64,000 nt of DNA from Planctomycetaceae bacterium (lineage in GTDB: Bacteria > Planctomycetota > UBA1135 > GCA-002686595): positions 15,996-79,995 of the forward strand of contig WYBT01000044.1 in the NCBI GenBank assembly GCA_011525785.1. Reading direction: 5' to 3'. The notes beneath the pieces are model-generated. The model was given only the letters and a program-made list of their open reading frames with translations. It had not been told where the DNA came from and did no database searches. Numbering within the stretch: position 1 is the stretch's first letter; every line of letters starts with the position of its first letter. Both the position numbers and the translations under genes were made by a program. Positions 1 through 64,000 of the stretch are shown here, in pieces.

Positions 1-9438: not shown

Positions 9439-11694
9439 TCAACGCCAGACAGCGAAGGGCTCGAGCACGGTGGCGACGCGCGCAGCGACGACGCGGGCGA
9501 GTTCGGCTCGTCCGGCGGGCGACAGGCGTTCGACGCCCTCGAAATGCTGCGAGTCGAGCTGCGCTTGTTCGGCGAACTCGAGCACGTCCAGGCCCCAGAA
9601 GCGAAGCGTGCGTGCGAACGACGCCTGCGTGCTGACCAGCATGTCCGCGTCGAGCGCCTCTCCGGGCGCGAGCGGCTGCGCGCCGATGCGCGGATCGGTT
9701 GACGAAGGGAGGACCACGAGCACGAGGCGCGCGCCCTGTGCTTCGCAGCGTCGACGCAGCTCGAGCGCCGCACGCAGCGACAATTGGAGCGCTGCCGCGG
9801 CGGACGCCGGCCGCCGGGTCCAGCGCTGGGCGACGTCGGCGGCCGTCGGGCGCACGGCCAGGTCGATGGGCGCCCGCGCAGCCGCGGCCTCGCCGGAGTG
9901 CTCGCCGCGCAGCGCGCGCAGCAGCCGATCGAACTCGTAGGCCTCGAACAGGTCGTTGGGGCTCAACTGCACGACCACGACCTGGGGCTTGGCGCGGGCG
10001 AGATTGTCGAAGGCGCCGAGGTAGAGCTGCGGCCCGTAGCCCAAGGTCGTGGCGTCCAGGCAGTCGACGCCGACGTGCTGTTCAACCATGGATCCGCAGG
10101 GGTCGCCCTGGCTGCTCGGGCCGAACACGTATTCATCGCCCAACAGCAGGACTCGCGGCTTGTCGAGCTTGACCTTGCCGTCCGAGCCCGCGACCAGGGT
10201 GAGCGCGTTGGTCCGAAAGTGCGGCGCGGCCGGCTGGGCCCCGAGTCCGACGCGGTACGTGAACAGCGCCTTGGGATCGGCCCGGTGGAGCGGTGTGAGC
10301 TTGTGCAGCTGCGTGCGCTCGTCGTCCGTCGGCCAGCTCAGGTCGAACCCACCGTCGCCCAGATCGATCAGCGGCGCGGGCAGCGACGCGCGCGAGACTC
10401 GCAGCGTGCGGTGGCCCTCGACCCGCGCCGCGCCGGGCGACAGGAGTTCGTTGTTCGTCGGCGGCGCAGCGACAAGGCGCACCCTGCGCGCGTCGGCGGG
10501 GCGCGCGGCCTGGAGCAGCGGTTCGAGTTGCTCGGCGATCAGCTCGTGCGCGTCGAGCGCGATGTGCAGGTCGCTGTCCCAGTAGAACTTGCGGCCCGCA
10601 CTGCGGAAGTGCGGGCGCAGATCGACGACGTCGACGCGCAGGGAGCGCAGGTAGGCGAGGTAGCTGTCGCCCATGCGCCGGAACAGGTCGAGATGCTCCG
10701 GCGCGAGCCCGAAATGCCGCGCGAGGGCCTCGAACGTGCCGGCGTGCTGCTCCCACGCGACCTCGTGAGCCGGGGGGACGTACACGAAGACCGGATGCGC
10801 GGCGTGACGCAGGCTCGTCACGACGAACTCGAGCGACGCATCGCGCGCCGCCTGCAGGGCCACTTCCACCTGCTCGGGGTGCGCGGCGAAGTAGCTCAGC
10901 GCGAGAAAGCCCTGGTACACCGCGCCGTTGTGGATCTCGGCCCCAGCTTCGACGAGCGCGCGATGCTCGGGCCCCTTCCAGGGCCGTGAGCCGCCAGCGA
11001 GGTAGTGATGGGCCGGCAGCACCTCCTCGAAGTCGTTGCCGCCGTACACGACCGCCACGGCGACGTCCGGCGCCAGCGCGAGATGACGCTCGAGCGAGCC
11101 GAGGTAATGCAGGAAGCTGTAGCCGCCGCAGGCCGCGTTGAGGACTTCCGCATCGCGACCCGCGGCGCTCAAACGCCGCTGCAGCCGCGCCGTGAAGGTC
11201 TCGTCGGACCGACACACGCCGAAGGCGTGCGAATCACCGGTGACGAAGACCCGCAGCTCGGGCCGATCGCTTCGCACCTGATCGAGGGCCTTGTGCCCCA
11301 GGGCGTTGGTCCGGACCACCACCGTTCCACCCGGGTACTCGGGGAACGGGATCTCGAACAGGCTGTCGCCCAGCGTGTGGTAGTAGTCCTGGGGGTCGTA
11401 CTCGGTCCCCGGTCGATGACCTGGAAACAGACGTTCGAGCTCCTCCAGTGTGAGCGGCCGGCGCCGGAACGCCGACGGCGGAAAGAGCGGCCGATCGGCC
11501 TCGAACGGGTGCACGGCGCCGGCCCGCGCTGCGGCCAACCGCGGGCCCAGTTCCTCGCCGCTGTCCAGTGCGGCGGCGTCGCCGAAAACCGCGCGCACCG
11601 ACTCGGGGCTGCGGCGCTGCGCGAACCAGTAGACCAAGCCGCCAGCCAGGGCGGTCGAGAGCGCGAGCGTCAATACGCGGGAGAAAAGTGACAC
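9439..11694 (-). CDS. Membrane-anchored protein with two tandem SGNH/GDSL hydrolase domains
   Basis: N-terminal TM helix. Two SGNH-type blocks (VFVTGDSHAFG, and LLLGDEYVFGP with downstream GGND / DxxH-like elements). GTG start at 11692-11694. Lies 34 bp upstream of pdxA on the same strand. Confidence 0.65.
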   Translation of the reverse strand: MSLFSRVLTLALSTALAGGLVYWFAQRRSPESVRAVFGDAAALDSGEELGPRLAAARAGAVHPFEADRPLFPPSAFRRRPLTLEELERLFPGHRPGTEYDPQDYYHTLGDSLFEIPFPEYPGGTVVVRTNALGHKALDQVRSDRPELRVFVTGDSHAFGVCRSDETFTARLQRRLSAAGRDAEVLNAACGGYSFLHYLGSLERHLALAPDVAVAVVYGGNDFEEVLPAHHYLAGGSRPWKGPEHRALVEAGAEIHNGAVYQGFLALSYFAAHPEQVEVALQAARDASLEFVVTSLRHAAHPVFVYVPPAHEVAWEQHAGTFEALARHFGLAPEHLDLFRRMGDSYLAYLRSLRVDVVDLRPHFRSAGRKFYWDSDLHIALDAHELIAEQLEPLLQAARPADARRVRLVAAPPTNNELLSPGAARVEGHRTLRVSRASLPAPLIDLGDGGFDLSWPTDDERTQLHKLTPLHRADPKALFTYRVGLGAQPAAPHFRTNALTLVAGSDGKVKLDKPRVLLLGDEYVFGPSSQGDPCGSMVEQHVGVDCLDATTLGYGPQLYLGAFDNLARAKPQVVVVQLSPNDLFEAYEFDRLLRALRGEHSGEAAAARAPIDLAVRPTAADVAQRWTRRPASAAAALQLSLRAALELRRRCEAQGARLVLVVLPSSTDPRIGAQPLAPGEALDADMLVSTQASFARTLRFWGLDVLEFAEQAQLDSQHFEGVERLSPAGRAELARVVAARVATVLEPFAVWR

Positions 11695-11865
11695 GGCGTG
11701 CGTGCGCGACGGATCTCGCGGCGAATCGAGACCTCAGCGAGACGCAATTGAGTCTAGCAGTCCGCTTTCGATGCGCTTGGAGCGCGACTCCGAACGGGGA
11801 GCGCTCGAGCGAACGTCGGGCGCCTCGTGTTCGGACACGCGCCGGGCGAAGGCGCCAGCGCGCGG

Positions 11866-12177
11866 TCAGGACGGGCGCTGCCGCGTCGTTGCGTCCGCCG
11901 CGAGCTCGCCGTTGCAGCGGTAGAGCCACACCAGGACCTGCGCGACGGCCGCGTACAGCTCGGGCGGGATCTCGTCCCCCACTTCGCAGCGCGAGAGCAG
12001 CGTGAGCAGGTCGCGGTCGCGCCGCACGGCGACGCCGTGGCGCTCGGCGAGGACGAGCATCTGCTCGGCCATCCAAGCGCGCGCCTGTGCGACCACGCGC
12101 GGAGTCTCGCCGCTGTGGTGACGCAGCGCCACGGCCTGGAGCTGCGCGTCGGACGCCGGCGGCGGGGAGTGCTCCAT
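11866..12177 (-). CDS. FlhB C-terminal-domain-like protein (EscU/YscU/FlhB family small homolog)
   Basis: 103 aa. AVALRHHSGETPRVVAQARAWMAEQMLVLAERHGVAVRRDRDLLTLLSRCEVGDEIPPELYAAVAQVL matches the consensus of small FlhB-like proteins (AVALRY..APRVVAKG....A.E.GVP....L...L...EIP.ELY.AVAEVL). There is no NPTH motif. ATG at 12175-12177. Confidence 0.7.
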   Translation of the reverse strand: MEHSPPPASDAQLQAVALRHHSGETPRVVAQARAWMAEQMLVLAERHGVAVRRDRDLLTLLSRCEVGDEIPPELYAAVAQVLVWLYRCNGELAADATTRQRPS

Positions 12178-12182
12178 CGCGC

Positions 12183-13616
12183 TCAGCCCTCGATGTCCAT
12201 CACGTGCCGCGAAGCGAAGAACGACGAGCGCGCCGGCGCGTCGCTGTGGAGCTCGCGCTCGTCGCTCGCGCGCGCGACCGAGACCCGCGCCGCGACCCCG
12301 CCAGCGGAGAGCAGCTGTTCGAGCTCCGGGATGCGCTGCGCGAGCGACTCCACCACCTGGGCATCGCGCGCCAGGACGCGCGCGCTCACGCCGTTCTCGG
12401 TCTGCAGCAGATCGACGTGGACGGCGCCCGTGCGGGAGAACTCGACTTCCAACGCGATGCGCCGCGCGCGGGGCCCGCCGGGCGCAGGCGCGCGCGAGCC
12501 ATCGCGCACCACGGCGAGGTGCAGCGTGCTCCAGCGCTCGCCGTCGTGCAGCGGCACGCTCCACTGCGCGCTCTCGTCGACCTCCGCGCGCGCGAGGTTC
12601 AGCAGTTGGTCGGCTTCGATGCCGTTGAGCGCGCGCTCCACCGCGCTGCGCAGCGGTCCCTCGCTCAGTTGCTCGTGGGCGGCGAGCAACTGCGCCTTGA
12701 GGTCAGCGTTCAGCAGGCTGGCGAGTTCGCGGGGACTCGCGCCGCGCGCGTTCGCATCCGGCGCGAGCGTGCGCAGCAGCAAACGGCGCATCCAGGTCGG
12801 CCAGCGCGGCCAGTCCAGGGCCTCGAGCGCACTCGCCAGTGCGCGGGCCTGCGCGGGCGCGAGCTGGGCCAGCGCCCGCGCCAGTTGGCGCGCCGGGTCG
12901 AGCTCGGGCGCGCCCGCCCCGGGAGTGGTCCCCAGTCCAGCGTCCGCCGACGCGCCGAGCACCTGCGCGAGCGCCTGGGCCAGCTTGTGAAGGAGCGACG
13001 GGCCCTCATCGCCGAGCGCCGAGCTCAGTTGAGCCTCCAGTGCGCCGAGCAGCTCGCGACCGATCCGCTCGGACTGGTCGGACGGCGCGCCGTCCAGCGC
13101 CGCCTCGGCCAGCTGACCTTCGAACGCCAGACCCGAGCGCTCGAGCTTCGCGCGCAACTCGGCCGCGTCTTCGCCCGGCCGCCAGGCGTGCTCGCTCACG
13201 GCGCGCTCCCAGGGCGCATTCGGCTCGCCCGAGCGCGCGCGCGACTCGCCCAGCAGCTGCGCCAGGTCCTGGAGCAACGCGCCGACCGGGGCTTCGGCCC
13301 CCAGAAGCGAACGCAACGCGCGCAGCAGCTCCGGCGGCGCCGCGTCCGGCTCGCCCGCCACGCGCAGCTCGAGCGGCGAGCCGGAGCTCACCACCTCGAA
13401 CCAGTAGCGCCTGCCCGGCTGCAACTGCGTCTGCGCACGGGCCGGAACGCGCAGCGGGCCGACTCCCAGCAGCACGGTCCCGCCGCTCATGGTCTGGAGC
13501 ACGTCGCCCGCGAAGACGCGCCCCTGTTGCAGGCTGACCTGCACGTCGACCGCGGTGTGTTGAGGCGGCCGGGTCCAGCCGCTGCTGGCCGCGCCTTGGA
13601 TTGCGAGCGGATCCAT
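12183..13616 (-). CDS. FliK-like hook-length-control-domain protein
   Basis: 477 aa, Ala/Leu/Gln-rich central region. The C-terminal ~90 aa (ARRIALEVEFSRTGAVHVDLLQTENGVSARVLARDAQVVESLAQRIPELEQLL) have the Flg_hook/FliK C-terminal pattern. Its stop lies 6 bp upstream of the FlhB-like start. Confidence 0.5.
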   Translation of the reverse strand: MDPLAIQGAASSGWTRPPQHTAVDVQVSLQQGRVFAGDVLQTMSGGTVLLGVGPLRVPARAQTQLQPGRRYWFEVVSSGSPLELRVAGEPDAAPPELLRALRSLLGAEAPVGALLQDLAQLLGESRARSGEPNAPWERAVSEHAWRPGEDAAELRAKLERSGLAFEGQLAEAALDGAPSDQSERIGRELLGALEAQLSSALGDEGPSLLHKLAQALAQVLGASADAGLGTTPGAGAPELDPARQLARALAQLAPAQARALASALEALDWPRWPTWMRRLLLRTLAPDANARGASPRELASLLNADLKAQLLAAHEQLSEGPLRSAVERALNGIEADQLLNLARAEVDESAQWSVPLHDGERWSTLHLAVVRDGSRAPAPGGPRARRIALEVEFSRTGAVHVDLLQTENGVSARVLARDAQVVESLAQRIPELEQLLSAGGVAARVSVARASDERELHSDAPARSSFFASRHVMDIEG

Positions 13617-13775
13617 CCGCGGGGTTATCGGACGGGCCCCGCGCGGCGTGAGCGCCGGACGCCGAAACGACCGACGCCCCCGCCCCGCCGCGGCGGAGCG
13701 AGAGCGTCAGGTGGAAGGGCGTGCGCCCCGGAACTGAGTCGCGACGGACGCGCGACGGAGTCGAGGGCGCGCCGG

Positions 13776-14477
13776 TCAGTCGTGCTGCACGAGGTGGATC
13801 ACGCTGCCCGCCTGGTGCACGTCGAGCGTGCGGGTCAGGCCGGTCAGGCTCTGGGCGCGCCACTTCATGCCCAGCGGGAGCACGCCGGAGCTGGAGAGCT
13901 GCTGCAGCGGCAGGGGCAGGTAGCCCAGCGGCAGCGCCTGGACGCTGCGGACTTCGCCGCTGACGCTCAGCGTCGCGACTCCGCCGAGGAAGCTCGAGCC
14001 GATGCGGATCTGCGCCGTGACCGGCGTGGTCATCAGGCGCTCGCGGTCGAGCAGGAGCGAGAGCTGGCCGTAGAACTCGATCCGCAGCCGACCGTCGGCG
14101 AGCGCGAAGACGTCGTAGTTGGCGTCGGGCGACGCAGGCGTCGCGTCGAGCAGCACCGCAAGCAGATCTGCCTCGCGGCCGGTCAGGACCAGCGACGGCC
14201 GCTGCGGGCCGACCGTCGAGGGCGCGCCGGCCTCGCCGTGCTCACCCGCGGGGTTCGAACCACCGCCCGGAGCCGTCAGCGGCAGGCTTCCGATGGAGTC
14301 GCCACCGCTGCCGCCGAAGCGCAGGGCGTCGGTTCCGCCTGCGAAGACCGAGCGCGCGACGGTCGCGACGAGGAGCGCGGTGAGCAACAGACCGACGCTC
14401 AGGACGGTCCTGAGCGCCGCGGTTCGCGAGGCGCGGGCGGCGTCGGAGCGCTGCGCAACTTCGATGGGATGTCTCAT
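13776..14477 (-). CDS. Hypothetical membrane-anchored protein
   Basis: ATG at 14475-14477. One N-terminal TM segment (LSVGLLLTALLVATVA), a Gly-rich linker, then a periplasmic-looking domain. Same strand as, and upstream of, the FliK-like gene. Confidence 0.4.
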   Translation of the reverse strand: MRHPIEVAQRSDAARASRTAALRTVLSVGLLLTALLVATVARSVFAGGTDALRFGGSGGDSIGSLPLTAPGGGSNPAGEHGEAGAPSTVGPQRPSLVLTGREADLLAVLLDATPASPDANYDVFALADGRLRIEFYGQLSLLLDRERLMTTPVTAQIRIGSSFLGGVATLSVSGEVRSVQALPLGYLPLPLQQLSSSGVLPLGMKWRAQSLTGLTRTLDVHQAGSVIHLVQHD

Positions 14478-14676
14478 GGCTTGGGTCGGAGGGCGCCTGG
14501 GTTCCGCACCAGGTGCGCGCGTGAGGGGGACGCTCGCGGCGCGCGGCGGACGAAGGCGATTGGACTTGAAGGGCGACTCGAAGGATTCGGGGGCGTTGGA
14601 GGTGTGGGCGCTCGGGGGCTGCGCACCCGCGGCGGAGTGCGCGACAGGGCGCGCGAGAGTGAACTCGAGCGGCGGG

Positions 14677-15765
14677 TCAGACCTCGCTGGCTCCGGCGGG
14701 GCTGCCGCCGAAGAGCTCAGGACAGGTGCTGACCAGCGCCTGGGCGAACCCGCGCGAGCCCTCCACGGCCGCTTGCAGCCGCGGCGATGAAGAGAAGGCC
14801 CGCACGATGTCCTCGAGCTGATCGGGGTGCCGGTCGAGCAGGCGCCGGAAGTAGTGCAATGACCGGCGTTGGTCGCCGAGCAATGCGTACTGCAGACCGA
14901 TGTTGAACAAAGCGAAGTAGAAGCGCGGATCTTCGCTCTCCAGGCCGCTCAGCGAGACCCAGCGGAAGTAGGTCAGCGCACGGCGGTGGTCGCCCTCCTG
15001 CTCGTACAGCTTGCCGAGCTGCACCGCGGCGTGACCGCGGTTGGCCGGTGACATGGCGCTGTCGAAGATCTCGCCGTACTCGCGCGCGGCCAGCAGGCGC
15101 TTGCCTTCGTGCGCGTGGAGGAAGGCCATGTACAGGCGCGCTTCCTCGTGCGTGGGATCGGCGGACAACGCCTCTTCGAGCAGGCGGCGGCCCTTCTCGA
15201 TCGGCGAGGCGATCTCCTTGAGCCGGCCGTTGAGCATCGCGCGCGCGTGGCGCCAATCGACGCGATCGAGACCGAAGCGCGGGCGCTCGGACTCGCGCTC
15301 CTGCGCGCCACTTTCGTCGGACTCGCCCTCGCGCTTGAGCAGCACGCCGTCGACGAAACCGCGGCCGCGGGTCTGCGTGGGCTCGACATCGACCGCCTTC
15401 TCGAACACGCGCGTGCGCAGCCAGTCGGGATCGACGCCGGTCAGCACGTAGGCCTTGCCGAGCTGGTAGAAGATGGTCGAGAGCTTGTGCACCAGTTCGA
15501 TGGCGCTGGCGCCGCTGGCGATCTCCTGGCCGGTGAGGCCGGTGACGTGCGCGAGCAGGCGCTGCGGGTCGGCGACATCCAGGTGCAGGCGCAGGCAGCG
15601 CCGGCTGTCGTCGAAGAACGAGCGGCACGGCGCGCAGGCCTCCAGGTGCACCAAGGCGCGAGCGGAGGCGTGCTCGTCGAGCTCGCCGTCCAGCAGGCAC
15701 GACAGGTCGAGCTGGAAGTGCTCGCACAAGTCCGCCGCGTTTCCGCCAATCCAATCGGTTGCCAT
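14677..15765 (-). CDS. Anti-sigma factor (zf-HC2 zinc-finger) with C-terminal TPR repeats
   Basis: HLEACAPC is the H-x3-C-x2-C anti-sigma zinc-binding motif. The C-terminal half has TPR-like repeats. It lies directly downstream of the ECF sigma gene. Confidence 0.65.
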   Translation of the reverse strand: MATDWIGGNAADLCEHFQLDLSCLLDGELDEHASARALVHLEACAPCRSFFDDSRRCLRLHLDVADPQRLLAHVTGLTGQEIASGASAIELVHKLSTIFYQLGKAYVLTGVDPDWLRTRVFEKAVDVEPTQTRGRGFVDGVLLKREGESDESGAQERESERPRFGLDRVDWRHARAMLNGRLKEIASPIEKGRRLLEEALSADPTHEEARLYMAFLHAHEGKRLLAAREYGEIFDSAMSPANRGHAAVQLGKLYEQEGDHRRALTYFRWVSLSGLESEDPRFYFALFNIGLQYALLGDQRRSLHYFRRLLDRHPDQLEDIVRAFSSSPRLQAAVEGSRGFAQALVSTCPELFGGSPAGASEV

Positions 15766-15886
15766 CGGGTCGTCCTCGCCTGGCGCCGTTCCACTGCGGA
15801 CCGGCGCACGGTCGTGATCTGTCTGGGGCTGGGTGTTGGGTTTGGTGCGTTAGGGGGCTGCGTTTCGCGTCGAGCAGGCTCGAGGG

Positions 15887-16861
15887 CTAGTCCGCCGACT
15901 CGGGAGGGTTGCGGTCCCACTCGCCCTCGGGCGAGCGGGGCTCTGGGCGTTCGACGGAGGCGTCATCTCCATCGCACTGCGCGGCTTCGCCGGCGCCGGT
16001 CGCCCGGCCCAGGGCGGCGCGCGCGCGTGCGCCAGCGGCGCTGGGCGCTTCGCGCTGCGGGTCGCGCGCGGGTCGGCAGTCGGGCGCCTGGCCTTCGAAC
16101 ACGCGGCGCATCGAGCGATGGATCTTCCGACGCGCGCGGAAGATCACCATCTTGAGGTTCTCGAGCTTGATCCCCAGCCGCTGGGCCGCTTCGCGGTAGC
16201 TGGTCTCCTCGACCTCGACCATGTGGATCGCGGTGCGCTCGCGCGGGCTGAGCTGCGAGTAGAACTCGAGGTACAGGTGCAGGTACGTGAGGTACACCCG
16301 CCCGCACTCGCGCGTCGACTCGTGGTCGATCACACCGTTGACCGGCGTGGCGTCGGCGCGCGTGGGCTGGTCCGACAGGTCCTCGAAGCCCACTTCGTGC
16401 CGACCGTTGCGCGCCAGCGAGCGCAGGTGCTTGAGCACCGTGTTGCGCACGATCATCGCCGTCCAAACGCGGAACGCGTCGTCGCGTTCGCAGTTGAAGC
16501 GATGCGGGTAGCGGTAGACGTTGAAGAACACTTCCTGCAGCACGTCGCGCGGGTCGGCCTTGCTGCCGTAGCGGCGCAGACAGCTGGCGACCTGGTTCAA
16601 CAGGTGGTCGCAGTTCAGCTCGTAGAGCAGTCCGAAGGCCGCACGGCTCTCGCTGGTGCGGAAGTACTCCATCAAGCGCGTCGAGAGCGCGTCGCGCACC
16701 GACTCGGGGCTGCGCTGAGCGCTCGACGTGATCGCCTCCCAGCGGGCGACTTCTTCGGCCGGAGCCTCGCGCCGCACGGCGGCCAGTTTGGCGCGCCAGT
16801 CGGGGGCGGGCGTCGCAGCGCTGAGCGCTACGGCCTTGGCTTGCGGATCGGCATCTAGCAT
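15887..16861 (-). CDS. ECF-type RNA polymerase sigma-70 family factor with N- and C-terminal extensions
   Basis: Region 2 (FGLLYELNCDHLLNQVASCLRRYG...DVLQEVFFNVYRY) and region 4 HTH (LSPRERTAIHMVEVEETSYREAAQRLGIKLENLKMVIFRARRKI). ATG at 16859-16861. The ORF-track extension to 18058 is antisense to queG and I reject it. Confidence 0.7.
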   Translation of the reverse strand: MLDADPQAKAVALSAATPAPDWRAKLAAVRREAPAEEVARWEAITSSAQRSPESVRDALSTRLMEYFRTSESRAAFGLLYELNCDHLLNQVASCLRRYGSKADPRDVLQEVFFNVYRYPHRFNCERDDAFRVWTAMIVRNTVLKHLRSLARNGRHEVGFEDLSDQPTRADATPVNGVIDHESTRECGRVYLTYLHLYLEFYSQLSPRERTAIHMVEVEETSYREAAQRLGIKLENLKMVIFRARRKIHRSMRRVFEGQAPDCRPARDPQREAPSAAGARARAALGRATGAGEAAQCDGDDASVERPEPRSPEGEWDRNPPESAD

Positions 16862-17020
16862 CGGCTCCGCGCGAACAAAAAGGGGGAGTGGAGGGCCGAC
16901 AGGAACTGAGAGGCGTGAATCGTAGACAGAGGCTACGCGCTTGTAACCCCATGTTTTCAGGAAACCTTTCGCTTCTCGCGCGAGTCGCCGCTCGCTCGGG
17001 CCGCCCGCGGGCCCCGTAGG

Positions 17021-18157
17021 ATGCGAGCCGTGGCCTCCACCGAGCGCGCCCTCGAGCTGACCCGCGAGTGCGGCTTCGATCTCGCAGGGGTGGCGCCGCT
17101 GCACAGCCCACGGGACGCCGAACACTGGCGGCGCTGGATCGAGCGGGGCCGCCACGCGGGCATGGACTGGCTGGAGCGCGACCTCGAGCGCGTCGCCGAC
17201 CCGCGCACCTGGGCGCCGCGCGGCCGCTCGCTGCTGGTGGTCGGCCTGGGTCACTCGCGCCCCGCGGTGCAACTCCCCGACGGCGCCTCGATCGCGCGCT
17301 ACGCCGCGGGCCGCGACTACCACAACGTCATGCGGCGGCGGCTGCGCAAGCTTCGCCGTCTGCTGCAGCAGGAGGGCTTGATCGGCAAGCCGTCCTGGTC
17401 GTACGTCTCGTCCGACTCCGTGCCGCTGCTCGAGCGCTCGCACGCCGCCGAGGCCGGCCTGGGCTTCAGCTCCAAGGCCGCCAACCTGCTCCACCCCAGC
17501 TTCGGCCCGTGGTTCTTCCTGGGCGAGGTGATCGTCGACGTCGAACTCGAGCCGACGCCTGCGCCGCCGGCCGGGAGCTGCGGAACCTGCCGCGCCTGCC
17601 TCGACGCGTGTCCCACGGGCGCGATCGTCGCCCCTGGCGAGGTCGACGCGCGGCTGTGCTTGAGTTACCACAACATCGAGAGCGAGCACGCAGTGCCGCG
17701 CGAGCTGCGCGCCGGCCTGGGCCAGTGGGCCTTCGGCTGCGACGTGTGCTCGCAGGTCTGTCCGTGGGGCGCGAAGGCCCCGGACTTGAGCGAGCGCTTC
17801 GGCCTGCACCCGAGCCTCGCGGAACACGGCGTCGTGCGCTGGCTCGAACTCGCCGACGAGGCCGAGGTCTCGAGCGTCTTCGCGGGCGCCGCGCTGCAGC
17901 GGCCGCGCCGCGCGGGGCTGGCGCGCAACGCCGCGATCGTGCTGGGCAACCGCGAGGGCCACGAGGCCGACCAAGTGCTGCTGCGCGCGCTCAACTTCGA
18001 CCCCGAACCGCTGGTGCGCGAGGCGGCCGGCTGGGCCCTGGCGCGCACGCGCTCGCACTCGGCCGCGGTCCGTGCGGCGCTCGAGGCTGCCTACGCGCGA
18101 GAGAGCGATCCCGCGGCGCGGGCCGAGTTGCGCCGGAGCCTCGACGGCGAGCTGTGA
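17021..18157 (+). CDS. queG: tRNA epoxyqueuosine(34) reductase
   Basis: 4Fe-4S ferredoxin motifs CGTCRACLDACPTGA and CDVCSQVCPWG. The C-terminal HEAT-like tail is typical of QueG. Confidence 0.85.
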   Translation: MRAVASTERALELTRECGFDLAGVAPLHSPRDAEHWRRWIERGRHAGMDWLERDLERVADPRTWAPRGRSLLVVGLGHSRPAVQLPDGASIARYAAGRDYHNVMRRRLRKLRRLLQQEGLIGKPSWSYVSSDSVPLLERSHAAEAGLGFSSKAANLLHPSFGPWFFLGEVIVDVELEPTPAPPAGSCGTCRACLDACPTGAIVAPGEVDARLCLSYHNIESEHAVPRELRAGLGQWAFGCDVCSQVCPWGAKAPDLSERFGLHPSLAEHGVVRWLELADEAEVSSVFAGAALQRPRRAGLARNAAIVLGNREGHEADQVLLRALNFDPEPLVREAAGWALARTRSHSAAVRAALEAAYARESDPAARAELRRSLDGEL

Positions 18158-18569
18158 AGCGCGCGGCGTCGCGCGCCGTGAACATCGGCGCAGCGAACGT
18201 CGATTTCCCGCAACGCGGCCGGGCGCCGGCCCCGCGGATCCAAGCCGCGAGGGACGCGACGTGCTCGCAGCCCCCGCGCATGGCCCGCGGGCGGATGCGC
18301 TCGGAATGATCTTCCTGTCAGCGCGCGCCCGAAGTGTGCAACGAGTTGGACCCCGGGCCGCGCGCGCGCCGTCGCACGTTCATCGAACGCGACGCGCACG
18401 CGCCGCGGGCCAACCCTGGTCCGCGCTTGTGTGAGCGTTCGCAAACGCTTGACGCCTGCGAACTTGGATGTTGCGGGCGGGCCTTCGTGGCGCACTTGGC
18501 GGCGCGCTTGCTTCCAGGGATGGCGAGCCCACGACACGCCCGACGCAGCCACCACCTCGAAGCCACACC

Positions 18570-18794
18570 ATGGAAAACGCCGACTACTACAGCGACCGCA
18601 AGCACTGCTCGAAGTGTGACGCCTACGTGCCGTACCTGATGAGCGTGGACCGCAGCTACTGCGCGCACTGCGGCGCGGAAGTGCGCCTGTTCTCGAAGTC
18701 CGACTGGAGCGAGTTCCAGCGCGAGATCGCCGAGCGTCGCCCCAAGGGCGGTCGCCCGCGCAAGGGCCAGGACGGTCGTCGCGAGACGGCCTGA
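18570..18794 (+). CDS. Small zinc-ribbon protein (74 aa)
   Basis: MENADYYSDRKHCSKCDAYVPYLMSVDRSYCAHCGAEV has two CxxC pairs. Basic C-terminus. No clear RBS. Confidence 0.35.
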   Translation: MENADYYSDRKHCSKCDAYVPYLMSVDRSYCAHCGAEVRLFSKSDWSEFQREIAERRPKGGRPRKGQDGRRETA

Positions 18795-18905
18795 GCGACG
18801 CGAACGCCGGCGCGAACTCCAGCGCCGCTCCAAAGCGCGAGCGCGCGCTCCTGAGGCGAGCTGCGCACGCAAACTTGCGCGAGATTCCCCCGTCCCGCGC
18901 GGCCG

Positions 18906-20102
18906 TCAACGCTCGCCGACGCCCAGCGCTTTGCGGCGGTCGGCCGCGCGCCGCATCCGGTCTTCATCGCCGCGCGAGCGCCAGTAGCCCTCGATCGCGG
19001 CCCACGCCGCCGGCTCCTTCTCGAAGCGCTTCTCGAACTCCGCCACGACCGCTTCCGCAGCCGCGTGATCGCCCAGCGCCGTGTGCGCTTCCAGCGCGAG
19101 CAGCCCGACGTCGAAGCTGGCCGGCAGCAGCCGCTCGAGGCGCGCCAGGTTCTCGCGCGCGCTCTCGCCATCGCCGGCCGCGGTGTGGAGCCGCACCAGC
19201 CGCACGCGCGGATCGACGGCGCGTGGATCAGAGAGCAGCAGCGCTTCCTGCGCGCGCACCTGCTGGTCGATGCGACTGAGTTCGACGAAGCGCGCGCGCG
19301 CCGCGGCGGCGTCTTCGGGACGCTCGAGCGCGGCGAACAACTCGCCCAGCACGAACCACGCGCGCGGCTCGAAGGGCGCGAGATCGCGGCCGCGCAGGGC
19401 CGACTCGAGGGCCTCGGTCGGCCGCTCGAGATCGATCAGCGCCTGGGCGCGCCAGACCAGAGCGTCGGAGTGCTGCGGCCGCAGCTCGAGCGTCTTGTCG
19501 AGGGCCGCGAGGGCGCCGCTGGCGTCCCCCAGGCGCAGGCGCGAGAGCCCCAGGCCGCGCCAGGCCTCGACCGAGGTCGGTGCGGCGGCGACCACGCGCC
19601 CGTAGTGCGCCAGCGCGCGCTCGTACTCGCCCAGCGTGTAGTAGGCGTGCCCCAGCACCTGCGTCGCGCCGACCTCGGACGGCGCCGCTTCGAGGAAGCG
19701 CTCGGCCAGCACGGCGCAGTCGCCGTAGCGCCGCAGTCGGAAGTACGCCGCGGCGCCTTGATACAGCGCGCCGGGGTGATCGGGGGCCGTGCGCAGGACC
19801 GACTGCAGCTCCGCCAGGGCGGCGGCGTAGTCGCCTTCCTGGTAGGCGCGCACGCCCGAGGCGAAGCTCGCGCGCACCGCATCCGGCGGCGGAGATTGCG
19901 GCGTCCACTGCGCCCAGGCGCCGGACTGGGCGCGCGGCAGCGAACGCGGATCGGCGCGCAGCGCGTCCGCTCGCGCTTCGGCGCTGACTTCGCGCGCCGC
20001 GGGCGACTGCGGCGCGGCCCCTTGCGCGCGCGAGGGAACCAGCGGCGCGTCGAACGCGAGCAGCGCGCTGCCCAGCAGGGCGATCAGGCTCGGCGCTTTC
20101 AT
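18906..20102 (-). CDS. Secreted TPR-repeat protein
   Basis: Signal peptide MKAPSLIALLGSALLAF followed by multiple TPR units. ATG at 20100-20102 overlaps the upstream stop by 4 nt (ATGA). Confidence 0.7.
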   Translation of the reverse strand: MKAPSLIALLGSALLAFDAPLVPSRAQGAAPQSPAAREVSAEARADALRADPRSLPRAQSGAWAQWTPQSPPPDAVRASFASGVRAYQEGDYAAALAELQSVLRTAPDHPGALYQGAAAYFRLRRYGDCAVLAERFLEAAPSEVGATQVLGHAYYTLGEYERALAHYGRVVAAAPTSVEAWRGLGLSRLRLGDASGALAALDKTLELRPQHSDALVWRAQALIDLERPTEALESALRGRDLAPFEPRAWFVLGELFAALERPEDAAAARARFVELSRIDQQVRAQEALLLSDPRAVDPRVRLVRLHTAAGDGESARENLARLERLLPASFDVGLLALEAHTALGDHAAAEAVVAEFEKRFEKEPAAWAAIEGYWRSRGDEDRMRRAADRRKALGVGER

Positions 20103-21754
20103 CGGGAGGTGGGGCGCTCGAGGGTCAGGACCCGATCGACGGCGACGTCTTCGAGTTCGAGCGTCTCGCCGCTCGGCCACTGCGCGCGCACGCGACGCGC
20201 GACGCGCGCCTTGCCCAGGCCGAAGTGCGCCTGCGGCTCGACTGCCGACTGGTAGCCGCCGCTGGTGCGGATCTCGCGCACGCGCGCGCCGCCCTCCCAC
20301 TCGACCCACACGCGCCCGCCGAGCGCGAAGCGATTGCCGTCGGAACTGCGCAGCCGCACGGTGAGCCAGTGCGGCCCGTCCTTGTCGCTGCGGCGCAGTT
20401 GGTTGCGGAACACGCGCACGCGGCCGTCGAGCTCGATGGCGACGATGTCCACGTCGCCGTCGCCGTCGATGTCGCCGACCGTCGAAGCGCGCAGCACCAG
20501 CGGCGGCCCATCGATCAGCGGCTCGACGGCGAAGCGGCCCTTGCTGTCGCCGCGATAGAGCTGCGCGGCCTGCGCGTAGCTCGTGTCGGTGCCGAACAGG
20601 TCCGCCTGCGGGTACACGTGGCCATTGAGCACGAACGTGTCGAGGTTCCCGTCGAGATCGAAGTCCTCCAGCGCCGTGCCCCAGCCCAGGCGCGTGATGC
20701 TCGGCCCAGCCAGTCCAGCGGGTCCCGAGCGCTCGCTGAAGCTCACCGCGCCCTTGGAGAGGTAGAGCGCGTTCGACTCGCCCGAGAAGTTGGTCACGAA
20801 CAAGTCTTCGCGCCCGTCGCCGTTGACGTCGCCCACGGCCACGCCCATCCCGGCCTGTTCCTTGCCGTTCATGTCGTACGCGACCCCGCGCGCGAGCCCG
20901 ACCTCCTTGAACGTGCCGTCGCCCTGGTTCTCCCACAGGAAGTTGGGCGTCGAGTCGTTGGCCACGTAGAGGTCGGTGTCGCCGTCGCCGTCGTAGTCGA
21001 GCGTCGTCACACCCAGCCCGAAGCCCGCCTCTTCAGGCCGCACCTTGGCGCCCACGCTCACGTCGGCGAAGCCCAACCGCTCGGTGAGCATCAAGCCGTT
21101 GTTGCGCAGCAACTGATCGTGCACCGGCGTGAGCCCCTCGGGCCCGCACATCACGGGATGGCCCTTCCAGGTGCAACCGCCGCCCGGCGGCGAGATCGTC
21201 TTGGGATCGAAGGCGAGGTAGTTGACCACGTACACATCGAGTCGACCGTCGCGGTCGTAGTCGAGGAAGGCCGCGCTCGTGCCCCAGCGCCCGCCGTGCG
21301 GGATCCAGCGCACGCTCGCGTTCATGAAGCCCGTTCCGTCACGGTTGGTGAAGAGCTGATCGGCGCCCCAGTGCGTGATGTACACGTCGAGCCAGCCGTC
21401 GCCGTCCACGTCCCCCACCGCGCAGCCCATGCCCCAGCGGCCCGCGCCCATGGCCCAGCCCTCCGGCGCCGGCGCGAAATGGCCCGCGCCGTCGTTGAGG
21501 AACACCCGCGGCGGGAAGCCCGGCTCGCCGCGCGCCTCGCGCTCGAGCGTGGAGCCGTCGACCACCAACAGGTCGAGGGAGCCGTCGCCGTTGAAGTCGC
21601 ACAGCGCCAGTCCGCCGCCGTTGACCTCGATGATGTAGTTCTTCGCGGGCGTGCCGCAGGTCGTACGCACGTCGCCGAGGGCCTCGCGGTCGTCCACGAA
21701 GAGCGCGGGCGCTTCCTGCGCGGCGCACGCCAGCCAACTGAGCACTAGGAGCAT
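20099..21754 (-). CDS. FG-GAP/VCBS-repeat lipoprotein with ASPIC/UnbV-like C-terminus (CRTAC1 family)
   Basis: Signal and lipobox MLLVLSWLAC. Repeated DxDGDG/DxNGDG calcium-binding FG-GAP motifs (CDFNGDGSLDLLV, GDVDGDGWLDVYI, LDYDGDGDTDLYV, GDVNGDGREDLFV, GDIDGDGDVDIV). ASPIC/UnbV-like tail. ATG at 21752-21754. Confidence 0.75.
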   Translation of the reverse strand: MLLVLSWLACAAQEAPALFVDDREALGDVRTTCGTPAKNYIIEVNGGGLALCDFNGDGSLDLLVVDGSTLEREARGEPGFPPRVFLNDGAGHFAPAPEGWAMGAGRWGMGCAVGDVDGDGWLDVYITHWGADQLFTNRDGTGFMNASVRWIPHGGRWGTSAAFLDYDRDGRLDVYVVNYLAFDPKTISPPGGGCTWKGHPVMCGPEGLTPVHDQLLRNNGLMLTERLGFADVSVGAKVRPEEAGFGLGVTTLDYDGDGDTDLYVANDSTPNFLWENQGDGTFKEVGLARGVAYDMNGKEQAGMGVAVGDVNGDGREDLFVTNFSGESNALYLSKGAVSFSERSGPAGLAGPSITRLGWGTALEDFDLDGNLDTFVLNGHVYPQADLFGTDTSYAQAAQLYRGDSKGRFAVEPLIDGPPLVLRASTVGDIDGDGDVDIVAIELDGRVRVFRNQLRRSDKDGPHWLTVRLRSSDGNRFALGGRVWVEWEGGARVREIRTSGGYQSAVEPQAHFGLGKARVARRVRAQWPSGETLELEDVAVDRVLTLERPTSR

Positions 21755-21808
21755 CGTGCGAACTACTCTACGCGCCTCGCGCGGCGCAGTGCGCCCACGG
21801 GCCGCACG

Positions 21809-22537
21809 TTGAACACATCCACAGCATCCCAGGGCGCCTCTCGGCGCGAGCGACTCGCCCACGCGCGCGTGTGCCTGATCCTCACGCCGCAGGCCGCGCC
21901 GCAGCGCGACGTGCTCGCGGCGCTCGACGCGCTGGCCGAGCACGTCGAGCTGGTCCAGGTGCGGCCCAAGGCGCCCGACGCGCGGCCCGACGCGTTGCGC
22001 AGCGGCCCCGCGTGGCGGCGCACGAGCGCGCGCGAGTGCTTCGAGCTGGCGCTCGCGGCGCTCGATGTGCTCGCACGCCTCGGCGAGCGCGCGCCACTGC
22101 TGCTGGTCAACGACCGCGTCGACGTGGCGCGCGCACTGCAGGAGCGCGGCGTCGCGGGCGTGCACCTCGGCCAGGACGACACGCCGCCGCGCATCGCGCG
22201 CGAGCTGCTCGGCCCCGACGCGTTGATCGGCTTCTCGACGCACTCGCTGGCGCAGGTCGCCGCCGCGCAGGACGAGCCGGTCGACTACCTGGGCTTCGGG
22301 CCGGTGTGGGCGAGCTCGACCAAGGGCTACGAGCGCGGACTGGGCCCGCAGCGCGCCTGGATCGCGCAACAGGGCAGCGCTCAGCCGGTGTTCGCGATCG
22401 GCGGCGTGAGCATCGAGCGCGCCGACGAACTGGCGAACGAATTCGCTCCCGCGCGCGTCGCGGTGAGCTCTGCGTTGCTCGACAGCGACGATCCGCGCGC
22501 GGCCGCGCTGCGCCTGCGCGCCGCGCTCGGCGCCTGA
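21809..22537 (+). CDS. thiE: Thiamine-phosphate synthase
   Basis: ThiE-like fold with VCLILTPQ (equivalent to RLYLITD), VQVRPK, and GVHLGQDD...DYLGFGPVWAS...IGGV. TTG start at 21809, uncertain. A GTG at V21 is the alternative. Confidence 0.75.
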   Translation: MNTSTASQGASRRERLAHARVCLILTPQAAPQRDVLAALDALAEHVELVQVRPKAPDARPDALRSGPAWRRTSARECFELALAALDVLARLGERAPLLLVNDRVDVARALQERGVAGVHLGQDDTPPRIARELLGPDALIGFSTHSLAQVAAAQDEPVDYLGFGPVWASSTKGYERGLGPQRAWIAQQGSAQPVFAIGGVSIERADELANEFAPARVAVSSALLDSDDPRAAALRLRAALGA

Positions 22538-22610
22538 AGACTCAGCCCGGGCTTCACGCCGCTGCGCCCCGCGGCATTCGGCCGCGCTGAAAGCTTGGTT
22601 GGGTCGTCGC

Positions 22611-23687
22611 TCAGCGCTCGCCCGGCCGGTCGGTGAGCAGCATCGCGTCGCCGTAGCTGTAGAAGCGGTAGCCCAGCGCGACGGCTTCGCCGTACAGCCG
22701 CAGGATGCGTTCGCGGCCCGCGAAGGCCGCCACCAGCATCAAGAGCGTGCTGCGCGGCAAGTGGAAGTTGGTGAGCAGCGCATCGACCACGCGGAAGGGC
22801 GAGCCGGGCGTGAGGAACAGTTGCGTGCGTCCCGACTGGGCGCGCAGGCGGCCGGAATCGTCCGCGCAGCTCTCGAGCACGCGCACGCAGGTCGTTCCAA
22901 CGGCCAGCACGCGCCCGCCGCGCGCGCGGCACAGCTCGATGGCCTCGACCGTGGCCGCCGAGAGCTCGAAGCGCTCGGAGTGCATCACGTGCTGGCGCGT
23001 GTCCTCGACCGAGACGGGCTTGAAGGTGCCCTCGCCGACGTGGAGCGTCACGCGCGCGAACTGCACGCCCAGCGCCGCGAGTTCGTCGACCAGACGCTGC
23101 GTGAAGTGCAGGCCCGCCGTCGGCGCCGCGACCGCGCCGGGCTCTGAGGCGAAGATCGTCTGGTAGCGCTCGCGGTCGAGCTCGATCTGCTCGCGGTCCG
23201 CGCGCGTGCGGCGGATGTAGGGCGGCAGCGGCGGAGCGCCGTGCAGCTCGATCAGCTCTTCGAGTCCCTCGCGCGAACCGTCGGGCGCGTACAGGTCGAC
23301 GCGCCAGGCGGCGCCGTCGGGGTCGCGCTCGATCGCGCGCGCCAGCAGCGCGCCGCCGGCGATCGACAGCTCTTCGCCGCTCTTGAGGCGCGCCGCCGGC
23401 CGGGCGAGCGCGCGCCACAGCGCGGGCTGCAAGCGCTCGAGCAGCAGCAGTTCGACCTCGCCGCCGCTGGCGCGCAGCGCGTACAGCCGCGCATGCCGCA
23501 CGCGCGTGTCGTTCACCACCACCAGGTCGCCGCCGGTGATCAAGCTCGCGAGCTGGCTCACGCGCGTGTGCTCGCTGCGGTCGGGGCCGATGGCGTGGGC
23601 GAACAGGCGCGCGCTGTCGCGCGGCTCCGCCGGCGACTGGGCGATGCGCTCGGGCGGAAGGTGGTAGTCGAAGTCGCTGACGTTCAT
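22611..23687 (-). CDS. queA: S-adenosylmethionine:tRNA ribosyltransferase-isomerase
   Basis: MNVSDFDYHLPPERIAQ...PLPPYI...TAGLHFT...AVGTTCVRVLES are hallmark QueA motifs. Start from the in-frame ATG (M83 of the track ORF). Confidence 0.85.
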   Translation of the reverse strand: MNVSDFDYHLPPERIAQSPAEPRDSARLFAHAIGPDRSEHTRVSQLASLITGGDLVVVNDTRVRHARLYALRASGGEVELLLLERLQPALWRALARPAARLKSGEELSIAGGALLARAIERDPDGAAWRVDLYAPDGSREGLEELIELHGAPPLPPYIRRTRADREQIELDRERYQTIFASEPGAVAAPTAGLHFTQRLVDELAALGVQFARVTLHVGEGTFKPVSVEDTRQHVMHSERFELSAATVEAIELCRARGGRVLAVGTTCVRVLESCADDSGRLRAQSGRTQLFLTPGSPFRVVDALLTNFHLPRSTLLMLVAAFAGRERILRLYGEAVALGYRFYSYGDAMLLTDRPGER

Positions 23688-25213
23688 CGGGTGCGAGCCA
23701 GGCCCGCGCGAACCAAGAGACCGAGCGGCGCGGCGAACATCAATGGCCAGAGCCAGACCGGCGCCGTCCATTCGCCCGCCGCGCGCCAGCGTTCGAGCAT
23801 CACGTACTGCGCCGGCGCCAGCGCGGTGAGCACGGCCATGGCCAGCGCGAGGCTGGCGTCGCGCTCTGAGCGACTGCCTGCTTGAACCTCCGCGCTTCGC
23901 GCTGGTCGCAGGAGGTAGCAGCGACCCCACCAAGACCTCGGCGCGGCCGAATCACGCGGAGCGCGGCGGCGCTTTGGCCGATGCGCCCACTGGATGCGGC
24001 GTGAAGGCCGCGCTGAGGGCGCGCTCGCGAGCGCGAGCGGAAGCCAGACCGCCACCCAGGCCGCGTACCACGGGTGGAAGGTCGGCGAGAGCACGATCAC
24101 GGCCGCGCTGGCGCTCAGCGCTCCGCGCTCCGGCGCCGGGCGACGCGCGGCGATCCAGACCAGCAGCGCCGCCGCGAGGACGACGCACAACCGACGCGCG
24201 ATGTGCTGCGGCTCGAGTCCCCACGCGCCCTCGCCCCAGACGGCGCCGATCAGCGCGCGCAGCGGCGTGTAGATTGCGCTGGTCGACTCCCACCAGCCGG
24301 CGTAGGTCGCAAGCGCGCTGCGGCCCGGCGCGGCGCGGATCGACCAGGCCAGCGGCGCGAGCAACAGCGCCGTCGCGAGCGCGAACACGAGCAGCGGCCG
24401 CCGTCCCGAGCGCGCGCGCGGGAGCCACGCGACGAAGCAGATCGGCAGGAGCTTCACGGCGACCGCGCCGGCGAGCAGCAGCGCCGCGCAGCGCGGTGCG
24501 TGCGCGAGCATGGGCGAGAGTGCGGCGAGCGCCAGAGCGATGCCGAGCGCGTCGAAGTGCGCGGCGCCCGCGAACTCGAGCGCCACCAGCGGGCACCAGG
24601 CCCAGGCGAGCCAGGCGCCGCGCGCGAAGCCGCGCCGCGCGAGCCAGCGCTCGAGCAGCACGGCCACAGCGAAGTCGCCGAGCAACGCGAGCATCCGCAA
24701 CGCGATCAGCCGCGCGAGTTCGAGCCCGACCAGTCCCGTCAGCGCCGCAGCTCGCGCCGCCAGGGCCGCGATCACGAAGCTCGCCTGCGCCAGCGGCGGG
24801 TAGATGGCCGGGATCGAGCGGTGCTCGACGGCCGAGTGGAGCGTCGCCAACTCGCGCGCCAGCGGCTCGAGCGCGGCGGAGTCCGGCGCCAGCACGTACG
24901 GGTTGAAGCCCGCCAGCCAGACCTCCGCCTCCCAGGCGTAGCGCTGGACGTCGGGACTGGTCGGCGGCGCTGCGGCCCAGGCGAGCGCGCGCAGGGCCGC
25001 GAAGCCGCCCCAGGCCAGCGCGCGCGGCACGTCGGCGCGGCGCAGCGCGGCGCACAGCGCCAGCCAGACCAGTCCGCTCAGCACCAGCGCGCCGACCGCC
25101 CAGCGCTGCGGCAGCCCGAAGGCGCCGGCCGCGAAACTCGCGACCAGAACGGCCAGGGCCAGCGTCGAACGGGTGGCGGCGCGATCGGCGGGCAGTCTCA
25201 CGGCTGCCAGCAT
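23684..25213 (-). CDS. Polytopic membrane protein, GT-C-like (DUF2029 / glycosyltransferase family 87-like)
   Basis: 509 aa with at least 10 hydrophobic helices and an HPWY element near the C-terminus. Its stop overlaps the queA start (ATGA). Confidence 0.5.
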   Translation of the reverse strand: MLAAVRLPADRAATRSTLALAVLVASFAAGAFGLPQRWAVGALVLSGLVWLALCAALRRADVPRALAWGGFAALRALAWAAAPPTSPDVQRYAWEAEVWLAGFNPYVLAPDSAALEPLARELATLHSAVEHRSIPAIYPPLAQASFVIAALAARAAALTGLVGLELARLIALRMLALLGDFAVAVLLERWLARRGFARGAWLAWAWCPLVALEFAGAAHFDALGIALALAALSPMLAHAPRCAALLLAGAVAVKLLPICFVAWLPRARSGRRPLLVFALATALLLAPLAWSIRAAPGRSALATYAGWWESTSAIYTPLRALIGAVWGEGAWGLEPQHIARRLCVVLAAALLVWIAARRPAPERGALSASAAVIVLSPTFHPWYAAWVAVWLPLALASAPSARPSRRIQWAHRPKRRRAPRDSAAPRSWWGRCYLLRPARSAEVQAGSRSERDASLALAMAVLTALAPAQYVMLERWRAAGEWTAPVWLWPLMFAAPLGLLVRAGLARTR

Positions 25214-25491
25214 GCGGCCCTCCGGCGGCCGCCCAAAGTCGGTCGCGGCGGCCGCGGCGCCGCCACGTTCGTCGGGCGCCTCCCGAGACGCTTCCCCCCC
25301 CCGCCGGCGCGGTCCTGGGCCCGGCCACGGGGGCCGCGTTCCAACCCGGGAACAGAAAACGAAAAGACACTTCAGATGCGCCGGAGAAAACCCGTAGAAC
25401 GGTTAGCAGAGCCAACGCGCTCTGCACTCCATGGCATGCCCGGGGGGGCCGTGCCTGGAGGCCGCCGCTTCCCATCCAGGGAGGTGACGAC

Positions 25492-25531
25492 AGAGAGCCC
25501 GCCGGCCCCAACTGGCGGGCTCTCTGCTTTT
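25492..25531 (+). terminator. Strong orphan intrinsic terminator (possible 3' end of an sRNA)
   Basis: Perfect 12-bp stem AGAGAGCCCGCC / GGCGGGCTCTCT with a 10-nt loop, followed by GCTTTT on the plus strand. No plus-strand CDS ends upstream of it. An A/T-richer stretch lies at 25340-25420. Confidence 0.55.
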
Positions 25532-25584
25532 CACGCGAGCGCAGCGTTCGGCCGGCCGCCGTGGACGCGGGCCTCGAGCGCGGC

Positions 25585-28581
25585 TCAGCTCGCGGCGTCG
25601 GAGAGCTGGGACGAGTCCGCGCCCGACTCGCGCGCCCCCAACTCGCGCGAACTGGGCGGCGCGGCGCCGTCGCGAGCCGACTCGGCGCCGAGTGCGTGAG
25701 CGTCGGCGCGCGTCAGAGCGTGCTCGTCGAGCCCCAAGTCGCGCATGCGTGCGACCAGCGTGTCGGGATCCCAGCCCAGGTACAGCGACGCACGCGTCTT
25801 GTTGAGCGTCCCGCGCAGGTTCATCGTGCTGAGCAGCGCCGCGCGCACCAGCCCCTCGTCGGGCGCGCGCGAGTTCACGCGGCGCAGGAGTTCGTGTCCG
25901 AAGCGTCGCGCGATGCGCTCGACCTCGTCGGCGCGCAAGCTGCGGCCCGGCGCCATCAGCACCAGCTTGAATACGAAGCTCTCCAGGTCGCGCACGTTGA
26001 ACGGCCAGGGCTGACGCCACAAGAGCGCGATCGCGTCGTCCTCGAAGGTCGGCGCGGGCACGCCCTCTTCCTGCGCGACGCGCTGTGCGAGCAGGTGCAG
26101 CAGCTGCGCAAGCTCGGTGCGCCGCTGCGCGAGGTCGGGCACGCACAGTTGCAGTCGTTCGAGCCTCTGGCGCAGGTCGACGTGCACCAGCGTGGCGATC
26201 GCCGGGTCGCTGGCGCGCGCGCTCGAGCACACCACCCAGCGCGGACCGCGCGCGTGCCCGCCGCGCCGCGGGGCATCCAGTCTGGCCGCCAGCCGCAGTT
26301 GATCGGTCTCACTCAGCCGCTCGAGCTGCTCGAGCACGACCGTTCCGGGCGAGTTCCAGACCGCGCTGTCGGGCGTGGGCAACTCGCCCGACAACTCCAG
26401 CAGCGGCGCCTCCGGAGCGGGTCCGCAGAAGTGCAGCCAGCGCGCCACAACGCTTTTGCCGACGCCGCGGCCGCCGCAGAGGGTCACGTGGGCGCTCGAG
26501 CGCGCGGCCAGCGAGAAGGGCTCGATCCAGGCCTGGGGACCGTGTCCGATGTGCACGTCGACGCCGAACTTCGCGCGGTGCCACTCGCGGAACTGCGCCA
26601 CGCGCAGCTGCAAGGCGAAATCGCCGGCGCGCTCGAGCCAGCGCTGGGCCAGGGACTCGGGGAAGTCGCGCCGGCGGGTCGACTCGAGCACCAGCAGACC
26701 GCACAGCTCGCCGTGGCGGCGCAACGGCAGCACCAGACCGCTCGCGCTTGCGGCGTGCATCGAAAGCTCGGCGCGCGGCTCGTCGTAGCGCACCATCGCA
26801 GCCGTGCGCAGCGCGCGCAGCACGCCCCGCCGACCGCCCGCCCCAGTCGCCGACGACGGCAGCGGCGCGGCCCACTCCGCGGCCGCGCGCGTCGGCGCGA
26901 CTCGCGCGACATCGCCCCCGCCACGCTTCGGTGCGTCGCTCGTAACGCCGCCCACAGCAACATTCGCAGCGCCGTTCGCCGCTCCGGTCGAGCCCTGGAC
27001 GGACTCGAGCGCGCGCCCCGGCGCCTCTTCGACGCGCGCGCCGCCGCCCAGCGCAACGCAACGCAGCCGCCGCGGCCCGACGTCGAAGCCCCACCAGCGG
27101 CGCTGCGCGGTCTTCATGCCGAGCGCCTCGACCAGCGCTTCGAAGGCGCGCGCCGCGGGAGGCTCCACGACCTCGCTCGCGGGCTGCCACTCGACCTCGA
27201 GCGCGGGGAGCGGGCCGCCGCGCTCGCCCTGCGCCGGCGCCGAAGCGACGGCGGTTGCGTCGAGGCCGCCCAGCAGCGCCGCTCGGTCGCGCTCAACGCC
27301 CGCGGCCGGCGTGCGCGCGCACGCGCGCTGCGCGAATTCGCGGGCGAGGCGCGTGAGCGTGGCGCGCGCGGGCGCGAGGTGGTGCTCCCACTCCAAGCGC
27401 AGCCAGCCGCACGCTTCGCCCTGCGCGTCGAGGTACGGAGCGATTGCGACGCAGGCGACGGCCGCGCGCTGGATCGTGTCGCTGGCGGCGCCCGCCAACC
27501 CGCGGTGGGCCAGCGCGGGACGCGCGTCGAGGATCGCCTGTCGCTCGAGCGCGGCCCACTCTCCGCCGCTGTGTTCGAGCCCGCGCTTCCACTCGCGCAC
27601 GCGCTCGCGCAGGCCGGGCGCGACGTCGAGCGCGACCACTCGCGTCGCGTTCCGGGCGCACAGCTCGACCTGCGCCACCGCGCAGGCGCCGATGCGCCGC
27701 CGCAGCTCGCTCAGGTCGCCGTGGTCCGCCCGCGCGAGCGCCGGCGGCGGCTCGGGCGCGGCTTCGGACGGCGGAACCGCGCTCGCGCGACCGGCGAGAC
27801 AGGCGAGCCACTGCGGCGCCGACGCGCGCAGCTCGACCAGCGCCTGCGGCAGACGCCCCGTCCAAGGCTGGTGCGCGCGACGCTCGGCCTCGCGCGCGGC
27901 GGGTTCATCGCCGCTGAGCAGCGCGCACCACACCGCCAGCCGCAGCGCGCGCGCACTGAGCGGCAGCGCCCAGGCGTGCTCCGCGAGCGCGCGCTGCGCG
28001 GCCCGCACGGCCCCGCGCTCGAGGGCGCACTCGACCGCGCCGCACAGGGCCTCCGCGCGCTCGGGCGAAGTCGGACCTCGCAGCAGCGCCTGGAAGCTGC
28101 GCTCCGCAGCGGCCGGCCCGTGCGTCACGCGCTCGAGCCGCGCGCGCCACAAACCCAGCGCCGGTTCGTCCACGCCCAGCGCGGGCAGCGCTGCGATCAG
28201 GCGCGCAGCCAGACCCGCGGCGCGCTCGTTGGGCGCCGGCGTGCGCGGCAGGTCGCGCAACTCGTCGCGCAGGGCCTCGAGCTGGCTCCAGCACTCGTGC
28301 GCCTCGCGTTCGGGTTCGCCGAACCACAGGAAGCTCTCGCTCCCCAGCTCCGCGTACAGATGCAGGCGCAGCAGATCGAGCAGCGCGGCGCGGGCCTGCG
28401 CGCGCACGTGTTGGTTGAACTCGTCGCGCGCCGCGTCCAGGCCAGCGCCGACCGCCGCGGCCCGCGGTGCGCGCGCCTCGTCGCGCAACAGGCGCAGGAA
28501 GGTCGTGACGCGCCGCGCGTGCTCGAGGTAGGCAGCGGGCGCGCGGGGCAGCAGCAGATTCAGGTTGTCGACGGCTCGCAT
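25585..28581 (-). CDS. Large regulator with sigma-54-activator-like AAA+ domain (no GAFTGA) and C-terminal Fis-type HTH
   Basis: Walker A GGRGVGKS. Walker-B-like VVLEQLERLSETDQLRLAARL. Sensor II / arginine region RVVCSS...DLRQRLERLQLCVPDLAQRRTEL. HTH LNKTRASLYLGWDPDTLVARMRDLGL. The GAFTGA loop is replaced by SGELPTPDS. A GAF-like segment lies upstream. The ~600-aa N-terminal region has unknown function. Confidence 0.55.
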   Translation of the reverse strand: MRAVDNLNLLLPRAPAAYLEHARRVTTFLRLLRDEARAPRAAAVGAGLDAARDEFNQHVRAQARAALLDLLRLHLYAELGSESFLWFGEPEREAHECWSQLEALRDELRDLPRTPAPNERAAGLAARLIAALPALGVDEPALGLWRARLERVTHGPAAAERSFQALLRGPTSPERAEALCGAVECALERGAVRAAQRALAEHAWALPLSARALRLAVWCALLSGDEPAAREAERRAHQPWTGRLPQALVELRASAPQWLACLAGRASAVPPSEAAPEPPPALARADHGDLSELRRRIGACAVAQVELCARNATRVVALDVAPGLRERVREWKRGLEHSGGEWAALERQAILDARPALAHRGLAGAASDTIQRAAVACVAIAPYLDAQGEACGWLRLEWEHHLAPARATLTRLAREFAQRACARTPAAGVERDRAALLGGLDATAVASAPAQGERGGPLPALEVEWQPASEVVEPPAARAFEALVEALGMKTAQRRWWGFDVGPRRLRCVALGGGARVEEAPGRALESVQGSTGAANGAANVAVGGVTSDAPKRGGGDVARVAPTRAAAEWAAPLPSSATGAGGRRGVLRALRTAAMVRYDEPRAELSMHAASASGLVLPLRRHGELCGLLVLESTRRRDFPESLAQRWLERAGDFALQLRVAQFREWHRAKFGVDVHIGHGPQAWIEPFSLAARSSAHVTLCGGRGVGKSVVARWLHFCGPAPEAPLLELSGELPTPDSAVWNSPGTVVLEQLERLSETDQLRLAARLDAPRRGGHARGPRWVVCSSARASDPAIATLVHVDLRQRLERLQLCVPDLAQRRTELAQLLHLLAQRVAQEEGVPAPTFEDDAIALLWRQPWPFNVRDLESFVFKLVLMAPGRSLRADEVERIARRFGHELLRRVNSRAPDEGLVRAALLSTMNLRGTLNKTRASLYLGWDPDTLVARMRDLGLDEHALTRADAHALGAESARDGAAPPSSRELGARESGADSSQLSDAAS

Positions 28582-28690
28582 GCGATGGGATGGGGTTGGA
28601 GCGGTGACGAACGATGGGCCCGTTCAGCGGCCCGCAGAAACCAGGCGCGCCGTCCGCCACAGCGGGCAGGCGGCGCGCGCGAGAAGCCGG

Positions 28691-29515
28691 TCAGCTCTGG
28701 GCCGAGCCGCGGAGTGCGGCCCCCTCGAGCGTGCGCGAAGCGCGCGAGCCCGCAGCGAGCCGGCCCGAGTCGAGCGCAGCCAGTTCGCGCTCGAGTTCGC
28801 GCCGCAGCCGCGGGGCCGGACCGCAGGCCAGCGCCGCCCGATACTCCGCACGCGCGGAGGAGAAGTCGCGCTCGCGCTGCGCCGCGCGCGCCAGTGCGGC
28901 GCGTCGACGGGCGCTGGGGTGCAGGCTCGCGGCGACGCGCGCGAGGTGGCGCGGGGTCGGCCAGTGGGCCACGTCCAGCCCGAGCGCGCGCAACAGCTCC
29001 TCGAGCGCTCGCGAGTGCCGCGCGCCGTCGAGTCGGGCGGCGCGCAGCTCGTCCGCGAGCGCGGTGCGCCAGGCCGCGAGCTCCCCGCTCCAACGTGCGG
29101 CGGCGGCCGGGTCGTGCGCGCCGCTCGCGCCGCTCGTCCAGCGCAGCTCCGCAGCTTGGCCGAGCAGGCGCGCCAACTCTTCGAGGTGCAGTCGCTCCAG
29201 CTCGAGTTCGGCCCCGCGCAGGCGCACGGCGCGCTCGCGCGGCGCGTTTGTGGAATCGGCGCCGCCCGAGCACGGCAGGGCCCCGCCGCAGAGCTCGTCG
29301 CGGGCATCGGCGTTCAGCGCGCCGTGCGCGTCGTGCAGCGGATCGAGGCGCGCCCCGGCGAGTGCCGCGCCGTTCGCGCCGGTGTTCGCGCCGATGTGCT
29401 CTCCGCGCGAGAACGACGGACCCGCGAAGTTGAACTCGACGCGCCACTCGGCCGCAGCGCTGGACGAGACGTCGTTCGCTGTCGCGTGGAGTGTGTTCAC
29501 GGACTCGAGCTTCAT
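28691..29515 (-). CDS. Hypothetical protein, coupled to the upstream sigma-like gene
   Basis: 274 aa. Its ATG at 29513-29515 overlaps the upstream stop (ATGA). The composition (D/E/L/A-rich) looks more genuine than the competing Arg-rich frames. Confidence 0.4.
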   Translation of the reverse strand: MKLESVNTLHATANDVSSSAAAEWRVEFNFAGPSFSRGEHIGANTGANGAALAGARLDPLHDAHGALNADARDELCGGALPCSGGADSTNAPRERAVRLRGAELELERLHLEELARLLGQAAELRWTSGASGAHDPAAAARWSGELAAWRTALADELRAARLDGARHSRALEELLRALGLDVAHWPTPRHLARVAASLHPSARRRAALARAAQRERDFSSARAEYRAALACGPAPRLRRELERELAALDSGRLAAGSRASRTLEGAALRGSAQS

Positions 29516-30771
29516 CGCTGCGCCTCCCCACGCGTTGCACCGCCGGTCTCGTCGAGTGAGTCGTCACCCGCGCCTTCGCCTGTCTCGTCGTCGACGCGCG
29601 CGGTCGCGTTCTGCTCGAGGCCGTCGCTGTCGTCGTCGCGCTCGTGGTCGCGCCCGCTGCCACGCTCGTAGTCGCGCTCGCCGTCGCCTTCGTAGTCGCG
29701 CTCGCCGTCGCCTTCGTAGTCGCGCTCGCCGTCGCCGCCGCCCGCGCCACGACGGTCAAGGCTGCGGCCGTAGTGCTCGTCGTGCGAAGCGCCGCGCCCC
29801 GCCTCGGCGCCGTCGCGCGCCACAGGCCCGCGGCCGCCGCTCGAACCGTCGGCGACGCGCGCCGCTGCGTGCGCTCCCGGCGTCGCGGGCCGGGTCGATT
29901 GCAGCGCCGCCTCCATCACCGCCTCGAGCGCGCGCCGCGCGGCCCGCGCACATTCCGTCGGGCTCAGCCGCAGGCGCGCGGCGGAGGCCTCGAGATCCGC
30001 ACGCTCGAGCACCAGTGCGAAGAATGCTCTGCGCTCGGGCAACTCGCAGGCGTTGAAGGCCTCGCACGCGGCTCGCATGCGACTCGCCGACAACCCCAGC
30101 GGTCGCGCCAGGGCCTCGAAGATGCTCGCGGGCCGCGGCTCGCCCGCGGCGCTGCGGCCAGCACCTTGGCCCGCGATCGAGCCCGCGATCTGGCCCGACA
30201 ACGTGCGCGAGTCTTCCGCGACCTCGCCCGCCGCGTCGTTGCTCGCGTCGCGCTGTGCAGGGCGCGTCGCTCCGCGGCCAGCGCTGCTGGCGCCCGCGCC
30301 CGTCGCCGCGCCCGTCGTCGCGCCGTCTAGTGCGTCGTGCGGCGGTGAGTCGCCCGACTCCAGGCAGTCGAGGATCGCGTCGTCGACCTGGCCGCACAGC
30401 CAGCGCTCGAGCGCGGGCTCGCCGCGGTAGCGCGTCGAGAAGCGCGCGACGCGCGCGACGGCGCGCAGCCACACCCGGTCGGCGTCGAGCAGCAACGCCT
30501 GCTCCGACAGTCGCGCCGCCACCACGCCGCGCAGCGCGAGCGGATCGCCGCTGGTCAGGCGCGCCAGGACCTCGCGCGGACTCGCGCCGGCGAGCAACAC
30601 GCGCCAGTCCGCAACTTGCGCGGGCCGTCGCCCCAGTTCGCCCTCGCCGATGCGCTCCGCGCGCGCCTCGAACTCCGCCGGCGGACGTCGTTCGTCGCCC
30701 GCGCTGGGCTCGTCGGACGTCGCCACTTGCACGGGCCGACTCCCCGCAGCAGCACCTCGTGCCTGCTTCAT
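29512..30771 (-). CDS. Sigma-70 region-4-like HTH protein with acidic DYE-rich tandem repeats
   Basis: ELPERRAFFALVLERADLEASAARLRLSPTECARAARRALEAV resembles sigma region 4. The C-terminus has GDGERDYE x3. ATG at 30769-30771 with GGGGAG about 10 nt upstream. The N-terminal extension in the track ORF is Arg-rich and I reject it. Confidence 0.45.
   Translation of the reverse strand: MKQARGAAAGSRPVQVATSDEPSAGDERRPPAEFEARAERIGEGELGRRPAQVADWRVLLAGASPREVLARLTSGDPLALRGVVAARLSEQALLLDADRVWLRAVARVARFSTRYRGEPALERWLCGQVDDAILDCLESGDSPPHDALDGATTGAATGAGASSAGRGATRPAQRDASNDAAGEVAEDSRTLSGQIAGSIAGQGAGRSAAGEPRPASIFEALARPLGLSASRMRAACEAFNACELPERRAFFALVLERADLEASAARLRLSPTECARAARRALEAVMEAALQSTRPATPGAHAAARVADGSSGGRGPVARDGAEAGRGASHDEHYGRSLDRRGAGGGDGERDYEGDGERDYEGDGERDYERGSGRDHERDDDSDGLEQNATARVDDETGEGAGDDSLDETGGATRGEAQR
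29667..29738. repeat. 24-bp tandem repeat x3 (encodes GDGERDYE repeats)
   Basis: CGTAGTCGCGCTCGCCGTCGCCTT appears at 29667, 29691 and 29715. The third copy diverges at its last 4 nt. Confidence 0.8.
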
Positions 30772-31081
30772 GCCTCGCTCCCCTGCTCCACTGTTTGCCG
30801 CCCCGCTCCGTGCATCGCTGCGCGTGTGCTCGCGCGACGCGCACCTGCTCGTCGCACGGCGGATCACACTAGCTGCGCGGACGCGCGGCGGCGGCGCTCG
30901 GGCAAGGCTCGCGGCGGTCGGGCCCGCGCCGCGGGATGCGGCGCGGACGCGCAACTGGTTGTCGAGCGCGGCGTTGCGTTCACCGGGCCGGGCGCGCCGC
31001 GAGTAGCGCGCACGCCATCCCATCCGTGCGCCGCGTTCCAGGATTCCCCATTTCGGGCGACGGGGCCCGCAACGGGGCGCT

Positions 31082-32920
31082 TCAGGAGCGCGGCGGCTCC
31101 GCGGCGGCGCCGGGGGCCTTGGCCTGCGCCGCAGCTCCGCTCGGCTCGGCCGCGTCGCCCTGGAGCTTGCCGAAGTACGTCGGCATATCGACTCCGCCGA
31201 CGCTCTTCATCACGTCGAGCAGCGGCGGGATCGACTGGCCCAGGCTCGAGAGGAACCCGGCCGCGCCGCCCTTGCCCGCGCCGCCGCCCGAATCCCACAC
31301 CGTGACCTTGTCGAACTTGATGTTCGCGATGGCCTTGGCGCTGGAGTCGGCGAGGTGGTCGAGGTGCTCGAGCATGAGCAACTGGAAGGCTTCCTTCGCG
31401 CCGCCGCAGCCCGCGACGATCTGGCGCAGACCTTCGGCCTTCTTGGCCAGCATCTCGAGCTCGCCGCGCGCCTGCGCTTCGAGTCGGGCGTAGGTTGCCT
31501 TGGCTTCGCCCTCGGCCTGGATCACCAGCGCCGCAGCGCGCGCCGCAGCGTCGATCTTCTGGCGCTCGGCCTCGGCTTCCGCCTCGACCACGATGCGCGC
31601 CTTCTGCGCGCGCGCCGGAGCTTCGAGCGCGGCGCGTTGCTCGGCTTCGATCTTCTTGGCGTTCGCGGCGGCGGCCGTGGCTTCAGCCATGTACTGCGCC
31701 GCGAGCACCTCGGCCTCGGCCTGGCGCTGCTTGGTCTCGCCGATCGCATAGGCCTCGGCCTGCTTGACCTTGAGCTCCGCCTCGGAGGCCGCGATCTGCG
31801 CGCGCGAGCGGTTTTCGCCGTCGACTGCGTCGGCGTTGGCCTTGGCGACGTGGATGCGCATCGCGCGCTCGGCTTCCTTGACCTGCACCTGGCGCTCGAA
31901 GTCGGCCTTCTGCTCGCCGATCTCGCGGTCGCGGCCCAGCTCGGCCACCTTGACCGCCAGCTCGCGCTCGGCGTCCTTTTCGCCGGCCACGGCCGCCGCG
32001 TTCGCGCGCGCGACCTGCACGCGCATCTGCTGCTCGGCCTCCTTGACCTGCGCGTCGCGCTCGTACATCGCGCGCTGCTCGCCGATGGCGCGCTCCTTCG
32101 CGAGTTCCGCGACCTTCACGCTCATCTCGCGCTCGGCGTCCTTGGTGCCGATCTCGCGCAGCTTGGTGGCCTGCGCCACTTCGATTTCGCGGTCGCGCTC
32201 CGCGCCGGCGACGCCGATCGCGCCCTTCTTGGTCTGCAGCGCGACGTCGATCTCGGCCTGCTGGATCGCCTCGCTCGCGGCCTTGCGGCCCAAGGCCTCG
32301 ATGTAGCCCGACTCGTCGGTGATGTCGGTGATGTTCACGTTGATCAGCACCAGGCCGATCTTCTCCAGCTCGGGCTCCAGGCTGTGCTGGATGTTCTTCA
32401 AGAACACGTCGCGGTCCTTGTTGATCGCTTCGATCGGCATCGAGGCGATCACCTGGCGCAACTGGCCGAAGATGATGTCGAGCGCCTGGTTCTTGATGTC
32501 CTGCGTGCTCAGGCCGAGCAAGCGGATCGCGGCGTTCTGCATCACTTCGGGGCTCGTGCCGATCGCCACCGTGAAGTAGCTGGGCACGTTGACGCGGATG
32601 TTCTCGGCCGAGAGCGCGCCCTTGAGCGGCACTTCGATCTGGATCGGCTCGAGGTCGAGGTAGTCGTAGGCCTGCAGCACGGGCATCACGAAGATCGAGC
32701 CGCCGTGCACGCACTTGGCGGCCTGGCCGCCGGTGCGCGAGCCGTACACGACCAGCACCTTGTTCGACGGGCAGCGGCGATAGCGCGCGAGCACCATCAA
32801 GCCGATGCTCATCGCGAACAGCACCGCCACCGCGGTGGCGATCACGGCCCAGGGCGGCAGGCCGCCGAACAGGTTCTCGAACTGGACTGCGGGCAGAACG
32901 GCGAACGACAGATTGGACAT
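31082..32920 (-). CDS. Flotillin / SPFH (band 7) family protein
   Basis: N-terminal TM segment, SPFH domain, and a long EA-rich coiled-coil (repeated AEREMSVKVAEL / AERELAVKVAEL). ATG at 32918-32920 with an upstream GGAGAG. Confidence 0.8.
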   Translation of the reverse strand: MSNLSFAVLPAVQFENLFGGLPPWAVIATAVAVLFAMSIGLMVLARYRRCPSNKVLVVYGSRTGGQAAKCVHGGSIFVMPVLQAYDYLDLEPIQIEVPLKGALSAENIRVNVPSYFTVAIGTSPEVMQNAAIRLLGLSTQDIKNQALDIIFGQLRQVIASMPIEAINKDRDVFLKNIQHSLEPELEKIGLVLINVNITDITDESGYIEALGRKAASEAIQQAEIDVALQTKKGAIGVAGAERDREIEVAQATKLREIGTKDAEREMSVKVAELAKERAIGEQRAMYERDAQVKEAEQQMRVQVARANAAAVAGEKDAERELAVKVAELGRDREIGEQKADFERQVQVKEAERAMRIHVAKANADAVDGENRSRAQIAASEAELKVKQAEAYAIGETKQRQAEAEVLAAQYMAEATAAAANAKKIEAEQRAALEAPARAQKARIVVEAEAEAERQKIDAAARAAALVIQAEGEAKATYARLEAQARGELEMLAKKAEGLRQIVAGCGGAKEAFQLLMLEHLDHLADSSAKAIANIKFDKVTVWDSGGGAGKGGAAGFLSSLGQSIPPLLDVMKSVGGVDMPTYFGKLQGDAAEPSGAAAQAKAPGAAAEPPRS

Positions 32921-32976
32921 CGCGATGCTCTCCGTGGGCGCCGGATCGCAGCGGGGCGGATCCGGTCGCAGAAACT

Positions 32977-33528
32977 TCACAACGCCTCGACCTCGAGCGT
33001 GTCGCTCGTGGCGATGGCGACGACTTTGCACAGTGCGCCGGTCTTGATCTCGCGACCGCGCGTGAGCGCCTTGTACTGCACCGAGCGGCCCTGGACCTTC
33101 ACCGTCACACTGCCCGCGCCGGAGCGCTCGGCCGGAACGGTCAGGTACACGCGTCCCTCGACGCCCAGCGCGTTCTTGATGTCGACCGTGCCCGACGAAG
33201 CTAGGCGGTGCGTCTGCGACAGGAGCAGTCCGACGATCCAGAAGGCGAGGCTGCCGGACGCTGCGCCGATCAGCACCGAGACCCACGCGCCCAGCCCCGC
33301 GTCGAGCGCCGCCCAGCCGCCGATCCCGAAGAAGGTCAGGAAGGCGACCACGGTGCGGAACGAGAAGCCTGCGAAGCCGCCTTCGGCCGCGTCGACGGCG
33401 TCGCCGGCGTCGGCCACGTCGACATCGCCATCGGCGCCGAAGCCGAACACGCTGAGCGCCACCTGGATCAACAGCAGGAAGCCGCCGAGCAGGGCGGCGC
33501 CGATGTAGAGGGTCTGGAGGCTGAGCAT
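32977..33528 (-). CDS. NfeD-family membrane protein (flotillin partner)
   Basis: Multi-TM N-terminal half and a C-terminal OB-fold-like beta domain (GRVYLTVPAERSGAGSVTVKVQGRSVQYKA). Lies immediately upstream of the flotillin gene. Confidence 0.7.
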   Translation of the reverse strand: MLSLQTLYIGAALLGGFLLLIQVALSVFGFGADGDVDVADAGDAVDAAEGGFAGFSFRTVVAFLTFFGIGGWAALDAGLGAWVSVLIGAASGSLAFWIVGLLLSQTHRLASSGTVDIKNALGVEGRVYLTVPAERSGAGSVTVKVQGRSVQYKALTRGREIKTGALCKVVAIATSDTLEVEAL

Positions 33529-33737
33529 GGAGCGGGACGTGCGAGCGCTCTCGCGAAGCGCCAGAGCAGCTGCGGATGCGGCGACTGGGAGCCGGAGGTT
33601 ACTGACTGCGCTCGCGTCGATCCAACCGCGGCGTGCGCGCGGCGATTGTCCGGCGCGCGCCCAGAGCTATCCTCGCGCGGTGAAGCCAGCGCGCTGCGCG
33701 CGGCCCGACTCCTCCCGTTTCGGAGCAACAGCCACAC

Positions 33738-34511
33738 GTGTCCCTCCCGCTCGAAGGCAAGACCGGTCTGATCCTGGGCGTCGCCAACAAGCGCTCGCTC
33801 GCCTGGGCCTGCTCCCAGTCCCTGGCGGAGGCCGGCATGCGCCTGGCGCTGACCTACGCCAACGAGCGGCTCGAAAAGAGCGTGCGCGAACTCGCCGCCG
33901 AGCTGCCGGGCTCGATCGTCGCGCCCTGCGACGTCACGTCGCCCGAGCAGATCGACGCGCTGGTCGCGCAGCTCCAGCGCGAGTTCGGCGGCCTGGACTC
34001 GATCGTGCACGCCATCGCCTTCGCCAAGCGCGAAGAGCTCGAGGGCGACTTCTTCAACACCTCCAAGGAGGGCTACATGCTGGCCCACGAGGTGTCGGTC
34101 TATTCGCTGACCGAGATCACGCGCAAAGCGCTGCCTCTGATGGCCGAGCGCGAGGGCTCGATCGTCACGCTGACCTACATCGGCGGCGAGCGCGTGATCA
34201 AGAACTACAACGTGATGGGCATCGCCAAGGCGGCGCTCGAGGCCAGCGTGCGCTACCTGGCGGCCGACCTCGGTCCGCGCGGCATCCGCGTCAACGCCAT
34301 CAGCGCCGGGCCGATCCGCACGCTGTCGTCGTCGGGCGTTTCCGGCTTCGGCGGCATGCTCGACCACATCGCCGAACACGCCCCGCTGCGCCGCAACGTG
34401 ACGCAGGAAGAGGTCGGCGACGCGTGCCTGTTCCTGTGCGGCCCGCACTCGCGCGGCATCACCGGCAGCATCCTGTACGTCGACGCCGGCTACCACATCA
34501 TGGGCGTGTAG
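33738..34511 (+). CDS. fabI: Enoyl-[acyl-carrier-protein] reductase (NADH)
   Basis: GKTGLILGVANKRSLAW...SIVHAIAFAKREEL...YNVMGIAKAALEASVRYLA. The Y-x6-K catalytic pair is present. GTG start at 33738 with a GGAGCAA RBS. Confidence 0.9.
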   Translation: MSLPLEGKTGLILGVANKRSLAWACSQSLAEAGMRLALTYANERLEKSVRELAAELPGSIVAPCDVTSPEQIDALVAQLQREFGGLDSIVHAIAFAKREELEGDFFNTSKEGYMLAHEVSVYSLTEITRKALPLMAEREGSIVTLTYIGGERVIKNYNVMGIAKAALEASVRYLAADLGPRGIRVNAISAGPIRTLSSSGVSGFGGMLDHIAEHAPLRRNVTQEEVGDACLFLCGPHSRGITGSILYVDAGYHIMGV

Positions 34512-34522
34512 AGCGCGCGGAC

Positions 34523-35119
34523 GTGCTGCTCTCCGCGCTCACCGGGCTGGGGCTGGGCTTCGCCCACGTCTTCGCCGGGCCCGACCACCTCGCCGCGATC
34601 GCGCCGCTCGCGCGCGGCGGCGGAGCACGCGGCGCGTGGCTCGGCGCGCGCTGGGGACTTGGTCACTCGGGCGGCGTCGCGCTCGTCGCGTTGGCGGCGC
34701 GCGCGCTGCTCGACGCGGCGCAGGTCGAGCTGCTCTCGAGCTGGAGCGAGCGCGTGGTCGGCGTGGCGCTGATCGCGCTGGGCCTGTGGGGCTTCTACCG
34801 CTCGATGCGCCGCGCCTTGCCGGCCCGCGAGCACGACGCGCGCGCCCACACGCACGCCGCCTTCGGCTTCGGCGCGCTGCACGGACTCGCAGGCGCCTCG
34901 CACCTGGTCGGGGTCGTGCCCGCGCTTGCGCAACCCGACAGCGCCTCGGCGTTCGTCTACCTCGCCGCCTTCGCCGTCGGGACGATCGGCGCGATGGCGC
35001 TGTTCGCAGCGACGCTGGGCTGGGCCGACGGCCGCGCGAACGAGCGCTGGCGCACGCGCCTGGGCCACGCGAGCTGCGCGACGGCGCTCGGCGTCGGCGT
35101 GTACTGGCTCGCCGCGTAG
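34523..35119 (+). CDS. HupE/UreJ-like membrane protein (putative Ni/Co transporter family)
   Basis: About 198 aa with 6 TM segments. His-rich motifs FAHVFAGPDHLAAI and HTHAAFGFGALHG parallel HupE (HP..GLDH and HGHAHG). GTG start 11 nt after the fabI stop. Confidence 0.45.
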   Translation: MLLSALTGLGLGFAHVFAGPDHLAAIAPLARGGGARGAWLGARWGLGHSGGVALVALAARALLDAAQVELLSSWSERVVGVALIALGLWGFYRSMRRALPAREHDARAHTHAAFGFGALHGLAGASHLVGVVPALAQPDSASAFVYLAAFAVGTIGAMALFAATLGWADGRANERWRTRLGHASCATALGVGVYWLAA

Positions 35120-35148
35120 AACGGCCCGCAGAGAAGGACGCGACGGTG

Positions 35149-37941
35149 TCAGCGACCCGTCGCCAGGCGCGCGCGCAGCGCGGACACGCGTGCGCGGTCG
35201 GACTCGTCGGCTTCGAGCTCCAAGCTCGCGAGCAACTCCTCGAACGCCGGCGTCTCCGCGGCGAGCCGATCCGCGCGCGACGCACACTCGACGGCGCGCT
35301 CCAACGCGTCGAGCGCCGGCTCGAGCGCCCCTGTGCGTCGTTCCAGACGCGCGCACAACCGCCAGGGCGCGACTGCACGCGCGAACTCGCCGGCGTCCTC
35401 GAAACTCTGCGCGGCTCGGCGCAGCTCCTGGCGCGCGAGCGCGGCCTCGCCCAACTCTTCGGCGCAGCGCGCGAGCGCGATGCGCGTCGGCGCGGTCTGC
35501 GGCGAATCGTCGCCCGAACGCGCGGCCTGGCGCTGAAGCAGCTCCGCGTGCAGTTCGCGCGACGGCTCCCAGCGCCCCAGCTCGAGCGTGACGCGCGCCA
35601 GCGAAGTCAGTCCGGCCTCGTACACCGGGTGGCGCGGGCCGAGTTCGGCGCGCGCGACGTCGTGGGCCGCGCGCAGGTAGGGCTCGGCCGCGGCAGCGCC
35701 GCGTTGCGCCTGCTCGAGCGCGCCGAGGTTGGCGAGCACCGTGGCGTGCAGAACCGGCTCGCTGACCGGCTGGCCCTCGACCAGTTCGAGCGCGCAGCCC
35801 AGCGCCAAGCGCGCGTCGTCGACGCGGCCCAGCCGCTGCGACGCGACGCCGCGCACCAGGTGCGCCGTGGCGAGTTCGAAGGCGTCGCGCACGGATCCAC
35901 GGTCACCCTGCGCGAGCGAAAGTTCGGCGAGCGCGAGGGCGCGCTGCGGCTCGTTCAGCCCCAGCAGGAAGGTCGCCACGCCGTTGAGCGCGCGGCGACT
36001 GGCGAACGACGCGCCCAGGGATTCGCTGAGCCGCTCGAGCTCCGCCGTCAGCTCGAGCGCCTGCTCCGTGCGGCCGCGGCGCAGCGCCACCGTGGTGGCG
36101 AGCAGCAAGCCGCCGACGCGCTGCGAGAGCGACAGCGGATCGTCTCCGATGGCGAGCGCGAGCACGTCCTGCGCGCAGCGCTCGGCCTCGTCGAGCCGGC
36201 CAGCGTTGAGGTGCAGGTCGCCCAGCTGCGCGAGCGGCTGCGTGAGGACGGCGATGTCGCGCGAGCGCTCGAGCGCGCTGGCGTTGTGCAACGCGAGTTC
36301 CTGCAGCTCGCGCGCGCGCTCGAGCTCGCCGAAGTCCTGCTGCAGCCGACCGATGATCCAGGCCGCGCGCGCGGCCACGCTCGGCCGGCGCTCGAGCTTC
36401 GACTCGATCAACTCCTGGGCGCGTCCGAGCAGCGCGCGCGCGGGCAGATCGCGCGTGCCGGCCACATCGGGGCGCGCCTCGGCCAGCAGGTCGACCAGGA
36501 AGGTCAGCGTGGCCTCGCTGGCGCGGCTCTCCTCCAGTGCGCGCTCGAGCGCCTGCGTCGCACGCTCTTCGGCGCCGAGCGCGCGCGTCGTCGCGAGCCT
36601 GGCCAGCGCCGCCTGCTCGTCGGCCAGCGTGCGCAGTTCACGCTCGCGCTCGAGCTGCGCGCCGAGTTCGCGCGCGTGCTCGCTCGACTGGCGCCACAGC
36701 GCGAGCGGCGCACCCAAGGCCAGCAGCACGGCCGCGGCGCTGACGGCGCTGAGCGCTCGTCGGCGACGCACCCAGCGCAGCGCGGCCTCGAGCCGCCCGG
36801 GCGCACGTGCGCGAATCGGCCGCTGCTCGAGCAGCGCTGTCAGGTCGTCGGCGAACGCCGCTGCGCTCCCGTAGCGCCGCGCGGGCTCGAAGGCGAGCGC
36901 CACGCGGCACGCGGTCTCGGTGTCGGCGTCGATCGCGCGGTTGCGCACGCGGATCGAGTCGATGCGTCCCTTGAGCACCGCGGCCTGCAACTGGAGCGCG
37001 TCTGCGCCGCTGAAGGGCGTTTGCAGCGTGAGCAGCTCGTACAGCGTCGCGCCGAGCGAGTACACATCCGTGCGCGCGTCGAGCGCGGAGTTGGCGCCGG
37101 TCAACTGCTCGGGCGACATGTACAGCAGCGTCCCCACGGTCGCGCCCGAGCGCGTCATGCGCTCGTCGCCAGCGCTCAACGTCAGCCCGAAATCGAACAG
37201 GAAAACGCGCCCGTCGACGCCCACGGCGATGTTCGAGGGCTTGACGTCGCGGTGGAGCACGCCGCGGCGGTGCGCGTGCTCCAGCGCCAACGCGACTTCG
37301 CGAACGATGCGCAGCGCGACGTCGCGCCACGCGCCCGCGAACAGCGCCGGCGGCGAGCCGCCGACCTGCCGACCGCGCACGCGCAGCACGGCGTCGAACA
37401 GGTCGGCGCCGCGCAGCGACTCGGGCGCGCGCGTCCGCACCAGCTCGAGCACCTGCCCCAGCGGCGCGCCGTCGATCAGCTCCATCGCGAAGTACGGAAC
37501 GCCCGCCTCTTCGCCGAACTGGTGGATCGGGACGATGGCGGGATGCGAGAGCCGCGCGATGGCCTCGGCCTCGCGGCGAAAGCGCTCGCGGGCGCGCGGG
37601 AAGTAGATCAGCTCGGGACGGATCAGCTTGAGCGCGACCTCGCGCTGCAGGCTGCGCTGCCAGGCGCGGTGGACCACGCCCATACCGCCGCCGCCCAGGC
37701 GCTCGCGCAACTCGAAGTCGCCCAGCCGCTCGGGAACGCCGGAGGCCGGGCTGCGCGTGTGCGCCAGCCCCAGCCGCGCCAGCGCCTCCGCGCGGCGGCG
37801 CAACTCGCCGACCAGCGCGGGGTGGCGCTCGCACAATCCGAAGAGAACGGCCGGCTGCTCGGGGCCCTCGGCCTCGAGCCACTGCGCGAGGAGTTCCTCC
37901 ACCAGATCGTTCGCAGCGTCTTCGGCGCGGGTGCTCGACAT
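35149..37941 (-). CDS. Serine/threonine protein kinase with TM segment and C-terminal TPR domain
   Basis: Hanks kinase motifs: GGGGMGVVHRA, VALK, HRDVKPSNI, DFGL, GTLLYMSPE. A TM helix near residue 440 is followed by TPR repeats. ATG (MSSTRAED) at 37939-37941. Confidence 0.8.
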   Translation of the reverse strand: MSSTRAEDAANDLVEELLAQWLEAEGPEQPAVLFGLCERHPALVGELRRRAEALARLGLAHTRSPASGVPERLGDFELRERLGGGGMGVVHRAWQRSLQREVALKLIRPELIYFPRARERFRREAEAIARLSHPAIVPIHQFGEEAGVPYFAMELIDGAPLGQVLELVRTRAPESLRGADLFDAVLRVRGRQVGGSPPALFAGAWRDVALRIVREVALALEHAHRRGVLHRDVKPSNIAVGVDGRVFLFDFGLTLSAGDERMTRSGATVGTLLYMSPEQLTGANSALDARTDVYSLGATLYELLTLQTPFSGADALQLQAAVLKGRIDSIRVRNRAIDADTETACRVALAFEPARRYGSAAAFADDLTALLEQRPIRARAPGRLEAALRWVRRRRALSAVSAAAVLLALGAPLALWRQSSEHARELGAQLERERELRTLADEQAALARLATTRALGAEERATQALERALEESRASEATLTFLVDLLAEARPDVAGTRDLPARALLGRAQELIESKLERRPSVAARAAWIIGRLQQDFGELERARELQELALHNASALERSRDIAVLTQPLAQLGDLHLNAGRLDEAERCAQDVLALAIGDDPLSLSQRVGGLLLATTVALRRGRTEQALELTAELERLSESLGASFASRRALNGVATFLLGLNEPQRALALAELSLAQGDRGSVRDAFELATAHLVRGVASQRLGRVDDARLALGCALELVEGQPVSEPVLHATVLANLGALEQAQRGAAAAEPYLRAAHDVARAELGPRHPVYEAGLTSLARVTLELGRWEPSRELHAELLQRQAARSGDDSPQTAPTRIALARCAEELGEAALARQELRRAAQSFEDAGEFARAVAPWRLCARLERRTGALEPALDALERAVECASRADRLAAETPAFEELLASLELEADESDRARVSALRARLATGR

Positions 37942-38075
37942 GGCGTGTCGTGTGATTGTGCAGCCTGGACGCGCGTCGGGGCGGCCCGCGGGCGGCGAAG
38001 CCCTCTGCCGCCCGGCCGATGGGCGCCCTCTGGCCAGCTGCGTAGGCTGGCGCGAGTCCCATCCCACACCGCCCC

Positions 38076-39371
38076 ATGCTCCGCACCCTCTTCGCCGTCC
38101 TCACGCTCGTCTGCGCCGCGCTGGCGCAGGAGTCGACGCACACCGCGTTCCTCGCGACCAAGCACTTCGACGTGCGCTACAAGCCGCTCTCGCGCGCCGG
38201 CGCGTTCGTGGAGCGCGAAGCCGCGCGCGCCGAGCGCGATCACGCCGAGATCTGCGCAGCGCTGGGCGTCGAGCCCAAGGGCCGCTACCAGCTGTTCCTG
38301 TACGACGACGTCGACGATCTCTCGGCGACGACGGGCACGAGCGGCACCGGGGGCTTCTCGGCCGGCGACGCGAGCCACATCCCCGTCAACAACGACCAAA
38401 CCCGCTTCCACGAGCTGGTGCACATCATCGCGCTCGCGCGCCTCGAGAAGGCTGGCAACGAAGCGCGCAACCTGTTCTTCGCCGAGGGGCTCGCGAACGC
38501 GTTGCTCGAACACGTTCACGGCGTTCCGGTGCACTCCGTCGCGCGCTTCTACCTCGAGCGCAAGGCGCTGCCGCCGCTCGCGGAGATGGCCGGCGCCGCG
38601 GACTTCTACGCCTGGCTCGGCGCGCGGCCGGGCTTCAACGCCTACGACATTGCGGGGAGCTACTTGCGCTTCCTGCTCGACACCTACGGCGCAAAGAAGA
38701 CCACGCGCTACTACATGGGCGCGACGGCGAGCGCGGCGTTCGGCGCGGACGAGTCGAAGCTCGAGAAGGCCTGGCGCGAGGCGCTCGCGCGTTTCGAACT
38801 GCGGCCCGAGGTCGCGGCGCTGCTCGAAGAGCGCCACGGCGCGTCGGCGCAGATGACCCTCGACCTCGCGCAGCCCGCGGGGCTGCCGGCGGAGCTCCTC
38901 GGCGCGCCCGTGGACTGGGTCAGCCTGCTCGACCAGAAGTTGCAGCCGCAGAACGGCGCGGAGTGGAAGCGCACCAAGGACGGCATCGTCGGCAAAAGCG
39001 CGCTGGGCGAGTGGTCGATCTGCGAGCTGGGCTCGGAGCTGTACGGCGACTGCGCGATCCGCGCGATCATCCACACGCCGCACTATTCTCCTCTGATGGT
39101 GCGCTTGAGCGCCGCGAACCAGGGTTTGCTCGTCAACGGAACCTTCGTCTACCGCAACGGCGAGTCGCACGCCTTCTCAGCACTGGCCAGCATGGACGGC
39201 GCGCGGCGCAAGACCGACTTCGTGCTCGTGCGGCGCGCGGGGAAGATCGAGATCTGGATCGACGAGCGGCGCGTGCTCGCGACCGACGCCGAGAACACGC
39301 CCTCGACCGTAGGCATCGGCTTCCACCAGGGCGAAGTGCGCTTCGAGAGCGTGCGCGTGCGCCGGCTGTGA
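38076..39371 (+). CDS. Secreted protein with HExxH motif and C-terminal DUF1080/LamG-like jellyroll domain
   Basis: Signal peptide MLRTLFAVLTLVCAALA. HELVH zinc-binding-like motif. The C-terminal ~190 aa (SALGEWSI...GKIEIWIDERRVL...VGIGFHQGEVRFESVRV) resemble 3-keto-disaccharide-hydrolase-type domains. Confidence 0.55.
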   Translation: MLRTLFAVLTLVCAALAQESTHTAFLATKHFDVRYKPLSRAGAFVEREAARAERDHAEICAALGVEPKGRYQLFLYDDVDDLSATTGTSGTGGFSAGDASHIPVNNDQTRFHELVHIIALARLEKAGNEARNLFFAEGLANALLEHVHGVPVHSVARFYLERKALPPLAEMAGAADFYAWLGARPGFNAYDIAGSYLRFLLDTYGAKKTTRYYMGATASAAFGADESKLEKAWREALARFELRPEVAALLEERHGASAQMTLDLAQPAGLPAELLGAPVDWVSLLDQKLQPQNGAEWKRTKDGIVGKSALGEWSICELGSELYGDCAIRAIIHTPHYSPLMVRLSAANQGLLVNGTFVYRNGESHAFSALASMDGARRKTDFVLVRRAGKIEIWIDERRVLATDAENTPSTVGIGFHQGEVRFESVRVRRL

Positions 39372-39381
39372 GCGTGCGGAC

Positions 39382-41367
39382 GTGAGCGACTCGACCGCGA
39401 ACTCGAATACGGCGACAGCACGCGGCGTCGCGCTCGCGCTGCTGGTTCTCACGGCCGCGATCGTGGCCGCCTTCTCGCCCGTGTTCGACGCGCAGTTCGT
39501 CAACTGGGACGACAACTTCAACCTCGAGGACCTGCGCGCGCGCCTGGGCGATCCGCTCAGCTTCTTCCACACCACCGGGCGCATCGATCCCTACCAGCCG
39601 CTGGCCTGGTGCTCGCTGTGGCTCGACGCGCAGCTGTGGGGCCTCGATCAGGGCCTGGACGCGCCGCAGGCGGGTCGCTTTCACGCGACCAGCGTCGCGC
39701 TGCACGTGCTCGCGGCCTGGGCGGTGTTCGCTCTGGCGCGCACGCTGCTCGGCCGAGCACGCCCGCAGGCGAGTCCGCGCACGCTCACGCTCGCAGCGTT
39801 GATCGCTGCGTTGGTCTTCGCGGTGCACCCGCTGCGCGCCGAGTCCGTCGCCTGGGTCACCGAGCGCCGCGACGTGCTCTCCGGCCTGTTCTTCGCGCTG
39901 GCCGCGCTGGTGTGGGTGCGCGCCGCCCCGCGCGAAGCGCCGCAGCTCCGCTCGCTGCCGCAGGCCGCGGGCGCGGTGGCGCTCGGCGCGGCGTTCGTGG
40001 GCCTGTTCTTCGGCTCGGTGCGCATCGACGGCGACGCGCCGCTGAGCTGGCGCGGAGCGGGCGCCGCAGGTCTGGGCGCAGGACTGTGCGCACTCGCAGG
40101 CTGCGGCTGGCTGGCGGCGCGCGCGACGGGTCGCGACGCGCGCGGCGCCGCGCTGTGCCTGCTGGCGCTGCTCCTGGCGCTGCTCGCGTACGCGTCAAAG
40201 GGCCTGACCGTGCTGCTGCCGGTCGCGCTGCTGATCGCCGACGTCGAGCCGCTGCGACGCGCGAACTGGCGCAGCGCCGCGGCGCTGCTGGTCGAGAAGA
40301 GCGCACTGTGGTGCGCCTCGCTGGCGGGCGGCGTGCTGGCTTCGTGGGCACAGGTGCGCGCGGGGCAGACGCTCGCGAGCTGGGAAGCGCACACGCTCGC
40401 CGAGCGCACGTTGCAGGCCTTCTACGGCCTGGGCTTCTACGTTTCGCGCACGCTCGTGCCGCACGGGCTCAGCCCGATCCACTTACTGCCCGACGAACTC
40501 ACGCTCGCCCAGCCGCGCTTTGCGCTCGCGACGTTCGCCGTGCTCGCCGGAGCGGCCACGCTGTTCGTGTTGCGCCGCCGCGTTCCGGCGCTGATCGCGG
40601 CGCTCGCAGCCTTCGCCGCGCTGGTCGCACCGGTGTTGGGCTTCTCGCAGGCCGGCCTGCAGATCGTCGCCGAGCGCTACACCTACCTCGCGAGCATGCC
40701 GCTGGCGCTCTGGCTCGGCGGCGCATGGCTCGCCTCGCGCGACGCGCGCTGGCGCCGCGTCGTCGACCTCGCCGGCGGCGCCTGGCTGCTGGCCCTGGTC
40801 GGCGCGACGTTCGTGCAGGCGGGCGTGTGGCGCGATTCGCAGGCGCTGTGGGATCAGGCGCTCGCCGTGGATCCGCACAACGTCGCCGCACTCGAGCAAT
40901 TGGGCTCCTATCGCGGCCTGCAGGCGCAAGCGGCGCAGGACCCCGCCGAGCGCCGGCGGCTGCTGGAGGAGGCCGACGCGATCTACCTGCGCGCGCTGGC
41001 GCTCGATCCGACGCCCAAGCCGACGCTGCCCTTCAGCCGCGCCATCAACCTGCTCGCGCTCGATCGACCGGCCGAGGCGCTCGAGCCCCTGCAGCGCTAC
41101 TGCGAGCTCTTCCCGAACAAGGCCCCGGCGCGAGCGCACCTGGGCGCGGCGCTGGCGGGCTGCGGGCGGCGCGAAGAAGCCGCGCGCGAACTCGAACGCG
41201 CCGTGGAGAGCGATCCGAGCTACGTGAAGGGCTGGCAGTTCCTGGCGCACGTGCGCGAGCAGCTCGGCGACCGCGCCGGCGCCAGCGCGGCCTGGGAGCG
41301 CGTGCTCACGCTGCTCCCGGGCAATCGGGCCGCGCTCGCGCGCCTGTCGGCGTTGCGCGGCGCGTGA
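39382..41367 (+). CDS. TMTC-like membrane protein (DUF1736 / PMT_2-type multi-TM domain) with C-terminal TPR repeats
   Basis: About 420 aa with at least 10 TM helices, followed by about 200 aa of TPR. GTG start at 39382. Confidence 0.6.
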   Translation: MSDSTANSNTATARGVALALLVLTAAIVAAFSPVFDAQFVNWDDNFNLEDLRARLGDPLSFFHTTGRIDPYQPLAWCSLWLDAQLWGLDQGLDAPQAGRFHATSVALHVLAAWAVFALARTLLGRARPQASPRTLTLAALIAALVFAVHPLRAESVAWVTERRDVLSGLFFALAALVWVRAAPREAPQLRSLPQAAGAVALGAAFVGLFFGSVRIDGDAPLSWRGAGAAGLGAGLCALAGCGWLAARATGRDARGAALCLLALLLALLAYASKGLTVLLPVALLIADVEPLRRANWRSAAALLVEKSALWCASLAGGVLASWAQVRAGQTLASWEAHTLAERTLQAFYGLGFYVSRTLVPHGLSPIHLLPDELTLAQPRFALATFAVLAGAATLFVLRRRVPALIAALAAFAALVAPVLGFSQAGLQIVAERYTYLASMPLALWLGGAWLASRDARWRRVVDLAGGAWLLALVGATFVQAGVWRDSQALWDQALAVDPHNVAALEQLGSYRGLQAQAAQDPAERRRLLEEADAIYLRALALDPTPKPTLPFSRAINLLALDRPAEALEPLQRYCELFPNKAPARAHLGAALAGCGRREEAARELERAVESDPSYVKGWQFLAHVREQLGDRAGASAAWERVLTLLPGNRAALARLSALRGA

Positions 41368-41533
41368 TCGCGCGCACGCGCTGAGCTGCGAGTTTCCCGG
41401 AATCCGCGCGCGGCGCGAGGATTCCCGAAAGTCGTAGCGACAAGACAAACGGATCAGCGCGGCCGAACGCCGCGGGTCGTGTCGGCGCTCTGCCCGACAT
41501 GCCCACGGGTTGCGGCGCTCGATCGCGCTGAGC

Positions 41534-43567
41534 TCAGAAGCTCATGCCGAGCGAGAAGTGCGTGACCCACTCGGACTCGCCGTCGCGCGGGTCGGGGTTG
41601 GCCGAGACGTCCAGGCGCAGCGGTCCGATCGGGAGCGCATAGCGCAGGCCCAGGCCCAGGCCGTGGCGGAAGCCGTCGAACTCGAAGAAGTCCTCGGCGC
41701 GCGGCTCGACGTTGCCCGCGTCGTAGAAGGCCGCGCCCCACAGCGAGCCGAGCAGCTCGCGCCGCAGCTCGAGCGTGAGCGTCGAGAAGGCCTCGCCGCC
41801 CAGCGCTTCGCCCGTGGAGTCGAGCGGCCCCAGTCGGTCTTCGCGGAACGAGCGCACGCTGTTCTCGCCGCCGTTGAAGTAGCGCTCCTGCACCGGGATC
41901 GCGTCGGTGCCGCCCGTGGGCGCGATCACGCCGCCGCGGTAGGCCCAGGCCAGGACCGCGGCATCGCTGAGCGGCACGAACACCGCCTGGGAGAACTGCA
42001 GGCGCAGGAAGTCGAGTTCCGAGCCCAGCGCGGCCCCGGCGAACTCGAGCGACAGGCGCGTCTGCACGCCGCGCGTCGGCGTGAAGACGCTGTCGCGACT
42101 GTCGAAGCTCAGCCCGCCCCGCAGCGAGGAGATGTCGAAGTCGTCGAGCTCGTCCTGCGCCAGCGGGTCGTTGATGTCGAAGGCCGTCAGCTCCGAGCGC
42201 CGGTAGCGGTACTCGAGCTCGGCGCGCGCGTCGCGCGAGAGGTTGCGCAGGAGCGACAGCGCCGCGCCGCGCTCGTCCTTGTCGAAGGACGGCTCGTCGC
42301 GCACTTCGCGGAACACGCTCAGCGAAGCCTGCACGTCGCTGCCCCACAGGCGCGGCTCGGTCAGGCTGACCAGCGCGCGCTGCGCCAGCTCAGCCGCCAG
42401 ACCCTCCACGCGCAGCACGCGGCCCGAGCCGAACAGGTTCTTGTCGCGCCAACCGGCCAGCACGCGCGGACCTTCGTACGAGCCCAGCCCCGGCTCCACG
42501 TAGACCTCGCGCGAGGCGGCTTCCTCGAACTCGATGCTGAGCTCGCGCTCGGCGGCGCCCTCGGGCGCAAGCTGCGTCTGCACGCGCGTGAACAGCCCGG
42601 TCGCGAACAGCTTCGAGAAGCTGCTGCGCAGCTCGCGCACGTCGTAGCTCGCGCCCGGCCGGAGGTCGATCAGCGCGCGCACGTAGCTCTCGCGCGTACG
42701 CACCAGTCCCGTCAGATTCACGGCCGTGACGCGCACCGCCGGCCCCGGATCGACCACCAGCTCCAGGCGCGCCTCGCCGCTCTCGTCGAGCTCGACCTCC
42801 ACGGACTCGATGCGCACGTCGGGATAGCCCGAGCGCTCGTACAACTCCCCCACGCGTCCGCGCGCGGTGGCCACGCTGCGCGGCGTGAACGGCCGGCCGA
42901 CCACGCCCTCCCAGTCGAGCGTCGCATCCAACAGCGCGACTCCGCCGCGGAGGCTCGGCGCCGCCCGGAGCATGTAGCGCGGACCCTCGTGCACGCCGAA
43001 CACCACCTGCACGCGCTCGCCGCTGGCGTCGAACTCCACGCGCGGCGGCTCGATGCGCGCGCGGGCGTGTCCGCGCTCCGCATAGAACGCTTCCAAGGCC
43101 CCGACGGCGCGCTCGAAGTCGCGCTCGGAGTACCACACCGGCTCGCCGCGCGCGCTGGGGTCGCGCAGGCCGATGGCCGCGGTCAACTCGCGGCGCTCGA
43201 AGCGCGCGGCGCCTTCGAAGGCGATGCGTTCGACGCGCGCGCGCGGGCCGCTGCGGATCGCGAAGCGGGCGCGCGGCGCGCCACCCGCGGGCTCGAGCAG
43301 CTCGTACTCGACGCTCGCCTGCGGATAGCCGCGGCCGCGGAAGTGCTCGGCCAGCGACCAGGCTGCGTCGTCGAGCGCGGAACGCGGCGAGCTGCGGCGT
43401 TCGAGGTCTTCGAGGTCCTCGGCCACCACGCGTTCGAGCTCCCCCGAGCTCGCCTCGAACGAGCCGGAGAACTCCAGCGCGATGCGCGGCCCGCCGCGCT
43501 TGGGCGCCGAAGCGCACGCGGAGAGCAGCGACAGCGCCAGCACGAGCCACGCGCGAGCGGCGCTCAT
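41534..43567 (-). CDS. tamA: Omp85-family outer membrane protein, TamA/BamA-like
   Basis: Signal MSAARAWLVLALSLLSACAS. POTRA-like repeats. C-terminal bacterial-surface-antigen beta-barrel ending in ...VTHFSLGMSF (aromatic terminal residue). Its ATG overlaps the tamB stop (ATGA). Confidence 0.8.
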   Translation of the reverse strand: MSAARAWLVLALSLLSACASAPKRGGPRIALEFSGSFEASSGELERVVAEDLEDLERRSSPRSALDDAAWSLAEHFRGRGYPQASVEYELLEPAGGAPRARFAIRSGPRARVERIAFEGAARFERRELTAAIGLRDPSARGEPVWYSERDFERAVGALEAFYAERGHARARIEPPRVEFDASGERVQVVFGVHEGPRYMLRAAPSLRGGVALLDATLDWEGVVGRPFTPRSVATARGRVGELYERSGYPDVRIESVEVELDESGEARLELVVDPGPAVRVTAVNLTGLVRTRESYVRALIDLRPGASYDVRELRSSFSKLFATGLFTRVQTQLAPEGAAERELSIEFEEAASREVYVEPGLGSYEGPRVLAGWRDKNLFGSGRVLRVEGLAAELAQRALVSLTEPRLWGSDVQASLSVFREVRDEPSFDKDERGAALSLLRNLSRDARAELEYRYRRSELTAFDINDPLAQDELDDFDISSLRGGLSFDSRDSVFTPTRGVQTRLSLEFAGAALGSELDFLRLQFSQAVFVPLSDAAVLAWAYRGGVIAPTGGTDAIPVQERYFNGGENSVRSFREDRLGPLDSTGEALGGEAFSTLTLELRRELLGSLWGAAFYDAGNVEPRAEDFFEFDGFRHGLGLGLRYALPIGPLRLDVSANPDPRDGESEWVTHFSLGMSF

Positions 43568-46500
43568 TTGAGGCGCACCACCCAGCGCAGTCCGTAGTTG
43601 ATGCGGTCGTAGATGTCGCGCTCGCCGCGCAGGTACGTCGCCGAGCCCGTGCCGCTGGCCGAGCCGGTCAGTCGCACGCTGACCTGCGCGGTCGCGCCGC
43701 CGGTGCGCGTCGCGTCGCTGCCCGCGCGCCACTCCAGCCGCTCCATCAGCGAACCGCCGTCGTCGCCGGTCCAGCTCGACAGCAGGTCCTTGCCGAGGAA
43801 CAGGATCACCGTCTGCGCCGCCTCGATGCCGCTCTCGTTGCCGACCAGGTCGCGCGGCGCCCGGCCGGTGAGCAGCAGCACGCTGATGTCCTCGCTGCGC
43901 AGCGGCGGGCTCGAGCTCAACTCGCGCTCCAGCGCGTCGCTGCGGCCGCTGACGCGCGCCGTGACGTCGTAGCCCAGCACGCGGCTGGTGGCGGTGATGT
44001 CGATCGTCGGCGTCGTGGGCGCGAACGACTCGAACACCAGCGTGCCCGCCTGCAGCTCGAGCGTGCTGCCGGGGAGCGTGATGCGCGTCGGATCGAGGAA
44101 CACCACGCCCTCCAGCGTGGGCGCATCCGCGCGTCCGCCCAGGCGCAGGTCGGGGCGCAGGTTGATGCGTCCCAGGTTGGTGTCGATCACGAAGTCGCCC
44201 GCCGACTCGATCGCGACGTCGTAGTTCAGCCGCTCGAGCGCGCTGCCGCGGATCGTGAAGGGCAATTCGCCGCCGCGCCGCGCGACCACCGGCGCCGGAG
44301 CGCTCGGCAGCCACTCGATGCGCTGGCGCCAGCGTCCGTCGCGCGCGCCGACGCGGCCGGAGAGCGTGGGCGAGGCGAACGGGCCGCGCAGCGTGAGCTC
44401 GGCGTCGGCGCGCGCGCGCAAGTCGGCGCTGCGCAGCACGAGCAGCTCGCGCCCGCTCAAGCTCAGGTCGAACAGGCCTTCGCCTGAGAAGTCCACCGCG
44501 CCGCGCAACGCAAACGGGCCGCCGCCGAGCTCGCCGCTCAGCGACTCCACCTCCAGGCGCGCACCGCGCACGCTGCCGCGCGCCTCGATGCGCTCGAAGG
44601 GCGGCGCGTCGACGCCCAGCCGCAGGGCGCCGCGCTCCCAGCGCCAGGCGCCGTCCGCACGCGGCGCACTCCAGCTCCCGCCGACGACCACGTCGCCGCT
44701 GAGCGCGCCCTCGATGCGCCGCAGCGTCGGCGTGAGCACCGCCAGCCAGCGCAGGTCGTCGATCGCCCAGCGCGCGCGCAGCGCCAGCGGCTCGTCCGCG
44801 CTGAGCGCGCTGCGCCCGCCGTCCGCGAGCCACTGCGCCACGCCGCCCAGGCGTCCGCTCGCGCTCACATCCACGCGGCCGGGCGCGCTCAGCTCGAAGC
44901 GCTCGAGCAGCAGTCCGCCCGCCAGGCGCGCATCGAGCAGCGCCGTCATTCCCGCCAGCGCCGCGCTTGCATCGCGCAACGGCGTGTCATCGGCCGCGAG
45001 CTCGAGCTGCTGCGCCTGGAGCTGGAGCCGCCCGCTCGGCGTTCCGTCCTCGCTCTGCACGTCGACACTGGCGTCGACCAGGCCGCGCAACTCCACCGGC
45101 GTCTCCAGCAAACGCCAGGGCCACAGCGCGAGGTCCAGCGCGCGCGCGCTGCCGCGCAGGTTCGCGGCCACGGTTCGCGCCGAGAGCTCGCCGGGAGCAG
45201 TGCGCCGCGCCCACCCGCTCAGCTCGACGAACCCGGCCTGGCCGCCTTGGACCTCGAGCAGCTCGAGCGCGAGGCGCTCTTCGTCGGCTCGACCGCGCAG
45301 GCGCACATCCGCCACGGGCCAGACCTCGCTCCAGCGCGCTCCCTGCGCCGCCAAGTCGGCCGTCGCGCTCCACCCGCGGCCATCGCGCGCGACCTCGAGC
45401 TCTCCGCCGAGCGTGCGGCACTCCAGGCCGGACGGGGTCAGCGGACCGAGCAGCGCGCGCAGATCGAGCTCGCCTGCGCTCAGGCTCAGGCGCATCTCGT
45501 CGGGCGCAAGTTGCGCCTCGAGCCTCGCCCGGCCCCCCGAGCCGGCCAGCGTCAGCGGCGAGATCACCAGTCGCCCCGCGGAGAACTCCAGGCTCGCCGG
45601 CTCGAGCAGCGCGAGGCCTGCGTCGCCGTGGAGAAGTTCGAGCGCCTCCAAACGCGCCAGCGCTGCGGACTGGCCGAACTCGTGGAGCACCTCTCCGCGC
45701 GCGCGCAACTGATCGATCTGCGAGCGCAGCTCGAGCCGTTCGACCAGCCAGCGCCGGCCGGTGCGGGAGAGCGCGAGTTGAGCGCGGTCGAAACGCCGCT
45801 CGCCGTAGCCCAAGGCCTCGTCGGCGACGAGTTCGAGCCGGCCGTCGGGCGCGCGCCACGCGCCGTCGAGTCGAGCGCTGAGCCGCACCGTGCCGGGACG
45901 CAGGTACGGCGCGACATCGCGCAGTCCCAAGGTTTGCGCGAGCGTCAGCGCGTCTTCGGTCGCCGCGCGCACGAGCAGCGCGTCGAAGCGCCGCTCGTCG
46001 AGCTCGACCGCTCCGCTGAGCTCGAGCTCGCCCAGCCCGCCGCGCGCGCGCAGCCGCCGCAGCTCGAGCCGTCCGCGCCGCAGACTCGCGTCGGCGAGCA
46101 CGTTGCCCAGCTCGAGCGCGCCGAAGGCCACGTCCTCGCCGACCAGGTCGAGTTCGCCGCGCAGGTCGGAGCGCGCGCCGACCAGACGCACGGCGCCGGC
46201 GGCTCGCCCGCGCCATCCCGGCGCGCCGAACAGCGCGCCGACGCGCGAGAAGTCCTCCACGCGCGCCCGCGAGGACAGGTCGAGCTGCGCGGCCTCGAGC
46301 CAGTCGGCTTCGCCCGCGCCGTACTGCACGCGGCCGCGTTCGAGCACGAAGTTCGCGCCGGTGGTGCTCAGGCGACCGGCCGAGAGCTCCACACCGCCTT
46401 CGTCGAGCGCGCCGCGCAGTTCGAGAACGTGTGGAGGCGCCGCAGACGGATCGACGCCGAGCAGGCTCGGCAGATCGTGAGCGACCAGCTCGAACTCGCC

Positions 46501-47676
46501 GCGCGCGCCGCGCACCAACGCGGCGCTCGCACGCTCGCCGAGCGGCAGGCTGACGCCGCGTGCGAGCAGTTGATTGTCGCCGGTGCGCGCGCGCAGCTCC
46601 GCCAGCCACAGCTCGCGAGCGCTGAAGCCGCCCTCGCACGCCAGTTGCTCGATCCTCCAGCCGTCGAAGCAGCCGCGCTGGAGCTCGACCAACGCCCAGC
46701 CGCTGCCCGGGCCGGCGCCGGCGCCGGCGCCGATCCAACGTCCTTCGAGGCTCACGCGACCTTGCAGGCGCGCCGCGAGTTGCCGATCGAAGGGCGTCAG
46801 CGCGCTCTCGCAGTCGAGCTCGCGCAGCTCCACGCGCAGCTCGCTCTGGGCGCCGCGCCGCTCGAGGCTCGCGGCTACGCGGCCCTGCGCGAAGGCGCCT
46901 TGGAGCTGTGCGCGCAGAGTTCCGTCGCCGAGCGCGGCGAGGTCGAGCTGGCCCTCGCCGTCGGAGAACGCCACGTCGCCGCTCGACTCGAGCGCGGTGA
47001 GGCGCAGGAGCCGCTCGCGGAGTTCACCGCACGCGCTCAGCGCCAGCCGCCGCGCAGCGACCGGCCAAGCACCTGCGAGTTCGACCTGCGGCGCGCCCAG
47101 CGCGAAGCTCCCATCGCGCTCCACAGTCAGGTGCACGCCGCTGGCGTCGACGCTGCGTTCGCCATCGACGCGCACTCGCAGCTCGAGTTCGGAGAGCTCC
47201 AGCTGCGGCCATTGCGCGGGCAGCTCGAACGCTCCCGAGCCCGCAGGCCGGTCGTCGGACGGCGCGGCGTCGAGAGCGAGCTCGACGCGCACGCGCTGCG
47301 CCTCGATGCGTTCGAGCGCGCTGGCGCGGCCCAGCACGGCGTCCAGGAACGCGTAGCGCAGGTGCAGGCGCTCGACCTCGATCGACTGCAGCGCTTCGCC
47401 CCCGCGCACCGAGCGCAGGCGCAGCCCGAGCAGCTCGAGTTCGCGCAGGCCGTCGCCGCGCACGCGCTCGAGCTCGAATTCGTAGCCCGCGCGCTGCGCC
47501 AGCGGCCCGGCGACGGCGCGCAGCACATTCGGCGCCCAGCTCTCGCGCGTGAGCCAGACCAGCGCCGCGATCAGCACGAGGGCCAGTCCCGCGCGCAGCG
47601 CCCACTTCAGCGTCCGTTTCAGCACCCGGCGCGGACGCGCTGCGCGCGCGGGCTGAGGCTCGCCCGCCGCACTCAC
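43564..47676 (-). CDS. tamB: Translocation and assembly module subunit TamB (DUF490)
   Basis: 1370 aa. N-terminal TM anchor LALVLIAALVWL, a long beta-rich periplasmic region, and a DUF490-type C-terminus ...DRINYGLRWVVRLK. Confidence 0.8.
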   Translation of the reverse strand: MSAAGEPQPARAARPRRVLKRTLKWALRAGLALVLIAALVWLTRESWAPNVLRAVAGPLAQRAGYEFELERVRGDGLRELELLGLRLRSVRGGEALQSIEVERLHLRYAFLDAVLGRASALERIEAQRVRVELALDAAPSDDRPAGSGAFELPAQWPQLELSELELRVRVDGERSVDASGVHLTVERDGSFALGAPQVELAGAWPVAARRLALSACGELRERLLRLTALESSGDVAFSDGEGQLDLAALGDGTLRAQLQGAFAQGRVAASLERRGAQSELRVELRELDCESALTPFDRQLAARLQGRVSLEGRWIGAGAGAGPGSGWALVELQRGCFDGWRIEQLACEGGFSARELWLAELRARTGDNQLLARGVSLPLGERASAALVRGARGEFELVAHDLPSLLGVDPSAAPPHVLELRGALDEGGVELSAGRLSTTGANFVLERGRVQYGAGEADWLEAAQLDLSSRARVEDFSRVGALFGAPGWRGRAAGAVRLVGARSDLRGELDLVGEDVAFGALELGNVLADASLRRGRLELRRLRARGGLGELELSGAVELDERRFDALLVRAATEDALTLAQTLGLRDVAPYLRPGTVRLSARLDGAWRAPDGRLELVADEALGYGERRFDRAQLALSRTGRRWLVERLELRSQIDQLRARGEVLHEFGQSAALARLEALELLHGDAGLALLEPASLEFSAGRLVISPLTLAGSGGRARLEAQLAPDEMRLSLSAGELDLRALLGPLTPSGLECRTLGGELEVARDGRGWSATADLAAQGARWSEVWPVADVRLRGRADEERLALELLEVQGGQAGFVELSGWARRTAPGELSARTVAANLRGSARALDLALWPWRLLETPVELRGLVDASVDVQSEDGTPSGRLQLQAQQLELAADDTPLRDASAALAGMTALLDARLAGGLLLERFELSAPGRVDVSASGRLGGVAQWLADGGRSALSADEPLALRARWAIDDLRWLAVLTPTLRRIEGALSGDVVVGGSWSAPRADGAWRWERGALRLGVDAPPFERIEARGSVRGARLEVESLSGELGGGPFALRGAVDFSGEGLFDLSLSGRELLVLRSADLRARADAELTLRGPFASPTLSGRVGARDGRWRQRIEWLPSAPAPVVARRGGELPFTIRGSALERLNYDVAIESAGDFVIDTNLGRINLRPDLRLGGRADAPTLEGVVFLDPTRITLPGSTLELQAGTLVFESFAPTTPTIDITATSRVLGYDVTARVSGRSDALERELSSSPPLRSEDISVLLLTGRAPRDLVGNESGIEAAQTVILFLGKDLLSSWTGDDGGSLMERLEWRAGSDATRTGGATAQVSVRLTGSASGTGSATYLRGERDIYDRINYGLRWVVRLK

Positions 47677-48743
47677 TCGTCACCGACGCGGGTCCAACCC
47701 TGCTTGTGCAGCCAGCGCACGATCAGCAGCGCGACCAGCGCCAGCAAGCCCAGCACCGCGAAGTAGCCGTAGCGCCAGCCGAGCTCGGGCATGTGCTCGA
47801 AGTTCATGCCGTACAGCCCGGTGACGAACGAGAGCGGGATGAACACCGCCGTGACCGCCGTCAGCATGCGCATGGTCTGGTTCATGCGCAGGTTCAGCGC
47901 GCCGTGGATCAGCTCGCGCACGTCGGTGCCCAGGTCGCGGTAGTGCGAGGAGAGCTCGACGATGCCCTGCGTGTGGTCGCGCAGGTCGGAGAGGAACGGC
48001 AGCGTCGCGGGCTTGAAATAGGCCCGGCCCTCGTGGCGCAGCGCGGAGACCAGCTCGCGCATCGGGAGCGCCACGCGGATCGCCAGGCGCAAGTCGCGCA
48101 TGAGCTCGTACAGCCGATTCAGCGGCCGCGAAGAGGGTCGCGAGATGGCCTCGGCCTCGACCTCGTCCAGGCACGCGCCGAGGCGTTCGAGGAAGGGCGT
48201 GTAGGTGTCGACCACGCTGTCGAGCACGCGGTAGGCGAGGAAATCGACGCCGTGGCGGCGCGTGAAGCTCTCGGGGTCTTCCAGGCGCTTGCGCAGCGGC
48301 GCGAGCACGTGCAGCGGCTCGTCGAGAAACGTGATCAGCACGTTGCCGCGCAGGAACAGCGAGAGCTGCTCGAGCTCGGAGGGATTGCCGAGTTTGACCG
48401 CCTTGGCGACCACGAACAGCCCCGACTCGTACAGCTCGACCTTGGGCTGCGAGCTGTTGCTGACCACGTCCTCGAGGGCCAGCCGCGGCGCCTGGAAGTG
48501 CGTCTCGAGCACCTCGAACAGCGCGGGATCGCCGAAGCCCTCGAGCTCGATCCAGGTCACGCGCTCGGCGTTCGCGAACTGCGCCAGCTCGCGCGCCGAC
48601 GAGCACACGCGCGACTCGCAGCGCTGCAGGTCGTAGGTCGTCACGCGCAGCGTCGGACGCAGCGCCTCGGCCGGGATCGCGAGCGTGCCCGGCGCCGCGC
48701 CGGGGTTGGAAGGCAGTCCGTGACGTCGTTTGCGGCGGGCCAT
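47673..48743 (-). CDS. corA: Magnesium/cobalt transporter
   Basis: C-terminal ...AVFIPLSFVTGLYGMNFEHMPEL... contains the GMN signature and two TM helices. ATG (MARRKRR) at 48741-48743; the alternative start is at 48782. Its stop overlaps the tamB start (ATGA). Confidence 0.8.
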   Translation of the reverse strand: MARRKRRHGLPSNPGAAPGTLAIPAEALRPTLRVTTYDLQRCESRVCSSARELAQFANAERVTWIELEGFGDPALFEVLETHFQAPRLALEDVVSNSSQPKVELYESGLFVVAKAVKLGNPSELEQLSLFLRGNVLITFLDEPLHVLAPLRKRLEDPESFTRRHGVDFLAYRVLDSVVDTYTPFLERLGACLDEVEAEAISRPSSRPLNRLYELMRDLRLAIRVALPMRELVSALRHEGRAYFKPATLPFLSDLRDHTQGIVELSSHYRDLGTDVRELIHGALNLRMNQTMRMLTAVTAVFIPLSFVTGLYGMNFEHMPELGWRYGYFAVLGLLALVALLIVRWLHKQGWTRVGDE

Positions 48744-48825
48744 GCGAGCGATCGATGGTACGCAGCCGCGAGCACGCGTCACAACAGCGCCCGGCGCCGC
48801 TCGCGCGCTATCGTCAGCGCGTCCG

Positions 48826-49518
48826 ATGCTGCCCCTGCGCGACGATCAACCCAGCCGCACACGCCCGCTGATCACGCTGGCGCTGATCGCCTTCAACGTG
48901 GCGGTGTTCGTCTACCAGCTCGGGCTCGACGAGCTCCAGACCGAGCGGCTGCTCGAGCACACTGCGCTCCTGCCCGCGCGCCTGGTCGACGCGGCGACGC
49001 ACGGGGCGCGGCTCGAGGCGCTCGAAGCGGCTTCGACACTGGTCACCAGCCAGTTCCTGCACGGCGGCGTGATGCACCTGGTGCTCAACCTGTGGGCCCT
49101 GTGGATCTTCGGCGACAACGTCGAGGATCGCCTCGGTCCGCTGCGCTATCTCGTGTTCTACGTGGCCTGCGGCGCCGCAGCGGGCCTCGCGCACGTCCTC
49201 GCCAGCCCGCAGTCGCTGGTCCCCACCGTCGGGGCCTCCGGCGCGATCAGCGGCGTGATGGGCGCCTACATCGTGTTCTACCCGCGCGCGCGCGTCGTCA
49301 CGCTCGTCCCGGTGCTGTTCTACCCGCTGTTCTTCAACCTGCCGGCAGTGCTCTACCTGGGGCTGTGGTTCGCGCTGCAGGTGCTGAGCGGACTGGCGGA
49401 GAGCTCGGGCTCGGAGAGCGGCGGCGTGGCGTGGTGGGCGCACATCGGCGGCTTCGTGGCGGGCCTGGGGCTCGTGGCCGTGATGGGCCGGCGCAAGCGG
49501 CGCGGGCCGAGCGATTAG
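48826..49518 (+). CDS. Rhomboid family intramembrane serine protease
   Basis: GASGAISGVMGAY (GxSG catalytic Ser), a downstream H in AHIGGFVAGL, and 6 TM segments. ATG at 48826; the longer ORF start at 48730 would overlap corA. Confidence 0.75.
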   Translation: MLPLRDDQPSRTRPLITLALIAFNVAVFVYQLGLDELQTERLLEHTALLPARLVDAATHGARLEALEAASTLVTSQFLHGGVMHLVLNLWALWIFGDNVEDRLGPLRYLVFYVACGAAAGLAHVLASPQSLVPTVGASGAISGVMGAYIVFYPRARVVTLVPVLFYPLFFNLPAVLYLGLWFALQVLSGLAESSGSESGGVAWWAHIGGFVAGLGLVAVMGRRKRRGPSD

Positions 49519-50027
49519 CGAGTGCGAATCCGCGCGTAGATCCACGCCGCGAGCGGCAGGGCGAGCGCCCACAACACGCCGACGCCGATCAGCGACTGCA
49601 CGCGTGGCGCGAGCACCGTGAGCGAGCCCAGTCGCTCGCCGCCCAGATACGACAGCGGCGCGCCGAACAGCGCGAAGCCCGCGTTGAGCCACGGACGCGA
49701 GGTGATCCAGGCCAGCGACGATTGGAACGTGCTCGCGAACACGATCCACAGCGCCAGGATCCACGCCGGCGCGAGCAGCGGGGCGAGCTGCGTTCCGCGG
49801 AACTCGAGCCAGCCCAGTCCGAGCTCGACCGCGCCGACGAGCGCGCCCAGCAGACCGACTGCGACGAGTGCGAGCGCTTCGCTGGAGCGCCGCGGCGCAC
49901 AGCGCACGGCGTAGACGCTCCACAGCGCCACGGCGAGCGGCCCGAGCCACTCGAAGCCGTGCGCCGCGCCGAGCACGCAGGCGAACCAGCAGGCCTGGAA
50001 GCCGATGAAGTTGACCAGCTTGCTCAT
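49515..50027 (-). CDS. DUF2878-family small membrane protein
   Basis: 170 aa with 4-5 TM segments. Lies immediately downstream of cfa, as is typical of DUF2878. ATG at 50025-50027. Confidence 0.55.
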   Translation of the reverse strand: MSKLVNFIGFQACWFACVLGAAHGFEWLGPLAVALWSVYAVRCAPRRSSEALALVAVGLLGALVGAVELGLGWLEFRGTQLAPLLAPAWILALWIVFASTFQSSLAWITSRPWLNAGFALFGAPLSYLGGERLGSLTVLAPRVQSLIGVGVLWALALPLAAWIYARIRTR

Positions 50028-50056
50028 CGGCTCGAGAGCGCGCGCGCTCGCGCTCG

Positions 50057-51367
50057 CTACAGCACGCCCACCAGCGGCGCGCGGCGCGCCAGCGGCTTCT
50101 GGAACAGCAGCTGCGACACGCCGATCGAGCGCTCCGCGAAGCCGCCTTCGCAGTAGCACAGGTAGAACTCCCACAGACGCACGAATTCGTCGGAGAAGCC
50201 TTGCGCCTTGACCTGTTCGAGGTTGGCGAAGAAGCGCCGGCGCCACTCGGCCAGCGTGCGCACGTAGTGCGGCCCGATGTCCTCGAGGTGGAACAGCGTC
50301 ATGTCGGTGAGCCGCGCGACGCGCTCGAGCATGGCCGCGGTCGACGGAATGCACGAGCCGGGGAACACGTAGCGCTGGATGAAGTCGACGCCTTGCAGCG
50401 CCTGCGCGTAGAAGTGGTCGCGAATCGTGATCGCCTGCAGCAGCATCAGGCCGTGCGGCGCGAGCAGCGTGCTGCACTTTGCGAAGTACGCGTCGAACCA
50501 GCGCTCGCCGACGGCTTCGATCATCTCGATCGAGACGAGCTTGTCGTAGCGGCCCTGCAGGTCGCGGTAGTCCTGCATCACGACGTTGACGCGGCCCTCG
50601 AGCCCCGCGGCGCGCACGCGCTCGACGGCGAGGTCGCGCTGCTCCTTGGAGATGGTCGTGGTCGTCACGCGGCAGCCGTACTCGCGTGCGGCGTGCAGCG
50701 CCATCGCGCCCCAGCCCGTGCCGATCTCGAGCAGGTGATCGGTCGGCTGCAGCTCGAGCTTGCGGCAGATCAGCTCGAGCCGGCCGCGCTGCGCGTCTTC
50801 GAGCGTCTGCTCGGGCGCATCGAAGATCGCGCACGAGTACATCAGCGAGCGGTCGAGGAACAGCTTGTAGAACTCGTTCCCCAGGTCGTAGTGCGCGGCG
50901 ATGTTGGCGCGCGAGCCGTCGCGCGTGTTGTCGCGCCGCGCGTGCCACCAGCGCAGCGCCGCGCCGCCCAGGCGCGCCACGCCCTGCTCCATCGAGTTCA
51001 GCACCTCACGGTTGCGCACCAGGATGCGCACCAGGCCCACGAGGTCGTCGCAGCTCCAGGCGCCGTCGATGTATGCGCCGCCGGCGCCGACGCTGCCCTT
51101 GGCGGCGAGGTCGAGGTACAGGCGCGGGTCGCGCACCACGAGCTCGACCGCGGGCTCGCCAGCGCGTTTGGCGCCGAACCGCTCGACTCCGAGCGCGTCG
51201 CGCAGCGTCACGGCGCCCCACTGGATGCCGCGCAGCCGCTCGACCAAGCCCTTGCGCGCAGCGCGCTCGAGCACCGCGGGCGCGCGCGGCGTCTGGCTGG
51301 CGCGCGCGGCGGACGCGAATTCGTCGTGGATCAGCGCGGGACGCGGGCGTGCGGTGTTCGAGCTCAT
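50057..51367 (-). CDS. cfa: Cyclopropane-fatty-acyl-phospholipid synthase family SAM-dependent methyltransferase (UfaM/Cfa-like)
   Basis: HYDLGNEFYKLFLDRSLMYSCAIF...LLEIGTGWGAMALHAAREYGCRVTTTTIS...YCEGGF. Full-length Cfa architecture. ATG at 51365-51367. Confidence 0.85.
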   Translation of the reverse strand: MSSNTARPRPALIHDEFASAARASQTPRAPAVLERAARKGLVERLRGIQWGAVTLRDALGVERFGAKRAGEPAVELVVRDPRLYLDLAAKGSVGAGGAYIDGAWSCDDLVGLVRILVRNREVLNSMEQGVARLGGAALRWWHARRDNTRDGSRANIAAHYDLGNEFYKLFLDRSLMYSCAIFDAPEQTLEDAQRGRLELICRKLELQPTDHLLEIGTGWGAMALHAAREYGCRVTTTTISKEQRDLAVERVRAAGLEGRVNVVMQDYRDLQGRYDKLVSIEMIEAVGERWFDAYFAKCSTLLAPHGLMLLQAITIRDHFYAQALQGVDFIQRYVFPGSCIPSTAAMLERVARLTDMTLFHLEDIGPHYVRTLAEWRRRFFANLEQVKAQGFSDEFVRLWEFYLCYCEGGFAERSIGVSQLLFQKPLARRAPLVGVL

Positions 51368-52149
51368 GCGGAGGCTCCAGTCGAGAGCGACTTGTGCTTG
51401 GGGTGTTCGAAGAAGGGCGCGCCGGCGAGCTTGAGGCGCAGCGCCTGCCAGTAGATGGCCGCGACCGTGCGCAGCGAGAAGCCGGGGAAGGCCAGCAGCG
51501 CGTGGGCGAGGCTGCGGCCGTCGAGCGGGCGGCGCTCGAGCTGCATGCGCGCCTCGAACAGCTTCGCTCCGCGCTCGTAGGTCTCCATGCGCACGCGGGT
51601 CTCGCGTCCGTCGTCGGCGAAGGCCCACACGTAGCGCTGCTCCATGTCCATGAAGGGCGAGATGTGGAAGCGCTTGTCGAAGCGCGCGACGACCTCGCCG
51701 CCCTCGCGCTTGCGCGCGTCGAGCACGTAGCTGTGGCGCTCGTTCCAGGGCGTGTTCGTGATCTCGGCGACGATCGCGTCGAGTTCGTCGGCGCCGTCGT
51801 AGACGAAGTAGAAGCTGACCGGGTTGAGCACGTAGCCGAGCATGCGCGGCTGCGTCATGAGTTCGACGCGGCCCGCGGGCCTGCGGCCCAGTTCGCTCGC
51901 CACGCGTTCGCGCACTGCGTCGGCGAGCGACACGCGCGCGTCGCCCAGGTAGTCGCTGCGCCGAAAGCTGGCGACGTTGGCGCGCTCGTGCGACCACAGC
52001 CAGCGGCCGGCGAACACGCGCTCGAGTTCATCGAGGTCCAGGCGCAGCACGAAGTGCCGGTAGGTGAACTCGTGCACGATCGGCAGCGCGCGCCGGTGCG
52101 TGACGCGGCCGAAGCACACGCCGCTGCGCAGTGCGTTGGAGCGGCTCAC
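51364..52149 (-). CDS. DUF1365-family protein (UfaO-like)
   Basis: GRVTHRRALPIVHEFTYRHFVLRLDLDEL matches the DUF1365 N-terminal consensus. GTG start overlapping the upstream stop (GTGA). Confidence 0.65.
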   Translation of the reverse strand: MSRSNALRSGVCFGRVTHRRALPIVHEFTYRHFVLRLDLDELERVFAGRWLWSHERANVASFRRSDYLGDARVSLADAVRERVASELGRRPAGRVELMTQPRMLGYVLNPVSFYFVYDGADELDAIVAEITNTPWNERHSYVLDARKREGGEVVARFDKRFHISPFMDMEQRYVWAFADDGRETRVRMETYERGAKLFEARMQLERRPLDGRSLAHALLAFPGFSLRTVAAIYWQALRLKLAGAPFFEHPKHKSLSTGASA

Positions 52150-53420
52150 CGCGCGAGCGCCTCCTGCGGCGCCCTCAGCAGTCCCTCCGCGACGACTGCG
52201 CCGCTCTTGGCGCCGTCCTCGTGGAAGCCGTAGGTCCAATACGCGCCGCAGTACCAGGTGCGCCGCACGCCGCTGATCTCGCTGCGCCGCGTCTGCGCGA
52301 CGATCGACTCGCGCGTGTACTGCGGGTGGTGGTAGGTGATGCGCTTGATGAGCTTCGCCGGATCGACCGCGTGCGTGCGGTTGAGCGTCACGCAGATCTG
52401 CTGCGGGCAGTCGAGCGCCTGGAGCTTGTTCATCCAGTACGTCACGGCCACGGGCCCGGGCTGGATCGGCTCCTCGGGCTTGACCAGGTGGTAGTTCCAG
52501 CTCGCCCAGCACTTGCGCAGCCGCGGCAGCAGCCGCTCGTCGGTGTGCAGCGCGGCCTCGTTCTCCTGGTAGCGGATCGCGCCCAGGATCTCGCGCTCCT
52601 GCGGGGAGGGATCGGCGAGCAGGCGCAGCGCCTGATCGGAGTGCGTCGCGATCACGACCTGGTCGAAGCTGCGCACCTCGCCGCCCGGCAGCGTGAGCTC
52701 GACGCGGTCGGAGAAGCGCCGCACGCGCTGCACCGGCGTGCGCAGGTGGATGCGGCCCTTGAGCGGCGCGGTGAGCGCCTCGACGTAGCTCTTCGAGCCG
52801 CCCACGACCGTCAGCCACTGCGGCCGGCCGTCGACCTGCAGCATGCCGTGGTTGTGGAAGAAGTCGGCGAAGAAGCGCGCCGGGAAGGCGTGCATGTCGC
52901 TCTCGCCCGCCGACCAGATGGCCGCGCCCATCGGCACGGCGTAGTTCTGGATGAAGCTCTTGGAGTAGCGCTTGTGCGCGAGCCACTCGCCCAGCGACCA
53001 GCGTCCCTCGCGGTCTTCGAGCAGCTCCAGCGCCTCTTTGTTGAAGCGCAGGATGTCGCGCACCATCGCCAGGAAGCTCGGCCGCAGCAGGTTCGAGCGC
53101 TGCGCGAAGAGCGTGTCGAGGTTGCGGCCGTTCCACTCCAGACCCGTGCGCTCGCAACGCACGCTGAAGCCCATGTCGCTGTCCTGGGCGCGGACGCCGA
53201 GCTCCTCGAGCAGCTTGCAGAAGGTCGGGTAGGTCTTGCGGTTGAAGACGATGAAGCCCGTGTCGACCGCCAGGCGCCGGCCCGCGACTTCCACCTCGTG
53301 CGTGTGCACGTGGCCGCCGATGTGCGCGCCGGCCTCGAACAGCGTCAACTCGTGCTCGCGGCGCAGCTGGTGCGCGGCGACGAGACCGGAGACGCCCGTC
53401 CCGATGATCGCGATGCGCAT
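52146..53420 (-). CDS. FAD/NAD(P)-binding amine-oxidase-like oxidoreductase (UfaD-like)
   Basis: MRIAIIGTGVSGLVAAHQL is a dinucleotide-binding GxGxxG motif. 424 aa. Flavin amine oxidase family. Confidence 0.8.
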   Translation of the reverse strand: MRIAIIGTGVSGLVAAHQLRREHELTLFEAGAHIGGHVHTHEVEVAGRRLAVDTGFIVFNRKTYPTFCKLLEELGVRAQDSDMGFSVRCERTGLEWNGRNLDTLFAQRSNLLRPSFLAMVRDILRFNKEALELLEDREGRWSLGEWLAHKRYSKSFIQNYAVPMGAAIWSAGESDMHAFPARFFADFFHNHGMLQVDGRPQWLTVVGGSKSYVEALTAPLKGRIHLRTPVQRVRRFSDRVELTLPGGEVRSFDQVVIATHSDQALRLLADPSPQEREILGAIRYQENEAALHTDERLLPRLRKCWASWNYHLVKPEEPIQPGPVAVTYWMNKLQALDCPQQICVTLNRTHAVDPAKLIKRITYHHPQYTRESIVAQTRRSEISGVRRTWYCGAYWTYGFHEDGAKSGAVVAEGLLRAPQEALAR

Positions 53421-53423
53421 CGC

Positions 53424-54368
53424 TCAGCGCTCCTCGCGGCCTGCATTCCGTCCCAGCTCGAGCACGTGCGCCGGCACCGGCCGCAGATCCCACACTAGCC
53501 CGAGCTTCTCGAGCAGGCGCAGCGCGTAGTAGGAAGGATCGATCTGCCAGCGCGTGAAGCCCTGGCGCGCCGCGCCGGGGAAGTAGTGGTGGTTGTTGTG
53601 CCAACCTTCGCCGAGCGTGAGCAGCGCGAGCCACACGTTGTTGCGGCTGGTGTCGCGCGTCGGGTAGACGCGCTTGCCCCACACGTGCGCCAGCGAGTTG
53701 ATCGTGAAGGTCGCGTGGAACAGCACCAGCGTCGAGATCACGCCGCCCCACACGACGAGCTGCCAGCCGCTCGTTGCGAGGCCCGGCGCGACGCTCTCGA
53801 GCAGTGCTCCCAGGCCGTACAACGCCGCGAAGAAGGCAAGCGGCGTGAGGATGTCGAAGCGATCGATGAAGCGCAGCTCGGGAAAGCGCGCGAGGTCTTT
53901 GACGTTCTCCAGGCGCGTGGCGAAGTTCTCGCGCGCCGTGATCCAGCCCACGTGGCTCCACCAAAAACCGCGCGTGAGCGGCGAGTGCGGGTCCTCGTCG
54001 GTGTCGGAGCTGCGGTGGTGATCGCGGTGGTGCGCCGCCCACCACAGGGGGCCGCGCTGCACGCTCGTGGCGCCGAGCAGCGCGAAAATGAACTGCGCGG
54101 CGCGGCTGGTCTTGAAGGCGCGGTGCGAGAAGTAGCGGTGGTAGAAGGCCGTGATCGCGAACATGCGCACGAAGTACAGCGCGAGCGCGACGCCGAGCGC
54201 GGTCCAGCTCCAGCCCACCCACACGACCGCCACGGCCGCGAGGTGCAGCGAAACGAAGGGCACTACGCGCGGCCAGTCGACACGCTGCTCCGCGACGGGA
54301 GTACGAAGCGCGCGCAGCTCGTCCATGCCCGCCCAGGAATCGAACCAGCGCGCAACGCTCGTCGCCAT
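53424..54368 (-). CDS. Membrane fatty-acid (acyl-lipid / acyl-CoA) desaturase
   Basis: Three histidine boxes (HRYFSH, HRDHH, HNNHHYF) and 4 TM helices. ATG (MATSVARWF) at 54366-54368; the alternative MDELRAL start is 42 nt downstream. Confidence 0.75.
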   Translation of the reverse strand: MATSVARWFDSWAGMDELRALRTPVAEQRVDWPRVVPFVSLHLAAVAVVWVGWSWTALGVALALYFVRMFAITAFYHRYFSHRAFKTSRAAQFIFALLGATSVQRGPLWWAAHHRDHHRSSDTDEDPHSPLTRGFWWSHVGWITARENFATRLENVKDLARFPELRFIDRFDILTPLAFFAALYGLGALLESVAPGLATSGWQLVVWGGVISTLVLFHATFTINSLAHVWGKRVYPTRDTSRNNVWLALLTLGEGWHNNHHYFPGAARQGFTRWQIDPSYYALRLLEKLGLVWDLRPVPAHVLELGRNAGREER

Positions 54369-54400
54369 GCGCCCTGAGGCGCGCTTTGCGCTGGCGCCGC

Positions 54401-55426
54401 TCACGCGTTCACCGCCCCCGAGTGCGCGAAGCGGTAGTGCGACACGATCCACTCCGTGCCGCCGCGGTAGTTCCACAGCTCGGCGCAGGCCATGAAGAAC
54501 ACGCGCCAGTTCTCGAGCCAGGCCTTCTCGCGTCCCTGGCCGTAGGTCTGCGCCAGGATCTCCAGCGCGCGGGCGCGATTGCGGTCGAGGTTCTCGAGCC
54601 AGTGCTCCGCGGTCTGGCCGTAGTGCTCGCCGCTCACGCGCCAGTCCTGCTCGAGCGCGAGTTCGCGGAAGCAGCGCGGCATCAGGTCGTGACTGGGCAT
54701 CATGCCGCCGGTGAAGAAGTTGCGGCCCAGCCAGTTGTCCTCGCCCTCGACTTCGAACGGGTAGGCGTGCTTGACGTGCGTGAACACGTGCACGAACAGC
54801 TTGCCCTGCGGCGCGAGCCAGCGCGCCAGCCGCCGGCCGAGCTCTTCCCAGTTGCGCAGGTGCTCGAACATCTCGACCGACACGATGCGCTCGAAGCGCT
54901 CGTTCAGCTCGAGCTGGTTGACGTCGCAGGTGCGCACCTCGAGGTTCGACAGGCCGCGCTCACGGCACTGCGCCTCGATCCACTCGCGTTGCGTGCGCGA
55001 GTTGGAGATCGCGAGGATGCGCGAACGCGGGTAGCGCTCGGCCATCCACAGGCTCAAGCTGCCCCAGCCGCAGCCCAGTTCGAGCACGCGCTGGCCGTCG
55101 GTGAGTTGCGCGCGCTCGCCGTACAGCGCGAGCATCGACTCCTCGGCCTGGTCGAGCGTGCGCACGCCGTCCGCGTAGTAGGCCGACGAGTACTTCAGCC
55201 GCTTGCCCAGGCACAGTCGGTAGAACTCGGTCGGAACCTCGTAGTGCTGCTCGTTCGCCTCGCGCGTGTTCACCGCGAGCGGACTCGCGCGCATCGCCGC
55301 GACGAACTCTTCATGCCCGCCCTTGGCCGCTTCCTCGCGCAGGCGTTGCGCGAGCAGGCGGCGAATCCCCAGTCGCAAGGCGAAGTCGGGCGCCAGGCCC
55401 GACTCGATCACGGTCTGCAGTGCCAT
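54401..55426 (-). CDS. Second CFA-synthase-family SAM-dependent methyltransferase (short, mycolic-acid-cyclopropane-synthase-like)
   Basis: HYEVPTEFYRLCLGKRLKYSSAYY...VLELGCGWGSLSLWMAERYPRSRILAISNS...VEMFEH. 341 aa. ATG at 55424-55426. Confidence 0.8.
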   Translation of the reverse strand: MALQTVIESGLAPDFALRLGIRRLLAQRLREEAAKGGHEEFVAAMRASPLAVNTREANEQHYEVPTEFYRLCLGKRLKYSSAYYADGVRTLDQAEESMLALYGERAQLTDGQRVLELGCGWGSLSLWMAERYPRSRILAISNSRTQREWIEAQCRERGLSNLEVRTCDVNQLELNERFERIVSVEMFEHLRNWEELGRRLARWLAPQGKLFVHVFTHVKHAYPFEVEGEDNWLGRNFFTGGMMPSHDLMPRCFRELALEQDWRVSGEHYGQTAEHWLENLDRNRARALEILAQTYGQGREKAWLENWRVFFMACAELWNYRGGTEWIVSHYRFAHSGAVNA

Positions 55427-55431
55427 TGGTT

Positions 55432-64000: not shown

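Follow-up and report, generated by a model that had tools for sequence, protein, structure and literature searches.

RybB and MicA are encoded by stand-alone intergenic genes whose promoters combine a GGAAC-type −35 element with a TCAAA-type −10 element about 16 nt away, and in both RNAs a Rho-independent terminator comes after a conserved, single-stranded region near the 5′ end (PMC1804206, PMC1312014). Small RNAs with such promoters are known to depend on sigmaE (PMC1804206), for which the E. coli promoter has a −35 sequence GGAACTT, a −10 sequence TCAAA, a spacer of 15-19 nt (16 being preferred) and a discriminator of 5-6 nt (PMC1312014). A different arrangement is found in Myxococcus, where pxr lies immediately downstream of the gene for the NtrC-like protein PxrR throughout the lineage, in an intergenic region of ~400 bp with several stem-loops; it is encoded on the same strand as pxrR, and its predicted promoter is of the sigma54 type with an enhancer site (PMC5684412).

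The stretch of 64,000 nucleotides analyzed here (the window) contains an element at positions 25350-25537 that we read, with a probability of roughly 0.6, as a single-copy plus-strand gene for a structured non-coding RNA, convergent with the gene of an NtrC-like regulator and divergent from the GT87-queA genes. The RNA is probably ~150-185 nt long, and an orphan terminator in this region probably represents its 3′ end. The likeness to RybB and MicA lies in the promoter-like sequence GGAACAG-N16-TCAGA, in a CCGUA motif at about +10 and in the terminator end. Nevertheless, the window RNA shows no sequence or model similarity to either of them, comes from another phylum, would be about twice as long, with three internal helices and an invariant G-rich hairpin, and its dependence on an ECF sigma factor is putative, the promoter motif being degenerate in the most distant loci. 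With Pxr it shares a place beside the 3′ end of a gene for an NtrC-like AAA+ regulator; unlike pxr, the favoured strand is convergent with that gene, there is no conserved GG-N10-GC, the regulator lacks GAFTGA, and no sequence or Rfam similarity was found. By analogy, the element appears most like the terminator-ended, stress-sigma-driven RNAs RybB and MicA, yet it belongs to neither the RybB/MicA nor the Pxr family, and we would class it as a new family within a general kind of sRNA that is already known. To our knowledge, very few regulatory RNAs, and almost no sRNAs, have been characterized in Planctomycetota. The structured-RNA family from these under-studied, uncultured lineages counts 15 members, covaries strongly and contains an invariant hairpin of 13 nt; it is suitable for RNA family databases and could serve as a starting point for studies of RNA control linked to the envelope or to regulators in Planctomycetota.

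A discrete conserved module beside an NtrC-like regulator gene

The hairpin that drew attention to the region is located between two minus-strand genes, beside a local dip in GC content. That both neighbors lie on the minus strand, as the original prediction stated, was confirmed: a gene for a GT87/MptA_B-family membrane glycosyltransferase occupies 23684-25213, divergent from the predicted RNA, and a gene for a 998-aa AAA+ NtrC-like regulator occupies 25585-28581, convergent with it. Next after the GT87 gene comes queA (22611-23687, minus strand); an ORF called at 22381-23418 is spurious. The regulator, whose orthologue is the constant neighbor of the RNA, matches the Pfam models AAA_lid_14 and Sigma54_activ_2, and NtrC-family models were matched only partially. 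It has a Walker A sequence (GGRGVGKS), no GAFTGA motif and a C-terminus resembling a Fis-type helix-turn-helix. The unusually A/T-rich stretch that had been noticed upstream of the hairpin is also real, as GC content is 0.58 at 25350-25449 versus 0.75-0.85 on either side.

To follow the region across relatives, we fetched homologs of both flanking proteins from genome and metagenome collections, the named records among them being uncultured Planctomycetota or Planctomycetia. A strict three-block pattern searched in the metagenomes recovered 3 loci only, and most homologous loci came through the orthologues of the regulator protein. They revealed a conservation island of ~185 nt (25350-25537) with a counterpart in 15 distinct metagenomic Planctomycetota loci (designated by L numbers below). 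The core of the window shares 86.9% identity with that of its closest relative, L003, compared with 44-46% in either flank, and the GT87 proteins of the two are only 68% identical. All 15 loci have the element on the downstream side of the regulator orthologue, whose protein identity spans 75-35%. The gap to the regulator stop codon measures between ~20 and 600 nt, and the gap on the other side, to the next start codon, between ~130 and 400 nt. Because the distances to both neighbors vary and the identity of the core is far above that of the flanks, the element is a separate module rather than an appendage of one of these genes. A covariance model of the element matched the 64-kb window once, at 25350-25537 on the plus strand, with 155 bits and an E-value of 2e-38. 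The usual gene order in the relatives is SPFH/Band_7, two unknown genes, the AAA+ regulator, the element, the GT-C glycosyltransferase (GT87), queA and thiE, and the RNA is thereby tied to a conserved neighborhood that extends from SPFH/Band_7 to queA. The check proposed in the original prediction, conservation of the hairpin in related genomes, thus came out in its favor, since the hairpin, its U-tract and ~150 nt upstream are kept as a discrete module in 15 loci.

The element is not coding. Both strands have long open frames through this region, a common feature of DNA with 75% GC, and these might suggest a small protein-coding gene; nonetheless, no frame is open in all homologous loci on either strand, with stops in all three plus frames in L011 and L018 and in all three minus frames in L008, L011, L016 and L018. 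A mobile or repetitive (REP-like) element fares no better, as the hairpin sequence and the whole model each occur once in the 64-kb window and the syntenic site of the element is always the same. We regard a coding or repetitive origin as extremely improbable. What is found instead, a sharp-edged island without a conserved ORF and with variable spacing to its neighbors, is the intergenic, non-coding, discrete unit expected of a trans-encoded sRNA.

The element also lies outside every Rfam family. With Rfam 15 at gathering thresholds there were no matches in the 64-kb window and none in 124 kb of 14 homologous loci, and a permissive scan of 25100-25700 returned only sub-threshold noise around the hairpin. 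The nearest scores in that 600-nt search were those of asX1 (RF02235; 23.7 bits), ctRNA_pGA1 (RF00236; 18.2 bits) and ar14 (RF02344; 14.5 bits), against gathering thresholds of 70, 45 and 58.8 bits, respectively; with E-values of 0.25-4 they are at chance level, and the GC-rich terminal hairpin is the sole likeness to these families. The Rfam search suggested beforehand thus assigned the element to no catalogued family.

Four helices maintained by selection

On the plus strand, the 151 nt at 25383-25533 fold with a z-score of −6.1, and none of 200 shuffled sequences folds as well. In the 15-sequence model alignment, 92.9% of the cells of helices P1-P4 are paired, versus 43-60% when the partners are slid by 1-3 columns, and double changes are present in 21 of 31 pairs, versus 5-8 in the slid controls. 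Not one of 500 shuffles reached the observed values of pairing and double changes, and the outcome was the same with 13 sequences. The four helices thus persist although the clades differ in the sequences that form them, as expected of a trans-encoded sRNA: P1-P4 are maintained by selection.

The first helix from the 5′ end, P4 (25406-25425), pairs GCAGAGC with GCUCUGC around the loop CAACGC. It has five different helix sequences across the clades (GCAGAGC, GUGGAG, GCGGGGC, GUGAGG and GGAGCC), with double changes at 6 of 6 pairs. P3 (25427-25460) is a long stem that bears an invariant apical hairpin. Its outer stem is swapped between clades, the versions including CUCCA/UGGAG, CUGCUCG/CGAGCAG, CCAACCCC/GGGGUUGG, CCUUGCGC and CCCACUGAC, and double changes were found at 5 of 5 outer pairs. 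The tip is formed by the 13-mer GCCCGGGGGGGCC (25438-25450), a 4-bp stem of one G-C and three C-G pairs closed by a GGGG loop. This sequence is identical in the 13 closer loci and kept in L018, with one extra G in L019, and its constancy holds while the neighboring protein drops to 35-44% identity. P2 (25466-25486) pairs CGCUUCCC with GGGAGGUG around the loop AUCCA; its core, CUUCC/GGAAG, is conserved and covaries to UCCCC/GGGGA in L019. Upstream of these helices, the motif CCGUA (25392-25396), ~10 nt from the predicted 5′ end, is mostly unpaired or looped. Thirteen of 15 loci have the motif in full, and L018 and L019 have CGUA; it keeps a constant 15-16 nt from a −10-like block and is a candidate for a seed or a protein contact.

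The last helix, P1 (25491-25526), is the terminator hairpin, with the sequence CAGAGAGCCCGCC-GGCCCCAACT-GGCGGGCTCTCTG, that is, the arms CAGAGAGCCCGCC and GGCGGGCTCTCTG around GGCCCCAACT. The original prediction was right about the plus-strand hairpin and its U-run and one pair short on the stem, for which it gave 12 perfect pairs: there are 13 perfect Watson-Crick pairs, and the inner pairs G25504.U25513 and G25505-C25512 bring the helix to 15 bp. The GC-rich stem is closed by a short loop of 6 nt, CCCCAA, and the hairpin of the window folds with −31.5 kcal/mol. Directly 3′ of P1 the plus strand reads CTTTTC (CUUUUC in RNA), which provides the U-tract of a predicted Rho-independent terminator, CUUUU at 25527-25531 (T25528-25531). 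Past the stem in the other direction, the minus strand continues with GUCGUCACC (also written GTCGTCACC), with no U-tract, as had been foreseen. Perfect hairpins of at least 13 bp occur twice in the 64-kb window, and of the two P1 alone is directly followed by a run of four T; the chance expectation for such hairpins, estimated from base composition, is ~0.1. A hairpin is present at the plus-strand 3′ end in all 15 loci, with −23 to −34 kcal/mol, and in 13 of 15 the 10 nt that follow P1 include four or more U, with seven consecutive ones (UUUUUUU) in L018; the U-tract is weak in L007, L013, L016 and L017. P1 is the most sequence-variable of the helices, with the versions AGAGAGCCCGCC, GGGGGGCCGCUCGC, GGGGCCGUGGGC, GGGGAGCCCGUUC and GGGCCGCUGGCA across clades and double changes at 7 of 11 pairs.

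In about half of the loci the regulator gene stops 20-180 nt from P1, so that the hairpin could end transcription of that gene. The region might then yield no stable functional RNA: the hairpin would terminate or insulate convergent transcription, and the remainder would be DNA regulatory sites of the flanking genes, in line with the palindromic box described below and, in the L005 clade, another palindrome (P6), both of which resemble protein-binding sites. This we consider improbable. Four helices are kept by double substitutions over ~130 nt, which DNA-binding sites do not explain; P1 lies 300-600 nt from the regulator stop in the L005 clade; and it has no U-tract on the minus strand. We keep to a structured RNA that ends at P1, a hairpin that may additionally stop or pause minus-strand transcription.

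The strand of the RNA

Helices that covary can be read on either strand, and we favor the plus strand, which we consider likely to be the functional one. In mirror MAFFT alignments, RNAalifold gave −40.6 kcal/mol for the plus strand versus −24.3 for the minus strand, and the summed minimum free energies of P1-P4 were −983.6 versus −929.7 kcal/mol; single-sequence energies were better on the plus strand in 9 of 13 loci. Wobble pairs point in the same direction, as the consensus pairs contain 28 G.U versus 10 A.C cells. Independent A-to-G changes opposite U, in P2 (once in the window and L003, once in L006) and in P4 (L003), keep the pairing on the plus strand only. Particularly, the pair of P2 in the window, L003 and L006 is U.G in the plus orientation and a C.A mismatch on the minus strand, and the G.U pairs of P4 in L003, L004, L011, L016, L017 and L018 exist solely in the plus orientation. 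When mismatches are counted in a strand-neutral way, within helices defined by Watson-Crick pairs, the excess in favor of the plus strand is modest, at 24 to 18. The count in the raw MAFFT alignment, 36 G.U versus 37 A.C, is uninformative, as the helices are misaligned there, and a Watson-Crick-only alifold drops the informative columns.

Some observations favor the minus strand, on which the regulator mRNA would have a structured 3′ UTR, or would give rise to an sRNA by processing of this UTR, with P1 as a 5′ hairpin, a C-rich seed loop (GGCCCCCCCGGGC, the minus-strand reading of GCCCGGGGGGGCC) and a terminator formed by a hairpin at 25382-25366 and a U-run. The element always follows the regulator gene, and the next gene varies, being queA in L017 and another one in L008. 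Over the 55 nt nearest the promoter-like motif the minus strand gives a slightly better fold (−174 versus −165 kcal/mol, with 25 versus 10 G.U pairs), as it does for P3 in the L005 clade. In L005 and L007, P3 contains tandem G.U pairs that exist solely in the minus orientation. A terminator scan found a weak minus-strand hairpin, GGCGC-AUCUGAA-GUGUC (25382-25366), followed by UUUUCGUUUUCUGUU, in a segment (25351-25382) that overlaps the plus-strand promoter-like motif; the hairpin plus UUUUCGUUUU is present in the window and L003, and usable versions are found in L007, L013, L016 and L017. The C-rich loop, moreover, is the more usual kind of sRNA seed. Such loops are well-known seeds, for example in actinobacterial 6C and in RsaE/RoxS. 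If the RNA were on the minus strand, it would share with these a C7 run at the tip of a hairpin, in a high-GC organism. It would differ from them in having one C-run instead of two or more, in its much larger size and in the missing Rfam match, and the strand evidence is opposite.

We nevertheless judge a minus-strand 3′ UTR unlikely, while taking it seriously. The consensus energy, the P1-P4 energies and the wobble counts point to the plus strand, as do the A-to-G changes in P2 and P4. The wobble positions of the L005 clade are broken on the minus strand too in L006, L012, L013 and L015, and resemble a free internal loop. The best minus-strand candidates for a hairpin plus U-run range from −1.6 to −17 kcal/mol with inconsistent tails, and they are weak or absent in L004, L006, L008, L011, L012, L015, L018 and L019; the hairpin at 25382-25366 itself has −4.9 kcal/mol in the window and −1.6 to −17 in the relatives. 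Upstream of P1 on that strand there is no conserved promoter-like feature but an A-run, and no 6C-like Rfam match was obtained. The hairpin at 25366-25382 does show compensatory changes within the L005 clade, which would be unexpected for mere promoter DNA. With a −10-like sequence in its loop, these changes fit either an operator palindrome or a minus-strand terminator of read-through, and the hairpin may serve to terminate read-through from the regulator gene.

The same weak hairpin could also be taken for the expression platform of a minus-strand cis leader (riboswitch or attenuator) of GT87-queA, with P1-P4 as the sensor. A structured domain, a hairpin with a U-run and a gene on the same strand is an order like that of attenuating leaders, and in most loci GT87 and then queA do lie downstream. 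However, the downstream gene is not constant: the element is kept without GT87 in L017, where queA is next, and with GT87 replaced by an unrelated ORF in L008, and it is absent from L010 and L020, where queA directly follows the regulator gene. Moreover, ~130-400 nt of unconserved sequence separate the element from the start codon, the supposed platform is very weak and unconserved, no riboswitch family of Rfam matched, and the strand evidence points to the plus strand. A leader is, in our view, very improbable, and what follows assumes an RNA on the plus strand.

Promoter-like sequences and a possible mode of action

When the loci were aligned on CCGUA, two blocks, G(G/C/A)AAC and TC(A/T)(A/G)N, were found at fixed positions, the second 15-16 nt after a 7-mer that begins with the first, while the A/T-rich spacer between them varies. 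In the window they form the bipartite motif GGAAC(AG)-16 nt-TCAGA (25349-25376, plus strand), and the versions are GGAACAG-N16-TCAGA in the window, GCAACGA-N16-TCAAG in L005, GCAACGT-N15-TCTAG in L004 and GAAACAT-N15-TCAGG in L008; the motif is degenerate in L016-L019. This arrangement resembles the sigmaE/ECF consensus, which is that of E. coli. A single occurrence is not significant, as the window contains 2 versus 1.95 expected. The suggestion that the A/T-rich stretch could hold a promoter is supported by its position inside a conserved two-block motif with the spacing predicted for a promoter. No ECF sigma gene was found among the 10 small ORFs of the window tested. A sigma54-dependent sRNA of the Pxr or Qrr type is unsupported, since no GG-N10-GC motif is conserved within 700 nt on either side in any locus and the regulator has no GAFTGA.

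The −35-like element is also the second half of an imperfect palindromic box, GTTCC-AACCCG-GGAAC (25338-25353), with the consensus GTTkC-N6-GmAAC in the relatives. The box keeps a fixed distance from CCGUA in 11 of 13 close loci and is degenerate in L018 and L019. Judging from its sequence, it may be an operator, a −35 element or both, and conceivably an operator for the neighboring regulator.

Applying the 5-6 nt discriminator rule of sigmaE to the conserved motif places +1 near G25383, with CCGUA at about +10, and predicts a small RNA of ~149 nt at 25383-25531 on the plus strand. If transcription started upstream of the hairpin at 25366-25382, the 5′ end could instead lie at ~25354, which would give ~178 nt. 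The original prediction of a plus-strand sRNA of 120-170 nt ending at 25531 is thus supported by the 15-locus module, by the covariation, by terminators in 13 of 15 loci and by the predicted length of 149 nt.

Transcription would most likely start near 25383, downstream of GGAAC-N16-TCAGA, possibly under the control of an ECF-type sigma factor and/or of the neighboring regulator via the palindromic box. The transcript would comprise, in this order, a short 5′ region with CCGUA, P4, P3 with its GCCCGGGGGGGCC cap, P2, and P1 with the U-tract, ending at ~25531. We infer that it is a regulatory RNA that is transcribed independently and acts in trans. Target contacts would be made by the two constant parts, the G-rich tip of P3 and the CCGUA region, with C-rich or UUACGG-containing sites in mRNAs or with a protein, and the variable P1, P2, P4 and outer stem of P3 would provide fold, stability and termination. 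The starts of neighboring genes in 8 loci have no UUACGG or C-run complement in common.

The constant company of the regulator allows a further, rather doubtful proposal, namely that the RNA and the GAFTGA-less AAA+ NtrC-like protein are one conserved functional module in which the RNA, through the GCCCGGGGGGGCC hairpin, would be the direct output of the regulator or else its ligand or antagonist, and the full antisense overlap of the RNA with the 3′ UTR of the regulator gene would couple the two genes. Should this hold, it would be an RNA-bEBP circuit of a kind without earlier description. More speculatively, the RNA gene could be fully antisense to the 3′ UTR of the regulator gene, with the terminator of each gene near the end of the other. 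This combined antisense picture would explain that the two ends of the module fold best on different strands.

The regulator protein

The gene that stands next to the RNA element as a 'sigma54 activator' (25585-28581, minus strand) encodes a protein with a Walker A motif (GGRGVGKS) and an NtrC-type lid. NtrC-family models match it only over the last ~100 residues of the AAA+ domain (about 800-890), and the GAFTGA loop is absent from the protein. The protein is unlikely to act as a sigma54 enhancer-binding protein of the conventional type.

A possible GT87-queA operon and related loci

The queA gene (22611-23687, minus strand) overlaps the stop codon of the GT87 membrane glycosyltransferase gene (23684-25213, minus strand) by 4 nt, which suggests that the two genes form an operon. 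Locus L002, a Logan contig (SRR10807893) of 2842 nt, begins within the RNA element at about window position 25403, 190 nt before the GT87 start, and stops 49 nt past queA. Its two ends are similar to what a GT87-queA transcription unit would show. At the homologous locus L010, the regulator (60% identity) is followed directly by queA, with both the RNA element and GT87 missing; the 246-nt intergenic region contains TGGCACGAAGTTGC at ~4690-4710, a near-consensus sigma54 -24/-12 motif whose spacing is one base short. We also observed that queA is not the only queuosine-pathway gene in the window, as a queG-like epoxyqueuosine reductase gene (17021-18157, plus strand) lies less than 7 kb from it, the two flanking a gene for an FG-GAP/ASPIC protein.

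Spacers around the RNA element

The spacer that separates the RNA element from the stop codon of the regulator gene measures 300-600 nt in the L005 clade, versus 20-180 nt elsewhere. In L005 itself, tandem repeats of ~13 nt (GAGGCGCGAAGGC...) occupy this long spacer at ~5190-5370. On the other side, the unconserved spacer from the promoter-like region of the RNA to the GT87 start carries nine consecutive C on the plus strand (25293-25301), that is, a G9 run on the minus strand, presumably within the GT87 5′ UTR.

A second strong hairpin

Besides the terminator hairpin of the RNA element (25491-25526, plus strand), the window holds a second very strong perfect hairpin at 62411-62441, with a 13-bp stem (GCCCGCCCAGCCG-GTTTT-CGGCTGGGCGGGC) and a T-rich tail on the plus strand (TGTCTGTC). 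It is located upstream of a DUF2071 gene (61447-62301, minus strand), ~110 nt from its start.
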